From positions 1-64,000 of the forward strand of contig JAADVB010000052.1 in the NCBI GenBank assembly GCA_023334545.1: DNA of 64,000 nucleotides, in the 5' to 3' direction. The stretch's first letter is position 1. Each line of letters begins with the position of its first letter. The translations under genes and the position numbers were made by a program. Shown here piece after piece: positions 1 through 64,000 of the stretch. The stretch is from Salisapilia sapeloensis CBS 127946. Lineage: Eukaryota; Protista; Oomycota. Under the pieces are notes generated by a model, which ran no database searches, had not been told where the DNA came from, and was given only the letters and a program-made list of their open reading frames with translations.

Positions 1-1026
1 AACATGTTGAAGCACTGCTCGACTGGGTTCATTGCTCTCTACCTGCACATAATGAAGGAAAGGCTTAGTGAAAAGTGGGATAGCATCTTTAAGGGCACCA
101 AGCAAAGCTCAAGCTTGGGCTATGCAAAGAATGGAGTAAAACGACATATTTCTGTATTAGCATGCGCAAGGCAGATCAATTCTCCACAACATTTTCATTC
201 GCTCTATAGATTGCATGATAGCAGCATACACAAAGCTTTTTTATAAATAGCTGCTTGGACTGCTGTTTCTTAGCAAATTAGAGTAAGCCTTCTGTACGAT
301 TGAGCGAATACGGGTAAATCAAGGATGCTGAAAAGCTTTCACATGCTAATACCTGTCGATCATGTACAGTGATGTCAAAAGCAGGTTTGCTACTCATGCT
401 CTCAGCCCTTCAATAAATATTAATAAGCGTATATTTCCTTTCTTCGGCGCGAGATACTTTAGATGTGCTTTCCACCTTTAGCAATTTGGGAACACGCTGC
501 AATTTTGTGCTGGATCTACGCTAAACTACAATAATGATTCCTTAGGGAAAAACTGGTTTTATCCAGTAGCTATCTGCAGCTCATAAGAAAGCAAACGCAG
601 GTAAAACGAATGCTATCTTTTGCGCAAACAGATTCGAGTCAAGTGGACTCATCATTGCACTCCTACACCTATGCGGATCCCTGAAGTAGCCGAAGTGTTT
701 AGTCTCAGCGCGTCGTCCGTGTTTCGAACAGCTACAACTCTTCGAGGATTTTGTTTATAACATGAGCAAATCGATCTACCGCACAAGTGAAAGTTAGACG
801 CTGTGCAGATATGTGGCGACGCTCCCTTCTTCCCAAGGTTCCATGGCTGATTTTTGTCCTTGTGAAGCGATCATCTTCCTAAAGTGTACTCTTGCATTTA
901 GAAATCAACCCTCTCCGTTCCCAATCGTTCGGCATTGACCAAACGCTCGTTTGCCTCTTCAAGGTATCTCCTGTAATGTATCTCCGTATTCTTCCTAGGT
1001 GAATTAACCCGTACTGTGCGTGGTGA

Positions 1027-2630
1027 ATGCATAGTGTGCAAGTGGACAACCCTTACTCTGGAGAAGTCTTTTGCGAGTACGCGTACGACAGCGCTGCGGA
1101 TGCGCATGCCAAGGTGGACGCGGCCATGAAAGCTCAACGTGACTGGAAGCATGCTACATTGGCTGATCGTCAGAACCTGTGCTTGAAATGGACAGAGGTT
1201 TTAAAAAGCAATGCGGAAGACATTGCCGTGGAGATATCTGGCCAGATGGGCAAACCTGTCCAGCAAGCTCGGAACGAAATCAACGCTACTATCGATCGAA
1301 CGAACGTAATGGTGGAGCTGTCCGAGGAAGCGCTGAAAACAGATAAGTTTCCAGAGAAGGACGGCCTCTTCCGTCAGATTACGCACGACCCGGTCGGCCT
1401 CGTCTACGTCATTGCTCCTTGGAACTACCCCCTCATGACAGCAGTCAACTGCGTCATTCCGTCGGTGCTTGCTGGTGCGCACTCCATTACATTTGCTCTT
1501 TAGTAATTGTAGCTAAAAGTGCATGCAGGAAACGCCGTGATGCTAAAGCATTCGCCTCGTACCCCTCTCTGTGGTGACCATTTCCAAAGGACATTCGAAG
1601 AGGCCGGCTTCCCAAAGAACCTGCTCTTGTCTTCTCTCGTGGAGCATGATACCGCCTCTGAGATCATCCAGCGCCCGGAAACCGGTTTTGTCTCGTTCAC
1701 AGGATCTGTTCGAGGGTACATTTATCTTTACTGAAGACAAAGGGATGCATGTATAACTATTTGTCATGGTAGCGGACGTCAAGTACAGCAAACTGCATCC
1801 AACCGGTCCATGGACATGACCCTCGAACTCGGCGGCAATGTACCTGTATGTCCTTCAAGTGTTGTATCCTCCACTAAACCCCAATCTAGGATGCTGGGTA
1901 CGTGGCTTCGGACGCAGACCCGAAAGCAGCAGCGGAAGGCCTTGTCGATGGCGTATGCTACAACGCCGGTCAATCCTGCTGCGGAGTCGAGCGCATATAC
2001 GTACACGAAGCCAATTACGATGCGTTCTTGGAAGAAGCCACGAAGCTCTTTGACGCGTACCAAATGGGCGATCCTTCGGACTCGGCAACGTCCATCGGTC
2101 CAATGGCTTTGCCGACTGCACCTGCAAGCCTCGACCAGCACGTCCAGGACGCTCTTGCCAAGGGAGCTCAGCAACTGAGCGGTAACGTGGGTGCCACGAC
2201 AGATGCCAATGGCAAGGGACGATTCTACTCGCCGACGCTTCTTGGGAACTGCAACAGCTCGATGGACATCATGAACGACGAGTCCTTTGGCCCGATCGTC
2301 GGTGTCCAGAAAGTTTCGTCCGATGAAGAAGCAGTCAAGTTGATCAACGACAGTCGCTACGGACTCACTGCAGCCGTCTTTACGGCAGACCGAGACCGTG
2401 CAATGCGAATGGGAAGCCAGATCAGTGCCGGCACTGTCTTCATGAACCGCTGTGACTTCTTGGACCCTTACCTGCCGTGGAGTGGCCACCGTGACTCTGG
2501 CAACGGAGCCAGTCTGTCCAAGTACGGCTTCCGTGGCGTCACCAAGCTCAAATCTGTACGTACACTATCCTTTATACTCGATATCTTCATACTCACTTTG
2601 TGGTGCTTGCAGTGGAACTTTCGCGTGTAG
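1027..2630 (+). CDS. Aldehyde dehydrogenase (ALDH_EDX86601-like subfamily), about 5 exons
   Basis: Motifs VIAPWNYP, FTGS, LELGGN|DAGYV, catalytic YNAGQSCCGVERIYV, EESFGP-like NDESFGP and MNRCDFLDPYLPWSG. GT-AG introns near 1476, 1715, 1828 and 2558 join ORFs 1027-1503, 1519-1734 and 1902-2630. Confidence 0.93.
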
Positions 2631-2795
2631 AAAGGAGAGATAAGGCAACCGCCAATCCACCGATCTTTTCCCGTTTCTACATCTTGTCTTTGTACTCTTT
2701 AAAGCCTTTCTATCTCCTATAAAAAGTCTTTTGTTTTGTAAAAAGCTTCTCGTTGTATTGCTTAGAAGCTCTCAATGTCTTTGGTAAACGCAAGT

Positions 2796-3644
2796 CTACA
2801 CCTCCGTCGGACCTCCGAAAGGATCTACGTGGTCTTCGCTCGTCACGTACCCAGCCGTGATGCCACCGTCCACAACAAAGTCCGTGCCGGTGACGTATGA
2901 AGCGTCGTCACTGGCAAGGAACAAGGCAGCCTTGGCCATCTCCGCTGCGTTGCCGAAGCGGCCCATGGGTACGTGAACCAGTCGGCGCTGCTTCTTCTCG
3001 TCCGTATCCAAGAACTTTTGCAAGAGCTCCGTGTTCAACGGTCCAGGACACAAAGCATTGACACGAATGTTCTCTCGCGCATGGAGGACGGCAAGCTCTC
3101 TCGAAAGCGACAGGACCGCTCCCTTGCTGGCCGTGTACGCCAGTTGAGGAGTCGCGGCACCCAACAAACTCACAAAGGACGCCGTGTTGATGATGGAGCC
3201 TCCGCCAGCTCGACGCATGGCCGGAACTCCGTACTTGCATCCGAAGAAGACGCCCTTGACGTTGACGTCCATGGTCAAATCCCAGATCTTTTCATCCGTC
3301 GACACAGCGTCGTCGTCGTCCGAATGCATCAGCCCAGCGTTGTTGAACATGACGGACATCTTACCAAACTCTTTTTCCGCTACTTGCACCATCTTCTCAC
3401 AGTCGTCCTGCTTGGACACATCCACCTTGAGCGGAAGCGCCACCGTGTCGGAGATGCCGAGGCTCTTCAACTCATCCTGGATGAGCTGCGCCGTCTCGGT
3501 GGCAGCAGCTTCGTTCAGGTCGGCACACACGACGCCCTTGGCGCCTTGCTTTGCAAAGAGGATAGCGGACTTCCTTCCGATGCCTCCCGCGGCGCCAGTG
3601 ACGACGGCGACCTGGCCAGCTAGTCTGCTTCCCAATGCACTCAT
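2796..3644 (-). CDS. Classical short-chain dehydrogenase/reductase (SDR)
   Basis: TGAAGGIG Rossmann motif, NNAG, catalytic S and YTASK, NALCPG, VDGG. Intronless, 282 aa. Confidence 0.95.
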   Translation of the reverse strand: MSALGSRLAGQVAVVTGAAGGIGRKSAILFAKQGAKGVVCADLNEAAATETAQLIQDELKSLGISDTVALPLKVDVSKQDDCEKMVQVAEKEFGKMSVMFNNAGLMHSDDDDAVSTDEKIWDLTMDVNVKGVFFGCKYGVPAMRRAGGGSIINTASFVSLLGAATPQLAYTASKGAVLSLSRELAVLHARENIRVNALCPGPLNTELLQKFLDTDEKKQRRLVHVPMGRFGNAAEMAKAALFLASDDASYVTGTDFVVDGGITAGYVTSEDHVDPFGGPTEV

Positions 3645-3895
3645 CTTTTCTCTCTCTTGTCGATTTCAAAGTGAGGCTCTTCGATCTTTACCCAGATCTG
3701 CGTACAGCCACTTCATACATCCACTTTATCCGTGCCGCATTGCCACATCTGGCCCTCATTGCCGATCGGTCATTACATCACGAATGCTCGTTCGCTCCAT
3801 CAACAGACTCGCAGCTCGAACTCCACATATCATGGCCGCATCAAGTAAAAACGATACACCTTCCGTAAAGCTTCTTCTATCCTGATCGAAAAGCA

Positions 3896-5082
3896 ATGGT
3901 AGACAACGCAAAAGCTGCTTTCTCCACGCAAGACGTGGCGGAGGCGAGGGACGTCCCAGCCGTGTCATTCCAAGACCTCGCCAACCGAGCCGATGTCACC
4001 GACGCCATCGAACGCGCCTTTGGATATGATGGCATGGGCATTCTAGCCGTAAGCAACGTCCCTGGCCTAGACCCTCGTCGGGACTCGCTTTTACCTCTAG
4101 CATTCCAGTACGTACACTCCACGACTGCTCCTTGCTACCTCCAAAAGACTCACCGGCCCAATCTAGGTTCGCCAACCTGCCGGAAGACGTCAAGAAACAG
4201 TACGAGCTACCGGAAGCATACTATAGCTTTGGATGGAGCCACGGCAAGGAGAACCTCCAGGGCAAACCGGATTTTTCCAAGGGATCGTACTACAACAACC
4301 CGGAAGAGAACGATCCTTCTAAAGGCAACCAAGAACTCGTTCAAAAGTATCCTGCGACCTACCATCCGAATATCTGGCCAAAGGAAGTGCCTCAGATGGA
4401 GGCTGCGTTCCTCGAGCTAGGGAAACTCATTGTCGATTGCGGTATCCTCGTGTCGGAGCAGTGCGATCGACTGGTCGAGAAGCAGTCTCCCGATTACGAA
4501 AAAGGAAAGCTGCAGCGTATCATTTCCACGAGCAAGGTCGCCAAGGCCAGACTGCTGCACTACTTTGAGATGTCGGAGGACGACATCCAGACGCAGCAGG
4601 ACGCACAACAGTCACTGGAAGAGTCCTTCTCCTGGTGCGGATGGCACAACGACCACGGAGCGCTCACAGGACTAGTGCAAGCCATGTACATGGACTCGGA
4701 CGGGAAGCCGACGACGAATCCAGACCCTGCCGCTGGGCTCTACGTCAAGAACCGTCAAGGAGAAATTTTACGCGCCAACATCCCGACCAACCACCTCATC
4801 TTCCAAATCGGAGAAGCCGCGCAAGTGCTTTCGGGAGGCGTGCTCCAGGCGACGCCCCATGCTGTCCGAGGCCCTCGTGTGCCTGGCGTCAACCGAGAAA
4901 CGCTGGCTGTCTTTATGCAGCCCAAGCCAGAGGAAGCAATGCACGTCCCGAGCGGAATTGATCCGGAAGTTGCTGGCCAGACGAAAAACCTGCCGATCGG
5001 AGTCCCGCCGCTCCTCCAGCGGTGGAATAATAAGCAGAACTTTGATGACTTTGTGCAGGCAACACTAAAGGCTTACTACTAA
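3896..5082 (+). CDS. 2-oxoglutarate/Fe(II)-dependent dioxygenase (IPNS-like), 2 exons
   Basis: WCGWHNDHG (HxD), TPHAVRGP (distal His) and RETLAVF. An intron at about 4108-4166 joins ORFs 3896 and 4132. Confidence 0.88.
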
Positions 5083-5114
5083 GCTAAGCTAAGCTGGAGA
5101 CAAAGGTGAACAGT

Positions 5115-5606
5115 CTATTCGAAAGAGTAGCTCATGACTAGTGCAGACGGAGGATCTAGTCGCCGATAATAGTTGTCTAATCGAGCTGATTCTTGGAAAC
5201 CCATGCTTTGGTAAAATGCAATGCCGTCCTCGTTCGCTGTGTGTACATGCAGTGTGCACTTCTTAGCTCCAAGTCCTTGGGTCTCCTGTAGGAAACGCAC
5301 TCGATCTAGCACATGCTGCACTAGCTGTCGTCCGATTCCTTGTCGACGACATGCAGCAGCCACGGCGAGCGTACGGATGCAGACGGACTGCATGGGGGCC
5401 TCAAAATCAGCGATGATCCCACCAACTACTCGAGCGTTTTCTTCTGATAGGTGATTCTCGTCAAATTCAAGCACAGCGAAAGAAAACGGACCCTTCTCGG
5501 CCTTTTTGTAGCAAGAGAGTGGTGGCTGGACAGGCAGCACACCGAGGTTTAATCTCTTTACTGCGTTCGTGAGTCTTCCATCTCCCTCTAGTGGCCGTAC
5601 TTCCAT
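5115..5606 (-). CDS. GNAT acetyltransferase, NAA50-like
   Basis: Acetyl-CoA motif RRQGIG, LHVHTANEDGIAFYQSMGF, and C-terminal NYYRRLDPPSA resembling NAA50. Confidence 0.8.
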   Translation of the reverse strand: MEVRPLEGDGRLTNAVKRLNLGVLPVQPPLSCYKKAEKGPFSFAVLEFDENHLSEENARVVGGIIADFEAPMQSVCIRTLAVAAACRRQGIGRQLVQHVLDRVRFLQETQGLGAKKCTLHVHTANEDGIAFYQSMGFQESARLDNYYRRLDPPSALVMSYSFE

Positions 5607-6816
5607 TCCGCCACCGCTCGTAATGTAATTAGTCGAGGTAAGCAGACCTCGAGGTCTTCTGGAGGCTTTTAAGGACGATTAGCGCGATGATTGGTGGGCT
5701 GACCGTACCTGAGTAGGATTTCCAGCTGTTTTGATGTCGATTCAGTATACGTGACCCACACGAAGCAAGCGTCCGCTCTTTGGCAAATATATGCCTCTTC
5801 CGATGCCCATTTCCGATATCTATTGCGACCCATGGAATCACCAGGTCAAGCAATGCTTCTTGCTCTACTCGAAACAAGAAAACGTGCTATTGAAAGCTAG
5901 AACTTCAAGCATGACCATCCCCATCTCTTCCGGCAACGTCGCCTTCGGTTCCACGTAGGCGACAACGGAGCTTTCCCGGACATTGCCGCCACAGTCATTG
6001 TATACACTGTGGAGTGATCTTCTTATTGCTCACAAGAGGCATGTAGTAAGCTAGTTAATTTGGAAGCCCAAGTATAAGCGCTAATTGTCCTTAATGAAGG
6101 ATTCCTCGACTTCATGGGTACCATTTACGACTTGGAGGTATGGGCAATCGAGTATCTAGCTGGAGTCATCATCAAGATATTGTGAACACGAAATCGAAGG
6201 TATTCGCAGACAGGAGAGGAGGCAGAGGATAAGACTTCTATGGCGGGAGGCACTGCATGTCGGCTGGTGGGTGACTTGTTCTAAAATGGCTGCGAGATAG
6301 ACGGGTAAAGATAGCGGAAGCTATCCGGATCTACTCGCAGTGCAGATGCTGCGCAGGACGAGGCCTCCACATGCTTGATCTGGAGCGATTTCAAACGGAG
6401 AGTAACTCCTATCCGCTGAAAATTTGTTGACTGATCCACAACTTCCCGATAGAACACTCTCTTGAAGTGTACTTCGGCCCCATGACCATCGCGCCCGGCG
6501 TCCCTTTCGCTCCGCGTCAGACAGTAGAGTAGGTATCCAGTAGAGCGGGTACTGAGCCTAGCCCACGGCTAAGAAAATCCATGTTCAAAATTCTATTCTT
6601 TCGGAAGAACCGTAACGGTTATTTGTTACTAGTATCGTCAGGTCAACAGCTTTGAAAAGCTTTTGCCTTCTCTGCCGAAGCCAGCTCTCCATACTTGCCC
6701 ATTTTCCACCTGCAGAAGACCAGTCCGAGGCAGTAATACTTTCCCCAATTCCGCCCAGAAGAGTTTAGAACAAGCTCACTATATCACACAGAGCGAGGAA
6801 ATAAAATTTTGCTGGC

Positions 6817-9800
6817 ATGGGCAATTGCTGCTCGACTGAATCTACCAGCACTGTCCCGAGGCCGTCTGTGCCACGCGCAAAGGTAGATAATGGCAGCACG
6901 CCGAAGGATACGCCGGTCGCAGCCGACGTTCCTCGCGAAGTTACGCCAGAGACGCCTGGAGAAGACGCACTAAGCACGCACTCGTCTCCAACAGAGGCAC
7001 CTGATACCACATATTCCGTACAGATTGGTGATTACAACCTCCGGTACTCGTTCTACTCCAAACGAGGCTTTTATCCAGAAGGTACGCTTCCATCATATTG
7101 ATATTGACGTCGTGTCCGGCAATGTGCTAACGTAAGTATCCTGCAGCACGCAAGAAAGCAAACCAGGACAGCTACTATTGCGAAACTCACTTTGCGGGGG
7201 ACGAAGAGAAGGCCTTCTTTGCTGTATTTGACGGCCATGGACAGTATGGAGACGTTTGCTCCCAATTTGCCGCGGAGAATCTGCCAGAGTATCTCGCCAG
7301 TCATCTCGAGTCGAACACAAGCCTCATTCCGGCACTCACGCAAGCTCACCTCGAGACTAACACTTCCATGCACGATGCTGGCTTTGATGACACAATGAGC
7401 GGCACGACGTCTATTTCAGTACTCTTTGTCGGCAACGAAATCCACATTGCTAACGTCGGTGACTCTCGAGCCATCATCGCACAAGAAAACTTGAAAGCCA
7501 GTGACCCGGACGAGCAAGGGAAGCTTATTGCGAAGCCTCTGTCCATTGACCAGACTCCTTTCCGTAGAGATGAGCGCCAACGTGTTCGCAAGTGCGGTGC
7601 TCGTATCCTCACGGTGGACCAGTTAGAGGGTTTGGAGCCCATCCACGACAACTGGGGATTGTCGCTAGGAGAAGAGATTGACGAGAATGGCGATCCGCCC
7701 AGGATCTGGCATCCCTACGGCCAGTACCCGGGTACGGCCTTCAGTCGCAGTATAGGTGACTACGTGTCGGAGGAATTGGGCGTCGTTGCAGAGCCAGAGA
7801 TATTGTGCAAGACACTGAGTCCACACGACCGATTCATTGTCATCGCATCGGACGGTGTGTTTGAGTTTTTGACGAGCCAAGACGTGGTGGACTTTGTTAG
7901 CAAGTATGAAGATCCGTCGGACGCGTGCTTGGCACTTGCAGAAGAAGCATATAGCAGATGGCTGCAATTCGAGCCAAGAACGGACGACATTACGGTCATT
8001 TGTATCTATTTGGATGGTCTCCAGGCCAACTTAAAGCGTCCGAGTGGCGGTGGCAGAGGCAGCATCTACGTCGGCGGAGAAGTTCTTGATATGCAGTCCA
8101 TGCAACGTCCCGTACGTGGCCACGGCGGTAGAGAATACGGCCGTCGGAACACGATTGTAAGCGCCGATGCGATTCGACTGTCGCTTACGGAAGGCCTATT
8201 TGATGAAGACGATCCGTCGCTAGTACAAGACCTGCCGACAGACCTAGGTGAAAAGGACGAGGACACGATGCGGTGGATTAAGGAGAGCATTCAGGATAAC
8301 TTTTTGTTTAACAAGCTCAGTGACGACAAAATCCACGAAGTGATTGCGCTACTCAAGATGGAGGATGTACCAAAGGGTTCTGTCGTGCTTCGTCAGGGAG
8401 CACCAAGCAGCACCTTCTACCTCGTTGAAAGTGGAAAGCTTGAGATGCGACAGCTATCTCAGGAGAAATCTGTCCCGTCGGCCGAGAGCGTCGATCCGGA
8501 ACAGTTTGGAGATTTGCTGGAAACGCTGGAAGTGGAGGAAGGCAAGCACCCGACGTTTGGAGAGATGGGACTTGTGTACGCCAAGCCCCATGATTCGACT
8601 GTCGTGGCCACGGAAGACAGCGTCGTCTGGGCGCTGGACAGGACCGGCTTCCGCTCCGTTCTGATGCGAGGACGCCCCATGCGAGACGTTGTTCATCGTC
8701 TGCGTAAAATTAGTCTCCTGCGTCCGCTCACTATTGCTCAGACGAACCTAGTGGCAGAGATCATGGAACCTGCATCCTTTGAAGCCGGCGCGGTGGTCTT
8801 GCAGGAAGGTATGACCGAGCCTGGCTTTTTCCTAATTACCAAGGGCAAGGTAGAACTCTCGTCTAGCCACGAAGGATCCGAGACCACGCTGCTGCAAGAC
8901 TTTGACTACTTTGGTGAGCTGGCGTTGGTGCGTCGTCGATCCATTAGTCAGCGCACCATTCGCGCTCTAGAGGACACTGAGTGTCTGTTCATCTCACGCC
9001 AGACGCTGGAGCACAGTGTCGGTCGCCTATCGACTATACTAGAAAAAGATAAGAACCGACGTGTGCGGAAAGACAGGCTAGCCGAGTCGAGGCAGAATGC
9101 TCCTCCGAATGGATTTGTCAAGTTTGAAAGTGAAGAAGAAAGTGTAAGCGTACCGACCGCTTTAGACGATTTGGAAGTGGTCGGAACGCTCTCTTCCGAT
9201 CCTACGAATACGGTCCGGTTGGTTCGAGTCAAGAATGGGTCGTCTCCGAAGCTGATGACCTTGCGCTCTGCGAGCAAACAGGCGATTGTGGACTCGAGCC
9301 TCGAAAAGCATGTGATCGGAGAGAGAGACATTTATATTTCCTTGTACGATAAAAATGCCTTGGTGCCCCACGTGGCTGGTTTGGCGGTGAGCGACTCGGA
9401 CCTGCATCTGCTCTACGACACACCCGTCGTGGGCTCACTCGAAAGCTTCCTCAACGAAGAGCGTCATACAGAAACGTTCGTCCGGTTCTACGCTGCACAA
9501 GTTGTTCTCGCGCTCGAATTCTTGCACTCGGAGGGCATTGTGTCTCGAACTCTGGATCCGACGAACCTGATGATCGACCGCAGCGGCAACATCTGCATGC
9601 TCAACCTACGCTTGTCCAAGTACGTTGGCAGAGGTCGCACGTACACTGTGTGCGGAACACCCGAGTACATGGCACCCGAGCAGATTACTGGTGAAGGTCA
9701 CAATATTGCTGCCGACTATTGGGCACTTGGCGTCCTCATCTACGAACTTCTCTGTGGTCACACGCCATTCTCACCAGACAAGGAAGAGGACATTGAGATG

Positions 9801-10205
9801 CTGAATCGCATCACTTCGTTCGATCCGGAAGAGATGCACTGGCCGGAGAACACGAGCAAGGAACTGCAGGACATTGTGAAGAAGCTCTTGAAACCCAACT
9901 TTCTCGAACGCTTCGGCTTCCGCAACACCAAGGCCAATTCATCTCAGGGCGTGTGTCAAGCGATTAAGCGACACCCGTTCTTTGCCGGCACTTCGTGGGA
10001 AGCGACGATGCGCGGAAAGTTTGCGGTATGCCTTATTTTCCACTCCGTAGTCCAATATCCAATCTGACATTAAATGTAATAGGCTCCTCTCGAGGCGGAA
10101 GCTGCTGCGCTATTCAAGGACATTACGAGCGAGGAGCAGAGCAACCAAGACCTGGACATTGGTCCGCCATACACGGACGATTCGGCGTGGCTGAACGGAT
10201 TTTAG
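6817..10205 (+). CDS. PP2C phosphatase + two cNMP-binding domains + AGC-type (pseudo)kinase fusion protein, 3 exons
   Basis: N-terminal MGNCCS. PP2C motifs FAVFDGHG, NVGDSR, IASDGVFEFL and TDDIT. Two CAP-like domains (FGEMGL, YFGELAL) and kinase lobe CGTPEYMAPE/DYWALG. Introns at about 7082-7146 and 10026-10082. Confidence 0.9.
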
Positions 10206-10752
10206 GCGTCCGTATCCCGTTGCATTTTTTTTGAAAATTGATTTTTGCATTTTGCCGAGGCTTGAAGCACGTGAAGAGAGTTTTCATAGTGTAATACAAT
10301 GCAGGAAATGAAAGTCCTGGCCGTATAACGAGATCGTTCATGCGTACAGTAGGTGGATAAATTTTCATCCTAGCTTCAATACTAACTTCTGTAGTTCAGA
10401 TTTTACCTCCAGAGCGTAGTTTGGCGGTGACCTTTTCGATTGAAAATGCAGCTACTTCGTCCGCAACAGACTAGTCAAGTGGAAAGTCAAAACCACCGAT
10501 AGCAATGCCCATCGGTTAGTTCGAAGAGCTTCACAATTATATTTGTTCGTGCTCGTATCCGAAGTTTCTACCAATTTAAAATCGAATGCAGCATTTCCTC
10601 ATTGACTCTATATTGCAGATACCTGTGTATACACTGCTCTGGTAAGTAAAGGCAACCCACTTGATCCTGGAGTGTAGCAGGAAGCAATTGAAATCATCCT
10701 GTATTGTGCTTACCATACGACACTTGACTACTTTACCCGGTTATTCTGGCAC

Positions 10753-12799
10753 TCAATCTCGAATTGCGTTATAATAAAAGTAAATACTAGATGCAGCCAC
10801 GATGGGAATAAGCGCTAGCAGTAGGTTTGTCAAGGCACTCACACGCGTGGCGTTGCCGCGATGGAACATCACCTCAGCTCGGAGCGCTTCTGCCTTCGCA
10901 CTGATGTCTTCCGAGACCTTCCTACTAGCCATCGCTCTTTCCTTCAGTTCATCAAACTTTCGATGCCAAATCTCTTCCGATTGCTTCCGCTCCAACAGTT
11001 CATCCTGAGCGACCCGCAGCTTCCTTTTTGCATTTTGAAGTTGCTCAGCATACCAAGATTGGTCGTTCTTCATTTGATCGTTCAAAGGCGAGGATGCGGC
11101 CTTTACTTTCTCTAACTCCTTTTTCTGATGCACCAATTGCGCCTCAAGCGTACTGCCGTGTTCCTTCCACTTTTCCAGACTAGCACTGAAAGCTTCTGAC
11201 TCAGTCTGGGCGTCGGATAGCTCTGCTTGAGCATGTACGAGTTCCTTTGCCTTTTTCTCCAAGTCTTGCTTGAGAGAGCTTCTCTCCGTCTCCAGAATCT
11301 TACAGGTCTCTCGTAACTGGTCAACTACGCTGGACACTTCCATCGCATCATGCTTGGCACTCTCAGCGTGGGCTTTGGATTCACTGAGCTTGCTATGAAG
11401 ATCCAAAATCTCCACTTTCTGTCTCTCCACAGTTCTCTCGAGTTCACCAGTATGGGCTTCTTGTCTGTCATACTCGCTTTCGAGATCCGCCTTCTCTTCT
11501 TCCAACTTGCTTATTTGCTTCTACACACCATTTGTAAAAGTCAGAGTTTATCCGGCTGAAAATACGACAAGGGTAAAAGTCAATTAGACCTGATAGTTGG
11601 ACAACTGACGACAACTCTCGTCAAGATCAGCCTCCAGTTCGTTCACTCGCTTTTCCTGCTTGTCCTGTGCGTCTTTGCTGCTCTGCTCTAAAGACTCCAA
11701 GTCCTGACTGAGACGTACCCACTCTCGCCCGAGCTCGCACTTCTCATCATTCGCAGCGGACAGCTGATGCTGCAGGCGCCTCGAGGCTGTCCGTAGTCCG
11801 TCTGCCTCTTGTTCGAGCTTTTTGTGGTCTTCTTGGAGATCTTCGTAAGAGCCTTTCACTTCCTCCAGTTCATCCTGAGGTTAGGCTGATTAGACCAAAT
11901 CGAGTAAATGATAAGTACATTTTATAACTTGTACCTTGGCTTGTTTCAGTTTGGCATTGTCGTCTTTCAACTGCGATATCATCGCTGCTTGATGCTCCAA
12001 CTTCTCGTCTTTTTCATTGTTCTCGTTCTCTAAATCCTCCAGTTGCTGGGCTAGCTGGTCACAGTCATCACGTAGCTGGTTTTCTTGCTGCTGTGAGTCC
12101 AAAAGCTGTTCCTTCAAAGCTTGCAACTCGATGTCTAGACTCTGATTCTCTGTCAAAGCTTGCTCGTTTTCCTCCTGCAACTTCGCAAGAGCAGATTGGT
12201 GACTTTCCTAGACATAACGTATTAATTTATTGCTTGACCGTCGCTTGAAAGGTCCCACTCACCTCTTTTTCTGACATGCCTTCTTCCAAAACTGCCAGCT
12301 TATCTACTTTCTCTTGGTTCGATGCTTCCAATTCTGCAATACGCTTCCGAAAGTGCTCTGCGTCGTCCGAAGATGATGCAGTACCTTCCTCACTGCCTTT
12401 ATGCAATCCGGACCTGGCTTCCCCGATGCTACTAAGAAGCTGGTTTTCTTCTGTGATCTGGGCGTCGAGGTCTTTCGTGTCAAGGTCCAATTCCAAGTTC
12501 AATTCCTTCCGACTGCTTTCAAGACCCTCCGTGTTCATTTGCTCTGCACCGTCTTCCTTATTATTCTGACCTTCCACCGAAGTGGAATGCTCCTCCGGAT
12601 CAGCAGACTGCTCACGACTTTCCCACTCCTTGACCATTTTTGTCATCTCGGCAAACCTCTTCGTCTCTCGATCAAGCTCTTCATGGGAAACAGCCTGGCC
12701 TCTTTCACTAAGCTGGCGTCCTCTCAGACTTTCAATGTGAGCTAGCTGATCTTCTCGCGCCTGCTCCAGCTCCTCCCTGGTCCGATACTCCATGTGCAC
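10753..12799 (-). CDS. Coiled-coil protein with C-terminal transmembrane anchor (golgin-like), about 4 exons
   Basis: Four collinear E/K/Q/L-rich ORFs separated by short GT-AG gaps. The last ends in hydrophobic LTNLLLALIPIVAASSIYFYY. Confidence 0.65.
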
Positions 12800-13005
12800 T
12801 GCGAAACAACGTACTGGCCAAAGCTTTGCCGCGAAAATGGCGTTCCTGTCTGCCCATGTCCAAGATGGCTACATTTGAACCATACAAAATGCAAGATCAA
12901 TGGAATGTACCAATACTTTCTTCCTATTGCTTTTAGACAAACGTACAGTTAACACAATGCCGGGAAACGGATGCGCGAGGAGGCGCTTCGGCCGCAACAG
13001 TCAGC

Positions 13006-16000
13006 ATGGCGTTCCAGGCGCGCCACCGATGGGCCATTCAGTGCATCCAGACATCGTTGGGTTTCCAGGATGAAGGCCAGGTAGAGGACCTGTTGAGAGG
13101 AGAGGCCAACATGGCTCGCCTCGCGGCCTTCTTCCGTCCGGACGGACCTACTAAAATATTCGTTATCTTCCAACCGAAATCTCAGGATGATGCGGTCATT
13201 GAAGATCCTCCTCCACGTAGGCAGTTGGTCATCATGGATGGACTGAAAGAGCCTTTGGCTGAACGAGGTGTCTATTTTACAAAACTGCCTCGCGACAGCT
13301 CATCGGAAGACAAGTTGGAGGCAAAGCAGGAGCAAGATGACAGTGACGACGAGTCCGAAACAACGAGAGAGATCAATCCTTTAGTTGCCAATGATCATTG
13401 CCTCACGTACGGCATCGTGGAGCCGACCGTCCTGCTTTCTGTCGAGACGACGCTGGATCGACTCTTTCAGCCCGTTGTCACAACATCAGACGATTCTGAA
13501 TGGGGAGACGCGACCTCTTCAGCATCTTCGGAATTTTCTCGCGGTCTTGGTGGCTTTGTGGTAGACTTAAAAGATAATTTAAAAGCGATGAATTCTGGTC
13601 TTCACTTGCGGAAACCAGATCTTCAGTACGATTTCAATGACACGAGGAACATCACTAGACTTTCCTCTGATGACGCTGCAGTTTCGCACTTTTCTGAACT
13701 TGTCAAGGAGTGGTGTCGACACACTGAATCGTATTTGGAAGACCAAGACCAGACACGATTCGAAGGTCCTGACGCCGGACCTGCGACGGAGCTAGAGTTC
13801 TGGAGAAGGAAGCTGCAGAAGCTCATGGGCATAACGGAGCAGGTGAAGAGCAAAGAATGTAAAATGGTTATTGGAGTACTCACCATCGTGAGCAAATTCC
13901 ACGATGGCTCAGCTACCAAGTCGGCTGTTATTCCTTTAGTACGAAAGTGGAAGCAGATTGATATCAACATCACGGAGGCCATGAACGAAGCCAAGGACAA
14001 CGTCAAGTACCTTGCGACTCTGGAACGATTTATCGAACCACTATACAGCGGGACGATCGAGTCCGTCATCGACTCCCTCCCAGCACTCATGAACGCTATC
14101 AAAATGATCCACACGATCGCCAGGTACTACAACACAACCGAGCGGATGACCAAGCTTTTCATGAAAGTCACCAATCAAATGATTAAATTATGCAAGAAGA
14201 GTATTCTTGGTGACGAAGGTCCGGAAGCTATTTGGGCCAAAGACCCAGAGACTTTACTCGGCGACCTCGAGAGCTGTCTCACGCTCAACGAGGCGTACCA
14301 GGAACAGTATCGCCTGACGAAAGACAAACTGCTGACGATGCCGAAAGGGAAGCAGTTTGACTTTAGTGAGACGCAGATCTTCGGCAAATTTGATCTCTTC
14401 TGCAGACGAGTCGTTAAACTCATCGATATGTTTAGTACCATCCACCAATTTCGTTTGCTTTCGACCCACCCGATTGAAGGCATGGATCCTCTGCTGGCAT
14501 CTTTCAACACCGCTATCCACTCCTTCCAGTCCAACCGGCACGATCTGCTCGACTTTACCAACAACAAGTTCGATCGAGACTTTGTCGAGTTCAACATCCA
14601 GATCTCAGATCTGGAGGCTTCCCTACAGCACTTTATCAACGTCAGTTTCGACAATATCACCAGCATCGACCAGTCCCTCCTCTTGCTCAAGCAGTTTCAG
14701 TCGATTTTGCAGCGAGAGAACTTACGAAGTGAGCTGGATTCCAAGTTCACAGTCATCTTCCATACATACGGCTTGGAGCTCACCAACGTTCAAGAGATCT
14801 ACGAAAAGTATCGCCACGATCCACCCATCGCACGAACCTTGCCACCTGTAGCCGGCAACATCCTCTGGTCGCGACATCTGCTCCGACGGATTGAGGAGCC
14901 AATGCGTAAGTTTGAAAGCAACCCCGCCGTGCTGTCCACGAAGGAGTCCAAAAAGATCATCAAGACGTACAATAAAGTAGCCCGGACGCTCGTAGCATTC
15001 GAGTACTTGTGGTATGAAGCATGGTGTCAATCGATCGAAGCTTCGAAAGCAGGGTTGCACGCCACGCTGATCATTCGTCATCCAGAGTCTAGAAAGCTAT
15101 ACGTGAACTTTGACAAAGAGATTCTGCAGCTGATCCGGGAAGCCAAGTGCCTCGACCGGATGGGGATTGATATCCCAGATAACGCCAAGATGGTCATGTT
15201 CCAAGAAGACAAATTCAAGCTCTACTATCAGGACTTGACGTACCTTTTGAAAGAGTACGACCGTATCTCTGGCAAAGTGATTCCTGTCATCCAGCCGTTG
15301 CTCCAGCCACACTTTGAGGACTTGCACACGAAGCTACGCCCTGGCATGGTGACGCTCACGTGGACGAGTATGAACATTGACAGCTACAAAGCCCAGGCCC
15401 ACGCTGGCCTCCAACGACTGGAGGAACTCATCAACAACGTCTGTGATATCATTGAAAACCGTATTGAGAAGAATCTCATGATCGTGTCCAAAGCAACACT
15501 CATGCACTTGCCTTCAGACCAATCTTTCGCTCTAGACGATTTCGTCCGAATGCAGGAAAAGCATGTCGGACAGGTCACGATGCAACTTGGTGCCAAGAAC
15601 ATTGAAATCGAAAACGCTGTCAACGACGTCTTGTCTCTAGTCGGGGAGCACTCAATCGAGACGCACGCAGACGCAAGTGGCAGCTGTCGATCTCAAGTTG
15701 CCGGAGCCTTTCACGACTACTATGCGAATCTGTACTACCGTTCCTTGATCAACTGTACTAAGCAGTCTCTAAGTGCATTAAAGACGCGAGTGTGCTCAAA
15801 AGCAGGTACAGGATTTCTCTTTCTGGATCGTCCGTTCTTCGAAGTGGACGTACAACTGTCTGTGCCTTCTGTCCGACTCAGCCCTTCACTGGACGATATT
15901 CAAAAGGCCATTAACAAGTCGGCCGTTGCAGTCCTGCGGTGCTCTAAGAATCTGTTTTTCTGGGGTCAACAGCATCTACCGGACGATGAAAAGACGAGTT

Positions 16001-19000
16001 TGTTTGAAAAACTCGGATGTGACACAGAAATTATAAAGATGGCCATCCTACTCACAGGTGCGTTGCATGGTACAAAGAACCAAGTGCACGAGTACTTGGC
16101 GACATTTAAAAAGTACGATTGGCTTTGGAAGGAGGACATGGAGTTCAGGTACACGCAGTTCATGAAGAGGAACCCTTCGATCCAGGACTTTGAGTGCGAG
16201 CTCCAATACTTTATGCGCATTGAGACGGAGATCGGGACGATCGCCCCGGTCCACAACATCGCGGTCCTGTCCCTCAACACAAAGAATTTAAAGCTGCAAC
16301 TTCGAAATGAATGCAAGCAGTGGAAGGTCCAGTACTCGGACCGTGTGCATCAGCAGGCTCGGACAGCCTTATGGTCCTTGAAAGAGTACATTCGATTAAC
16401 CACTGTGAAGCTGTCGACCAAGGCAGAGTCTCTTGACTCCCTTCGCTTCGTAATGAGCATATTGAAAGAAGTGCGGGAAAGAGAGTCTATGATTGAGATC
16501 GAAATAAGCCCCATCATTGACATGTACGACATGTTGGAGCACTATCTGCCCGGAGGATATATGGACAAGGACGAAATGGATCAGAAAAGCGTCATTCGGA
16601 GCTCATGGAGAAAGCTCGTGGATTACGCAGAGGAGGTGACGGACGGTCTATCCGAAGTCCAAGGCACGTTCAAGAAGGAGTTGATGAAGGACGTCAAGCA
16701 GTTGCAGGTAGACGTGGGTGAGTTTCGTCTGGACTACACTCAGAACGGTCCTATGGTTCCAGGGCTGGAACCCAAAGAAGCAGTCGCGAGGCTCAAACGC
16801 TTTAAGGAAATGGCCACAATGAGAGATCGAAAAGTGGAGATGCTGTCGGCTGGAGAGGAGTTGTTCGGGCTACGCAAAACGGAGTATCCAGACTTGGCAC
16901 GTACAAAGAATGAAATGCAGCTGTTAGATCAACTCTATGGACTGTACATGGATGTCACAGCCATGACGGAAGAACTCAAGGATGTGCTGTGGCAGGATGT
17001 GGCTTCGGAGCTTCCTCGAGCAGTAGAAAACTTTGCCTCGTTAGACAAGCGGTGTAAGAGTTTGCCAAAAAAGCTTCGTGAATGGGAAGCTTTCCACGTA
17101 CTTCGGAAAGACATTAATGAGTTTTTGGAGCTTCTTCCGCTAATCCAGGAATTGAGTAAGGAATACTTGAAGCATCGTCACTGGGAGGAAGTCACGAAGG
17201 CTTGTGAATGCGACCTTCCGTTTGACAGTCCGACGTTCAAGGTGCAAAATGTCCTGGACGCACGCCTCTTGCGCTTCCGAGAAGACATTGAAAATATATG
17301 CGACTCTGCCCAGAAACAGCAACAGATCGAGATCAAGCTAAAGGAAATCAGCGACAAGTGGGCAAGTGCATCGTTTGAATTTGCTGCTTGGCACTCTGGC
17401 GGTGCCCCCGTTCTAAAAAACTATACCAGCGTCGTGGAAGAGCTAGAAGAAAGTCAGATGCAGCTCCAGTCCATGCTAAACATGCGTCACGTGTTGTACT
17501 TTAAGGACGTTGTGCATTCAAAACTGACGCAACTGTCGGACACGGCAGATGTGCTGGAGTTATGGCTAAAGGTGCAAATGCTGTGGACCTCACTGGAGTC
17601 GGTGTTTACTAGTGGCGACATTGCCAAGCAAATGCCAGTGGAGGCAAAGAAGTTTGTCAAAGTGGACAAAGACTGGCTCAAATTGATGGCCAAGGGGGCG
17701 GAAACTGGCTTTGTCGTTGCCTGTTGTGCCAACGAATCGCTCCGGACGACCTTGCCGATCCTGCTCAGTGAGCTAGAACGATGTCAAAAGTCTTTAGAGG
17801 GGTATTTGGAGCAAAAGCGAAAGAAGTTCCCTCGCTTCTACTTTGTCTCGAATCCCCTCTTGCTCCAGATGCTGTCTCGAGGCTCTGATCCGACGTCCGT
17901 CCAGCAGTACTACGAAAAGATCTTTGATAGTATTGATCAAGTCATGTACGATGGCGGTACCGGGGGAAGTGGACGTAAGATCCTTCAGATCAAATCGATG
18001 CACGGGAGTGAAGAGGAAGTAGTGAGTTTGGTGAACCCAGTGTCGACGGATGGCAACATTGAAGACTGGCTGGGTCGGCTGGAGAAGGAGATGAGATTCT
18101 CCGTTAAAGTTCTGTGCCGCCAGGCAGCAGCCGAGTGCTCCACAGGACCGCTAAAGGAGTTTGTGACGAAACACTGCGGACAAATTGCACTTTTGGGTGT
18201 GCAGCTCGGGTGGACTGCGGATTGCCAAGACGCCCTTCAAAAGTGCAAAACGACGAAAGGCATCATGCAGCAGACGAGTAAAAAGCACGGACTGGTGTTG
18301 TCTGAACTCTCTTCCTGGTGCTTAACGGACCTAAACACGAAGCTCATGCGGACGAAGGTTGAAACTCTAGTGACCACCCAGGTGCACCAGCGTGACTGCT
18401 TCCTGGATCTGTGCAAGCTTTACAAGGACAAGAAAATCAGCGATGCGAACGACTTTGAATGGGTCAAACAAGCTCGCTTCTACTGGCGAACCGCACCAGT
18501 AGTCGATCAGGTCGGCATCGATGCCTGTGTTATTTCCATTTGCGACGTCGAATTCAAGTACGCCTTCGAGTACTTGGGGTGCAAAGAGCGCCTAGTCATT
18601 ACTCCGCTGACAGATCGGGCGTATATTACACTCACCCAGGCCCTTGGGATGCATTTAGGAGGAGCTCCGGCTGGACCCGCTGGTACCGGCAAAACCGAGA
18701 CGGTGAAGGACTTGGGTCAGACACTCGGTACATACGTGATAGTCACGAATTGCACAGATCAGCAGCGATCGGCGGACATGGCAAAGATATTCAAAGGGCT
18801 ATGCCAAGGTGGGCTGTGGGGCTGCTTTGACGAATTCAACCGCATCGAGCTACCAGTGCTCTCTGTTGTCGCCCAACAAGTGCTTGCGATAACAAGCGCA
18901 AAGCGATCTCTGTCAACATCCTTCTTCTTCCCAGGCGACCCCCAAAGCATCTCACTTCGGACAGATGCGGCTTACTTTATTACAATGAACCCAGGCTACC

Positions 19001-22000
19001 AGGGCCGACAGGAGCTTCCAGAAAATCTGAAAGAGCTTTTTCGAGGTGTGTCCATGATGGTGCCGGATCGGGAAATCATTATCAAAGTGAAATTGTGTGC
19101 TGCTGGCTATGATTTATTTGCAGAACTTGCGCGGAAGTTCAAGACACTTTATGCCGTGTGTGAGCAGCAATTATCAAAGCAACGACACTATGACTTTGGG
19201 CTGCGCAACATATTGTCGGTGTTGCGCGCAGCAGGTGCGATTAAGCGCAAGAATCTTATGGCAAACGAGGAAGTGCTTATAATGGCCACCCTCCGCGATA
19301 TGAATCTGTCTAAGTTTGTGGCACCTGATGTGCCGATCTTCCTCTCGGTGTTGAAAGATATATTCCCGGGCGTCGTGGCGTGCGATGCTTCAGGCGACAA
19401 TGCCGAACTTCGAACCGCGGTCGTTGAATATGTTGAACGCCAGTCTCGCGTGGCAGTTCCGTCTTGGATCACTAAAGTTATTCAGCTGCATGACACCATC
19501 CTCGTTCGACATGGCATTATTCTGGTTGGACCTGCAGGATCAAGCAAGTCGGAGATCATACGATCGCTACAAGGGTTACTTAGCGTTCGAACAAAAACCC
19601 CTCATCGCCAAATTCGCATGAACCCCAAGGCGATTCGACCAGAAGAAATGTTTGGCGAAACGGACCGCATTTCGGGCGAATGGATCAACGGCATCTTTGC
19701 CGCCATTTGGTCCAAGTTTAACGACAGAAGCAGGAAAGATGTCAATTGGATCGTTTGCGATGGGCCGGTCGATGCGGTTTGGATAGAAAACCTTAATACC
19801 GTTCTGGACGACAACAAGATCCTAACGCTGGCGAATGGCGACCGCCTTCCCATGGCAGATACTTGCAAGCTCATGTTTGAGGTAGAGGACCTTCGCAACG
19901 CTTCTCCTGCGACAGTTTCCAGAGCAGGCATCATCTTTGTGAGCGACACTGACTTGAATTGGGAACCGGTGGGAGAAAAGTGGATTAAAGGTCAGTCCGA
20001 AGGATATCAAGACGTGTTCCGAAAGCATTTCCAAAATCTCTTGGGTACTTGCTCCAAAAATGACTCTGGGGCTTTGTTTGCTTTTGTCGGAAAACAATGC
20101 TATACAGTGGTCCCTTTTTCCAGAGTTACCATTACGCAGTCCTTCCTACGCCTTCTGACTGGCTTACTTCGCCGATATGAGCTAAGTGAAGATGCAACTG
20201 AAGCGTCAGATGAACTGGAACGACTGTGTCTGTTCGCAGTTGCGTGGGCAGTAGGTGGTATTATCGGGGCCGAAGATCGCGTAAAGCTGAGTACGTACCT
20301 GATGGGAGTTAGTTCTCAGCATCCGTGTGGAAACGACGATGGAAAGACAATCTTCGACTACTATTTGCATCCGTCGACACTAGAATGGGAGGTTTGGATG
20401 ATCGATGATACCAATACGTCTATAAAGAGCTATCCCGGCATCGCCATTCCGACCAAGGATACAGTCCGTTCCATGTATCTATTGGATCATTTGCAGTCTA
20501 GCATGTTCCCTGTCTTGCTCGTCGGAGAAGCTGGTATTGGGAAATCATATCTGGCAAGATGGTATTGCCGCGAAAAGTGTGCGACGGATACACACACGTT
20601 AAAGCACATAACGCTTAGTGGCATGTCCACTCCTGGAAGTCTTCAGCAGACGATTGAATGCGGTTTAGAAAAGCGTGGTGGAAAGTCATACGGACCTCCG
20701 CCAGGCCAGAACCTAACGCTGTTCATGGACGATCTGTCTCTTCCCACTCGGAACACGTGGGGAGACCAACCTACGTTAGAACTTGCGCGGCAGGTGCTTG
20801 AAACGTCCTCCATGTGCTTCTTAGATAAAGACAAGCGAGGTGACTTTAAGGCCATCGAAAACGTACGGTACATTTCGTCCATGAGGCTATCAGATGCTGG
20901 CGGTAGTGTTATTCCAGACCGACTGATGCGTCACTTCTTCACCCTCCATATTTTGCCACCGACGACAGAGGTGACAGAATCCATCTGCAGTCGAATCATC
21001 TCGACTCACTTTGCCAGTGGTGAAAACGGATGTCGGAAGACTGTGATAGACATTATGAACCGTGTAGCTACTGCTTCTGTTCAGCTCCTGTTCTGGCTAC
21101 GAAACTCTATGAAGCAGACGCCTTCCAAGTTCCACTACATTTTCACAATGAGGGACTTGACGGCTGCAATACAAAGTATGCTACTTCCCCCAATTTCGAC
21201 CATCGCCAACGAAAAAGTCGCAGTCGACTTGTGGCGGCATGAACACGAGCGAATCTTCATGGATAAGCTCGTGCAGAGTGAGGAAAGAAAGCGATTGCGA
21301 GATGAAGTTTCTGTCATTAGTGAAACTGTGCTATATAAATTTGGTATTAAAGAAAAGTCTGGTCCCGGCTTCTTTGCGTCATTCATGGCCGAACCGGAAG
21401 TCGACGAAGATGGAGATATTATAAGTGAACCACCGAAGGAATATGAGTACGTGAAGTACTTGTCCAGCATTCAAAAACGGTGCAACGCTGTGCTGGATGA
21501 ATACAACAGGGAGAATCCAGCCCGTGCACTTCCACTCATTCTGTTCGATGAAGCAGTGCTCCATCTTGTTCGCATTTCCCGCGTTTTGTCTATGACCAAA
21601 GGTCATATGGTGTTAGTAGGCGTCGGAGGCTCAGGCAAGCGCTCTCTCGTTCGATTAGCCTCTATCATCACCGGTAGTGAGCTGTTTCAGATTGCCACCT
21701 CCAAAACATATAATGTATCTGCTTTCATGGATGATCTTCGTCAGGTTTTTAAGTCTGCAGGACAAATGGGGAAGGCCGTATCATTTCTCCTATCGGATGA
21801 AGATGTCAAGGAAGAGCGCTTTTTGGAACTACTGAACTCGTTTCTAGGTACAGGAGAGATCCCAGGACTGTTTACACGAGACGAATTGGCTGCGATGGCG
21901 TCGGAGCTGCGCAGTATGATGCACAAGGAGCACCCAGAACGGCCTGATACGACGGAGAACCTGGTTGCATACTACAACGCTCGTGTCCAGAGCAACTTGC

Positions 22001-25000
22001 ATTTTCAATTATGCATGTCTCCTGTTGGCGACACTCTGTCGAAACGTTACCGCGACTTTCCTCATTTATTCAATGCATGTGCTATCAACTGGTTCTTACC
22101 ATGGCCGGAAGAAGCGTTGGCAGACGTTAGCAGGGGACGCTTGGCGGATCTTAACCTTGAAGCTACCTCTGGCGTAAAGGATAATTTGATTAGTCTCATG
22201 GGCAACGTACACGGCTGCGTCGTCGAGACTTGCGATGAGTACTTTACAAGAACCCGAAGACGAATCTACCAAACACCTCGGTCGTTCTTGCACTTTTTGT
22301 CCTGCTACAAGTCACTGTATGAGCAGAAAAAGTCAGTCATTGAAAGAAATGAAAACTCGATCAAAGTCGGCCTGCAGAAGCTAGTGCAGGCAGCCAAAGA
22401 CGTAGAGGTCATGGGAGTCTCTTTGAAAGAAGACGAAGTGAAGCTAGCCGTGGCAGAAAGCAATGCCAACCGGATGCTGGAAGGACTGCAAGTGAAGTCG
22501 CTGGAAGCCAAGAAAGAAAGCGACGTAGTGGAGAAAATAAAGGAGGAGTGCATGGCCGACTCAGCTCGTATTTTAAAGGAAAAAGAAGCAGCAGAAGAAG
22601 ATTTGCAAAAAGCCAAACCTTTCCTCGAAGAAGCCGAGCGTGCAGTGAACAGCATCAAGCCAAATGATCTTAATGAACTGAAAAAGCTGGCCAAGCCAGG
22701 GGACATCATTAAGCTAATTTTCGATTGTGTCTCCATCCTGCAAAAGTGCCCGCTAGCAAAAGTAGACCGATCAATCGTCACATTGGGCATAGGCAAGGAC
22801 AAAAGGACAATCGACTTTGTTGCCGACTCGTACGGAATCGTCAAGTCCGGGATGTTAGCTGATACCCGCTTCCTGCAGAATATTCTGTTCTTTTCAAAAC
22901 ATGAAAAGGATAATATAAATGAAGAGACGATGGAACTATTGATGCCATACATGCAGCTGGAAGGCTACACGGCTCCAGTCGCTCGAAACGCTTCCAGAGC
23001 TGCAGAAGGCTTATTCTGCTGGGTCACGGCGATGACAATGTACCATGAGGCATCCAAAGTCGTCAAGCCGAAGCTGGAAGCCCTCAACATTGCCGAGGGA
23101 AAGTTTGAGGCAGCTCAAGCGAACCTTCGCTCTTCCGAGGAGAAGCTGGAAGCTTGTCAGAGCGTACTATCCAAGCTTCAGAACGATTTCCAGACACAGA
23201 TGGCTGAAAAAGCTCAAGTGGAGGCAGATGCGCTTCGGACGAAACGAAAGATGGAGCAGGCGAACTCATTAATTAGCGGTTTAGATGGAGAACGGTGTAG
23301 GTGGACAGAAGATTGCGACCGTTTTGCGGAGCTTAAGGTCCATTTGATTGGCGACAGTGTGCTAGCTTCTGCTTTCCTCATCTACTGTGCCTCGTTTGAC
23401 TATGGGTATCGAACTGTGCTCCTTGACAAGCGTCTGCCGCTAGCAATAGTGAACAAGAGCATTCCGAAGTCACAAGAGTTCAATCTAGAAGAGTTTATGG
23501 TCGACTCTGCTACTGTCAGTAGCTGGAGCTTGGAAGGTTTGCCATCAGATCCGCTGTCCATTCAGAATGGAATACTTGTCACCAAGGGTGAGCGGTTCCC
23601 GTTGCTCATTGACCCCCAAGGTCAAGCATTGTCCTGGATAGTAAACCGAGAGAAAGAGAGACTGCCATCGGCTGGTGTGATATCTATTCATAATTCAAAG
23701 TTAAAAGAAAGTGTAGAGTACTGCGTCAACGAAGGCTTGACGCTCGTTCTGGACGACGTGGAGGATAATGTAGATCCCATATTGGATAATCTGCTCGACA
23801 AGAACATCATCGTCCGGTCCAAGAGCAAGTTTGTGAACATTCTGGATCGTAGTTGCGAGTACAATGATGCCTTTAAGCTGCTCCTAGTATCTCGACTAGC
23901 CAATCCTGCACTAGGACCAGAGCTTCAAGCAAGAGTAACTGTGGTCGACTTTACTGTGACTCCGAAAGGTCTAGAGGAGCAATTGCTAGCGAAAGTCATT
24001 CAGCACGAACAAAAGTCACTCGAGGAGCAGCTCGTTCGAGTCCAAACCGAACTGCGAAACAACAAGCGCGCACTCTTAGACCTAGACGCGTTGCTACTTG
24101 AACGTTTGTCTTCGAACTCGAGCAACTTACTCGAAGATACGGAGCTTATCAGCGTCTTGGAAAGCACAAAGTCAAAAGCACTAGAAGTAAAAGAAAAAAT
24201 ATCTTCGGCTCAAGAAACGAAAAAGGGCATCGATGAGAAGAGAGAGCAGTATCGTCCCGTTGCTACGCGAGGGGCTTTGCTCTACTTTTGCATTCTCGAG
24301 TTTAGCGCAGTGAATAGCATGTACCAGACGTCATTGGCGCAGTTTCTACAGCTCTATAGTCGAGCTATTGAAGAATCGGAACGAGCGACGCTCTCCCTAA
24401 AGCGAGTAGGGAACATCATAGAGGTGCTGACTTACATCGTTTATCGCTACATCAACCGCGGCTTGTACGAAAGAGACAGACTAACGTTCTTGCTTTCTAT
24501 GGCGCTGAAATTGTTGGTCAATGCCAAGTGCATCTCTTCCACCGACATAACACTGCTGATGAATGCAGGAAAAGGAAGCAAGACCGCCCGAGAGCACCCG
24601 AAACCTTTTACGTGGCTATCGAATGAAGTGTGGGCGAATATGGTACACTTGTCTCGAGAAAAGGAGCAATTTGCAAGTCTCCCAACTGTAGTCGAGCGGA
24701 ATGAACAGTCCTGGCGGCAGTGGTTGGACGAGAATGAACCGGAAAAACTACCGATTCCCGAATACGAGAGTGTGCTGTTCGACTCTCGGTCAATAACAGC
24801 TTCCCTCCGCTTCCATCGCCTTCTTCTCGTTCGATACCTCCGCGAAGACCGCACAATTGCCGTCGTAAACGGCTTTTTGCGATCACTGGATTCAATTGAC
24901 TACACGACTACTGCTGGCACTGTTAAGCTGCCCGCGCTCGGTCCTCAGTATGCAGCTCCTGTCGTCGATACCCTAGAGAAACTTTATGGAGATATGCAAG

Positions 25001-26850
25001 CCGAGTTGCCAGTGCTATTTCTCCTCTCTCCTGGATCCGATCCGACGGAACCGATCGAAGCGCTCGCTCGGAAGAAACGCCAAGCGCTGCAGTGCATATC
25101 TATGGGAGAAGGTCAGGAGGTCGTTGCGGCAAAAGCACTTTCGAACGCAAAACTTAACGGGACGTGGCTTTTACTCCAGAACTGTCACTTGGGTATTGAC
25201 TACATGGAGCAATTGGGAGATTTTAAAAGTGTGGTGAGTGACGGAGCTGCGTCTGAATTTCGTCTCTTTTTGACATCTGATCCGCATCCTGCTTTTCCTA
25301 CATCACTTCTTCATGCAACGATCAAGGTCACAAATGAACCTCCATCAGGCATAAGAGCTGGTTTACTACGTTCTTGTTCTCTGATAGTAGACCAAGACAA
25401 ACTGGATCGAGTGGAATCGTCACAATGGCGTCGAATGGTCTTTGCATTGTGCTTCATTCACTCAGTCGTACAGGAGCGAAGGAAGTTTGGTCCGTTGGGC
25501 TTCAACGTTCCATACGAATTTAACCTGAGCGATTTGAATGCGTCATTGGTATTTATGGAAAAGCATTTATTCGCAAATGAACTTTCATGGCCGACGATCC
25601 AGTTTATGATTGCTGAAGTTCACTATGGCGGACGCATCACGGACGAGATGGATCGACGTCTATTTAGTGCTTATTGCGAGCTGTGGCTGAACAGCACTAT
25701 CTTAAGCAAGTCCTTCTCTTTCATTGTCGATACCTCTCCTTCCGGTGGATCCGAGTCGACTTTTAGCTATTCGGTACCCGACATTACCGACTACGATGAC
25801 CTTCAGCAATACGTGAGCACCTTTCCCACAAACGACCCGCCAGAGCTCTTTGGTCTCCATCAGAATGCTGAACTCTCGTATCGTGTTAAGAAAGCTTCAT
25901 CGCTCTTACACACGATCGCCATGACACAAAGCTGGGATTCTGAAGCAGTCGGTAACGAAGCTAGAGATCAGGCAGCTCAGAAAAAAGTAATGCAGCTACA
26001 AGAGGCCATGCCCGAGTCGATCTGTTTCGACCAGTGTGTGGAATCGCTGAAGAAAAAGCCGGGAGGGGTACAAGCACCGCTGAACGTCTTCCTCCTGCAA
26101 GAGGTGCAATCACTGCAGCATGTCATTAACGTTGTACAACACTCTTTAAGCGAGGTAGAGAAGGCGCTAATGAACGAAGTGACCTTGACGTCAACCATTC
26201 GGGCGCACATTGATGCTTTCTACGATGAAACAGTGCCTAGGTCGTGGGTCTACAGTTCGGCTGGTGACGAAATCTCTTGGCACTCTTCTTCACTTGGTCT
26301 ATGGTTCACAGGCTTAAACGATCGCGTCCTCCAGCTTCGAAATTGGATCGACAGAGGAAAGCCCCATAGTTTCTGGCTTACTGGCCTCTTCAACTCACAA
26401 GGATTCCTCACTGCTGTCCGACAGGAGGTTACCAAACAGCATGCCAGTGACCACTGGGCGCTTGACGACGTCACATACTACAGCGAAGTTACGGACTACG
26501 AGAAATTGGAACAGATAAAGCAATCTCCAAAGGAAGGTGTGCTGATTCACGGACTTTTCATTGAAGGCGCATCATGGAGTCGAGTGGACGGAACGATTGT
26601 CGAGGCAGACCCGAAAAAGTTATATGTTCCTCTCCCAGTTGTATATGTGACTGCGACAACGTTGGCACAAGCCAAGACACGCTGCAGCGACTACGGGCCT
26701 TACGGTGGGTACGAGGCTCCGTGCTACAAGTATGCTGTGCGTACAGATCGACACTACATCTTTTCCGTTACCTTGGCTACGAGAGACCATCGACCGCTAC
26801 ATTGGACACTGCGCGGCGTCGCTCTATTGTGCAACACTCCTAATTCGTAG
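13006..26850 (+). CDS. Axonemal dynein heavy chain, outer-arm gamma/DNAH5-8 type
   Basis: 4614-aa single ORF with P-loops GPAGTGKT, GPAGSSKS, GEAGIGKS and GVGGSGKR, WGCFDEFNR, HYDFGLRN, a stalk coiled coil, and an N-terminal DHC_N1 tail (ELEFWR, NEAKDNVKYL). Confidence 0.97.
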   Translation: MAFQARHRWAIQCIQTSLGFQDEGQVEDLLRGEANMARLAAFFRPDGPTKIFVIFQPKSQDDAVIEDPPPRRQLVIMDGLKEPLAERGVYFTKLPRDSSSEDKLEAKQEQDDSDDESETTREINPLVANDHCLTYGIVEPTVLLSVETTLDRLFQPVVTTSDDSEWGDATSSASSEFSRGLGGFVVDLKDNLKAMNSGLHLRKPDLQYDFNDTRNITRLSSDDAAVSHFSELVKEWCRHTESYLEDQDQTRFEGPDAGPATELEFWRRKLQKLMGITEQVKSKECKMVIGVLTIVSKFHDGSATKSAVIPLVRKWKQIDINITEAMNEAKDNVKYLATLERFIEPLYSGTIESVIDSLPALMNAIKMIHTIARYYNTTERMTKLFMKVTNQMIKLCKKSILGDEGPEAIWAKDPETLLGDLESCLTLNEAYQEQYRLTKDKLLTMPKGKQFDFSETQIFGKFDLFCRRVVKLIDMFSTIHQFRLLSTHPIEGMDPLLASFNTAIHSFQSNRHDLLDFTNNKFDRDFVEFNIQISDLEASLQHFINVSFDNITSIDQSLLLLKQFQSILQRENLRSELDSKFTVIFHTYGLELTNVQEIYEKYRHDPPIARTLPPVAGNILWSRHLLRRIEEPMRKFESNPAVLSTKESKKIIKTYNKVARTLVAFEYLWYEAWCQSIEASKAGLHATLIIRHPESRKLYVNFDKEILQLIREAKCLDRMGIDIPDNAKMVMFQEDKFKLYYQDLTYLLKEYDRISGKVIPVIQPLLQPHFEDLHTKLRPGMVTLTWTSMNIDSYKAQAHAGLQRLEELINNVCDIIENRIEKNLMIVSKATLMHLPSDQSFALDDFVRMQEKHVGQVTMQLGAKNIEIENAVNDVLSLVGEHSIETHADASGSCRSQVAGAFHDYYANLYYRSLINCTKQSLSALKTRVCSKAGTGFLFLDRPFFEVDVQLSVPSVRLSPSLDDIQKAINKSAVAVLRCSKNLFFWGQQHLPDDEKTSLFEKLGCDTEIIKMAILLTGALHGTKNQVHEYLATFKKYDWLWKEDMEFRYTQFMKRNPSIQDFECELQYFMRIETEIGTIAPVHNIAVLSLNTKNLKLQLRNECKQWKVQYSDRVHQQARTALWSLKEYIRLTTVKLSTKAESLDSLRFVMSILKEVRERESMIEIEISPIIDMYDMLEHYLPGGYMDKDEMDQKSVIRSSWRKLVDYAEEVTDGLSEVQGTFKKELMKDVKQLQVDVGEFRLDYTQNGPMVPGLEPKEAVARLKRFKEMATMRDRKVEMLSAGEELFGLRKTEYPDLARTKNEMQLLDQLYGLYMDVTAMTEELKDVLWQDVASELPRAVENFASLDKRCKSLPKKLREWEAFHVLRKDINEFLELLPLIQELSKEYLKHRHWEEVTKACECDLPFDSPTFKVQNVLDARLLRFREDIENICDSAQKQQQIEIKLKEISDKWASASFEFAAWHSGGAPVLKNYTSVVEELEESQMQLQSMLNMRHVLYFKDVVHSKLTQLSDTADVLELWLKVQMLWTSLESVFTSGDIAKQMPVEAKKFVKVDKDWLKLMAKGAETGFVVACCANESLRTTLPILLSELERCQKSLEGYLEQKRKKFPRFYFVSNPLLLQMLSRGSDPTSVQQYYEKIFDSIDQVMYDGGTGGSGRKILQIKSMHGSEEEVVSLVNPVSTDGNIEDWLGRLEKEMRFSVKVLCRQAAAECSTGPLKEFVTKHCGQIALLGVQLGWTADCQDALQKCKTTKGIMQQTSKKHGLVLSELSSWCLTDLNTKLMRTKVETLVTTQVHQRDCFLDLCKLYKDKKISDANDFEWVKQARFYWRTAPVVDQVGIDACVISICDVEFKYAFEYLGCKERLVITPLTDRAYITLTQALGMHLGGAPAGPAGTGKTETVKDLGQTLGTYVIVTNCTDQQRSADMAKIFKGLCQGGLWGCFDEFNRIELPVLSVVAQQVLAITSAKRSLSTSFFFPGDPQSISLRTDAAYFITMNPGYQGRQELPENLKELFRGVSMMVPDREIIIKVKLCAAGYDLFAELARKFKTLYAVCEQQLSKQRHYDFGLRNILSVLRAAGAIKRKNLMANEEVLIMATLRDMNLSKFVAPDVPIFLSVLKDIFPGVVACDASGDNAELRTAVVEYVERQSRVAVPSWITKVIQLHDTILVRHGIILVGPAGSSKSEIIRSLQGLLSVRTKTPHRQIRMNPKAIRPEEMFGETDRISGEWINGIFAAIWSKFNDRSRKDVNWIVCDGPVDAVWIENLNTVLDDNKILTLANGDRLPMADTCKLMFEVEDLRNASPATVSRAGIIFVSDTDLNWEPVGEKWIKGQSEGYQDVFRKHFQNLLGTCSKNDSGALFAFVGKQCYTVVPFSRVTITQSFLRLLTGLLRRYELSEDATEASDELERLCLFAVAWAVGGIIGAEDRVKLSTYLMGVSSQHPCGNDDGKTIFDYYLHPSTLEWEVWMIDDTNTSIKSYPGIAIPTKDTVRSMYLLDHLQSSMFPVLLVGEAGIGKSYLARWYCREKCATDTHTLKHITLSGMSTPGSLQQTIECGLEKRGGKSYGPPPGQNLTLFMDDLSLPTRNTWGDQPTLELARQVLETSSMCFLDKDKRGDFKAIENVRYISSMRLSDAGGSVIPDRLMRHFFTLHILPPTTEVTESICSRIISTHFASGENGCRKTVIDIMNRVATASVQLLFWLRNSMKQTPSKFHYIFTMRDLTAAIQSMLLPPISTIANEKVAVDLWRHEHERIFMDKLVQSEERKRLRDEVSVISETVLYKFGIKEKSGPGFFASFMAEPEVDEDGDIISEPPKEYEYVKYLSSIQKRCNAVLDEYNRENPARALPLILFDEAVLHLVRISRVLSMTKGHMVLVGVGGSGKRSLVRLASIITGSELFQIATSKTYNVSAFMDDLRQVFKSAGQMGKAVSFLLSDEDVKEERFLELLNSFLGTGEIPGLFTRDELAAMASELRSMMHKEHPERPDTTENLVAYYNARVQSNLHFQLCMSPVGDTLSKRYRDFPHLFNACAINWFLPWPEEALADVSRGRLADLNLEATSGVKDNLISLMGNVHGCVVETCDEYFTRTRRRIYQTPRSFLHFLSCYKSLYEQKKSVIERNENSIKVGLQKLVQAAKDVEVMGVSLKEDEVKLAVAESNANRMLEGLQVKSLEAKKESDVVEKIKEECMADSARILKEKEAAEEDLQKAKPFLEEAERAVNSIKPNDLNELKKLAKPGDIIKLIFDCVSILQKCPLAKVDRSIVTLGIGKDKRTIDFVADSYGIVKSGMLADTRFLQNILFFSKHEKDNINEETMELLMPYMQLEGYTAPVARNASRAAEGLFCWVTAMTMYHEASKVVKPKLEALNIAEGKFEAAQANLRSSEEKLEACQSVLSKLQNDFQTQMAEKAQVEADALRTKRKMEQANSLISGLDGERCRWTEDCDRFAELKVHLIGDSVLASAFLIYCASFDYGYRTVLLDKRLPLAIVNKSIPKSQEFNLEEFMVDSATVSSWSLEGLPSDPLSIQNGILVTKGERFPLLIDPQGQALSWIVNREKERLPSAGVISIHNSKLKESVEYCVNEGLTLVLDDVEDNVDPILDNLLDKNIIVRSKSKFVNILDRSCEYNDAFKLLLVSRLANPALGPELQARVTVVDFTVTPKGLEEQLLAKVIQHEQKSLEEQLVRVQTELRNNKRALLDLDALLLERLSSNSSNLLEDTELISVLESTKSKALEVKEKISSAQETKKGIDEKREQYRPVATRGALLYFCILEFSAVNSMYQTSLAQFLQLYSRAIEESERATLSLKRVGNIIEVLTYIVYRYINRGLYERDRLTFLLSMALKLLVNAKCISSTDITLLMNAGKGSKTAREHPKPFTWLSNEVWANMVHLSREKEQFASLPTVVERNEQSWRQWLDENEPEKLPIPEYESVLFDSRSITASLRFHRLLLVRYLREDRTIAVVNGFLRSLDSIDYTTTAGTVKLPALGPQYAAPVVDTLEKLYGDMQAELPVLFLLSPGSDPTEPIEALARKKRQALQCISMGEGQEVVAAKALSNAKLNGTWLLLQNCHLGIDYMEQLGDFKSVVSDGAASEFRLFLTSDPHPAFPTSLLHATIKVTNEPPSGIRAGLLRSCSLIVDQDKLDRVESSQWRRMVFALCFIHSVVQERRKFGPLGFNVPYEFNLSDLNASLVFMEKHLFANELSWPTIQFMIAEVHYGGRITDEMDRRLFSAYCELWLNSTILSKSFSFIVDTSPSGGSESTFSYSVPDITDYDDLQQYVSTFPTNDPPELFGLHQNAELSYRVKKASSLLHTIAMTQSWDSEAVGNEARDQAAQKKVMQLQEAMPESICFDQCVESLKKKPGGVQAPLNVFLLQEVQSLQHVINVVQHSLSEVEKALMNEVTLTSTIRAHIDAFYDETVPRSWVYSSAGDEISWHSSSLGLWFTGLNDRVLQLRNWIDRGKPHSFWLTGLFNSQGFLTAVRQEVTKQHASDHWALDDVTYYSEVTDYEKLEQIKQSPKEGVLIHGLFIEGASWSRVDGTIVEADPKKLYVPLPVVYVTATTLAQAKTRCSDYGPYGGYEAPCYKYAVRTDRHYIFSVTLATRDHRPLHWTLRGVALLCNTPNS

Positions 26851-27015
26851 TGAATGAAGCCAAGTTTCTAGAACTGTTATGCCATACATTACATCGTTCG
26901 CACTTATTTATTTATAGCTGGCGCCACATGCATTACTCTCGCCATTCTACCAGACTACTTGAACGGTGGGACATCTTCGCGTAGAGAGTCGGAAGTGTGT
27001 GTGTGCCGGAGCTGC

Positions 27016-28268
27016 ATGGGTTGCCTTTCAAGTAAGCCTGTCACGGTGACGCCCCAAACACATCGTTTTCACGCTAGAACACAGGCAGGGACGCTACTTT
27101 CCGTTGCTGTGGCAAAGCGAGGTCGGCGACAAAGCAACATCAATGACTCGGCGAACCTGGATCGTACAATGTCCTTTGGATGCAAAGTCCGACTAGCCGA
27201 CATCGACATTGAAGAAGAAATAGGAGCTGGTACCTTTGGAGCAGTCTACAAGGTCCATTACAAAGGAAAGCGTATCGCGATGAAGAAATTAATGAACCAA
27301 ACGCATTCGGCTCGAACGCTTCGCAACTTTAGGAATGAGTTGGAAATACTCTCACTTTTGACTCATCCGAACATTGTCCAGTTCCTCGGTGCAGTAGTAG
27401 AACCACCACACTTGTGTCTACTGACCGAACTATGCGGTGGATCGGTCGTGGACCTGCTCAAAATGGCCGAGACGAAAAAGCTGAACATTACGTGGGGTCT
27501 AACTATTGCTATTGCGCTCGACTGCGCCAGAGCTTGCAACTACCTCCATGCAAGAGACCCGATCGTCTTGCATCGGGATCTAAAGGTGCGTAGGAGCTTC
27601 CTCTATCGATAGAACTGATCATTTGAGCTCTCGTTGGAACCATGTAGGGAGAGAACTTGCTTTTGACGGAAAAGTTTCAATGCAAGCTAAGCGACTTTGG
27701 ACTCTCGCGGAGCTTAAAAAGGAACCACAACGCCAATACGATGTGTGGGACTCCACGCTGGTTGGCTCCGGAGATATTTCGAGGTGAAGACTATTCAGAA
27801 AAGATTGATGTCTACTCTTACAGCATCGTCCTATGGTACGTCCACCAGCTTTCCAACGCCAAAATTGGTTACTTGCAGTCTTCTCAAAAAATGCTATGAA
27901 CTAAACTGTGGGATTCTAGGGAATTGTTTTGTTTCAAGAAGCCGTACATGGAGCATGACGCGATTACGTTGGCGTACATGGTGGCCCACAACGCCCTTCG
28001 ACCACCTCTTTGTTCGCATATTCCTGATGTTTTGCAGCGCCTGATGAAGTCATGCTGGAACGAAGATCCAAGTCAGCGACCGGCATTTAGCACCGTCATC
28101 TTTCTCCTTGAAGAAGCCAAAGAACTTATTCAAACCGAGCTAGTCATTGACCTATCCAAGAGCTACGTCGACGCCGTCGCTCCAACAGTCAAACTACGGC
28201 CAGCCACTTCTCCTGCAGCACCAAATGTCCGCCCAACACGCTACGGACTCGTGTCCGGCAAACTCTAA
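27016..28268 (+). CDS. TKL-family Ser/Thr protein kinase, 3 exons
   Basis: MGCLSS start, IGAGTFG, AMK, HRDLK|GENLL, DFGLSR, CGTPRWLAPE, DVYSY. Confidence 0.92.
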
Positions 28269-28446
28269 TGCTCCGACGAGCACTAGTCACTGCGTCGGAG
28301 ATGACGCAGCTCTTCTCTTGAAGTCCGAGTCAGATTCACAGTATGCGCTGGCCCAATCGTAGCCATTGAAGTCATCTCATCATCCAACCGCTTCAATTCC
28401 GATCTCGGGAAGCTCACTTTTTTATTAACCCTCAACGAACTACAAG

Positions 28447-29646
28447 ATGACTGGTAACTCCTCCCATGGCTTTGGCACGCGCGCCATCCACGTCGGACAA
28501 GAACCCGATGAGACCTCTGGAGCCGTCACCGTGCCCATTAGCCTCGCATCGACGTTTGCGCAGCAATCGCCAGGCGTCGTACACGGCGTCAACCAAGCAT
28601 CGAGCTTTGGAAAAGGATGGGAGTACTCTCGAACGGGCAATCCTACGCGTGGGTCGCTGGAAACTGCTCTCGCTGCGAGTGAGAATGCGAAACACGCAGT
28701 AGCGTTTTCCTCTGGCATGGCTGCTACGACTGCTGTCGTCCACCTGCTCAAGTCTGGCGATCACGTACTCGCCATTGACGACGTCTACGGAGGTACCCAG
28801 CGGTACTTTCGCCAGACCGCAGGCCCGACGTACGGCCTGGACTTTAGTTTGATCGACATGACGGACGTGTCGAACATTGAGAAAAACATTCGGAGTGAGA
28901 CCAAGATGCTGTGGGTCGAGAGTCCGACGAACCCGACGTTGAAAGTGGTGGACATCCAGGCTATTGCCGCGGTTGCCAAGAAGCACAACTTGTTCCTGGT
29001 CGTCGACAACACCTTCATGTCGCCTTACTTCCAGAATCCGCTAGACCTCGGTGCTGATATTGTCGTACACAGCATCACCAAGTACATCAACGGTCACTCG
29101 GACGTGGTCATGGGCGTCGCGATCACGAGTAACGACGACGTGTACACCAAGCTACGTTTCGTTCAGAACGGCATCGGCGCAGTTCCGTCCCCTTTCGATG
29201 CCTATATGGCCATGCGAGGGCTAAAGACCCTCCACATCCGCATGAGAGAGCACGCTCGTAACGCCCAAGCCGTTGCCGAGTTCCTCGAGGCCCACCCAAA
29301 GGTTGAAAAGGTCTACTACCCAGGCCTGCCGTCCCACCCGCACCATGAGATCGCCAAAAAGCAAACGAAGGGCTTTGGAGGCATGGTCACTTTCTACGTG
29401 AAGGGCGGTCTCCAGAATGCTCGTGAGTTCCTCGAAGCACTCCAGATCTTCACACTGGCAGAAAGCCTCGGAGCGGTTGAGTCGCTGGCCGAATCGCCAG
29501 CCATCATGACCCACGCGTCTGTGCCCAAGGAGCACCGGGAGAAGATCGGCATCCATGACAATTTGATCCGACTTTCGGTTGGCATCGAAGACCAGCCGGA
29601 TTTGCTACACGACCTAGAGCAGGCACTCGAGGCCGTACGAGTCTAA
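28447..29646 (+). CDS. CTH: Cystathionine gamma-lyase (PLP-dependent)
   Basis: EYSRTGNPTR, FSSGMAA, ESPTNP, VDNTF, PLP lysine in HSITKYINGHSD, LAESLG, IRLSVGIE. Confidence 0.92.
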   Translation: MTGNSSHGFGTRAIHVGQEPDETSGAVTVPISLASTFAQQSPGVVHGVNQASSFGKGWEYSRTGNPTRGSLETALAASENAKHAVAFSSGMAATTAVVHLLKSGDHVLAIDDVYGGTQRYFRQTAGPTYGLDFSLIDMTDVSNIEKNIRSETKMLWVESPTNPTLKVVDIQAIAAVAKKHNLFLVVDNTFMSPYFQNPLDLGADIVVHSITKYINGHSDVVMGVAITSNDDVYTKLRFVQNGIGAVPSPFDAYMAMRGLKTLHIRMREHARNAQAVAEFLEAHPKVEKVYYPGLPSHPHHEIAKKQTKGFGGMVTFYVKGGLQNAREFLEALQIFTLAESLGAVESLAESPAIMTHASVPKEHREKIGIHDNLIRLSVGIEDQPDLLHDLEQALEAVRV

Positions 29647-29710
29647 TAGAACGAATGAAAATGAAACACTTTGAGACTGTGGCATGCTTTCCTTTCTCCA
29701 GTCAAAACTT

Positions 29711-30613
29711 CTACTTGTCCGAATCCGTTCGCTTGCGCTCCTCCTGCTCCTGCCGCGCACCGGCTGCTGCCATTTGCACCATCTCCGAAAACCGACGACG
29801 AGTGTATCCCTGAGGCTTTTGTTCATAACTTTCGTCGTAACCTGCTTGTTCATTCGATCGGTAGGACCGGTCGTCTCGATAGTCATCCTTCCGCCGACTG
29901 GAGTACCCGTAGTCGTCTCGGCGGGATCGGTAGCTCCCTCGGTCGTCCCTGTACCTGTCTCTCGATCTAGACCTCGAGCGTCGTGGAGGACGCTCCGATC
30001 GCCTATCATAATCATTTCTCGAGTCGTAGTCTCGGCGCCTGTATTCATCATGTCCACGACGATCGTCTCGATACCCTCTTGGGGGCGGAGATCTGCCTCG
30101 AGAGTTATAGCTATTTTGTGGAGGACCTCGAGAGTCACGACTCGGTGGGGCATCGTAATCACGCGGTGGTGGTCTCCTATAGTCACTTGGTGGCGGGCGG
30201 CCATAGCCACCTGGGGGAGGACGGTTGTAGTCATTTGGTGGTGGGCGTCCATAGTCACTTGGCGGAGGACGGCCGTAGTCGCTCGGAGGGCGATTATAGT
30301 CGTTTGGCGGTGGCCGACTGTAGTCATTCGGCGGTGGTCCTCTTGGCCGATTGCCACTACCTTTGTGTGGTCCTCTCCTGTTATATGATGGTGGTCCGCC
30401 ACCGTTTCGTAGTGGACCTGGTGGCGGATCATCAAACTGCCCTTTCAGAGGCGGAGGCATCGATGGTGGTGGGCCCCGATCACCTCTGTCAGGTGGACCG
30501 CCTTGAGCATTGTCCGACAGTCTATTCGCCGGATCACTGCTCCGAGGTTCTCCATTGCTGGCAGTCATCCATGCCGGCAAAGTGGATGACCGACCTCGTC
30601 CTCGTCCCGCCAT
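29711..30613 (-). CDS. Low-complexity Pro/Gly/Tyr and Arg/Asp/Ser-rich protein (SR-related, no folded domain seen)
   Basis: 300-aa ORF starting MAGRGRGRSSTLPAWM, with PPPxDYxR repeats and an RSRSRSRDR tract. Confidence 0.7.
   Translation of the reverse strand: MAGRGRGRSSTLPAWMTASNGEPRSSDPANRLSDNAQGGPPDRGDRGPPPSMPPPLKGQFDDPPPGPLRNGGGPPSYNRRGPHKGSGNRPRGPPPNDYSRPPPNDYNRPPSDYGRPPPSDYGRPPPNDYNRPPPGGYGRPPPSDYRRPPPRDYDAPPSRDSRGPPQNSYNSRGRSPPPRGYRDDRRGHDEYRRRDYDSRNDYDRRSERPPRRSRSRSRDRYRDDRGSYRSRRDDYGYSSRRKDDYRDDRSYRSNEQAGYDESYEQKPQGYTRRRFSEMVQMAAAGARQEQEERKRTDSDK
30144..30341 (-). repeat. Coding tandem repeat of about 24 nt (RPPP[N/S/G]DY[N/G/S/R]), about 8 copies
   Basis: Translation reads RPPPNDYSRPPPNDYNRPPSDYGRPPPSDYGRPPPNDYNRPPPGGYGRPPPSDYRRPPPRDY. 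Confidence 0.85.
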
Positions 30614-30752
30614 TTTGTCTGCTTTAGTTCGAAGCGCATCCGGACCATATTGGGCGCAAGATACTTTCGACACGACTTTCTGCCAATCAAGATCGACTGG
30701 CTGACAAGAAACTTTGACAACGAAAACCACAAGTGCTCAGGACGTTTCGACC

Positions 30753-31515
30753 ATGTCTGGATCGGGCCGAAAGTCAGCCTACAGGAAAGGAGTCACCGAC
30801 AGAGTGCTCTACGGAGACCCAGAGCCACAAGATAATCAGCAGATTGTGCGTGTGGTCGCGTTGCGTGGTAGCAACCTTTTCGATGTACGACGTCTTGCTA
30901 TTGCGAGCACAATGCGAGTAAATCGTGAGGTATTAACAATGATGTAATGCTCCAGGTGCAAAATGGGAAAGGAGACCGCTTCTTAACGATGCTTCCGACA
31001 AAATTCCGCAAACTAATTTGGGTTAAACGAGGTAAATGACCACTTTCGCGCTTGAGCACAATGCAACACCAGTATGCTTACCTCACACATGTGCAAAGGC
31101 GACTTCCTGATCGTGTCTGAGAGTGGCGAAGATACGACGACTGCAAAGGGCACAAAAGGAGCCGTGAAGTCCATGATTGAGCACATCTTGTATAAGGATC
31201 AGATTCGTAACCTCCGTCAGAAGAACTTGTGGTACGATTGGATCAATCAAAACTATAAGGGAACACGCTCATCAAGCTTTAAATAGGCCAGAAGCGTTTG
31301 ATCGACCTCGCAACGGTGCTGGTAAAACACAGTCGGAATCTGTAGCAGAAGATGAGGATGAAGAAGAAAGCTCTGAGAACGATGAAAAGGAGGATGCAAC
31401 TACCTCCAACGGGATTCAAATGGTCAATATGAACCTCGGGGCTATGCACATAAACCGCAACCGTCAGCAAGGACAGTATCTAGATGACAGTAGTGAAGAG
31501 GAAGACGATGACTAG
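30753..31515 (+). CDS. EIF1AD: eIF1A-domain RNA-binding protein (EIF1AD-like), 4 exons
   Basis: Spliced S1/OB motif VRVVALRGSNLFDV...MLPTKFRKLIWVKRG|DFLIV...IEHILYKDQIRNLRQKNLW|P, plus an acidic tail. Confidence 0.85.
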
Positions 31516-31602
31516 GACATGCGTGGTACCATTTTGCATTCTTATTTGGCTTTGTCAAATACATTCGAACAGTTTATTTCCTTTCGTGCCACTTGAAGTA
31601 TT

Positions 31603-32283
31603 CTAATGCGATATCTCACTCTCAGCAGCAATTGTTCTCATCCGTTTCTCTACTTCTTTCCTGTACTGCTTAAGTGCTTCAATCGCGTCACGTGCACGAT
31701 TGTCAGGTGCAGGTGGAGGATCCAGAGCCTTGGGCGAAGTGGCATTTTTCCACGGCCTTTCAGCAGGTTTCGTTCTCATCGACCGAGAAGCGACTGTACT
31801 CTTAGACAAGCGTGCAGCCACGTCACTGGCATTGGCTTGCTTTGCAACTAGCGTTTGTCGTGGATCGTACGTTCGATCAAGGAGTTGATGGCGTAATTTA
31901 GCACTTTCCTTCACACGTGTAGAAGAGTTCCAGTCTGCTTCGCGCTGTTCTTGCTGATAGGTGTGGAAACGAGGCTGAGCAATATGAGGAATGCCTTGGG
32001 TATAATCATATCCTCGAGAAAACCTTTTTCTCTTGCTTTCATCAATCATTCGTCGTGGATCAGTAGATCTAACTGTATGTCCATCCAGATAAGTTTGATA
32101 GTTGCCTGGATGCATATGCATGTAGTCTTGAGCGTAGCCAGATCTGTACGTAGGTGACAGATTACTCCATGAGCTATCTTGCGGTGACGACATACGCTGA
32201 AATGCGAAACTATCGTCAGTGACTGAATCTCTGGTATCGAACTCGTAGCCTCGATTGGTACGAGTGTGAGAGGAAGACCGCAT
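31603..32283 (-). CDS. Hypothetical protein
   Basis: 226-aa open frame with coding-like composition. No family recognised. Confidence 0.55.
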   Translation of the reverse strand: MRSSSHTRTNRGYEFDTRDSVTDDSFAFQRMSSPQDSSWSNLSPTYRSGYAQDYMHMHPGNYQTYLDGHTVRSTDPRRMIDESKRKRFSRGYDYTQGIPHIAQPRFHTYQQEQREADWNSSTRVKESAKLRHQLLDRTYDPRQTLVAKQANASDVAARLSKSTVASRSMRTKPAERPWKNATSPKALDPPPAPDNRARDAIEALKQYRKEVEKRMRTIAAESEISH

Positions 32284-32419
32284 TGCGGTAAAATATTTTG
32301 ATACAAACCTCTGTGCTCTGGAAACGCTGCATGGTGTCTATAAATAACTTCCACGTGCAGGATGCAAGTACTTCAAATCAAACGCGGCAATTATCTTTGC
32401 CCAACCTGGATGCTCCATA

Positions 32420-33917
32420 ATGAAACCTGCCTTCTCGAACTGGTCAACCGACAAGGTATGTGCACTATATAGTTTCATATGGCTTATCCGTCATGTTCAT
32501 CCTTGATACATATACCTGAGACGATAGACACAGTTTTCAGATCTTCGGCTTCAAGCGACTAACCGCCTTAACAACCGAACTTCTCTTACTTCCATATCTC
32601 ACCACAAGAAGCAGTCGCGTTATGGCACTACAAATTCTTACTGGATACCGAATGCTGCGCATGGGAAGGCTCTGGTAGCTCATCATGGTAAGAGCGCAAC
32701 GGTAGGCCAGCAACAATCGGATCTTCGAAGATGTCAGTCCGCTTCCTCCGTGCGTAAGAAGCTGTCACAAGCTGTAGAACGCAGCACTACAACGAATGAC
32801 GCTCGCATGTCTGCTCTCCTCCAAGAGCGGAATAAGATTCAAGACTTGTCGCTGTCTGCTTCCGCTTGCCCTGCACAAAGCTCCCGGCCGACACCAAAGA
32901 CTTTATTAAATCGACAGAACACACACGGTGGAAGTCTTATGCAGCGAAAACCATCCCAAGAGCGCTTTCTTCTGGCTAAAGCAAATACAAAATATACAGT
33001 TGAGACTCACAAAGAGCACATACGACATAATGCATCCGAGCTGGACCGAATGCTCTCAGATGATCTAAAGACGAGCTACGCTTTAAATGTAAGTTTCCAT
33101 AGACGAATCCTACTATTATTCCAGATTTCCGCATCATTTGAATGGCATGTAGTCTCAGCACAGGTCAACCAAGAAATTGGAAGCTTGTCGTCGTGCATTT
33201 GATGCTGTTATAGAACAAGATGAGGTAAGTTTCACATATATCTACTAGCTCAAGAATCCCGCTTGTTATATCGACTGATGGCATTGCACAGCACTATGCT
33301 CACGTGCTTGGCAAAGTTCGGGATATCTTCTATGCTCACTTCGATGCACCTCGATCGGTGATAGACAGCGAAAATAGTCAGTCGGGATCTACCAACCAGT
33401 TATCTGCACAAAAAGATCTCGAGGCAGGTGCGATGTTTCCATCGCTTAATCTACTGGAGAATTCAGTAAACTCATGTGTGGACCTGGAATAGAATGCTCT
33501 CGGTTGCAAGAAGAGAATGAGAACCTGAAAAAGCATTGTCAGAAGCTAGAACAAGATCTGCGTGGTCTCCAGTTATTCACAGAGGAACCTTCGGTTGAAA
33601 AGTCAGACAGCTGTGGTCATCTCATGGAAGAGGATGGTACATCAGTCTACATACCTTAATATTAGCTCTTCGCTATGCTGACTTGATCTATATACAGGTT
33701 TAGCAGACGTCCACCTCATTGCACCAAGCGAGATGGACCAGAATGTCCGACCTAGCCAGTCGCACGGCATTCCCGTGCTCAATTTTGCCAACCTGTCTCC
33801 TTATGTAGATGTGCGCCTCTGGATGTCCATTCTCGATTTAGTCCGACCACTAACTTCCACAAGTAGACAGATGATGAAGGTGATGTCCAAGAGCTACAAG
33901 TTTCACCATGGAACTAA
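32420..33917 (+). CDS. Hypothetical multi-exon coiled-coil protein, possible TSNAXIP1_N-like segment
   Basis: Spliced frame MKPAFSNWSTDK|FSDLRLQ... continues into ORF 32750. The later segment KKLEACRRAFDAVIEQDE|HYAHVLGKVRDIFY resembles the TSNAXIP1 N-terminal pattern (weak). Confidence 0.45.
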
Positions 33918-33996
33918 TCACATGCCTTTTTCACTTTCCAAACACTTTATTATTGTAGCTATATTACGAAAATATCTTGCACGACACGCCTTCTCT

Positions 33997-35784
33997 TCAC
34001 CCTCTCTGCAGCTGTTGCAGCTGTTCCACCACTTTTTCCAGCACTTGCTGCTGCTGTCTCTGTTGGACGAGAAGCTCATCCATCACGCCATGCACCTTTT
34101 CAAATGCCACGCTCAGACGGTAGATCAAGTACAGGGCTATCAGAGCGACCACTACAGTCGCCACAAACCACCCTCGGTAGCTGTCCATCGTCGTCCTGTT
34201 CACTACGGATTGGTGTCGAGGTACTGAAGTCTTGGCTTGAGGAGCTTCTGTAGACTTGGTCCGACTCCTGCCAACATTTCCACCGTCCTTGTCCAGTTCA
34301 TCTTCGTCAATCGAAGGATAGAGCTCTGTCGTGTTGCTTGCCTCTGGAACTTCCATCGTCGCCAGAGACATGTCCTTTTCCACTTTGGCCGCAGCCTCCC
34401 ACCACGCCACAGCCGACTCCTTGGCCTCTGCATTTGCCGAGCTCTCAATCTGTTTCTTCAGCCATGTGCTCTTGTTGAAGACGACTTTAAATCCGACCTG
34501 TAGGTGGCATTTATCGTTCTCGCCTACTGTATAGACCCAGCGACCTTCCGTTCGGAAGTAGTTGCAGTACGGCACGTCCGACACGTAGGTGGTTATTGCG
34601 ATTACGAGCCTTCTATCACTCTCCCACTTGTACCTCTGCTTGATGGTCGTCGGGATTTCACTCGGTCCGACCAAATACTTTTTATGGTGCGTACAATGGA
34701 CCTCCCGCATGCCGTCAAACGTGTCTGCTGAATCGACAGCCTTGTACTCCTCTGTCTCGTTCGACCATTCCGGCATATCAATGTCCGTGTCTCCACCTTC
34801 CGTCAGCAGTCGGCGGTAGAAAGCAGACGACTCGATCCAGAGCTTGGAGTAGACCGTTTCCAGACTCAGCGGCAGCTCTCGGTCCAGGACAATGTCGTAT
34901 TCCTCCAAAATGGCATCTGGACCAGGTGCCGAGTCCAGTTCCAATCTAGCAGGGGCGCTTGCCACAACGTTGCTTTCCTTGAACAACGGAGACATTTTCA
35001 CTTGTGGCGAAGGAGACGCTTCCACCTGTGGCGACGGGGATGCTTCTACTTGTGGTGACGGAGGCACTTCCATTTGTGGCGACATCTTTTCACTCGTCGC
35101 GGCGGATGAAGTGATACTGGCTTCCTCATCCTTTTCCTCCTTTTCTTCGAGTGCAGGTGACTTTGTCATGGCTGCAACCGTGTCCAGTTTGATCGTGTGA
35201 AGCTGTCGTAGACACTTGTAGCACTCGTCTCGAAAGACAAAGGACGCGAAAAATATTTTGCTTCCTTTGACCATGATCTCGATGGCGTTGGGGACTATAA
35301 ATGCTGTGTTTTTCTTCTCAATAAGACTGATGTCGACGTACTGCGCCACGTAGATCGTATCTCGCCACCCGTTGAAGCAAAGCTGGTTGCTCGTAAGGTA
35401 GAGTCGTCCGTGGTAGGGAAAGTTGGACAAGTAGAGCGCACACGAGTAGCTTTCGACGACTTGCTCGTCCTTGTCTAAATCAAATTTGCACTGAAATTCA
35501 GATTTCTCCATCGGTTTCCACTCTCGTACGCTCGCATTACTCTCCGGCTCGGAAAAAGTATCCACGTCAGCGTGTAATGGAGAGATCGGGAGATCATGTT
35601 TACTCCGATCATTGCTTCGTAACGGCGAGACGCTGAGACTCGGCTTGCTCTTGTTGCCTCGGCCAAGTGACGTGTCCTGTGAGTCAGCATCCGATGCTGA
35701 GCTCACGTCTGCGGCGGGATCATCTTGGACGACAGTAAGCTCCATTAGAGGAGGACGTTGAAGTGTGCTCTGGGAGTCAAGCAT
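33997..35784 (-). CDS. GRAM + VASt (StART-like) domain lipid/sterol transfer protein with C-terminal TM (LAM/Aster/VAD1 family)
   Basis: GRAM motif YSCALY...HGRLYLTSNQLCF...PNAIEI, VASt motif SDVPYCNYFRTEGRW...KKQIE, and TM WFVATVVVALIALYLIY followed by a coiled coil. Confidence 0.88.
   Translation of the reverse strand: MLDSQSTLQRPPLMELTVVQDDPAADVSSASDADSQDTSLGRGNKSKPSLSVSPLRSNDRSKHDLPISPLHADVDTFSEPESNASVREWKPMEKSEFQCKFDLDKDEQVVESYSCALYLSNFPYHGRLYLTSNQLCFNGWRDTIYVAQYVDISLIEKKNTAFIVPNAIEIMVKGSKIFFASFVFRDECYKCLRQLHTIKLDTVAAMTKSPALEEKEEKDEEASITSSAATSEKMSPQMEVPPSPQVEASPSPQVEASPSPQVKMSPLFKESNVVASAPARLELDSAPGPDAILEEYDIVLDRELPLSLETVYSKLWIESSAFYRRLLTEGGDTDIDMPEWSNETEEYKAVDSADTFDGMREVHCTHHKKYLVGPSEIPTTIKQRYKWESDRRLVIAITTYVSDVPYCNYFRTEGRWVYTVGENDKCHLQVGFKVVFNKSTWLKKQIESSANAEAKESAVAWWEAAAKVEKDMSLATMEVPEASNTTELYPSIDEDELDKDGGNVGRSRTKSTEAPQAKTSVPRHQSVVNRTTMDSYRGWFVATVVVALIALYLIYRLSVAFEKVHGVMDELLVQQRQQQQVLEKVVEQLQQLQRG
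34997..35083 (-). repeat. 24-nt coding tandem repeat (SPQ[V/M]E[A/V][S/P]P), about 3.5 copies
   Basis: Units ttcacttgtggcgaaggagacgct / tccacctgtggcgacggggatgct / tctacttgtggtgacggaggcact are visible on the + strand. Confidence 0.8.
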
Positions 35785-36351
35785 GTTTGTAAGATGGGAA
35801 GGAAGACGCATTAGATAACAAAAGCCAGTACCGAATTGCAGCAAATTGCGACCGTATCATCAATTGGAGGTCCAAGAGCTGTTGGAAGTGGGTGTTTGTC
35901 AGAGCAAGGAGCTCTGGGGATCTGTTTAAAGCGTAGACTGTTGTATGTGGGGTCGTCCAGCAAAGGGAGCGAGGTAGACGCTCCGAGCGAGGAGGAAAGA
36001 TCCGAGTACCTGTTAGGTTTTCAAGTCGTTTATTTTGCATTTCCTACACCATTCTGATGCCTTTTACGCCTACATTGCATACGAAACCCAACTCCTTTCG
36101 CAGAGTTAAATAGACTTAGAACGATAAGAAGATATTGAACTACAGTTTACAGACAAGATCTCGTCAGTTCAATCGCACTTAGCCGAGGTGCCTCGTTTTG
36201 ACACCCGCATCGTACTTTATCCAGCCCCATAAGGTAGGTTTGCACTCGGTAAAGTACGAAAAGCGTAGCCAGTCATTTTGCCCAGGACAGCCCCAAGGAC
36301 ACATTTTTGGAGCAAGGCCTCTCTACTTTATCGAAAGGAACTTCTTGACAA

Positions 36352-36766
36352 ATGGGTTACTCGGAGCTTAGCGCCACGCAGAGGGATGAGCTAGTCACGT
36401 CGCTAGCCGTCTTGGCCGTCTACGACGCCGATGCCGAACTCTCGGCCGACAACATCTCGGCCGCCGTCACGGCCTCTGGCAACAAGGTCAACGCCTACAT
36501 GCCGCAGATCTTCGCCGACTTGATCAACCGCGGACTTGCCGTTGACAAGTTCCTCGCTGGTCCTTCTGCCGGTTCGTTTTTTTAGATATAGTAGTATTCG
36601 TACGTTGTATTCACTCGGTCATATAGGTGGCGCTGCTGCTGGTGGTGCTGCTGCCGGTGCCGCTGCTGGCGGTGAGGCCGCGGAGGAAGCCGCTGCCGAG
36701 GAGGAAGAGGAAGAGATGGACCTCGGAGGTGGCATGGACATGTTCGGAGGTGGAGAGGACTACTAG
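36352..36766 (+). CDS. RPLP1: 60S acidic ribosomal protein P1, 2 exons
   Basis: ELVTSLAVLAVYD...AVTASGNKV, Ala/Gly hinge, acidic tail EEEEEMDLGGGMDMFG. Intron at about 36572-36626. Confidence 0.88.
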
Positions 36767-36883
36767 GGTGCTCGTCGACGCCTCTAGATCGGTATGTACG
36801 CCTTGCCTCCGGAGAATGAAAAGATAATAGCAAGTATATTTCGTTCTCCCAAGCCGCCAATACTTCGTCTTCGTACCCATTGT

Positions 36884-39463
36884 CTAGCCATTCAGGACCT
36901 TGAGCCTCGCGTCGTTATGTAAGCGCTGGTCCATTTCCATGTACTTTTGCAGAGCCGTTTCTTCATGACTGCTGAGCCGCTGCTCCAGAATCTGGATGCG
37001 GAACATGGTGTCGCTGCAGAATCGCTCGAACTCGTCATCCGTGCCTTGTTCGTGCTCTCTCTGGCTTCGCTGGAACGCTGCCTGGCGCTTCGCGAGTGAC
37101 GCATTCTCCTTGTCAAGACGGCTCTGGATGATCGTCGCTCGCTCCAGCAGTCTCTCTTTGAGATTGCGCAGACACATGTCTCGCACCGTTATAGCGTCTT
37201 CCTTGGACAATTCGGCATTCGAATGAAGGTTCAAGTGCTGAAGGAATGGACCCAAGTAGTCCATCGACGCAGAGTCCTATTATACTATCAGCTACGCATC
37301 TGCAACAAAGAAAAATTGTATACGCACGTCCTTGGTCTGGTTTCCTGCGCCTTCCTCTGCATCTTCCTTCCCTTCACCGTCTCCAGCGTCAAAGATGCTC
37401 GTCTCTAAGCCCACGACGATCTCTTCTCTCTTCCTGTGCTTGAGAATGTCTTGAACTTCCATCTCGGAATGTCTCGAAGCAGCAAAACAGTCTTTCTCTT
37501 TCTATATCCGACTGAGTTATTACATCTTTATACACTTAAGGCCTCATCCTACCTGCAGCACAAGACGCAGCTCTTCGTCCAATATCTTTTGCTTCGGCTG
37601 AGGCATCGTCGGGTCGGCCAACAGCACTTCTGTACGACCCGGATCGGACTTGTAAAACACTCTCGAACTAGAAGTGATCTTGCCCGCCGCATAGTGGTAC
37701 ATGACACGGATGGATCCTTCCTGCACTTCATACACGCGTGCTCTCGTGTCATAGTCTGCTTCCTTGGCACTGTTCCGCTCAAACTTCTCCTTCATCTTCT
37801 TCACCGAGACTTCACTTGCCGCACCACCTGGAAACACATACGGATTCCTCACATCACTCTCTTCATCCGGACCGGCGAGAAGCACCTTTCGAAAGACGAG
37901 AAAGTCATCTCGGTCTCGAAAGTACTCGTAAACACGCTCTTGAATAAGTTCTTCTCTCTTCACCAATCCATCCAGTCGAGCGCTCGTGTAAAACGTCAAC
38001 TCCCTCTTCCGTCCGCTCCACTCCTTTCGAGACTGAAGTGCATCAGGAGCGCGACCAGGCTCAAAATACTCTTCGAATCGACCTTCAAACGGATATCGTC
38101 GTCGAGCTTCCAGCTTGTCTTTTCGGTTGCGAAAGTACTCTCGAACTTCCTGCAGGAGGGTCCGTCCGTAGTCCTTGTAGATGGAAACCCGGGTGATCAG
38201 GCCTTGAGGATGACTGCTCTCGGCGTACTCTTCCAGCTTGGCGCACTCATAGTACGTCACGCGTTGGAGGTTGGAAACGTACCTCTTCTTGTACACCGCT
38301 TTGGACACCTGCAGCTTTGGCACCCACGACGGAGGAACTTCCAGAACAAGCTCACGCGAGTCTGCATTGTCTTCATCTTCGTTATTTCCATCGCTAAGAT
38401 CGTTCATGTCCATAGCTTCCGGATCGCCATCGTCATTCGGCTTGTGACCTCCAGCCGAGAGAAATACAAACTCCCAGTCGGTCGGATTCGCCAGGTCAAA
38501 GAGCATCGTTGACATGCTCTGCGTCTGCATGTTCACCCATATATTCTCATCGTTCCACACGCTTTCAATGTCAATGTAAGGAGATTCTTTCGTCCCGTAC
38601 GTCCGTCCTGTCGAGGGCTCGATAAAGACATGATCCTCCAGTCCTCGCTTCCCTGCTCTCAGTAGCACCCACGCATGCACTCGCTTCCCATCCAACTCGT
38701 CCTTCTCGACCTCCCTCTCATTATAAAAAGACTCGGCCAGCTTTTTCTCTTCCTTCAACTTGGCTTGCGCTTCCCGAGTGCTCTTCTGGTCAGTGAGATA
38801 TTTGCTCCTACTATCTGCATCCTTCTCCCCAATGAATGTGGGTTTATACGTGCAGACAGGCTTGCTGTCAGCTACATCTTCTTGCGCGTGGATCACTTCT
38901 TGCAACGCGTGACTCGGTAGTAGAGTGCTTCCTTGGTCATGCAGACAGATCCATTTTGGCGCGTAACCGTGGACGACAAACGCATCATACCCGGCTCCGA
39001 TCAGAAAGGATGTGAGTAAGATAGACATGTCGAAGCAGTCTCCAGCAGCGCTATCTAGGGTAAATGCTGGTGATGGTAGGTAGTGGGGAGGTTTGAGAGC
39101 ATCTTCGAGAGGCTCATACTTGACGATGCCAGCAGTGAATTGAGCCAAGCGTTCATAGTCGTACATTTCTCGAAACGGGAGCAACGTCGGCCGAATGGTC
39201 GTGCTGACAATCTTCGGGATGCCATGCTCGTTGCGAGGGCAAATGAATAATGGCTTCCGATGGGGACAAAGTTGCTCGAATTGTCGCTGGAAGCCTCTAA
39301 TGTACTCAAGACAAATGAGTTCCTTGAAGGAGTTACTTGAACCGATGGACGAAGTATCAGACGACACACACTCTTCGACTCTCTCGCGCTTTTTGCTCGT
39401 CACGCCGTCGACGGTGCACTCGCCCTTCCATGTCCGTCCATCAACCTCGTTCACTGTCGCCAT
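36884..39463 (-). CDS. DRC7: Dynein regulatory complex subunit 7 (DRC7/CCDC135), 3 exons
   Basis: TTIRPTLLP, YEPL, GDCFDMSILLTSFLIGAGYDAFVVHGYA, HAWVLL, FIEPSTG (transglutaminase-like), and C-terminal DYLGPFL...CLRNLKERLLERATIIQSRL. Confidence 0.9.
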
Positions 39464-39886
39464 GACGGCCAATATCAACTCGATCAGCCGTTTCCATGCG
39501 AGAGAGTTTCATCAAGTCTAAATAAAGTCCACCTTGCCTTTAAGTACCATTGTCCTAATTTTCGAAGAGGACCGATCCTTCCTTTTTCTGACCACCATCC
39601 TCTCTCCCATGCCAACGTCATCCAGCCCTGATGGATGATCCTACCGCCACGCCTGTCATTTTAAAAAGCAACGCCAGCGACAACAAGACTTGCGCTCGTG
39701 GACGCCTTCATCGAGTCGAACTTGAATATCGCATTTTTCTTAGACTCTCTTTCTTTGCGTCAATCGTCGATCGTGACGTACGAATCGGCCGAGAGCTTAT
39801 TTTCCACTTTCCGCAGCCAGAGACGATTCTTTCTTCAGCGACAAGCGTTTGAAGAAGGTCACAAAGATATTCGCTAGACAGTGATC

Positions 39887-40441
39887 ATGAGCAAGCAGCA
39901 GAACCAGCCATCGGTGGCGCAGCAACTCTACGCCACGTGCGGCAAGGAGATCGAGGCGTTCTGTTTTCACGAGGCCGAGCTGGCCAGAGTCAACTACGAG
40001 ACGCAGCAAGAGACCTTGAATGCAAAGCAGACGCTGTACGACTGCATGGCTGAGCACACAGATGAGCTCGCGAGAGACTGCATCAACGTAGTACTCAGTG
40101 CCATCGTCCAGAACGAGAAGACACACTCAACCGGTGCAACAGATGCGCCTGCTCAGCTCGATGACGACGACTCGGTAGAGATTACTATCCACTATCTACG
40201 GCACCACGCGAAAGACCACGTGGACTCTAGTGTCGGAGGAACCGCCGCCGTCCAGCAGTATGATGCAGCAAAGGGGACGACTGGATCGGATGGCTTTCCG
40301 TATCCATACTTTGCTGGGGCGCTCATTACGCCCTTCTTCCTCCTCGGACTCTTCGTATCACTAGGACACGTACGAGCGTGGTTCCGACGTCGAAGCCAAA
40401 TGCGGATCGAAACGAGCAAATTGTATCAACCGGTGAACTGA
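39887..40441 (+). CDS. Small membrane protein with a GLG1/Cys-rich-FGFR-like repeat (5' end uncertain)
   Basis: LYATCGKEIEAFC...LYDCMAEHTDELARDC cysteine spacing, then TM FAGALITPFFLLGLFVSLG followed by RRR. Confidence 0.55.
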   Translation: MSKQQNQPSVAQQLYATCGKEIEAFCFHEAELARVNYETQQETLNAKQTLYDCMAEHTDELARDCINVVLSAIVQNEKTHSTGATDAPAQLDDDDSVEITIHYLRHHAKDHVDSSVGGTAAVQQYDAAKGTTGSDGFPYPYFAGALITPFFLLGLFVSLGHVRAWFRRRSQMRIETSKLYQPVN

Positions 40442-40659
40442 GCGCTCGGATGAAATTACACTTCCCACCACTATCGCCCTTTCGAGTGGACGACTCGACG
40501 GAGACATTATTCTTCATCTTTCCAACTAGCTAGCTCTCCATGTAAATGTATCTTGACGGCATGTAATAATCATCAAATGCCAGAAATGAATCCGTTGCTC
40601 TACTAGTATGTTTGTATTTCTGGAACCGTTTTACTTGTCAACTGCTTACTGTCCGAATC

Positions 40660-43053
40660 ATGAGTGATGCGGTTCCTTCACGAGCATCCAACCGAGCCTC
40701 TAGCAAGGAAAAGGTGGCTCCATTGTCCAAACTTTTCTCGCCACGGTTATCCAAGGCATCTCGGCCGTCTTTGACTCCAAAGGCCCAACGATCCTCCGTC
40801 TTTGGCGAGCTTAGGAGGACTTTGTCAGGCAGCATGCTTCAACGTCAAAGTCAATCATCCAGTGCCAACCAGGAAAAGCAGCATCAATTAGTTGAAACGA
40901 AAGAAGGTCTAGTCAAGTCACTGAAAGAAGCGTTTGAAGCTAGTATCTGTCTACTGGATGAGATCGAAGATAAGAAACTCCTGTCAGTTCGGTTTGGGGG
41001 TGAGCTACGTGGTTTACTAGGCAAGGCCCAAGACGAGTTTCTGGCTTATGAAGATGACTTTCAGCAGAACCAGAACGAAGAAGGTGTTTCGATAGCTCTA
41101 CAGAACCTGGCTGCTTCAATGATGCAGATAGAGCCCATCGTCCAAAAACTGAAGTCGACAAACTATTTCGTTAACAAAAAGTTTAAGAAGGAGGTGCTCT
41201 TCGCCTTCCAGGAGATTAACACCATGTACATGTCGCTTTTCATGGAACTGTCGATGGCCATGGCCAAACATTCAGGTCTGGAGCTTCCTCTTCCAACTTC
41301 CCGATTGATCCGAGACGCTGACATGCAAACTCCAAAATCCGCTGAGGAGTATTGCCTCGAAGGCCATCAGTACTACTTCGGGCATGACCGAGCACAAGAC
41401 AAGGAAAAAGCCTTTGGCGCATACAAAGTGAATTTTTATTTTAGATTATCTCTTTATGCTTGAACTAACTTTTGCTGTAGGAAGCTGCTGCTTTGGGCAG
41501 TATCGATGCAATGGTATGTTTGGGAAAAATGTACCTGGCTGGAGATGGCGTGGAGAAAGACATGAAATTTGCTCAAGACTGGCTAGAAGACGCAGTGCGA
41601 CACGGAAGTATCGAGTCTTGCTATGCTCTTGGTGGTCTCTTGGTAGGCAATTGAAACAACTAGAGGAGATGCTTACATATATTACTCACTACTGCTGACG
41701 TAGTTGGAGCTGGCTCAACACCAGGATGACCAGATCAAGCGGCAGGAACTCCATGTCATGGCTGCTGCTAGACTCACGCATGCCGCTGAAAATGGACATC
41801 GACAAGCTCAATATAATCTAGGTACTACTTCTTTTACAAAGGTATTGACTACATCTTGACACCTGCAGTCCACAGGAAGTATTTACGAAGACGGACGAGC
41901 TGGAAGCAAGGATCTAGACAAAGCAATGTCCTGGTATCGAAAGGCAGCCGACAAAGGCCACACGAGAGCCGAATCTAGTCTTGGCAGACTTCTTCTCGAA
42001 GGCGATCCCGCCATTCGTAACTCAGCTCACGCCATCCACTTCCTCCAGCGTGCTGCCACCAAGGTCTTCCCTATAGTGCTCTCTCTCTCTGTAGATAGTA
42101 ATCAGCTCACTTTAGCACGAGAATCTAGGGCGATAGTAGAGCTCAACTGTACTTGGGGAATGTATATCGCAATGGGACCGGTGTTTCCGTCGACATTGAC
42201 CATGCCGTCGCCTACTATCGCAAAGTAAGTGGAAACTTTCTCATGCCAAATGACCATGCTCATCATCGCTTCATTGTAGGCTTCGGAAGGCGGAGAGCTT
42301 GAAGCCAAACTTCAGCTTGCTAAGGTACTCGTAAGCGCCTATGCCAATGGTCCTTCCATCCAAATACACAGTAGTGAAGATCGACATGAAGAAGCTTTGC
42401 AACTTCTCCTCACTGCTGCTCGAGGAGGTTTGTCCGAGGCATACTTTTGTCTTGGGGATGTTTTTGATAACGGGGTCTTCGTCAGCGATAAAGCTGCAGC
42501 GCTTGGCTTTTACATGAAAGCAGCTTCATCTACTCCTGTACGCCTTTCGATACCAATTAACAAAGTTACCATACGTGTAACATCTATCTAGTGCCATGTG
42601 CAAGCAGCAGTTCGAGCAGCAGATATCCATTACGCCAATTTAGACAAACGAAAAGCTCATCACTTCTACTCACTTGCTGCAACTGCCAACGACCCTCATG
42701 CACTCAACGCGCTTGGTAAAAGTTTTCTCCACCCAAAAGCATACTTGTATTTCACCTGTCTACGCTAGGGCTCATGTACGAAGATGGCGAGGGGTGTGAG
42801 CATAACTTCCAAAGAGCTGCCGAGTGCTTCCGCCAGGCAGCAGACTTACACCACGCCCATGCTCACTTCAATCTTGGCTGTCTCTACGCCCATGGCAAAG
42901 GTGTCCTCAGGAGCAAAGACGCAGCCCAGCATCACTTCCTCAAAGTACATTCCACCACGCGTATGCTCCAGGCACTAGTTGCTAATGTCCTAATAGGCAC
43001 ATGAGCTAGGGTACGCTCTCGCCGTTCCTTTCCTCGACGCTTCACACGCATAG
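40660..43053 (+). CDS. SEL1-repeat protein with N-terminal helical (MLKL-like) domain, multi-exon
   Basis: Repeated SEL1 units (AMSWYRKAADKGHTRAESSLG, AAECFRQAADLHHAHAHFNLGCLYAHGKGV) across short exons. Exon 1 is helical. Confidence 0.82.
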
Positions 43054-43178
43054 AAAGCAGTCAGCGTATGGAGACAAGTAGGAAGAGAGGTATATACCTG
43101 CGATCCATGCACGAGAAGAGGCTAGACTAAGGCAACACGAGGTCGAAAATTAAAGCGAAAGAAGAATTGTTTTGAAAT

Positions 43179-44911
43179 CTAATCCAAATTCCGAGCAGCG
43201 AACTTGGTTTCGTCCATGTACTCGACCGACACAGTCCGGTTGGCGAATCCTCGGCCATGGAGCTCCGCCGCAGCCGCCTGCGCCGCCGTCTTGTCCGCAA
43301 ATCCCACGAACACCTATCGTCTGCATGAGTAAAAGGTATGCTATACTGCCCTATAGAAACGTACCTTGCCGACGCCCCTCGTGTGTCCGTCTTTCGAGCG
43401 AGGCATCTCCAGCGCTTGCACTCGTCCGAATCGTTCGCACTCCGTCTTGATGTCGTCCATAATGTCCGCATACTCCTCGTCGTCGTTCAGCTCATCGTCC
43501 AGGACCATGTCTAGCAGCACAAGCACCTTGCTAGGTGTTCCTTTCGGGATGCCAGTGCCGGAAATGCCTGCCATCGACATCGTCTGCAGTGCTGCCTGGG
43601 ACGGGTCGAGTCCGTTGAGAGCTCCGCCAGGCGCAGGACCGGCCGCCATCGCCGCTGCCGTGTCCTGGGCAGAGGCTCGACGCACCGTCAGCGTCTTGTC
43701 GCCGACGGTCATATTGTCCAGTCCGGCGCACGCGACATCCGTGACGCTTTCGTCAGCGTACTCGCAGAACCCGTATCCCTTTGACGTACCTGTACCTAGA
43801 TCCTTGACGAGGTGGAAGGACTTGAGAGGTCCGAACGCCTGCAGTAGCTCTTTCACGTCACCATCGCCCAAGTGGTACGGGATGCCACCTACAAACACTT
43901 TTCCAGGTCCGTCTCCGACCGTCGTGGATACGACACCTAAAGCCCCCAAGTTTAGCTCTGGGATGGGACCCAGATCCTTGGGGACAGCAGTCGGGTTGTA
44001 ATCGTTCGGCCGACGCACCTTGACGGGCTGTCCTCGGAACGAGATGCCGTCTAAATTCATACAAGCCGTCGTCAATTCAATCGACTTGAGCTCGACAAAT
44101 GCGAAATGACGTTCCTTATTGATGTAGACGCTAACGACAGCCCCGCCTTCCTGTTTCTCCCCGAGCGCCTTGTCAATCACGTCGTTGAAAAAGTCTGAAA
44201 TCTCCTTCTCTGTCACGTCGTCAATACCACCAACGTACATGCGACGCGCGTGGCGAGTCTGCTGCGACTGTGCGGCGGTAATCGCGTCCGAGATCTGGTT
44301 CTTTGGCTGGAAATATTCACTAGGTAGAAAGGAAGGGTTCGGCGGACCGAACGACGCGGGTCCAACCGCACCCTGCAGCGCCTGCATATTCTGTTCTAAA
44401 ATCGCCTGCGCAGCATACGCTGCCGCATTCTCCTCCGTCACACCTGGGGGATACACGTCAAACATATTCTTCTTTCGCTTCCGTACGATCTTCACGGGAG
44501 ACCCTGAACGAGATCGAGACTTGTGACGACGACTACGACGATGGCGGTCGCGATCACGATCACGGTCGCGACTACGATCGCGATGACGGGAGCGGTGGTG
44601 ACGGGAAGATCGAGATTTACTGCGATCTTGGTCTCGATCACGCCGCTTTTCATCCTTTTCAGACGCGGGCTTGCGCTCCTTGTCGTGCGCAGACTCTGTC
44701 TTCACCTACCATGACATGAATGAGATCAAATACGATAACAAAGTGGATCGAGAAAGTGTACGGGCGCGTCTTCGAATTGTCCCGGAGCAGGTCGCGCCGG
44801 CGCCGACGACGATGGTGGCTCTGACTTTGGCACAGACGGTGCAGGTGCAGCGTTCTGCCGCTGCATCCACGCAGGCATCGTGAGCGCCTTTCCTCGGCCT
44901 CTTCCAGCCAT
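43179..44911 (-). CDS. U2AF2: Splicing factor U2AF large subunit (U2AF65), 3 exons
   Basis: RS domain, QTRHARRMYVG, FAFVELKSIELTTACMNLDGI, RRPNDY, KVFVGGIP, SKGYGFCEY, and a UHM (DIMDDIKTECERFG). Confidence 0.95.
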
Positions 44912-45012
44912 TTTTATCTCTTTGTAGTCTTCTGCGATGGTAGAATTAGATATCTAAACAGTAAGTTTTAGTCGACAATTTATGTCGATCATGAAAAGAC
45001 GCAACGAGACGA

Positions 45013-46074
45013 ATGAGCGCGAACCGAGTGATCTCGGAGCATACCCAGCAGCTCTTCCAGGCGAGTGAAGAGGGGAATGTGGAAGAAGTCAAGCGGTTGG
45101 TACTAGAGCCGGATGTGGACATTAATTGGCACAAATCGCAATCGGTAAGATGTTCAGAATGGATAGGCTCATGAGCCAGTTTTACTCTTCCCATAATTAT
45201 CACTTGGATATGGCGTCGGCGTAGTATGGAGCAACGCCAATAATCGCTGCTATTGCAGGCGGGCATTTGGAAGTGGTAAAAGTCCTGCTGGATGCAAATG
45301 TCGACATAGGAGCGCAGAAAACGCCAGTAGGCCCACTCTAATGTTCTCATCCTGTACCACCTTTCGACGTAAGTTTATAGGACTTGAATACGCCATTGCA
45401 TGAAGCCGTATCCCACGGGCATCCTGAGATCTCATCGCTCATCCTTGGTAAAATCCACTCGCAGGAGGACGTTGAAGGTTCTATCAGCGAACGAGTTAAC
45501 TTTCAGAATCAGGTTCGTTCCCATCCATTTTCTGGCGTCATGTCCCTCTCCTATACTTGGCTTCAACTTGCCCTGGTCGTAGTTTGGCAACACCCCGCTC
45601 CACAATGCTGCAAGAGGTGGTAACATCGACTGTGTCAAACAGCTCCTGGATGCCGGTGCATCCGTGTCTGTCCGCAACCTCGTACTTCAAATTGATTACC
45701 ATAGATGATGTGCACCCATCGCTGATTCCATTGAACGAACAGAACGGATCCCTCCCTCTGCACCACTGTTGCTACTGTGAATCTCCTAACGCCGAGGTCG
45801 CAAAGCTACTGATAGGTGCCGGAGCCGACATAGAGGCTCGTGATGAGCGTCAGGCCACACCGCTCATCGTCGCAGCCAAGAAGAACCAAACGAGCGTGCT
45901 AGAACTGCTATGTCGCAAGGGCGCTGACAAGTCTGCTCAGAATCAGGTGCATATCTTCTATCGTCGCTTTGAGCCTACATTCGCATGAACACATCTTTCT
46001 TCTAGTTTGGCGAAAACGCGATGCATTTTGCTCTCCAGCGCGAGAATGCGGATGCGCAGAAACTCTTAACTTGA
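45013..46074 (+). CDS. Ankyrin-repeat protein, about 6 exons
   Basis: Spliced repeats GATPIIAA, LNTPLHEA, GNTPLHNAA, GSLPLHHC, ATPLIVAA, GENAMHFA. Confidence 0.85.
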
Positions 46075-46141
46075 ATGCAGATATAGAAATATATTTCATT
46101 TGAATTCATGACCCAATTTATACAATTTGAATGCAGTTCCG

Positions 46142-46960
46142 TCAGTACGTGGCGACATTTGCGTCGCCAGCGCTGCGGCACATGGGGCAGTTCACGGAAG
46201 AGTGGAACCAAACACATAGACAAGAGTCGTGGAACCGATGCCCGCATGTCAGTTCCACACCTCTCGCAGTTGCCAGCTCTGGGTCCTCTGGATGGTGTAG
46301 TCGATCCAGGCAGATGGCGCAGTCCTCTCCGTCTTCCGACTCGACGTAGGACGCTGTTAGTTTCTGCGGGGTGGCGACGGGCTTGAGTGTTTTCAAAGTC
46401 CCGACCGCACGCTCGTCATCTCGATATTCAATGTGGCAGACCTCATCGACCATGCGCCACACCTCTCGTAGACTGTTGCAAGATGGTAGGAAGGATGAGT
46501 TGAGCGCAATGAGCTTCATCAGGTTGTAGAAAAATGTCTTGGCCAGGTAAATCTTCTCCGATAGCTGGTTTCTCCCGATGGTCGCCCACTTGGGTATGCG
46601 CTCCCAGTGCTTCAACTGCTTTTCCAGTTGGTTGCACATCGTGCAGTCCGTGTGCAGTGAGCCAAAGGGCCAGAAGGACGAATGCCGAGACTTGTTCTGG
46701 CGAATGTGGCTCTTTACCGTGCGAAGCACTCTTGTCTCGAACGCTTTGACGCCAGCAAGCGTGGTGGCGAAGCTCCATTTGGCGCACTGCGCAACGCTCA
46801 TGTTGACGACGATGCCGACGGCAAGACGCCCGGTTGCCGGCGTGGATACGCCGACACTCACGTGGATGTTGCGCAGACTGGAGCCTCTGCGAATGTCTGC
46901 CAGCTCTTGGAAGCGCGAGATGGCGCAATGGTTACTCGCAAGCGGTCGGCAGCCGTCCAT
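46142..46960 (-). CDS. RING-H2 zinc finger protein (putative E3 ligase)
   Basis: C-terminal CAICLD...CGHRFHDSCLCVWFHSSVNCPMCR. Confidence 0.85.
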   Translation of the reverse strand: MDGCRPLASNHCAISRFQELADIRRGSSLRNIHVSVGVSTPATGRLAVGIVVNMSVAQCAKWSFATTLAGVKAFETRVLRTVKSHIRQNKSRHSSFWPFGSLHTDCTMCNQLEKQLKHWERIPKWATIGRNQLSEKIYLAKTFFYNLMKLIALNSSFLPSCNSLREVWRMVDEVCHIEYRDDERAVGTLKTLKPVATPQKLTASYVESEDGEDCAICLDRLHHPEDPELATARGVELTCGHRFHDSCLCVWFHSSVNCPMCRSAGDANVATY

Positions 46961-47470
46961 CGTCAGCAGAGAGAGGTAGGTGCTTGCTTCGTCGGCGGAT
47001 GATTCGGAAGTGACAGTTCCTTCGATGGGTCCATTACGGATGAGTTTATTTGGGACAGGCGATCCTTCCGCATCGGCATCTGTGCAAGCGACGTCTTTTT
47101 ACTGGTCGCAAGTCACTTCAACTGTAGGATGTTTGCGCGCCGTGCTTGGTGCAGAAGGAATTTTCGCATTTGCTTACTCCGTCTAATCTACCTTTCCCCT
47201 TCACCATCAAGACTTCGCTTTACTACCTCCCATATGCGACCTTGTCCTGAGAATAGACGCACTATTAATAGTCACAATGCGAAGAAACGGTCGCAAGGAA
47301 GAGTGGGATGCGTTGACCAGGTGATGCGCCAAGTGAGTGAAACCTCCAACACATAGCACGAACGTCACGTCTTGCACCATAGACAAACAGAAAGATACAA
47401 CGGATCAACTATACCAAAACGACTTTTCAAATGCTCATCACCAACGAGTCTCTTTCACCTTTACTAGGAT

Positions 47471-48522
47471 CTAGTACTGGGCCTTCTTGGCAGCCTCAGC
47501 AGCCCAGGCCTTCTCCCGCAGCTCAAGCTTCTTCTGCGTCTTGAGACCCATGATGCCTCCGCCCCACTTGCGACGGAACGTGGTATCCTCGTTGAACTGC
47601 TTGTGGAAGGCCTCGGTCAAGCTCTCGAACTTGGCCTTGTCCTCCTTGTTCACGTGCGTCAAGGCAACGGCAGCGGCCTTCTTCTGGTGAACGAGCTGGC
47701 CGAGACGGGACTTGCCCTTGACGATCGCGTACGGGATGTCAAACTTACGGCAGAGGGCCGGGAGGAAGATGACAAGCTCAATCGGGTCAACGTCGTGAGC
47801 GATGACAACGAGCTTAGCCTTCTTCTTCTCAATGAGAGACGTCACGTGGTTGAGACCGAACTTGACGACGGCAGGGGGAGCAGAAGCTTCCTCCTTGCCA
47901 GCAGCGACGTTGCGAAGACGCTCCTTCTTGGCAGCCTTGGTCTCAGGCTGGTACTTGAGGAGCATCTTGAAGAGGTCAGCGGCCGTGTTCTTCTCCAACG
48001 TGTTGGAGAACTGGTTGATTGCCGGAGGAACCTTGAGACGCTGGTACAAGACCTTGCGCTGGCGCTGCACGCGCACGTAACGCGGCCAGCGGACGAAGCG
48101 AGACAAGTCGCGCTTGGGCTATACACATCACAAACGTTAATATGTCTGCACGACGTGGGCGGTTACGTCCACAGATGACGAGTAGTTACCGAGGGGAGGC
48201 ATTCAAGTGTGAATGCGTCGCCCCCACAGTCTCCATTTGGTGTCATTGCGGTGGTGGGGAAACCGCTAACCCAATGTGGCACAAAGGCCTGGGTGGAAAA
48301 AGTAAAAGACAGTGCTTGGAAAGTCACTGCAGTACCTGAATGTCATTGCCCATGCGGAAGTTCTTCGGGCGGGCCTGGAAGAGCGGGTCGGCCTTGGCCT
48401 GAGGCTTGGAAGCCGTCTTGGACGAGACCTTGGTCGTCGTCGTCTTCTTTACCTTCTTGCTAGGCTACAATACGCATGAGATCTACTGTCTACCATCACA
48501 AAAGGCAATCGAAAGGTACCAT
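47471..48522 (-). CDS. RPL7A: 60S ribosomal protein L7a (eL8), 3 exons
   Basis: ATG|intron|PSKK...[12 protein letters not shown]|[21 protein letters not shown]...KVPPAINQF...[12 protein letters not shown]...WGGGIMG. Confidence 0.95.
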
Positions 48523-48729
48523 ATTTGCTTTCCTGTTCCTCGTCGGTGGCAAATGAGCGAATGGTTGACTATCGAGAGCTCCGTATCCGCTCCAGTCGTT
48601 TTATCGTCTGCCGGATTGGTTGAAAAAAGGCCAATCAGACGCTTGTACCGTCCGAACCAACGACGTACCAATGGTGATACCAACTTCAAAGACACTTTGG
48701 ACGATATATTCACTTGCCTAGGAGCACTG

Positions 48730-49686
48730 TTAATGGACAAGAACGTCTTGCATCCAAAACTGCCGGATGATCTCTTTCTGATCGGCTGGTGCACTTTGCA
48801 CGTACAGTTTCTGACTGTCGCCGTCCTTCATAAAGTGGGTCAAAGCACTTGAGAACCGGAGCAAGTACGGCTCAATTTTTTCCTGCCACATCTTGTCATC
48901 TCGCGCTACTTTGGTCACTTTTGTCTTGGCACGGTCTTGCTTCAGGTATTCGACCAACTCACCTTCCTTGGCATCGAGGATGTACAAGTAGGTCTGTAGT
49001 TGCGCCACGTCGTACTCTGGCAACGGCGACTTGAACTGCTTCAGTCGGTTTTTCACTTCGATCACTCGACCGTCCGCCCGTCCGTCGATCCTGCCTCCGA
49101 CGAGAACGTTATACGCGCCAATTTTTCCGATTTTCCTCTTGCTAAACACTAAATTACGTTCCCCCACTTCCACCTTGGTCTGCGCTTGGTACGAGTCAAT
49201 GGCCGGCGCTTCTGACCTTGAGCCAAACTGCTTGTTCATCTCTGATGATAGGAACTGCACAACATCCTTCTTGATACTTTCAGGTGTCGACGCCGGAACG
49301 TTTGATTCGATCTTTTTCGTCACGGAAGCCACATCAGACGTTGTTTTGGCAGTCGATGCTTCTTCCAGGAGTGCATCCATAGAAGGCTTCACTCCCAAGT
49401 CCTCCACGACAGCAAACATCTTTTGCTCCGGAGTCAAAACCTCGAGCTCCAGACTCTCATGCACATCCTGCACTTGTTTCGGATACGTCCGTTTCCAAAC
49501 GTCAAAGAAAACGTCCTCAATCTTCCGATACGGATTCATGGCACTGATCACAGGCACTTCACTTGCAAAGAGCATCATATTCCGCCCTGCACGACGCATC
49601 GGAGCCACCATCTCAACGTGCAGACGTTGTTTCCTAGAGTACCTCGGTACTTTACTTGAATCGGTAGTAAATGACGAAGATATCAT
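48730..49686 (-). CDS. PD-(D/E)XK nuclease, YqaJ/lambda-exonuclease-like
   Basis: N-terminal ASEVPVISAMNPY...WKR, motif II GGRIDG, motif III IEVKNR, and QLQTY (QxxxY). Intronless. The start codon could be one of several Met. Confidence 0.75.
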   Translation of the reverse strand: MISSSFTTDSSKVPRYSRKQRLHVEMVAPMRRAGRNMMLFASEVPVISAMNPYRKIEDVFFDVWKRTYPKQVQDVHESLELEVLTPEQKMFAVVEDLGVKPSMDALLEEASTAKTTSDVASVTKKIESNVPASTPESIKKDVVQFLSSEMNKQFGSRSEAPAIDSYQAQTKVEVGERNLVFSKRKIGKIGAYNVLVGGRIDGRADGRVIEVKNRLKQFKSPLPEYDVAQLQTYLYILDAKEGELVEYLKQDRAKTKVTKVARDDKMWQEKIEPYLLRFSSALTHFMKDGDSQKLYVQSAPADQKEIIRQFWMQDVLVH

Positions 49687-49843
49687 TTTACTCTATTTCG
49701 GAACACTTTTCCGAGTCTATTTATATACGCCCATTCACAAAGCCACCAATCATCTCTTTGTAAAATAACATTATATCCAATGACAAACGGCGGCTTAACC
49801 GGAGTGGCCAACAAAAGCGCGGGAAGAGCGGAAGGAAGGAAGT

Positions 49844-52800
49844 ATGGACGAAGCGCCCGTGAAGACGGAGAAGGTCAAGGCCGAGCAGGATGGGGTCAAG
49901 CAGGATGGGGAGGAAAAAGTGAAGAGTGAGAATGGAGCGAGCTCGAGCACTGCGTCTGCAGCAGCCACCAACGGCAACGGTGCAGCTTCCAATCTTCCCA
50001 AATTGGACGGTGTCGCCTTCTTCCGTCGATTAAACAAAGTCTACAAATCCTGGAAGGTACCTACTACGCTTCCTTTTATATAAACGCAATGAAAAGTACT
50101 AGCAGGAATTGTAAATTAGGAAAAGAAGGACCAACCAGCGTGGAATGACGCTGATTCGTTTTGCGTGTTGGCTGGTAAAGCTCAGCAGGACGACTCTGGC
50201 TACCGCAAATCGGCCGTCCTTCAGATCTACTTGCTCGGGTACCTCGAATTTCCCGAGACACTCATGGTCTTCACTCCTACCAAGCTATTCATCCTGACGG
50301 GCGGCAAGAAATGTACCCTTATCGACAGTCTATGCCTTTGATCCTGTACTAAATAGACTGTAGATGCCATGTTGGAAGGTATTATGGAGCACAGTAGCTC
50401 TTCGGAAGTCCAACTAGAACTTCTGAAGCGAAACAAGAGCGACGGGAACGCAGAGAACTACCAGAAGATGATCAACGCGATCAAAGCGGCTGGATCCAAG
50501 GTCGGCATGCTCACAAAGGAAGATCCGCAAGGCGATCTGGTAGCAAACTTTAAGTCTGCGTTGGAAGACGCGTCGTTGGAGCAAGTGGACGTCGCCAAGG
50601 GCATCGAAGCCGCGCTGTCGTGTAAAGAAAGCGACGAGATCGAGAACATCCGATGGGCCGGAGCTTTGTCGTCCAAAATCTTCAAGAACAAGTTCATGGA
50701 GGACATGGAGGTCATTATCGACGAAGAGAAGCAGCGTCCGCACTCCAAGATCTCGAACGACATTGAAGGCGTCTTTGACGACCCAAAGAAGATCAAGGTG
50801 CATGTGGACCCAGTGGACATTGAGCCTTGCTATCCGCCAATCGTCCAGTCTGGCGGTCAGTACGACCTCCGACCGTCAGCCCAGTCGTCATCCGAGAACC
50901 TCAAGTACGACGTCATCATCTGCTCTCTCGGCGCAAGATACAAGGGCTACTGCTCCAACGTCGGTCGGACGTTCTTTATCGACCCTTCGTCTTCCATGGA
51001 GCGAACATACGAGCTGCTTCGAGAGGCACACAGCATGTGCATTCGAGAGCTACGCCCAGGCGCTGTGATCGGCAAGGTCGTGGACAAGGTGCGTAAGTAC
51101 ATCCAGCAGAAGAACGCTTCGTTGTACGCGAAGCTGACGAAGAACTTGGGTTTCGGCATCGGTCTCGAGTTCCGAGAATCAAGCAACCTCTTGTCCGTGA
51201 AGAACCAGACCAAGGTGCAGGAGGGCATGGCGTTTAATGTCGCCTTTGGTTTCCATGAGATCTCTCTGTCCGAGTCCATGCGGAGGAAGAAGAAGATGGA
51301 CACTTACTCTGTCTTTTTAGCCGATACGGTCGCTGTCTTGGCGGATGAGACCAAGTGTTTGACGAGAGTCGACAGCCACTGGAACAAGGTTCGATACGAC
51401 ATTGACGAGAGCGGCGGAGAGGAAGAGGAGAAGCCGAAGAAGAAGAAGGGCTCGGTGCATGGAGAAGTCGATACCTCTCTCTCCGGCACGCGCAACCAGG
51501 TGCTCCAGTCGCGTCTGCGAGACCAGCAGAGGCAAATGCAGGGTATCCAGACGGACCAGGAGAAGCGTCAGAAGCATCAGCAAGAGCTGATGAAGCAGAA
51601 GCGACTGGAAGCTATGCGGCGGCTGGAGCAGCAGACGGACGAGAAGGGGGAAGACCATCGGCGCGAGAAGACGATCAAGGCGTACGAGAGTCCGGCCATG
51701 TACCCGAGTGAGCTCAAGGAGCGACAGGTGATGGTGGACATGCGTGCCGAGTGCGTCTTGCTGCCGGTGAACGGCGTCCCTGTTCCTTTCCACATTTCGA
51801 CCATCAAGAACGTGAGCAAGAGCGAAGAAGACAAGGCGACGTATCTCCGTATCAACTTCCACGTCCCAGGACCTGGTGCTTCCTTCCCGAAAGACGTGCT
51901 CCCGGCCATGGCGACGATGATGACTAAGTTTCCGAACAAGTCGTACATCAAGGAGCTCGGCTTCCGCTCGCTCGACGCACACAACCTGAATAACCAGTTC
52001 CGTCTCATCAAGGAGCTGCAGAAGCGTGTGAAGCAGCGAGAGCAACAGGAGCAGGAAGAGTCAGATCTTGTCGTCCAGGAAGACCTGCAGCTCACGCGCG
52101 ATCGGCGCGTGCCTCGACTCGTGGACCTGTCGGCTCGTCCGCACTTGACTGGCCGGAAGACGCAGGGAACACTGGAAGCCCACACGAACGGTGTGCGCTT
52201 CACTTCGAACAAAAATCAGCGCGTGGACATCCTGTACTCGAACATCAAGCACGCCGTCTTCCAGCCGTGCGACAAGGAGCTCGTGGTGCTGATCCACTTC
52301 CACCTGAAGCACCACATTATGATCGGCAAGAAGAAGCAGAGCGACGTCCAGTTCTACACGGAGGTGGTCGAGAGCTCTCAGGCACTGGACAGTCGCCGCC
52401 GATCCATGTACGACCCAGACGAGCTGGACGAAGAGAACCGAGAGCGAGCGCTGAGGGAGAAGCTGAACACGACGTTCAAGGAGTTTTGCCACAAGATGGA
52501 GGGCGTGTCGGAGAGATACGGCAAGCCCGTGGTCTTCGACATTCCCTACCGCGAGCTGGGCTTCATGGGCACGCCGTTTAAGGAGATGGTGCTGATGCAG
52601 CCGACGGTCCACTGCCTCGTGAGTCTCACGGATATGCCCTTCTTCCTCATCAGTCTCTCGGACGTCGAGCACGTCCACTTTGAGCGAGTCATGTTCTCTA
52701 GTAAGAACTTTGACGTTGTATTTGTGTTTAAGAACTTTGAACTCCAGCCGACGCGTATCTCCGCGATTGCCATGACGGAGCTCGAGAGGATCAAGGAGTG

Positions 52801-53302
52801 GCTCGACGACATCGACATATGCTTCACCACCGGTACCGCTAACTTGAACTGGAAGTCGATCATGACAACAATCAAGAACGACGATCGGTTCTACATGGAC
52901 ACGGATGAGGATGGAGCTCCCAAGGCGCCAGGCTGGGAGTTTCTAAAGATGGAGGCATCGGACGACGAAGATGAGGACGAGGACGAAGACGGAGATAGCA
53001 ATTATGAAGAGAGTCCAGCTGAAGACGATGACGACGATGAGGATGCCGACGACAGTGGATCGGACGAAGACTCGGAGCTGGCGTCGCTTGTGGATGAAGA
53101 CGAATCGGAGGAAGCGAGCGACGAGGAAGAAGACGATGACGCTCCGTCATGGGATGAATTGGAAAAGGAAGCCATGGCAGCCGACAGGATGAAGAACTCT
53201 GGGAACGACGACGCCGACTTTCGAGCATCCAAGCGCAAGCGTAGTGACAAGAGTAGTCATCGGCCTTCTGGTGCCAAGAGCTCCAAGAAGGCCAAGCGCT
53301 AG
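49844..53302 (+). CDS. SPT16: FACT complex subunit SPT16, 3 exons
   Basis: YPPIVQSGGQYDLR, SLGARYKGYCSNVGRT, VPFHISTIKNVSK, GTLEAHTNG, HFERV, GWEFL and an acidic C-terminus. Confidence 0.97.
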
Positions 53303-53434
53303 ATCATCTAACTCGATCGAGACTAGCGTAGGCTGCGAAAACCAAGATGCACTCGTTTTCACTATACTCGTCTTTAATCTTATAAAAACACACGAAAGTC
53401 GATTAGTAGCTGGTAGGAAGAGACGAACGCCAGG

Positions 53435-54466
53435 ATGCAAGTACAGACGCTTGCCTACGCCATCTCCGGAGCCTTCACGCTCCTCTCCATCGTCCTCTCT
53501 GGGTGGCTTATCTGGTCGCACTTGATATACAATCCGTCGCCTAGTATTCGCAAGCATGTGATCCGAATCATCATGATGGTCCCCATCTACGCACTCACAT
53601 CCTACCTCGCACTCGTATTCAACGACCAGGAGCTCCTGTTTGAGACCATTCGAGACTGCTACGAAGCATTTGCACTCTACTCGTTCAATTGCTTCCTCGT
53701 TGAGTCGCTCGGGGGACAGTCCGTCCTGGCGTCCACACTACGATCGAAGCCGCAGGTCGAGCACACCGTTCCCTTTTGTTGTTTCCAGCCATGGACCATG
53801 GGCGGTAAGTTCGTTCGGCTCACGGCCATCGGTATCCTGCAGTACATTCCGACGAAAATCTTCATGTCCATTATCGTCCTCGTCACGTCTCTCGCGGGCG
53901 TCTACGGCGAAGGCGAGTTCATGAACCCGTTCGTATCCTTTGGCTACGTCTCCTTCATCCTGACGATCTCCCAGACATGGGCTCTGTATTGCCTCGTCCT
54001 CTTCTTCTTCGCCACCAAAGAAGAACTGGCACCCGTCCGGCCGCTCCCAAAGTTTCTTGCCATCAAGTGTATCCTCTTCCTAACGTACTGGCAGTCGCTC
54101 ATGATCAGTCTACTAGAAGAGCTCGGTGTCATCTCTGAGAAGTGGCACATTGGCTGCCCCGACTGCTGGGACAGCCAGAAGATTGCTTCGGCCATGAACG
54201 ACTTTGTCATCTGCGTCGAAATGCTGGCGTTCGCGATTGCACATCACTACGCCTTTGCTATCGAAGACTTCTTACGGCCAGTGAACTCGATGATCAATAC
54301 GCCCAACGACAACGTCAAGGCGCCATTGCTCGCCAACTTTATGGACGCGATCAACGTCGCAGACGTATCCAAGGACCTGAAGAACTCTCGGAACGAGATC
54401 TTGACCAAGAAGCAGGCACTCGCAGCCAAGTACGACCAGCTAGAGTCTCCCACGAGCATGTACTAG
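53435..54466 (+). CDS. TMEM184 / organic solute transporter Ost-alpha family membrane protein
   Basis: RIIMMVPIYA, IRDCYEAFALYSF, GILQY, KFLAIKCILFLTYWQ, ICVEML...HHYAF. Confidence 0.92.
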   Translation: MQVQTLAYAISGAFTLLSIVLSGWLIWSHLIYNPSPSIRKHVIRIIMMVPIYALTSYLALVFNDQELLFETIRDCYEAFALYSFNCFLVESLGGQSVLASTLRSKPQVEHTVPFCCFQPWTMGGKFVRLTAIGILQYIPTKIFMSIIVLVTSLAGVYGEGEFMNPFVSFGYVSFILTISQTWALYCLVLFFFATKEELAPVRPLPKFLAIKCILFLTYWQSLMISLLEELGVISEKWHIGCPDCWDSQKIASAMNDFVICVEMLAFAIAHHYAFAIEDFLRPVNSMINTPNDNVKAPLLANFMDAINVADVSKDLKNSRNEILTKKQALAAKYDQLESPTSMY

Positions 54467-55642
54467 GCCGAGAGCACGTTTCTAAAACTTATATAAAAGG
54501 GTGCAACAATTTCGCTTCTATTCAAGTCATATGCAGATACGCCGTAGTAGTACTCGTTAAAGTCTAGCATGAGCGGTGGCTTGACGTAGTGGAAGGACAC
54601 CGTGTCGGGAGCACAGCAGTCGCTCCCGTTCTTCCACCCGATGCCGTAGTGGTCGGAGAACCAATTGTTCTCCTGGTAGATCGACTTAAAGAGTGCATGG
54701 TCGTACGCTTCCGTGTCCATCTCCCGAAAGTAAATTTTCACTGGGTCGTACTGATGGAACCGCTCCCGCTTCTCTGCATCTCGAGTGTCACGAGGTCGGA
54801 CGTTGTGCTGCCGCATGCAGAACGAGATGGCCCAGTCGTCCGGAACTTCCATGTCCGGAAGGCAGTATGGCTCATCGAACGACTGTGCCAGTAGACGTAT
54901 GTACGCCCAGTTCATAGCATACCCTCCGCCTCCTGGTGTGTAGAAGAGCCCGCCCATGCCGATCGTCTCCTTCTTTATTCGCTTCATGATCTTCACGTGC
55001 TCCGGATGCTGGTCTCTAAAAGGATGAAACTTCCGCTCCATTTCCCACCTTTACATACTGTTAGCCTTATTTTTTTTAAGTTTCTTGTACCATGTACCAT
55101 TGAAGCGTCATGCGGTGGCCGAGGATAGTCGGTTCCGATGTTGGGATTTGAGTCACTTCCGGAGACAGTAAAAACTTTTTCAGGTTCTCCATGACCACGA
55201 ACGTATCGTCGTCGCACTTAAAGATCCAGTCAAAGTCACCTTCATCGTACTCTCGAATGAGCGTTCGAACCACCTCTCGATGCTTTTGCCACAAGAGGTC
55301 GTGCAGCGGTGGCGCAGCGATGGGGACTGTCGCGAACTCCTCGTCGTATACGTCGCTCATGAAAACGATTTTGTCACACTTTTTACCCCACGTCTTACGA
55401 ATTGGGCCCACTCGATCGGCGTGGTTTTTGTGATAAGTATTTACCCAGCATAAAACTCGAACACTCTTCTCCTCTTCCTGCGACAGAGGCTGGACGTTCA
55501 CGACGCCCATGGCATGCACATTATCACCAAGACGCTCTTCGAGACTACCCAAGTAATAGTCGCTTGGGATATCCTTCTGACGAAGTGCCCATACGAATGC
55601 AAAATGCAATAGACCGAGCAGCAGTCGCATTGCGCCTGCCAT
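54463..55642 (-). CDS. GT31 glycosyltransferase (C1GALT1/Fringe-like), at least 2 exons
   Basis: Signal peptide, RVLCWV, TWGKKCDK, DWIFKCDDDTF (DxD), GGGGYAM, and CCAPDTVSFHYV. Intron at about 55046-55098. The 3' end is uncertain. Confidence 0.88.
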
Positions 55643-55736
55643 CACGTTTGTCGACAATCACCCTCGTTACGTGTTCGACCGTTCCATTTCATAACGAAAT
55701 CGCATACAAAAACAAGGTTAAACCGATCTTTAAGAG

Positions 55737-56471
55737 ATGGATAGCGATCTGTACGACTGGCAGGATACGTCGTTCAAGGTGCTTGCAATTACGTTTGCTG
55801 GGAGCATTGGGCTCTTTGTTGCTTGCTATGCTGTCATTCATGTGCATGTGAAACGCACATTCGCTCAAAAGCCAAAAAGTCTGCGGTCTACGGCGGACTC
55901 ACGTGAACTCGTCCTGATCAAAAAGCACACCAAAGTGGTGCGACTACTTGCACTGCTTTCATTCGCTCTGCAATGCCAACTCCTTCGCTTCGCCAAGTCG
56001 AGTACAGCAGAAGGTGCAAGAATGGCGTTTATGCGCACATTGTATCGCCCTGCCGGTGGTATCTGCATCCACTTCCTAGGCTTTGCCACGAACTCTCACT
56101 CCATCTATCGAGTCGTATATGCCGTCTTAAGTGGCCTGTACCTGGTCATTGACTGCATCGATGATGTCAATATCGCTATGCAGATGCATTGCATGAACAT
56201 GGAAGCCTTGACTTGTGGTAGTGAAGGCGTCTCCAACTACTCTCTTTCTGAACTACGCATACTTCATTACCGAAACCTCTTCAGTCTAATGCTCTACCCA
56301 TGGTTACTGCTTGAGCTCGGTCTGCTCATCCAATCCATCGGTCTCGTTCATTCACAGTATTCCAACCGCCAACTTTCCATCTCACGACCCTCCTACAATC
56401 TTCGAGCCGCTCTTGCAACTTACTATCCTTCCAAACGAATGGAGCGTCCTCAGTACTTTCGATCGTCTTGA
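55737..56471 (+). CDS. Hypothetical multi-pass membrane protein
   Basis: 244-aa ORF with about 4 hydrophobic segments. No family recognised. Confidence 0.6.
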   Translation: MDSDLYDWQDTSFKVLAITFAGSIGLFVACYAVIHVHVKRTFAQKPKSLRSTADSRELVLIKKHTKVVRLLALLSFALQCQLLRFAKSSTAEGARMAFMRTLYRPAGGICIHFLGFATNSHSIYRVVYAVLSGLYLVIDCIDDVNIAMQMHCMNMEALTCGSEGVSNYSLSELRILHYRNLFSLMLYPWLLLELGLLIQSIGLVHSQYSNRQLSISRPSYNLRAALATYYPSKRMERPQYFRSS

Positions 56472-56599
56472 AAAACTCCAAGCACTGCACAAGAGGGCCC
56501 GAACGCCAAGTTACTACGTGTTGATAAAATGATAGAACCAGTTGTGTTTATTTTTACACCAAGAAACGTGTTCGAAGCAGTTTTATCCTTGCTTAGAGT

Positions 56600-58121
56600 A
56601 TGTCGGAGACCACGGCTGCTGCTGCCACCGTCAGCATCAAACCTTCCCATCATGCACCTCGAAAACGCTTCCATGTCCAGCTAGATCCCTCCAATCCTGT
56701 CGAAGTGAGCTTGAAAGAGCTACAGCTACAGCAACAGCAGTCCACGGGCACTGCTGACAGCACACCTCCATCAACTACCCCGGACGACCAGCCACCAACT
56801 GCCTCGCCTCCAGTTGAAGCTTCTAGTGGCAGTGAACAGAACAGTTCTGCCAAAGTTGTACCGGAACTGGAGCCTCGTTACTCTCGATACAACATCATCG
56901 AGCGTCTTGAAAAGCGCTATGGCGGTGGTGTCGTTGCCTCCTCGACCGACAACGGGGCTGCACAAGTAGACGGGATGTTCCATCGGACGGAAGATGATGA
57001 TTTGTATGACTCGGAGGACTCGTTTATCGACGACGAAGAGTTGCACCAGAACATCGAAGAGCTGCATGGCGAAACGCAGGTGCAGACAAAGCACTCTGGC
57101 TTCTTCGTGAATGCAGGCGACGAGATCGAGACATTCCAGAACAAGAAGGACGATAGTGAAAGTGGCAATAAGCTAGGCAAAGTAGGAGAGTCGTCAAGAG
57201 CAGTGAAGAATTTCCTGGATGAATGGTCGGATGCTGCAGCCGAGTGGCAGCCATCTCAGGAAGTGCTAGATCGCTTACAGGAGCTCCGAGAAGCTGCTCT
57301 CGAACGTAAGTACCTAGCAATTACTATGTATGCACCATCCACAAAGAACTCATTGTAAAAATGCACTAGTGACAAAGACAAGTCCATTTACAAAGGTATT
57401 CCCTCGATCCCTCGATGACACGTTAAGAGCAGTCGACAAGGTCGTCGTCGACTCCCATCCGAATCGGTGGCGAGTCAACGGGTATTTTGCGACTCTCATG
57501 ACCTTCCTCCCGTTCACCAAGCAGTACTTGAAGACCAACATGCTCCGGTTGGAAGCTCGAGACAACGCCAGGTCCGTCAAGGATGAAGTGGAGAAGCTCA
57601 TCACAGCCTTTGCAGACGACCTACCGACGTACATTAGCCAAGCTCAGAGCACAGAGCCGAATGGGATCAAAGAGGAGTTGGCACAGAACAAAGAGCTAGG
57701 ACAGAAACTGCATGCGATCCTGACGCTCCATGATGAGTGGGTCGTGAAAGAAAACGAGTTCCGGCCATTGCTCAAGAATGAAGACAAGAAGAACATGCCG
57801 GAGCAAGAGTACGCACAGCTGAACGCACGACAGGAACGCAATCGGATCCTCAGTCGACTCGTCACGCTCTTCCCGCAAGGCCACATGGACGTGTCGGCGC
57901 TACGTCGGCTGCATAAACTCGTAAAGCCCAAGCAGACGAAGAAAAAGACACCAACAGCACCCTCTACACAAAAGCCTAAAACAACCGTGACCCCACCAAC
58001 AAAGAAGAGCACAGTCTCATCCACAAGTCAATCTCCTTCATCTGTGAAGCGGCCTATACGAGCGTTCAAGTCTCGCGCCATGGACGAGTCTCCAGCCTTT
58101 AACGAGAACGATTTTGAGTAG
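56600..58121 (+). CDS. Ubinuclein/HPC2-like histone chaperone subunit (HUN domain), 2 exons
   Basis: IIERLEKRY...YDSEDSFIDDEEL...GFFVNAG is the Hpc2-related domain. Intron at about 57306-57369. Confidence 0.82.
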
Positions 58122-58152
58122 CCTATTTCCCAACAACAGTCTCTTTTTTTTC

Positions 58153-60531
58153 TTATGTCTCTTTATCAATGCGGTCGAACACCATGACCATCTCACAGTG
58201 AGGCGTGTGGGGGAACATGTCCACAGGCATCGCGCCGACAGGTCGGAACGCCGTACCTGTGACGGCCTTAGTGCCTGGTCCACACAGCACCGTCGCATCC
58301 TCTATCAGCGACTTGGTCGGGTTGCACGACACGTACACGATCCTCTCCACCGGAGCACACGCCCGTAGAGAACGTAGCACTTGGTGGTGCAGTCCAGCTC
58401 GAGGTGGGTCGACGATAGCCACGACCTTTGTCAGATCCTTTTCGTCCTCCTCCTTGCCTCTCAGTAGTCCCTTCATCACGTCCTCAGCCTTGGAGTTGAT
58501 AAAGTGGGCATTGTCCACCTTGTTCAGAGCAGCATTCGCCTCTGCATCTGTCGTCGCGGCCGTCGACAGCTCAATTCCGACGACCTTCCCGCACTTTTCA
58601 GCGGCACACAGGCCAATAGTTCCTGTTCCGCAGCAGACGTCGTACAAGAGTGTCTTGTCATCCAGCTTAGCCTGATCCTTCACGAGCGAGTAAAGGACCT
58701 CGGCGCCTGGCGTGTTCACCTGGAAGAAGGCGTTGGGAGATACTCGGAAGCGCATGCCGAGCATCTCTTCCATGATGCTGTCTTCTCCAAAGAGTTTTGT
58801 CACTGGGTCACTTTCGCTCGCGACAGAGATGCCAGCGTACTCTTGAACGTACAGCGATGTCACCTTCACGCCACAAGCGTCTGGATCATTAAATGTCGTA
58901 GCCAGTACCCGGCGTAGTTCATCAGAAGACCCGTCCTCTTCCAATTCAGCAGGGTTCAGCTGGACCATGAGCATCAGATCCTGCGTGCGAGCGCTATATC
59001 TCGCTGTGAGCATGCGCCACACGCCCGTCTTCTTTTCTACGCTGTACACAGGCCACGAGGAGTCTCGAATCAGCTTCTGCAATGCCGCACAAGCTTTCTT
59101 CATCGCATCTGGAACGTTAATACATCCGTCCGGACTGTTGACGACCACTGAGCCTTCTTTAAACAGTCCCAGTCGGAAGCCAACACATGCTTCCCCCGCT
59201 TCATCCTTCCCGATGGTGAACTCACACTTGTTCCGGTACTCTTCTGTCATAGGCGAACCTCTGATCGGATCCAGAGGACAGCAGAGACCCTTGTGACTCG
59301 CCATGCCAACGACATCCTTCCCTTTCAAAGGCACCTTTCGATCAATAGTGTACTCGCTGTTCACATACGAGACGGCATCAGACGTCAACAAGAGGATCTG
59401 AGCGTGGTGCGAAGCCATTCCCTTCACCTCCGTGATACCAGCATCTCCCACTCTACTTTCGCTAAAGGACAGAACGCAACTGCTGTCGAATTCGCCTCCT
59501 TTGGGAAGGCTCGCATACTTCCATTCGTTCGTCTCTGGAGCGTAAGCGTACAGAGCCATGTCATGGATGCCAATGAGTCGAGCACCATCCACCTGTGCGA
59601 TGCGAGTCCAGTCTCCAGTTGCATACTGGCCTTCTCCCGTTTGCCAGTAGATGTCACCCTTGTCCGTACAGCACAGAAGATTGCCCTTCAGAGACGCTAG
59701 GCTAGTGATCTTTGCATCCTTCGGACCGTCGCAAATCTTCTGCCAGCTTGTGCCGGACGAACTCCGGCGCAAGAGGTAGATGGCGTCGCCTCCACAGCAG
59801 GCAGCCAGCTCTCCTCCGAACGAAATAAGGTCCACTGCATTCGACACGGACGTCACTTGTTTCCATTCACTGTCCACGTCGGCTTCATGCGTTCGCTCGA
59901 GTATCATGCCATCCTCCACGATAAACAGAGAGCCGTGACTTTCCAACCACTCTGGAACGTACTGCTTCTTCACAATCTCTTGTTCTCCACTGTTCTTACT
60001 ACGCTTCATCGCCTCAACTTTAGCTCGCTTCTCTTTCTTTGTAAAAGCTGCACGAGCTTTTCGAACGAAACGCACAAGCACTTTCTTCATCTCATTCTCT
60101 TTCCGCTCTAATTGAGTCTCATATGGTACGTTCGCCCATGGGGTCACAGCATCCTCTGCCTCAGCTGCTACGCTGGTCTCCTCCGCCTTCTCCTCTTTAT
60201 TGTTGTCACCATCCTGATCGTCACGACGACGCTTTCGAGAGCGTTTATTATCCTTCTTCGGCAGTGCATCACTGACATCCAATGGCTCTCCATTCCACGT
60301 CAACTGAGCCAGTAGAGATTTGGCATTCTCACGCTGTTCCTTCGACTCAAAGTGGATAAAGCCAAAGGAGAGCTGGCGAGCCTTTTGGACTTTCACAAAC
60401 GGAACTTCGTGTTTGCTCAGAAACTCCTCCATGACTTTTGAGGTCTTCCATTGACCATAATTGAGTACAATAACCTTGATTTCCTCCTTCTCGGTGCTAG
60501 AAATCGTCTCTGCTACATCCGTCGACGCCAT
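58153..60531 (-). CDS. TRMT2A: tRNA (uracil-54-C5)-methyltransferase TRM2/TRMT2A with RRM
   Basis: N-terminal RRM, VTPWANVPYETQL, YRNKCEFTIG, AFFQVN, DVCCGTGTIG, IVDPPRAGL, YVSCNP, VDMFPHTPHCE. Confidence 0.93.
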   Translation of the reverse strand: MASTDVAETISSTEKEEIKVIVLNYGQWKTSKVMEEFLSKHEVPFVKVQKARQLSFGFIHFESKEQRENAKSLLAQLTWNGEPLDVSDALPKKDNKRSRKRRRDDQDGDNNKEEKAEETSVAAEAEDAVTPWANVPYETQLERKENEMKKVLVRFVRKARAAFTKKEKRAKVEAMKRSKNSGEQEIVKKQYVPEWLESHGSLFIVEDGMILERTHEADVDSEWKQVTSVSNAVDLISFGGELAACCGGDAIYLLRRSSSGTSWQKICDGPKDAKITSLASLKGNLLCCTDKGDIYWQTGEGQYATGDWTRIAQVDGARLIGIHDMALYAYAPETNEWKYASLPKGGEFDSSCVLSFSESRVGDAGITEVKGMASHHAQILLLTSDAVSYVNSEYTIDRKVPLKGKDVVGMASHKGLCCPLDPIRGSPMTEEYRNKCEFTIGKDEAGEACVGFRLGLFKEGSVVVNSPDGCINVPDAMKKACAALQKLIRDSSWPVYSVEKKTGVWRMLTARYSARTQDLMLMVQLNPAELEEDGSSDELRRVLATTFNDPDACGVKVTSLYVQEYAGISVASESDPVTKLFGEDSIMEEMLGMRFRVSPNAFFQVNTPGAEVLYSLVKDQAKLDDKTLLYDVCCGTGTIGLCAAEKCGKVVGIELSTAATTDAEANAALNKVDNAHFINSKAEDVMKGLLRGKEEDEKDLTKVVAIVDPPRAGLHHQVLRSLRACAPVERIVYVSCNPTKSLIEDATVLCGPGTKAVTGTAFRPVGAMPVDMFPHTPHCEMVMVFDRIDKET

Positions 60532-60611
60532 TGCCAGCGTCTCCAGTCAATTTTGATGGTTTTGTTGCTCTGTTCTTCCAAATGATTGGTGAAAATTAAA
60601 TTGTAGAGTAT

Positions 60612-61302
60612 ATGATTGGTGAAAAAGAGTCAACACGATCAAAAGGCATTGCTATGATGGCGAGTCCGACGACGGAGACAGCGACGCCGAGGCGCATGGA
60701 GCCCTTGCTACGACCTACGAGTATCCAAGAGGACTTTGAAGTTTCTGTGCATGAGTGCCCGAAAATAATGATGCGAGAAGTAAAGCACGTATTCCCAGAC
60801 CGCTTCACGTCGAAGCCTTATCCTCCTGTCATCGCAGTCGTGACCTGCCAGCGAGCTCGAATGGACTTAAGCAACTTCGGTGAAGAAGCTGATAAAGAGA
60901 AGGACAGGTTGCTGGAGTCATTCGTGGACTTTGCTCAGCATGTTACCAAAGAGCTTCAGAAACTTGACCACTGGGCAGACTTTATCGATCCTTGCTCTGG
61001 TCTACCGGTACGTATCTATGCTTGCTATCTTACCACGTTCATACAATCGTGTTCTTAAGTGTACTTTTATGTAATGACTCTAGATGCTGACACCGCAGTC
61101 GAACAAAGTGTACAGCGAAGTGGATGGGGTGGAGTTACTCCTTCGGTATCGATGTCTTAGCGCAGGCATGTGCAAGATTCTACTGCATCCAACATGGGGA
61201 GCAGCAGTCTATCCTGCCTCCCTATTCACCACTGCTCCCTTTGATGCTGTTCAGCAGGCCATTCACAGCTACCGTCCTACCAACCCAGACGTCTCTGAAT
61301 GA
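60612..61302 (+). CDS. MMADHC: Cobalamin trafficking protein MMADHC (CblD), 2 exons
   Basis: EVSVHECP, EKDRLLESF, WADFIDPCSGLP|M, GMCKILLHPTWGAAVYPASLFTTAP. Confidence 0.88.
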
Positions 61303-61552
61303 GACTTGCACTGCATCTAGTTAGCCTACTCACCCATCCTCTTGTCTAGTATAGATACTACCCAGGATATAAAGCCTATGCTACCCAATATACATCCAAA
61401 TTCAAGAAAACCCATTTAGCATCATTGGTCAAAGTTACAACAAATTCATGATATGATGATACATTTCGAAAATGTAGCGAATCAATTTGCGTATATAGTT
61501 AGAAACGTCGCAGTTTATAGACAACCAATTCGAGCACCAAACGATTAGAGTC

Positions 61553-62496
61553 ATGTCGAGCGGCTTTCGTGTACGATCCCACTGCATTTACTCCTTCCCT
61601 GACGTATGGAGCATATGAGATACTAAACGCTGGATTTATTTTCACAGGGAACGAGCTTGGAACAGGACAACCGCTTCGTGAATAATGACAAGAAGCTCAT
61701 GGCCAAGATGACGTTCCCCGACAGCTTTCGCCAACGAGTAAATTTTAAAAAAGTCAAAGTGGAGGTCGTGCACAATTGGGTAGCTGAACGAATTACCAAA
61801 ATCCTTGGCTTTGAAGATGAAATTGTGATCTCCATGATCAATAACATGCTCGATGCAGCTGCCGAGGGAGAGTCTCTCGATCCTCGTCAGCTGCAAATTC
61901 AAGTCACAGGCTTTTTAGAAAAAGACGCCGCAGCCTTTTGCAAAGAGCTGTGGGAGCTACTGCTTAGTGCACAGGAGAATCCAACGGGCATTCCGACATC
62001 TATACTAGAAAAGAAGAAACAAGAGCTCGAGAAAATCGCCAAAGAAAAGCAAGATCTTAAGACTGCAATTGAAAAGAACCAACGAAACTCTCGATTCAGT
62101 GAAAGAAAAGAAAATCACGGGGTGAAACCTCGAAAAAGTCGCTTCCACAGCTCCAAAGAGGATAGCAGCAATGATCGTCCTGCTAGACCGCATCAAGACA
62201 AGTCACGCTCTCGATCCAGAACACCTCCTCGACGCCGCCGTAGATCTCGTTCGGATAGCCCCCCTCGACGCCGGCGAAACAGGTAAGCCCATAAGCTAGC
62301 TGACAAGTAAACATATGGCTGATAAAGATATTCTAGATCTCGCTCGGACTCTTGGGGTCGACGTCCTCGTCGACATTCTCCTTCCAGCTCTCGGTCTCGG
62401 TCTCGATCTCGCTCTCGCTCGCGTTCCCGAGGCCGTCGTCGACCTCGATCCGCATCAAGCTCTCGATCTCGCTCTCGAGGGCGTTCCAGCAGGTAA
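61553..62496 (+). CDS. PWI-domain SR protein (SRRM1/SRm160-like), about 3 exons
   Basis: MSSGFR|GTSLEQDNRF, WVAERITKILGFEDEIV, QIQVTGFLEKDAAAFCKELWELLLSAQ, and an RS tail. The 3' end is approximate. Confidence 0.88.
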
Positions 62497-62622
62497 CATC
62501 TACTTAATCTGTCCAAAAAGACAAGAAATGACGGGAACTATTGTAGAAGCCGAGACTAGTCCGAAACACTTCAAGCCAGGATGGAATACAATGCATTTGT
62601 TCCTAAAAAGTCGCTTATGTGA

Positions 62623-63596
62623 TTAACTGCTGTCGATAGTAGCTACGTGAACTTGGATGGAGGATTTATAAAGCTTTTCCTGTGCTTTAATGTGCGCTTC
62701 CACTTCCTCCATTAGCCCTTCCAGCTCTTGTATTGTTGCCTCCGCTTTCTTTTTCACCCATTCTTCTCCTTCAGTCGACCGTTTGAGCCAGTATAATGCC
62801 ATGGTGTAATTTACCTCCAAGCCATCTCCGAGCGCATACATGTGGCCGAGCGCGAGCATCGCAGGTGTGAAGTCGCGCTCAGCAGCTTTTTCGAATAGCT
62901 CCTTTGCAATTGCAGAGTTCCTCTTCTTCCCTCTGCCGTAAAGATGCATCAATCCGAGATGGTACATCGCTTCCACAAGTCTATTGTCTTCGCTTGCTGC
63001 CTCATACAATTCACTAGCCTTGGCAAAGTCGAGAGGAACACCTCGTCCGTATTCATATAGGATGGCAAGATAGAACATGGCTCGATGACTGCCCATGGCG
63101 CCAGCTTCTGTTAGCAATCGAACTGCTTTCTCAGTATCCCTCAATACACCTCTACCTTCAGCGTATATTCTATAGATGGATCAGAGACATGTATAAAGAC
63201 ACTTTATTGACAAACGTACAACGCCAGTTTCCATTTCGCATCAAGATGGCCGTTGTGAGCACTGGACGAAAACCAATTGTGACTCAAATGATCGCTTGGA
63301 GAGACAGCTACTCCTGTTTCGTATAGCACACCCAAGGCAAATTGGGCATCGATGTGGTTTTCCTCAGCGGCTCGCTTTAGTAACTTGACGGCTTCCACTT
63401 CATCTTTTTCCAGTCCATGACCATAGAGTTTCGCCATCGCTAGCAAATACATGGCACTCGAATGTCCTTGATTCGCAGCATGAAGCATGGACGACAAAGA
63501 TTCTGCGTCTATCCATTCAGGCGAGACCGGGAGCAAGTCCGCTACGTTAGCAAGGGTGAAGCCAAGTAGAAGAGAGACGAGCACAAGACAATGCAT
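62623..63596 (-). CDS. Secreted/ER SEL1-repeat protein, 2 exons
   Basis: Signal peptide MHCLVLVSLLLGFTLA, then SEL1 units AMYLLAMAKLYGHG, AQFALGVLYETG, AMFYLAILYEYGRG, AMYHLGLMHLYGRG. Confidence 0.85.
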
Positions 63597-63822
63597 CTAT
63601 CAGACGTCGCAGAAGAGTGAAGGGGCACAGGAGACTGAAACTATCGTTTTGAAGGAAATAGGAGCGAGGAGGCAATTAAGCTTGTATCCAGAGGCATTTG
63701 GCTTCCAGCTCACTCGCTTCATTGTATTAAAGTGCTTTAGAGCAAAAAAGAAGAGGAAAGCCGGCTGCTAGAGAAAAAGAAAGCTTAACTACTGCGGAAA
63801 TGCATCATTCCAGCGATTTCGT

Positions 63823-63982
63823 CTAAAGGAATTTGGCAACGCCGGCGTCGATCGTTTCCTTGGAAAGCTCCGACGCGTCCGTGGCCGTCAGGTGGATACC
63901 GACGCCGACAAGCACACGCTTGATGGCTTCCTTGGAAGACGCGTACAGCATCTTGCTCTTGATACGAGCCGTGTCTGGCGAC
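63823..63982 (-). CDS. Cofilin/actin-depolymerising factor, last exon (gene continues beyond the window)
   Basis: SPDTARIKSKMLYASSKEAIKRVLVGVGIHLTATDASEL is the ADF-H C-terminal signature. Confidence 0.88.
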
Positions 63983-64000
63983 CTATATCCAGTAAAAATG

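Follow-up and report, generated by a model that had tools for sequence, protein, structure and literature searches.

A gene on the forward strand of the Salisapilia sapeloensis DNA that we analyzed (positions 40660–43053 of the window, which is the whole stretch of 64,000 nucleotides) encodes a protein of about 648 aa in which a disordered leader, a predicted four-helix bundle, and a flexible linker precede a long array of SEL1 repeats. The bundle most probably adopts an MLKL/CC-type fold, and the protein belongs to a highly conserved family found across the oomycetes. Our main reading, to which we assign a probability of about one in two, is that the protein is a core scaffold in which the MLKL-type bundle may act as an output or interaction module and would be regulated by phosphorylation of the leader or the linker. 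An earlier note on the same DNA had described the gene as an MLKL-like executioner domain fused to SEL1 repeats and had proposed it as a switch in cell death or immunity; we consider it less likely that the protein is primarily a lethal immune executioner, and we do not favor that reading.

The gene is genuine and consists of nine exons separated by eight introns of 52–65 nt, all of which start with GT and end with AG; the phases sum to 1947 nt, corresponding to 648 codons, and the reading frame ends with a TAG stop codon at 43051–43053. In TBLASTN analyses the gene is collinear with three full-length oomycete relatives (P0021, P0026, and P0031) from approximately 40864 to approximately 42947. 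Exon 1 (40660–41427) contains the leader, the bundle, the linker, and the start of the first SEL1-like repeat, and the three peptide stretches that had been quoted for a helical domain followed by SEL1 repeats are all present in its frame-1 translation. Residues 1–80 form the leader (40660–40899), residues ~81–205 the four-helix bundle together with a short "top" helix (40900–41274), and the linker follows at 41275–41340. The remainder of the exon (41341–41427) begins the first SEL1-like repeat with CLEGHQYYFGH, which matches a CLEAHQYFFGH block conserved in the relatives. Upstream on the same strand lies an open reading frame of 186 aa (39881–40441) with a hydrophobic segment at its C-terminus, and only 218 nt separate its end from the start codon of the nine-exon gene, which indicates a compact genome. 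The convergent downstream reading frame (43341–44705, reverse strand; 454 aa) encodes an Arg/Ser/Asp-rich N-terminus and then RRM-like sequence, and by eye it looks like a splicing factor of the U2AF large-subunit type.

Pfam, profile, and folding analyses were performed exon by exon. Exons 4 (41876–42063; 48.6 bits, E 9.6e-13) and 8 (42769–42944; 47.1 bits) contain two SEL1 repeats each and match the Pfam Sel1 model (PF08238) above its cut-off of 30.7 bits, and exons 2 (41481–41642; E 9.9e-05) and 5 (42129–42224; 29.7 bits), with one repeat each, match the same model but are below the cut-off when scored alone. Reading of the frames together with TBLASTN places a SEL1-like repeat with an insertion in exon 3 (41704–41821), a divergent SEL1-like repeat in exon 7 (42592–42715), and the last 18 residues and the stop codon in exon 9 (42997–43053); exons 3 and 7 both end in phase 1. 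Exon 6 (42280–42537) alone has no Pfam match, and its in-frame reading, covered by TBLASTN, gives two divergent SEL1-like repeats. Exon 8 is the most conserved portion of the array with 53–63% identity to P0021, P0026, and P0031. Altogether, we counted approximately 11 SEL1-like repeats by reading the exon translations, in agreement with the many repeats that had been noted behind the bundle. Full-length relatives score 77–154 bits against the Pfam model, and with tandem Sel1 repeats above the gathering score the protein is, by its sequence, a member of the SEL1 repeat proteins. The array is of a generic type: its closest proteins in the PDB are bacterial SEL1 proteins, followed by SEL1L, LRP2BP, and DELE1. 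With relative P0031 as the query, 6deh, 6ok3, and 4bwr were matched with E values of approximately 1e-30 (3e-31 for the best generic bacterial protein), SEL1L with 1e-19, and DELE1 with 8e-10.

The fold of the bundle was predicted with AF2 from an alignment of 13 family sequences covering residues 76–217. The resulting model has a pLDDT of 85 and a pTM of 0.76, with helices at positions 6–25, 29–54, 56–79, 82–91 (the short one), and 98–129. It replaced a single-sequence AF2 model of exon 1 that had a pLDDT of 57 and gave generic-bundle matches in Foldseek; residues ~81–205 are helical in both models. A Foldseek search of the bundle against the PDB returned nothing with an E value of 0.001 or less. 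Its top rows contain the MLKL executioner domain (6zvo and 6zz1, probability 0.98–0.99, TM 0.45–0.53) and Rx-CC as well as FAT, IncA, and talin bundles. In a wide search with VIA-align, MLKL ranked first and second and NRG1.1 fourth, and Sw-5b SD, Rx, AtMLKL3, and MLA13 are also among the top 15; the MLKL/CC class accounts for 7 of the 15 top representative chains and for 9 of the 12 top entries in a second look. The best end-to-end matches are the MLKL executioner domains, the CC-R domain of NRG1.1, the CC domains of Rx, NRC2, and MLA13, and AtMLKL3, and only MLKL and NRG1 match end to end and nearly without gaps (rmsd 2.3–2.5 Å). The predicted model thus superposes on solved four-helix bundles of the MLKL_N/HeLo/RPW8-CC superfamily, as the MLKL-like fold claimed for this domain would have it, with model residues 7–127 lying on MLKL residues 1–121. 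HET-s HeLo is absent from the top 50 structural matches. A language-model search of the ESM-Atlas returned HeLo as the sole named family among the neighbors, with scores of 0.79–0.80 that, being below 0.9, are leads only. On these grounds we regard a fold of the MLKL/CC type as the most probable one, in the sense of a likeness of predicted fold rather than of homology.

At the level of sequence, the bundle has no recognizable relationship to these families. Exon 1 did not match any Pfam family at an E value of 10 or less, and at the same threshold none of 13 family members matched MLKL_N, HeLo, RPW8, or Rx_N. A profile search of the bundle against the PDB found no MLKL and yielded chance matches only (E values above 0.5). 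The alignment to human MLKL that had been made by eye is without statistical support, as no sequence match to MLKL was obtained from Pfam or the PDB even with E values of up to 10; the structural superposition nevertheless reproduces roughly the register that it proposed. Weak matches to Pfam TelA (PF05816) in 6 of the 13 members (alignment P0001–P0012; best E value 0.0058) probably reflect no more than helical composition. When the genome was searched in six frames with PF22215 (MLKL_N) and PF14479 (HeLo), the gene studied here was not picked, and PF14479 has no match anywhere in this genome. PF22215 picks three other loci that resemble N-terminal domains of the MLKL_N type, all below threshold (the best with 25 bits against a cut-off of 27 bits, E 1.7e-4). 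The best one (L002; C445:18245–18595, forward strand; L002:1462–2424) matches at the extreme N-terminus of a 320-aa reading frame and has no relatives in a word search. The other two (L003, C490:164–454, with the match close to the beginning of its frame, and L004, C227:987–1277; both reverse strand) are near-identical paralogs that run off contig ends. A further match of 15.9 bits (L005; C820:6796–7023, reverse strand) falls within a long frame resembling the end of a ubiquitin-hydrolase-like protein and was set aside as probably due to chance. With sub-threshold MLKL_N-like genes such as L002–L004 in the same genome, this class of fold is probably represented in the lineage. In comparisons with HHalign, our family matched L002, L003, and L004 with a probability of less than 1%, which is a weak negative given that the profiles are thin.

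Known executioner bundles (MLKL, HeLo/HELL, RPW8, and CC-NLR) act via a free N-terminal helix. The oomycete bundle is internal in all members, being preceded by 80 residues in the window protein and by 42–325 residues in relatives. Its net charge is between -4 and +3 across 32 members, and the highest mean Kyte-Doolittle value over 19 residues is 1.13, a scale on which no segment appears membrane-like. Conservation within the bundle is pronounced: 31 of 125 positions are retained in at least 95% of the sequences, which span Peronosporales to Saprolegniales, and polar or charged residues occupy 15 of these 31. These invariant polar positions suggest a specific, conserved binding surface, either for a partner or for the protein's own SEL1 array.

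The N-terminal extension that the earlier note had described as disordered is predicted to be so, with a pLDDT of less than 50 for residues 1–65, and it carries conserved short motifs. It is basic and rich in Ser and Pro, with eight positive and two negative charges among its first 40 residues. Motif 1 (hydrophobic-x-[LF]SP[RKT]; LFSPRLSK at 40732–40755) was found by eye in relatives from Phytophthora, Pythium-like species, Aphanomyces, and Thraustotheca, and could be a proline-directed phosphorylation site. Motif 2 ([ST]xFGx[FIL][RK]R[ST]-like; SVFGELRRTLS at 40795–40827) corresponds to FGKFRRS in P0001, P0010, P0014, and P0015. Both motifs are retained across oomycete orders although the leader is otherwise variable, and both are candidate phosphorylation, kinase, or docking sites. 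The linker behind the bundle has a low pLDDT and is up to ~80 aa long in relatives; because it is Pro-rich, retains a conserved LPLP, and is non-helical, it does not represent an MLKL-type brace.

Exon 1 matched 18 unnamed or hypothetical proteins in a word search, and the named sources among them are Phytophthora and Nothophytophthora (40–58% identity). Searching 1.84 billion representative proteins with a HMMER profile of the bundle gave 31 matches (E value of 0.001 or less). The named members are from Phytophthora, Nothophytophthora, Pythium oligandrum, Pythium insidiosum, Lagenidium giganteum, Albugo laibachii, Thraustotheca clavata, and Aphanomyces, and every one of them is annotated as hypothetical. 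Because this membership extends from Phytophthora to Aphanomyces and includes the obligate biotroph Albugo, the family is oomycete-wide, and among taxonomically named members it is, as judged from the sequences, confined to oomycetes. In all eight full-length relatives scanned (597–841 aa) the bundle is followed by Sel1 repeats. A single copy is present in the 22.4-Mb S. sapeloensis genome, and the named members seem to have one gene per species in each of the oomycete orders that were sampled. Two sequences from Logan assemblies, P0037 (325 aa, E 3.7e-6) and P0038 (168 aa, E 3.2e-4), are much more divergent members in which a KLRS-x-[RK]-x-GE-[ED]-LR-[DG]-L core is retained, together with the first SEL1 repeat in P0037. 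With these two sequences, the family may extend past the oomycetes sampled here. Among the papers searched, none describes this family or mentions the orthologous locus tags, and keyword searches turned up no account of such an architecture for oomycetes.

A gene that is single-copy, highly conserved, oomycete-wide, and kept even in Albugo suits a core function better than that of a variable immune gene. As a core scaffold, the protein would bind one or more partner proteins through its SEL1 solenoid, the bundle with its invariant polar surface residues would serve as a specific interaction or oligomerization module that might engage membranes, and phosphorylation of leader or linker motifs would tune this module; the binding of partners, a regulatory role of the leader, and membrane activity of any kind are inferences. 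It is also conceivable, if unlikely, that the likeness to MLKL is purely geometric and that an unrelated up-down bundle acts, like FAT, THATCH, talin-rod, or Cbl 4H bundles, as a simple protein-binding adaptor on the SEL1 scaffold. Such an adaptor would not lead us to expect MLKL and NRG1 as the sole end-to-end, near-gapless matches, nor the share of the top chains and entries held by the MLKL/CC class, and we rate this alternative below the core scaffold but ahead of those that follow.

The earlier note's inference of a one-protein sensor and executioner, when spelled out further, would have the SEL1 array sense a ligand or restrain the bundle, with removal or phosphorylation of the leader as the activating step leading to oligomerization, membrane insertion, and killing of the cell. 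The identity of the top structural matches (MLKL executioner domains, the NRG1.1 CC-R domain, CC-NLR bundles, and AtMLKL3) is what such a protein would show, and the appearance of HeLo among the weak language-model neighbors, the constant placement of the bundle before C-terminal repeats, the conserved motifs in a disordered leader, and the sub-threshold MLKL_N-like genes in the same genome fit it as well. However, the bundle is internal and never found at a free N-terminus, which counts against this model, as do the absence of net basic charge, the lack of any sequence signal either to the four Pfam families in 13 members or to the genome's own MLKL_N-like genes, and an extreme conservation and apparent single copy, even in the reduced genome of Albugo, that are atypical of immune genes; we hold it to be improbable. 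More doubtful still is a lineage-specific effector of regulated death or membrane remodeling, in which an MLKL/RPW8-type bundle would be gated jointly by the SEL1 solenoid and a phospho-regulated leader. Finally, the basic leader might be an organellar (mitochondrial) targeting peptide, making the protein a mitochondrial SEL1 factor like DELE1 or COA7. Members with short leaders (the window protein, Aphanomyces, Thraustotheca, and P0027) do start with an Arg/Ser/Ala/Leu-rich segment nearly without acidic residues, and DELE1 is among the PDB matches of the array; yet this presequence-like composition is restricted to them, whereas long acidic N-termini precede the conserved motif in the Peronosporalean and Pythium models, and the DELE1 match is far weaker than that of generic bacterial SEL1 proteins. 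Mitochondrial targeting is accordingly the least probable of these readings, and a very improbable one.

Oomycetes include major pathogens of crops and fish, and to our knowledge their machinery of regulated cell death is essentially unknown. With the family annotated as hypothetical only and apparently represented by one gene per species, the bundle-SEL1 protein provides a concrete candidate that can be tested. Were the bundle to act on membranes, the executioner theme of MLKL, HeLo, and CC domains would reach the stramenopiles, coupled there to a regulatory domain of a new kind; were it inactive on membranes, the MLKL/CC fold would also serve as a conserved, non-lethal interaction module, a caution against reading an executioner role from fold alone. 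Should the protein prove to be an effector of regulated death or membrane remodeling, an executioner architecture of this sort would be documented for the first time beyond animals, plants, and fungi, and oomycete cell death could be approached through a single conserved gene.

Among known systems, SEL1L/Hrd3, the bacterial proteins LpnE/EsiB/Hcp, DELE1, and LRP2BP resemble the C-terminal two thirds of the protein, which are a typical SEL1 solenoid, whereas none of them has an MLKL-type bundle before the repeats. Homologs of the MLKL family (TCDB) in the Glomeromycotina have been reported to carry Sel1 repeats, with no domain map given (PMC8778642). These proteins are fungal, and as the match was probably made through the kinase-like part they are not a true precedent for a bundle-SEL1 architecture. 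The likeness to fungal HeLo/HELL (PF14479) consists of the weak ESM-Atlas neighbors, with no Pfam match in the protein or the genome. The plant domains that rank alongside MLKL as the best end-to-end structural matches (NRG1.1 CC-R, 7l7v; Rx, 4m70; NRC2, 8xuq; MLA13, 9fyc; AtMLKL3, 6ka4) belong to proteins from which the oomycete protein differs in having neither NB-ARC/LRR nor kinase-like domains, no free N-terminal helix 1, and no sequence similarity. The four-helix bundle of vertebrate MLKL (6zvo, 6ux8, 2msv, and 4btf) shares merely 6–10% identity with the oomycete bundle and gives no profile match. Compared with MLKL, the oomycete bundle is internal behind a leader of 42–325 aa and nearly neutral in net charge, a Pro-rich linker takes the place of the brace helices and a SEL1 array that of the pseudokinase, and the sequences of orthologs are far more conserved.
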